Shown here piece by piece: positions 1-6,352 of a stretch of DNA of 6,352 bases (positions are counted from its first letter, which is position 1; each line of letters opens with the position of its first letter). Made by a program: the position numbers and the translations under genes. The notes under the pieces are model-generated. The model saw nothing but the letters and a program-made list of their open reading frames with translations. It was not told the origin of the DNA and ran no database searches. The DNA is from a virus: IMG/VR virus record IMGVR_UViG_3300005308_000021; one strand, given 5' to 3'.

Positions 1-84
1 ACTGACCGAAAGAAAAACGTTGGCATGAAAGACGTAGTTAAAGACGTCTGGAATAACGGCTTCAAATTTCGTGGTGCCAAATAA
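1..84 (+). CDS. 3' end of the pilot-protein gene (last 27 codons plus TAA); duplicate of 5508..5591
   Basis: In-frame translation TDRKKNVGMKDVVKDVWNNGFKFRGAK* is identical to the C-terminus of the 4656..5591 product. Confidence 0.9.
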   Translation, partial: TDRKKNVGMKDVVKDVWNNGFKFRGAK

Positions 85-158
85 TGAAATGTCGTCGCTG
101 TAAAAAACGCGCTGTTAAAATCCGAAAAATTTTTCGGAAATTCAAAGGAAAAAAGTAA
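84..158 (+). CDS. 24-aa highly basic micro-protein MKCRRCKKRAVKIRKIFRKFKGKK; candidate DNA-binding/packaging protein (phiX174 J / gokushovirus VP8 analogue)
   Basis: Translated by hand; it is too short for the supplied ORF track. 14 of 24 residues are K/R and none are acidic. Its ATG overlaps the pilot-gene stop (TAATG at 82..86). Its TAA overlaps the capsid-gene ATG (TAATG at 156..160). It sits immediately upstream of the capsid gene, the position of J in phiX174. Confidence 0.6.
   Translation: MKCRRCKKRAVKIRKIFRKFKGKK
121..138. repeat. Perfect 18-nt palindrome TCCGAAAAATTTTTCGGA
   Basis: Read directly: the two halves 121..129 and 130..138 are exact reverse complements. It lies inside the 24-aa ORF, 20 nt upstream of the capsid ATG. 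A second copy lies at 5628..5645. Confidence 0.8.
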
Positions 159-1792
159 TGTCCTTGACTAACGCCAAGATGAACACGAACCCAATTTATA
201 CCCCTCAAACTATACGCCGTCAGACGGCGCGAGGTATTACCTCGATTGATGCGGGTAAGATGGTTCCTATCGCTGCATATCCTTTGTTGCGCGAAGAAAG
301 CATTGTTTCCGGCCGTGTACGTTTCAACTTTGAAATGATGGAAACGGCGGAAATGCTTATGAATGCCATTAACGTTCGCGTTATGGCTTATTTGGTCCCT
401 ACACTCGCATTTGAACGCTTCAGCGGTTCTATGGACCAATTGAACCGCTCGTATTCTGGTGAAAGCTTTAAAGGCTTGCCAGTAGTGCCTTATATCGAGA
501 CCCATCCAATGGGTGCGCACGGCTCTAATGCCGTTTATAAGTCAATTGGTCTTCATGCGCGGCCTGACCAACAGGTCAATACTGCCTACCTTGAGGCTTA
601 CAATTGTATTTGGAATTTCCGCGCTAAAAATCGTTCTGGCGATTTACAACTCCGCGAACGCTTAGACCCGACCCTAGCTCCTGCCTTCTGGCAACATGAG
701 CGCTTCAAGCATATCGTGCCTGATTTTGACCAAGCTATTATTGACGGTGAAGTTCGTTTGAACGTCCCGGAAGGACGGCTTCCTGTTGTCTTTGACAAAA
801 AGCCGGCTAATCCGGGTTTCCGTATGGTCAATTCGACTGATGGTAATCCGGTTACTGGCCCTTCGAAGCCTATGGGCGTAGATAACTTAGGATTTGTTTA
901 CAAAGACGGTGGCCCCGGCGCTGTATCGTTTGATCCTAACGGCCATCTTTGGGCCGAAATGCGCGAAATGGGTATTACTGTGTCGCTCTCGAATATCGAG
1001 CTTGCTCGAAAGACGCAGGCTTTTGCCAAGCTTCGGGAGCAGTATCACGGCCATGATGATGAATATATCATCAATCTTTTGATGGATGGTATCACCATTC
1101 CTGAGAAGGCGTTTACCCAGCCCATTTTGATTGGTGAGCGAAACACTGTTTTCGGCATGGCGAAACGTTTCGCGTCTGATGGTGCCAACCTTACTCAAAG
1201 CGTGGTGAACGGTGCAACGTTTGTTGATATGTCTTTGCAACTTCCGCGCATTCCTACGGGTGGCGTTATTATGGTCGTGGTTGAGATTACCCCGGACCAG
1301 ATTTTTGAACGCCAGCGCGACCCGTATTTTCATATGCAAAGCACTGACCAATTCCCGCAATATCTGCGCGATACTTTGGACCCTGAAAAGGTGTCTGTCG
1401 TTCCTAATGAGTATGTTGATGTTGATCATAATAAGCCGAATGCTACCTTCGGTTATGGTCCTCTTAATTACGAATGGATGCGTGACGCGCCGCTAGTCGG
1501 CGGGAAATTCTACCGTCCTAAAGTTGACGCTGGCTTTAATGAAGATCGTCAGCGTATTTGGGCTTCTGAAACTAAAAATCCTACTTTGTCGGAAAATTTC
1601 TATATTTGTACCGACATTCATAAGAAGCCCTTTGTCGTTACCAACAAGGACCCGTTCGAGGTCACAAGTACGGGTGAAATGCTTATCCGTGGTAACACTG
1701 TGTTCGGGCCTGCTCTGCATGAGGCAACGAACGATTATGACAAGGTGCTTGCTAAGGCTCCTATGGACCGCATTGTAAAGGAACAAAAGTAA
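158..1792 (+). CDS. VP1: Microviridae major capsid protein (F / VP1 family), 544 aa
   Basis: The size is typical of VP1. The N-terminal block RGITSIDAGKMVPIAAYPLLREESI parallels the conserved gokushovirus block ..TTFDAGYLIPI..DEVLPGD.., followed by ..AYLVPT.. (compare ..FFVPLR..). An AGGA Shine-Dalgarno lies at 146..149, 8 nt before the ATG. It is the longest ORF in the genome. Confidence 0.92.
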   Translation: MSLTNAKMNTNPIYTPQTIRRQTARGITSIDAGKMVPIAAYPLLREESIVSGRVRFNFEMMETAEMLMNAINVRVMAYLVPTLAFERFSGSMDQLNRSYSGESFKGLPVVPYIETHPMGAHGSNAVYKSIGLHARPDQQVNTAYLEAYNCIWNFRAKNRSGDLQLRERLDPTLAPAFWQHERFKHIVPDFDQAIIDGEVRLNVPEGRLPVVFDKKPANPGFRMVNSTDGNPVTGPSKPMGVDNLGFVYKDGGPGAVSFDPNGHLWAEMREMGITVSLSNIELARKTQAFAKLREQYHGHDDEYIINLLMDGITIPEKAFTQPILIGERNTVFGMAKRFASDGANLTQSVVNGATFVDMSLQLPRIPTGGVIMVVVEITPDQIFERQRDPYFHMQSTDQFPQYLRDTLDPEKVSVVPNEYVDVDHNKPNATFGYGPLNYEWMRDAPLVGGKFYRPKVDAGFNEDRQRIWASETKNPTLSENFYICTDIHKKPFVVTNKDPFEVTSTGEMLIRGNTVFGPALHEATNDYDKVLAKAPMDRIVKEQK

Positions 1793-1793
1793 C

Positions 1794-2324
1794 ATGGTTA
1801 TCGCGATTGGTGATTTGGATCGTTGGGTTAATTTGACTCCTAGCTCCACCTTGAAATTGGTGGGCGACGATCCTCGAAAAATCCGCCTTGATGTAAATGC
1901 TCAAGAAAAGGCTCGTCTTTTCTTGACTGATGCCGCGGGCGAAATTCGCTTCCTGTGTACCGTTACTGGTCGGGATCGTGTTGAGTTTTCCATTGGTGGA
2001 GATATTGGAATCTCGACGCCAGATGATGGCGTCTTTATCTCCACCCCTGAACTGGATGAAACTCATTTTGAGTACGAGGGCGAGGAAATTTATACGCGCA
2101 TAGCTCAACGCGCTGCGCGTAACTACGACCTCGAGTTACTCATGGCAAAACAGGCGGAAAACTTTGAAAGACGAATGTATCAAATGGCAGGCGATATTGA
2201 GCGACGAGCCATTGAGCGATACGAGGTCGAAAGGGTCCTTAGCTCGCCAAGCCCTGCTCAAACTCCACCAGTCCAATCCGAACTACCAGAGGACGAAGGC
2301 GCACCCGCTGGAAGCCCTTCTTAG
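1794..2324 (+). CDS. Hypothetical acidic protein, 176 aa; candidate scaffolding (VP3-like) or capsid-associated protein
   Basis: The ATG lies 1 nt after the capsid TAA, and an AAGGA lies at 1778..1782. There are roughly 38 D/E versus roughly 20 K/R by hand count. The N-terminal half looks beta-rich, the middle is a charged helical segment (ERRMYQMAGDIERRAIERYEVER), and the tail is P/S/E-rich. I recognise no family motif. Confidence 0.7.
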   Translation: MVIAIGDLDRWVNLTPSSTLKLVGDDPRKIRLDVNAQEKARLFLTDAAGEIRFLCTVTGRDRVEFSIGGDIGISTPDDGVFISTPELDETHFEYEGEEIYTRIAQRAARNYDLELLMAKQAENFERRMYQMAGDIERRAIERYEVERVLSSPSPAQTPPVQSELPEDEGAPAGSPS

Positions 2325-2325
2325 G

Positions 2326-2853
2326 ATGGAGCCGGGGACTCCTGAACCCGTCCAGGTGGTCGATTATTCGACCGCCATGCGCTCCATGATTGATAGAGCG
2401 TATCTTGATAGCCGTAAGTACGGCGATCAACAAAGGCGCGCCGATAGGATCGGCGCGCACCCCGATATTCTGGAATTTGAGAAACGATTGGTTACTCGTT
2501 TTCGGAAGCAATTAATTCCGCTATTCGCGTTATGCGTTAATCGGGGAGAACATGACCAAAACCAAGCCTATGTTCAAGGCCATAGCAAAGCTAAGTGGGG
2601 CGAGAGCGCCCACAACTACGGTATGGCCGTTGACGTCATTCATTGCGTCAAGGCTTATAATTTAGAGCGTAAGGCTTGGGATTTGATCGGTCATTACGGA
2701 AAGGAAATTTCCGTTCAAGCTGGTATTCCCATAGTATGGGGTGGGGATTGGAAGTTTTACGACCCCGCCCACTGGGAATTGGCTAATTGGAAACAATTAG
2801 TCGGGGACCAGCTACTTAGCTCTGCTAGAAAGGGAACGCTCAACTTAGGTTGA
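2326..2853 (+). CDS. Peptidoglycan peptidase of the M15 / LAS zinc-metallopeptidase family (endolysin-type), 175 aa from the first ATG
   Basis: SAHNYGMAVD at 2605..2634 is an exact SxHxxGxAxD signature (Zn ligands H and D). DPAHWE at 2761..2778 supplies the distal His. The upstream context GEHDQNQAYVQGHSK resembles the R..eQ..l..qG.S block of this family. The track start at 2164 is a TTG. The first ATG in frame is 2326, 1 nt after the TAG of the preceding gene (TAGGATG). Confidence 0.87.
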   Translation: MEPGTPEPVQVVDYSTAMRSMIDRAYLDSRKYGDQQRRADRIGAHPDILEFEKRLVTRFRKQLIPLFALCVNRGEHDQNQAYVQGHSKAKWGESAHNYGMAVDVIHCVKAYNLERKAWDLIGHYGKEISVQAGIPIVWGGDWKFYDPAHWELANWKQLVGDQLLSSARKGTLNLG

Positions 2854-2861
2854 GTGTTTCC

Positions 2862-2898
2862 GCATGCGCCTTTTTTACTTGGAAAAAACGGCGCATGC
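2862..2898. repeat. Long hairpin / inverted repeat in the intergenic region upstream of rep
   Basis: GCATGCGCC (2862..2870) pairs with GGCGCATGC (2890..2898). T6 (2871..2876) pairs with A6 (2883..2888). C2889 forms a single bulge and the 6-nt loop is ACTTGG (2877..2882). That gives 15 bp in total. Each arm carries a GCATGC palindrome. Confidence 0.85.
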
Positions 2899-2960
2899 AT
2901 ATGTCAATTACTTGTGTAAATATGCATTTAGTGACAGGGATTTTTGCAGAAAGGGAAGCT

Positions 2961-3938
2961 ATGTGTATTAATGCTGGAGAACTGCCGGACGGAACAAAAA
3001 TACCCTGTCGCGAATGCTGGCAATGCAGGGAAAGAAAAGTTGATGATTGGGTCGGTCGCTGCATTGCTGAAAGCAAAACTTCAAAAGATGCGCATTTCAT
3101 CACGTTAACCTATGGTCGTGATGAGAATAACGAAAGTGATCACTTGCGATCTGCTGTTTTGACTTACTCTGATGTGCAAAAATACTTTAAGTTATTGAGA
3201 TTTCGGGGTTACAAATTTAGGTATCTAGTAGTCGGTGAGTACGGCTCTATGAAGGGCCGCTCACATTGGCATTTAATAATGTACTGGAAGAATAAAGTAC
3301 CGCCTCATGAGTTGAGCGTAGCGGGAAACGATATAAGATTTAATAACGATAGTTGGCCATCTGGTTTTCAACAGTGGCAAAAAGTTACCCCCGAAACGGT
3401 TCGATATATTTGTAAGTATATAAATAAGGATATAGGGAAAGATGAAAGACAAGCTCATATGTCCATGAGTAAGAAACCTCCTTTGGGGTTTGATTACTTT
3501 AATGACTTAGCTATGCGATATGTTGAGCAAGGTTTGGCTCCACAAACATTTGAATATTCTTTCCCTGAGTATAAGAAGGGCGGAAAAAAGAAAGTGTTCT
3601 ATATGGCAGGCACAACTGCCAAGAATTTTATATCTCAATATTTATCTTTGTGGTCTGCCCACAAAGATGGGCACGCGCCTTACTCGCCTATAGTCGAGAA
3701 ATATGAAGATGCGTTAGCTAGAGGCTTAACAATTCAACCAAGGGATACTTTTTATAAGTATCTTAGAACACCTAACGGTTCGCCCGTTAAACAAGCCAAG
3801 GACCCGGAAACGGGTTACATGGGCTTGTACTATGTCGATGATTTCGATTATTGGAATTGGTATCGTTACGATGACGAGCGGAGTGAGTACCAATGGCAAA
3901 GAGAAACAATAACTCAAAAAATGGAACGGTGTCCGTAA
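2961..3938 (+). CDS. VP4: Rolling-circle replication initiator, HUH endonuclease (Microviridae VP4 / phiX174 gpA family), 325 aa
   Basis: Motif I is HFITLTYG (FITLTY at 3096..3113). Motif II is the HUH motif SHWHLIMY (His codons at 3264 and 3270). Motif III is YICKYINK with two Tyr (from 3405; compare phiX174 gpA YVAKYVNK). The N-terminus MCINAG..PCRECWQCR matches the usual VP4 MC...PCGxCxxCR start. An AAGGGAAG Shine-Dalgarno lies at 2951..2958. The track start at 2850 is a TTG that reads through the hairpin, so I prefer the ATG at 2961. Confidence 0.92.
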   Translation: MCINAGELPDGTKIPCRECWQCRERKVDDWVGRCIAESKTSKDAHFITLTYGRDENNESDHLRSAVLTYSDVQKYFKLLRFRGYKFRYLVVGEYGSMKGRSHWHLIMYWKNKVPPHELSVAGNDIRFNNDSWPSGFQQWQKVTPETVRYICKYINKDIGKDERQAHMSMSKKPPLGFDYFNDLAMRYVEQGLAPQTFEYSFPEYKKGGKKKVFYMAGTTAKNFISQYLSLWSAHKDGHAPYSPIVEKYEDALARGLTIQPRDTFYKYLRTPNGSPVKQAKDPETGYMGLYYVDDFDYWNWYRYDDERSEYQWQRETITQKMERCP

Positions 3939-4351
3939 GTGCACCTTCCTCAAAAGCCCATGAGACGCAAGTTTCAAGGGCTGAATATAGCAACATAAGG
4001 CGCGATCCTACGCGCCTCGATGAACCCAGGACGGTTACGGCCTTAGTTAGGGTTCCACGTGATCCGTTTACCGGTCCAAGATTGCGTAATGTGCGCATCA
4101 GAAAAAATAGTGAAGCTGTCGAAGTACAGTCTTCACATAACTCTATGCACCAAAAGCATTTGGCTTTGAGGCAAGGAGCGCAAGCGAACGATTCTAATGA
4201 AAAAACAAGGTCTGTATCTAATTTAAAACTGTCGCCCGATAGGTCACATTCCACTGTGCGCGAAACAGTCTGTAAGAAACGACCTGAAAATAATAAGCCT
4301 AAAAAGCATGCTCGAAGCGGTTCTAAACGCTTTATACCTTGGTGCCGGTAG
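3893..4351 (+). CDS. Hypothetical strongly basic, probably disordered protein, 152 aa; overlaps the rep 3' end by 46 nt
   Basis: The ATG is preceded by GGAG at about 9-nt spacing (cGGAGtgagtaccaATG). There are roughly 33 K/R versus roughly 13 D/E by hand count. The C-terminus is a basic cluster, CKKRPENNKPKKHARSGSKRFIPWCR. The ORF fills what would otherwise be a 413-nt gap in a compact genome. An antisense ORF of similar length (3787..4254) also exists, so coding status is not certain. Confidence 0.55.
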   Translation: MAKRNNNSKNGTVSVSAPSSKAHETQVSRAEYSNIRRDPTRLDEPRTVTALVRVPRDPFTGPRLRNVRIRKNSEAVEVQSSHNSMHQKHLALRQGAQANDSNEKTRSVSNLKLSPDRSHSTVRETVCKKRPENNKPKKHARSGSKRFIPWCR

Positions 4352-4399
4352 GGCTTAGAGCGCGTAAATCAAATAACGCTGTAGCGAATAAGCCCTACC
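4347..4399. repeat. Hairpin with a perfect 11-bp stem spanning the stop codon of the 152-aa ORF
   Basis: GGTAGGGCTTA (4347..4357) is the exact reverse complement of TAAGCCCTACC (4389..4399). The loop is 31 nt and has minor internal AGCG/CGCT complementarity. Confidence 0.8.
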
Positions 4400-4402
4400 T
4401 AT

Positions 4403-4441
4403 TGACAGTCATCGCAAATCACTTCATTGCGATGACTGTCA
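4403..4441. repeat. Perfect 15-bp stem hairpin with a 9-nt loop
   Basis: TGACAGTCATCGCAA (4403..4417) is the exact reverse complement of TTGCGATGACTGTCA (4427..4441). The loop is ATCACTTCA (4418..4426). Confidence 0.9.
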
Positions 4442-4463
4442 CTAAACGCAAAAAGGGCTTAAG

Positions 4464-4655
4464 GTGCAAAATTCACTTATACAAAGGGCGGTAACGCCTA
4501 TTATAGAGCGATTGGGAACATCGCTTGCGGTTTATCTAGTGGTTACGCTCGGTGCCGAGGCGTCACTAGCTCGTGATATTGGCACTGGTTTGGTTGCGGC
4601 CTGTTTAGTACTCACTGATTTCGCTGTTTCTAAGTTTATTAGAAAGGGTGCGTAA
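4464..4655 (+). CDS. Small membrane protein with two predicted TMDs, 63 aa; candidate holin-like protein
   Basis: A GTG start is preceded by AGGG (4454..4457) at 6-nt spacing. Hydrophobic segments are LGTSLAVYLVVTLGA and IGTGLVAACLVLTDFAV, separated by a short charged loop (EASLARD). The C-terminus is basic (SKFIRKGA). The stop abuts the pilot-gene ATG (TAAATG at 4653..4658). Confidence 0.6.
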   Translation: MQNSLIQRAVTPIIERLGTSLAVYLVVTLGAEASLARDIGTGLVAACLVLTDFAVSKFIRKGA

Positions 4656-5591
4656 ATGTGGGGCGCAATTGCTTCAATAGGCTCGTCTCTGATCGGTGGC
4701 CTATTTGGTAAAAAGAAAAAGCAAGAAAAAACCGTTACTGAAAGCCATGTCGATTATGGTCGCATGGTCCGTGAGGCGGAAGCTGCCGGATTTAACCCTC
4801 TGACTGCTCTAAGAAATGGTGGAAGCGCTGGCTTCTCCGTTTCTACATCAACAACACCTGCCAATCCTCTTAGTTCACCTGTGGCAGGTGGTTTAGCTGG
4901 TGCCGTCGAAAACGGTCTTAATCATTTTCTCGAAAATTATGATCCCTTCCGGGATAATGCTAAGGAAGCCGAATTTGATATCGTTCAGGCACAACTCAAC
5001 AAGCTACAGAATAACGTTTCTGGGTCTGTTGGGTTTGGTGATGTTCCCTCCTATGGCTCTCCTGCTAATCGTGTTGTTTTGGGTATGCCAGTACTCGCAA
5101 CTGCAAGTAATCGTAAAACTGTTGCTGAGACTGTCGCTCCTCCGACCAATCGGGATAAGGAAACGCCCTATAAAGGTCGTGTACCCGAGGGTCATCAAAC
5201 AATGGAAGTCCCCGAACTGGACAACGTAATCCCCACGATTGCAGGCTCCGCTCAACCTAATTCTAATCCTCTTGGTATTCAGCCCCCTGAAACTAAACGT
5301 CCTGAACGCATAAATCCGTATCCTTCTTGGTCGAATTTAGAGCGTAATCCTTGGACTGCTGGGGCTGAGGCTACAGAAGATGCTCTAGGCGATAACTTTA
5401 TTAATTCCACACTCGCGACAGTTAGTGAGTACGGCCATGATGCCGCTTGGAATGTTTATCGCGGTGCAAGAGCTGTTGAGCGGGAACGCCGTGCTCTCTC
5501 GTCTGGTACTGACCGAAAGAAAAACGTTGGCATGAAAGACGTAGTTAAAGACGTCTGGAATAACGGCTTCAAATTTCGTGGTGCCAAATAA
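4656..5591 (+). CDS. VP2: DNA pilot / minor capsid protein (VP2 / H-like), 311 aa
   Basis: The Gly-rich hydrophobic N-terminus MWGAIASIGSSLIGGLFGKKKK and the following ..EAEAAGFNPLTAL.. block resemble the conserved AGLNP(M/I)L region of gokushovirus VP2. The rest is low-complexity and P/S/N-rich, as is usual for pilot proteins. An AGGG Shine-Dalgarno lies upstream. The ORF continues seamlessly across the circular junction at 5507/5508. Confidence 0.78.
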   Translation: MWGAIASIGSSLIGGLFGKKKKQEKTVTESHVDYGRMVREAEAAGFNPLTALRNGGSAGFSVSTSTTPANPLSSPVAGGLAGAVENGLNHFLENYDPFRDNAKEAEFDIVQAQLNKLQNNVSGSVGFGDVPSYGSPANRVVLGMPVLATASNRKTVAETVAPPTNRDKETPYKGRVPEGHQTMEVPELDNVIPTIAGSAQPNSNPLGIQPPETKRPERINPYPSWSNLERNPWTAGAEATEDALGDNFINSTLATVSEYGHDAAWNVYRGARAVERERRALSSGTDRKKNVGMKDVVKDVWNNGFKFRGAK

Positions 5592-5665
5592 TGAAATGTC
5601 GTCGCTGTAAAAAACGCGCTGTTAAAATCCGAAAAATTTTTCGGAAATTCAAAGGAAAAAAGTAA
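5591..5665 (+). CDS. Second copy (overrun) of the 24-aa basic micro-ORF
   Basis: Same sequence as 84..158, shifted by 5507. Confidence 0.6.
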   Translation: MKCRRCKKRAVKIRKIFRKFKGKK

Positions 5666-6352
5666 TGTCCTTGACTAACGCCAAGATGAACACGAACCCA
5701 ATTTATACCCCTCAAACTATACGCCGTCAGACGGCGCGAGGTATTACCTCGATTGATGCGGGTAAGATGGTTCCTATCGCTGCATATCCTTTGTTGCGCG
5801 AAGAAAGCATTGTTTCCGGCCGTGTACGTTTCAACTTTGAAATGATGGAAACGGCGGAAATGCTTATGAATGCCATTAACGTTCGCGTTATGGCTTATTT
5901 GGTCCCTACACTCGCATTTGAACGCTTCAGCGGTTCTATGGACCAATTGAACCGCTCGTATTCTGGTGAAAGCTTTAAAGGCTTGCCAGTAGTGCCTTAT
6001 ATCGAGACCCATCCAATGGGTGCGCACGGCTCTAATGCCGTTTATAAGTCAATTGGTCTTCATGCGCGGCCTGACCAACAGGTCAATACTGCCTACCTTG
6101 AGGCTTACAATTGTATTTGGAATTTCCGCGCTAAAAATCGTTCTGGCGATTTACAACTCCGCGAACGCTTAGACCCGACCCTAGCTCCTGCCTTCTGGCA
6201 ACATGAGCGCTTCAAGCATATCGTGCCTGATTTTGACCAAGCTATTATTGACGGTGAAGTTCGTTTGAACGTCCCGGAAGGACGGCTTCCTGTTGTCTTT
6301 GACAAAAAGCCGGCTAATCCGGGTTTCCGTATGGTCAATTCGACTGATGGTA
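5665..6352 (+). CDS. VP1: Major capsid protein, 5' partial duplicate (overrun copy of 158..845)
   Basis: Same sequence as 158..845, shifted by 5507, and truncated by the window end. Confidence 0.9.
   Translation, partial: MSLTNAKMNTNPIYTPQTIRRQTARGITSIDAGKMVPIAAYPLLREESIVSGRVRFNFEMMETAEMLMNAINVRVMAYLVPTLAFERFSGSMDQLNRSYSGESFKGLPVVPYIETHPMGAHGSNAVYKSIGLHARPDQQVNTAYLEAYNCIWNFRAKNRSGDLQLRERLDPTLAPAFWQHERFKHIVPDFDQAIIDGEVRLNVPEGRLPVVFDKKPANPGFRMVNSTDG

Follow-up and report, generated by a model that had tools for sequence, protein, structure and literature searches.

A predicted M15 endolysin and a candidate holin partner in an Occultatumvirinae-like microvirus

Introduction

How does a phage with a 5.5-kb genome leave its host? 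The question is raised by the ORF at 2326–2853 of the window, the 6,352-nucleotide stretch of DNA analyzed here. A preliminary description, made from the sequence alone, read this ORF as a muralytic peptidase of the M15/LAS type, took the phage to lyse its host enzymatically, and implied that such an enzyme was new for a microvirus. The literature does not support that last point. M15 peptidases were reported in gokusho- and alpaviruses in 2012, when an endolysin role was proposed for them (Roux et al., PMC3394797); the basic gene set of cultured Rhizobium microviruses consists of mcp, rep, and lys (PMC9512667); of six Roseobacter microviruses in culture, five encode an ‘M15 family metallopeptidase’ (PMC11499846); and the lysin of the Rhodobacter microvirus Ebor degrades peptidoglycan, as verified by zymogram (PMC11980548). 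The preliminary description itself cautioned that M15-like ORFs were on record for a minority of metagenomic and prophage-like microviruses, which was right and even understated. In the literature searched, no biochemical evidence was found for any M15-type microvirus enzyme. Enzyme-based lysis is therefore a reasonable reading for this phage but not a new one, and the enzyme, which adds one genome to a documented pattern, by itself changes little. The useful addition here is a conserved small membrane protein, orf63, which looks like the missing holin partner.

Results

Genome and lineage

The phage genome is circular, complete, and 5,507 nt long, with seven genes and a GC content of 46%; the remaining 845 nt of the window repeat the genome start as terminal redundancy. 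Its circularity, its length within the ~4–6.5 kb range, and its VP1, VP2, and VP4/Rep genes are those of Microviridae, and Rep matches PF23343 in a Pfam profile search. VP1 lies nearest to Occultatumvirinae-like members, being 65% identical to that of Tortoise microvirus 47 and about 50% identical to those of Rhizobium and Roseobacter microviruses. In a neighbor-joining tree of VP1, the window clusters with the Tortoise, Rhizobium, and Roseobacter microviruses, with Ebor as the outgroup. By these sequence comparisons, the window is classified as an Occultatumvirinae-like microvirus of an Alphaproteobacteria-associated lineage. A 22.7-kb contig carrying the M15 gene was considered as a prophage or a larger phage and ruled out, being a concatemer of the phage genome. 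The nearest prophages sit in Hyphomicrobiales, but the GC content of 46% does not match such hosts, so no host is claimed; the related Rhizobium phages have a GC content of about 59–60%.

The M15 gene and its neighbors

The M15 gene occupies a conserved position: the order VP1-o176-M15-Rep is kept in about 45 related genomes (Table 1). Its product begins MEPGTPEPVQ, and the supported start is the ATG at 2326, from which the JGI gene calls also derive a protein of 175 residues. Relative to homologous genes, substitutions are biased to the third codon position only from 2326 on (101 versus 49 and 39), whereas in the stretch 2164–2325 they are flat across codon positions in both frames. An alternative start at TTG 2164 was accordingly rejected; gene callers pick ATG 2326, and the longer N-terminus would add no hydrophobic segment. 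The stop codon of o176 lies 1 nt before this ATG, so the two genes are likely translationally coupled. On the other side, the VP1-o176-M15 block is bounded at its 3' end by a strong hairpin (-15.3 kcal/mol as ssDNA, z = -4.6), and nearly all relatives have a hairpin at the equivalent position, with different stem sequences. In the M15-less relatives L044, L087, and L091, the proteins encoded in the M15 slot have no PHROG match.

Table 1. Coordinates of the features discussed, in window positions.
Feature	Position	Strand	Basis
o176, conserved 176-aa gene directly upstream of the M15 gene	1794..2324	+	Conserved gene order
M15 (Peptidase_M15_4/LAS) zinc peptidase, predicted cytoplasmic endolysin, 175 aa	2326..2853	+	Pfam, PHROG, PDB, AF2, Foldseek
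SAHNYGMAVD motif, H-x6-D, first two predicted zinc ligands	2605..2634 (residues 94–103)	+	S-x-H-x-x-G-x-A-x-D pattern
DPAHWE motif, D-x-x-H, predicted catalytic Asp and third zinc ligand	2761..2778 (residues 146–151)	+	Sequence
Strong hairpin directly after the M15 stop, overlapping the probable Rep ATG (2895)	2862..2898	+	Folding
orf63, 63-aa predicted helical hairpin, candidate holin	4464..4655	+	Synteny, M15 co-occurrence, hhalign, AF2

The M15 protein is closest to L-Ala-D-Glu endolysins

The two motifs on which the preliminary description was built are present in the ORF exactly as it had given them, and their occurrence is far beyond chance. In LysB4, SNHNYGVAVD is the aligned counterpart of SAHNYGMAVD and DYPHFE that of DPAHWE; in the RB49 peptidase, the counterparts are SRHLHGFAVD and DGPHLQ. 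The active-site residues also align with the corresponding motifs of LysECD7. H96, D103, and H149 are predicted to bind zinc, D146 is the predicted catalytic residue, and R73 and Q78 are predicted to lie on the substrate side. Across 76 homologues (40–99% identical), R73, Q78, D103, D146, and H149 never vary, and H96 is kept in at least 90%; within DPAHWE, the invariant residues (76 of 76) also include P147 and A148. Judged from this alignment, the active site is under strong purifying selection.

Profile searches place the protein in the same family. Peptidase_M15_4 (PF13539, clan Peptidase_MD) matches with 31.5 bits (curated cut-off 25, E 2.7e-7), over residues 92–151 and profile positions 5–69 of 70, whereas VanY (PF02557), at 12.9 bits (cut-off 25, E 0.095), stays below its threshold, which no individual stretch reaches either. 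Nearly all of the 184 database homologues carry PF13539. PHROG endolysin families match with E-values of 2.3e-14 to 2.4e-8, the best being PHROG 465, ‘endolysin’; NCBIfam gave no match for the M15 protein or for orf63. In the PDB, the sequence matches are the RB49 L-Ala-D-Glu peptidase (23ri, 1.5e-9), LysB4 (6akv, 2.2e-9), LysECD7 (8q2g, 4.4e-9), Ply500 (2vo9, 2.6e-8), and ChiX (5opz, 1e-3).

The AF2 model (pLDDT 92.7, pTM 0.86) adopts a Hedgehog/DD-peptidase-type fold. A Foldseek search against the PDB returned 18 matches with E <= 1e-3, all of them M15 enzymes, with Hedgehog N-domains lower down. The model superposes best on Ply500, LysECD7, ChiX, LysB4, and RB49, and T5 EndoT5 (2mxz) follows later in the list; each of these matches has a probability of 1.0 and a target-normalized TM-score of 0.55–0.73. 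The top five, like all PDB sequence matches, are L-Ala-D-Glu endopeptidases, which suggests that the M15 protein cleaves the same bond. The assignment as an M15/LAS zinc peptidase, closest to the T5/Ply500-type L-Ala-D-Glu endolysins, is fully supported by sequence and model comparison.

The protein has the features of a soluble endolysin. It is modeled as a compact globular domain, and neither a signal peptide nor a SAR-like hydrophobic N-terminus was found, the maximum 19-residue Kyte-Doolittle mean being 0.64 in both the ATG-2326 and the TTG-2164 forms. An M15 protein of this kind would need a membrane partner to reach the cell wall. The preliminary description had drawn the same consequence, which the missing export signal supports and for which a candidate was found.

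orf63, a candidate holin

The candidate for the missing partner, new here, is orf63. It has two hydrophobic cores, at about residues 17–31 and 38–55, with 11-residue hydropathy means up to 2.29, followed by a basic C-terminus; the cores are short (about 15–18 residues) and the second contains an invariant Asp. AF2 predicts a helix-turn-helix hairpin with a pLDDT of 82.6. The family is encoded directly upstream of VP2, the pilot-protein gene, and is syntenic in phages and prophages. No other small hydrophobic ORF is conserved clade-wide, and the presence of orf63 tracks the M15 gene instead of replacing it: an orf63-family gene occurs in 38 of 41 M15-positive and in none of seven M15-negative near-complete related genomes, a co-occurrence confounded by phylogeny and by the limited search sensitivity for a 60-aa protein. 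The two genes are jointly absent at about three separate places in the VP1 tree, not counting the outgroup Ebor. Each of the three M15-positive genomes that lack orf63 has another small transmembrane ORF, and at locus L046 a gene like that for the Ebor protein Gp1 is paired with the M15 gene.

A database search with orf63 alone returned only its own cluster, and the family was revealed solely by synteny-guided HMM building on fetched genomes. One of the resulting profiles (A3) retrieves Rhizobium phage and prophage proteins of PF23987, Phage_holin_10, with E-values of 5e-15 to 6e-10. Aligned by hhalign, the subfamily of the window (A5) and a PF23987-positive subfamily (A4) match with a probability of 96.7% (E 3.4e-10, 63 columns). 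The orf63 of the window does not match PF23987 directly at E <= 5; its relatives score 28.6 (P0183), 26.0 (another), 25.9 (RHph_TM24), and 17.1 bits (CRPss-151) against a gathering threshold of 27 bits, and six of 18 subfamily members match with E < 1. A Foldseek search of the orf63 model against viral structures gave no match at E <= 1e-3. By profile comparison, orf63 appears to be a distant relative of Phage_holin_10, the Pam3 gp28 family. The word ‘holin’ in the name of this Pfam family is an annotation; a literature search found no experimental paper on a Pam3 gp28 holin, so the label could not be traced to an experiment.

Unlike the genes of most lysis cassettes, orf63 and the M15 gene are not neighbors. 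Rep and o152 separate the end of the M15 gene at 2853 from the start of orf63 at 4464, and this split layout is found in all relatives. A simple scan for a lipobox after a hydrophobic segment, covering ORFs of at least 25 residues in all + strand frames, found no spanin-like lipoprotein. The outer-membrane disruption step of a canonical lysis system was thus not recovered by this simple o-spanin pattern.

Discussion

A proposed two-component lysis mechanism

With a probability of roughly 75%, in our estimate, the ORF encodes a soluble M15/LAS endolysin, with orf63 as its most likely permeabilizing partner. Family membership, the fold, the conserved active-site residues, the missing export signal, and the synteny and co-occurrence of M15 and orf63 are its observed basis. 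The enzyme would build up in the cytoplasm late in infection, until a small membrane protein, most likely orf63, encoded 1.6 kb away, permeabilizes the inner membrane and gives it access to the peptidoglycan. There it would cleave the stem peptide, and failure of the sacculus would release the virions, the outer membrane presumably being breached as well. Of the enzyme-based lysis originally proposed for this locus, the enzyme assignment and the need for a partner thus stand and the novelty does not, while the lytic function itself is something that we infer.

For Occultatumvirinae-like microviruses at large, we see about an even chance that they possess a split two-component holin-endolysin system, with the M15 gene after the capsid block and a Phage_holin_10-type holin gene before the pilot gene, the two genes being acquired, lost, and exchanged jointly. 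In genomes without orf63, other small transmembrane proteins would stand in for it.

Alternative roles of the two proteins

In an unlikely alternative, lysis would be driven by one small protein acting like E of phiX174, either orf63 or an embedded ORF, and the M15 protein would be an accessory, for example for faster lysis of slow-growing cells. Single-protein lysis is the only mechanism established for model microviruses (PMC3394797), and relatives without M15, CRPss-154 among them, evidently rely on another route of lysis (PMC11499846). The window does contain a 109-aa alternate-frame ORF inside VP2 (4900–5229), one segment of which is very hydrophobic, and a hydrophobic ORF of 45 aa lies at a similar site in L011; however, such embedded ORFs are not conserved, L008 having none and the others of the window having no counterpart. 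The strong purifying selection on the M15 active site, and an orf63 that accompanies the M15 gene, also argue against this possibility.

Somewhat less probable still is that the peptidase acts at entry, a few virion-carried copies opening the peptidoglycan locally during genome delivery, as virion-associated lysins of tailed phages do. The M15 gene lies within the structural block VP1-o176-M15, and mass spectrometry of purified Ebor virions picked up the lysin of that phage, Gp7, but in trace amounts only, and the authors of the study regard Gp7 as a lytic enzyme (PMC11980548). In the model, the catalytic fold makes up nearly the whole M15 chain, leaving no recognizable capsid- or pilot-binding extension; related microviruses without M15, such as CRPss-154, are viable isolates; and co-occurrence with a holin-like membrane protein suits exit.

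The least probable of the three is that the protein, like VanY or LdcB, is a carboxypeptidase that remodels the wall by trimming stem peptides (D-Ala-D-Ala or L,D) instead of causing bulk lysis; such an activity could benefit a prophage, a carrier state, or superinfection exclusion. It is favored by the description that Pfam gives for PF13539, ‘D-alanyl-D-alanine carboxypeptidase’, by the weak VanY match, by the LdcB and VanXY structures at rank 6 and below in the Foldseek list, and by the many homologues in prophage microviruses of Mesorhizobium, Rhizobium, Agrobacterium, and Devosia, but VanY falls well short of its cut-off, the endopeptidases that take precedence in both searches are four phage endolysins and ChiX, and the protein lacks the signal peptide or membrane anchor by which VanY/LdcB enzymes reach the wall.

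If the M15 endolysin and orf63 do form a split holin-endolysin system, orf63 would be the first ssDNA-phage holin on record, and even phages of 5.5 kb would have exchanged single-gene lysis for the strategy of tailed phages, apparently without a spanin. A working pair would be a minimal ssDNA-phage holin-endolysin pair, useful as a compact lysis cassette, and would help to account for the loss of single-gene lysis from some microvirus lineages. The reason is perhaps the need to lyse slow- or non-growing Alphaproteobacteria that resist E-type inhibitors of cell-wall synthesis.

Comparison with known systems

The closest counterparts are cultured microviruses of Alphaproteobacteria, namely Rhizobium phages (RHph_TM24, RHph_TM3_3_5A, and others) and Roseobacter phages CRPss-151, 152, 153, and 155, together with the Tortoise and Flyfo microviruses; the M15 homologues of all these are 38–57% identical to the window protein over 82–97% of its length. 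Their capsid proteins are 50–65% identical to that of the window, they share the genome position VP1 - o176-like - M15 - Rep, and they have a small hydrophobic gene upstream of VP2, as in the window. In the cultured lytic Rhizobium and Roseobacter microviruses, these homologues are annotated as endolysin or M15 metallopeptidase. Among GenBank phage proteins, none exceeds 57% identity to the window protein.

Ebor is a member of Tainavirinae, the sister lineage. In its genome, the lysin gene is flanked by the capsid block and Rep, equivalent to the M15 position, and a gene for a small membrane protein (Gp1, 45 aa) lies upstream of the pilot gene, like orf63. The proteins themselves are unrelated; Gp1 has a single transmembrane domain, and Gp7 is of the amidase type (PHROG 822, 9.4e-29). 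BLASTP found no similarity between Gp7 and the M15 protein, and we therefore rejected the notion that M15 activity is verified by homology to the Ebor lysin. Being a verified hydrolase, Gp7 does show that microviruses can carry working muralytic enzymes.

In human-gut Gokushovirinae and Alpavirinae, the M15_3 peptidases (PF08291) share the clan Peptidase_MD with the M15_4 enzyme of the window and, as horizontally acquired peptidases, have likewise been proposed as microvirus endolysins (PMC3394797). They belong to another Pfam family, however, and occur in other microvirus subfamilies, at other insertion sites, and in a minority of genomes; the two types appear to be independent acquisitions. 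With phiX174, the similarity is confined to a small membrane protein and to the outcome, host lysis by a microvirus. PhiX174 E, encoded within gene D, achieves lysis as a single gene through inhibition of MraY, and phiX174 has no muralytic enzyme; the window has no E homologue.

The serratial enzyme ChiX, from Serratia marcescens, the third-best structural match of the M15 protein, offers a bacterial parallel. ChiX has no signal peptide and reaches the wall via a holin-like membrane protein. The ChiX/ChiW pair serves bacterial secretion and not phage lysis, and ChiW is a lambda-type holin unrelated to orf63 whose action is non-lethal and local.

The tailed-phage enzymes Ply500, LysB4, LysECD7, RB49, and T5 EndoT5 have the fold and the H-x6-D...D-x-x-H motifs in common with the M15 protein, which comes from a 5.5-kb ssDNA phage. 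Despite E-values of about 1e-9 and Foldseek probabilities of 1.0, identity to these L-Ala-D-Glu endolysins is only 24–28%. In its single-domain globular organization, the M15 protein resembles the T5, RB49, and LysECD7 enzymes of phages of Gram-negative hosts. In the AF2 model, it exceeds the minimal enzymes by an N-terminal helical segment of about 45 residues (helix 14–36) and a C-terminal helix (residues 155–168).

Relationship of the M15 protein to known endolysins

The preliminary description had placed an M15-type ORF with two motifs, SAHNYGMAVD and DPAHWE, in the window; ORF, motifs and all coordinates were recovered exactly (see table), and the motif signal is not due to chance. The protein scores 31.5 bits against Pfam Peptidase_M15_4 (curated threshold 25), matches five endolysin-annotated PHROG families (best 2.3e-14) and retrieves solved L-alanyl-D-glutamate endopeptidases from the PDB at E-values of 1.5e-9 to 2.6e-8, namely the RB49 peptidase (23ri), LysB4 (6akv), LysECD7 (8q2g) and Ply500 (2vo9), with which both motifs align residue for residue. 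Among 76 homologues of 40–99% identity, no substitution occurs at R73, Q78, D103, D146 or H149, and conservation at H96 is 90% or higher. An AlphaFold2 model built from the alignment of these homologues (mean pLDDT 92.7, pTM 0.86) has its best PDB fold matches in Ply500, LysECD7, ChiX, LysB4 and the RB49 enzyme, with LdcB/VanXY/VanY enzymes and T5 EndoT5, the other comparison structure proposed beside Ply500, ranked lower. On the strength of these matches, the protein belongs to the M15/LAS superfamily, as had been claimed, and lies closest to L-Ala-D-Glu endopeptidase endolysins, a relationship rather than an assignment of bond specificity. Of the profiles proposed earlier, Peptidase_M15_4 passed its threshold and VanY, at 12.9 bits against the 25 needed, did not; a role as a wall-remodelling carboxypeptidase is less well supported.

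The start codon, ATG 2326, sits one base past the TAG of the upstream gene and is also chosen by independent gene calls, and the third-position substitution excess, measured against three relatives, is found only downstream of 2326. Neither this form nor the longest one (from TTG 2164) contains a hydrophobic stretch (maximum 19-residue hydropathy, 0.64), so the earlier view of a cytoplasmic enzyme that would need help to reach the wall stands.

Coordinates of features in the window and in related genomes fetched for comparison (L-numbers)
Genome	Feature	Coordinates	Strand	Remarks
Window	VP1 major capsid protein	158-1792	+	
Window	Conserved 176-aa protein	1794-2324	+	
Window	M15 peptidase	2326-2853	+	
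Window	GC-rich palindrome	2436-2458		within M15 coding sequence
Window	SAHNYGMAVD	2605-2634	+	M15 motif
Window	DPAHWE	2761-2778	+	M15 motif
Window	VP4/Rep replication initiator	2850 or 2895 to 3938	+	PF23343, PHROG 942
Window	M15-Rep hairpin	2862-2898		directly 3' of M15 stop
Window	Basic 152-aa protein	3893-4351	+	overlaps Rep 3' end
Window	63-aa hydrophobic protein (orf63)	4464-4655	+	
Window	VP2-like pilot protein	4656-5591	+	
Window	109-aa ORF	4900-5229		other frame inside VP2
L046	45-aa protein	702-839		clearly similar to Ebor Gp1
L014	Small transmembrane protein	4257-4439		58-60 aa
L016	Small transmembrane protein	5481-5657		58-60 aa
L085	Lipoprotein-type ORF	117-341		
L088	Lipoprotein-type ORF	36-158, 5305-5505		
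L015	Hydrophobic ORFs	5411-5554, 5697-5834		
L015	HNH endonuclease	5779-6114		PHROG 99

Enzyme-based lysis in earlier work

Roux et al. (2012) described M15_3 peptidases in 11 gut gokusho-/alpavirus genomes and argued that they were horizontally acquired and served as endolysins (PMC3394797). Cultured Rhizobium microviruses have been described as sharing a basic set of capsid, replication and endolysin genes (PMC9512667), and their GenBank records label the homologue of the M15 ORF 'endolysin protein'. An 'M15 family metallopeptidase' occurs in five of six cultured Roseobacter microviruses and in most Occultatumvirinae genomes (PMC11499846). For Ebor, a Rhodobacter microvirus of the sister lineage Tainavirinae, zymogram and plate assays by Bardy et al. 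(2025) demonstrated peptidoglycan degradation by Gp7; the authors considered this the first experimental verification for an ssDNA phage and noted that Occultatumvirinae and Tainavirinae have a conventional lytic gene in common (PMC11980548). That experiment does not transfer to the window enzyme, since Gp7 belongs to a PHROG amidase family and has no similarity to it; no assay of any M15-type microvirus enzyme was found in the searchable literature. Enzyme-based lysis as first proposed for this phage is plausible and the enzyme assignment solid, but the idea was already published for the same lineage.

A holin-like gene that co-varies with the M15 gene

Among the annotated products of the window, only orf63 contains a hydrophobic segment of transmembrane grade; its two hydrophobic cores span approximately residues 17–31 and 38–55, and its C-terminus is basic. 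A gene of equal size, position and sequence pattern lies directly upstream of VP2 in these related genomes: a Mesorhizobium microvirus prophage (34% identity, E 9e-12), Roseobacter phage CRPss-151, Rhizobium phages RHph_TM3_3_5A and RHph_TM24 and, without annotation, Tortoise microvirus 47. No mention of this gene family in these phages was found in the searchable literature.

Four of these sequences were used to build an HMM, which was applied to genomes collected by means of the capsid protein; counts were limited to those having VP1, VP2 and Rep. Both genes were present in 38 genomes and both absent from seven; three had M15 alone and one had orf63 alone, the last being a contig that ends exactly at the expected M15 position. 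When placed on a VP1 tree (neighbour-joining), the genomes lacking both genes occupy about three separate positions in addition to the outgroup Ebor: L015, nested beside the window's own clade, CRPss-154, and a clade of L085, L087 and L088. All three M15-positive genomes lacking the orf63 family encode another small transmembrane ORF, which in L046 resembles a 'putative membrane protein' of Ebor and in L014 and L016 has a basic N-terminus and a C-terminal TMD and is encoded between VP1 and the gene resembling that of the 176-aa protein. Swappable membrane proteins of small size accompanying a muralytic enzyme match the appearance of holins in tailed phages.

Searching with a profile built on 17 family members yielded 67 database proteins, many of them encoded by Rhizobium phages or by microvirus prophages in Rhizobium, Agrobacterium and Devosia; numerous more distant matches contain the Pfam domain PF23987 (Phage_holin_10, 'Bacteriophage holin Pam3 gp28 family'). 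In direct PF23987 scans (cut-off 27 bits), one Rhizobium prophage protein scored 28.6 bits, with RHph_TM24 (25.9) and CRPss-151 (17.1) below the cut-off; window orf63 gave no match and falls outside formal Pfam membership. Profile–profile comparison linked its subfamily to the PF23987-positive one over the whole length (96.7% probability, E 3.4e-10), and the AlphaFold model is a helix-turn-helix hairpin (pLDDT 82.6). From these profile links and the predicted hairpin, orf63 is taken to belong distantly to the PF23987 family or to a sister group of it, and is a candidate class-II-type holin. A literature search found no experiment behind the PF23987 holin label.

Proposed lysis mechanism

The M15 enzyme would probably accumulate in the cytoplasm; orf63 would probably permeabilise the inner membrane, and the enzyme would then probably cleave stem peptides, most likely at L-Ala-D-Glu, whereupon the cell would burst. 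The arrangement differs from a textbook cassette in that the two genes lie 1.6 kb apart, a split kept throughout the clade, no spanin-like lipoprotein was found in a lipobox pattern scan of the window's + strand, and orf63 has short hydrophobic cores, with an invariant Asp in the second. Two other readings, a virion-associated entry enzyme and lysis through one small protein to which the peptidase is accessory, are less well supported than lysis by the M15 enzyme with orf63. The modest added value is that a conserved, co-varying holin-like gene makes the lysis mechanism directly testable.

One segment of the 109-aa ORF inside VP2 is very hydrophobic (mean of 2.51 over 19 residues); a 45-aa hydrophobic ORF lies at a similar position in the VP2 of L011, and none in L008. 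The window ORF is probably a frame artefact, at the kind of place that could hold a hidden E-like lysis gene.

Genome context and additional features

The window holds a full circular genome of 5,507 nt plus an exact 845-nt repeat of the genome start, with all genes on the + strand. Its VP1 is 65% identical to that of Tortoise microvirus 47 and ~50% identical to those of cultured Rhizobium and Roseobacter microviruses, which are assigned to the proposed subfamily Occultatumvirinae (PMC11499846). Near-identical genomes were found in several JGI and SRA metagenomes. The longest contig with the M15 gene (JGI 3300007085 Ga0104045_1001960, 22.7 kb) carries more than four head-to-tail copies of the 5,507-nt genome; this concatemer is presumably an artefact of amplification or assembly, or else a replicative form, rather than a larger element. 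The host is uncertain because the genome (1-5507) has 46.3% GC, whereas the nearest prophage homologues of M15, VP1 and orf63 occur in Hyphomicrobiales of high GC content (Mesorhizobium, Rhizobium, Agrobacterium, Devosia).

The strong hairpin between M15 and Rep overlaps the probable Rep ATG at 2895; it has 15 bp and a single bulge, and its energy as ssDNA is −15.3 kcal/mol (z −4.6). Hairpins of comparable strength occur at the same place in nearly all of ~43 relatives (loci L008-L093) despite strongly differing stem sequences, which points to a conserved structure that could be a terminator, a replication origin or an element controlling Rep translation. Terminator-like hairpins number 12 in the window against 5.8 ± 2.3 in shuffles (~2x), and the perfect 10-bp palindrome inside M15 has a 3-nt loop (GCGCGCCGAT CCT ATCGGCGCGC). 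The 152-aa protein, in an alternative frame, was tied by iterative search to the Ebor Gp10 region; Gp10 is a proposed DNA charge-neutralising protein detected in virions by mass spectrometry (PMC11980548).

In L085 and L088, which lack both M15 and the orf63 family, small ORFs with a lipoprotein-type signal (...VLSGC...) lie just upstream of or overlap the VP2 start and could encode an alternative lysis or exclusion protein. L015 (IMGVR_UViG_3300030412_000581, 7,053 nt), a close relative of the window clade that has lost M15 and the orf63 family, carries two small strongly hydrophobic ORFs and an HNH endonuclease gene; an HNH gene is also present in CRPss-154, a cultured phage without M15.
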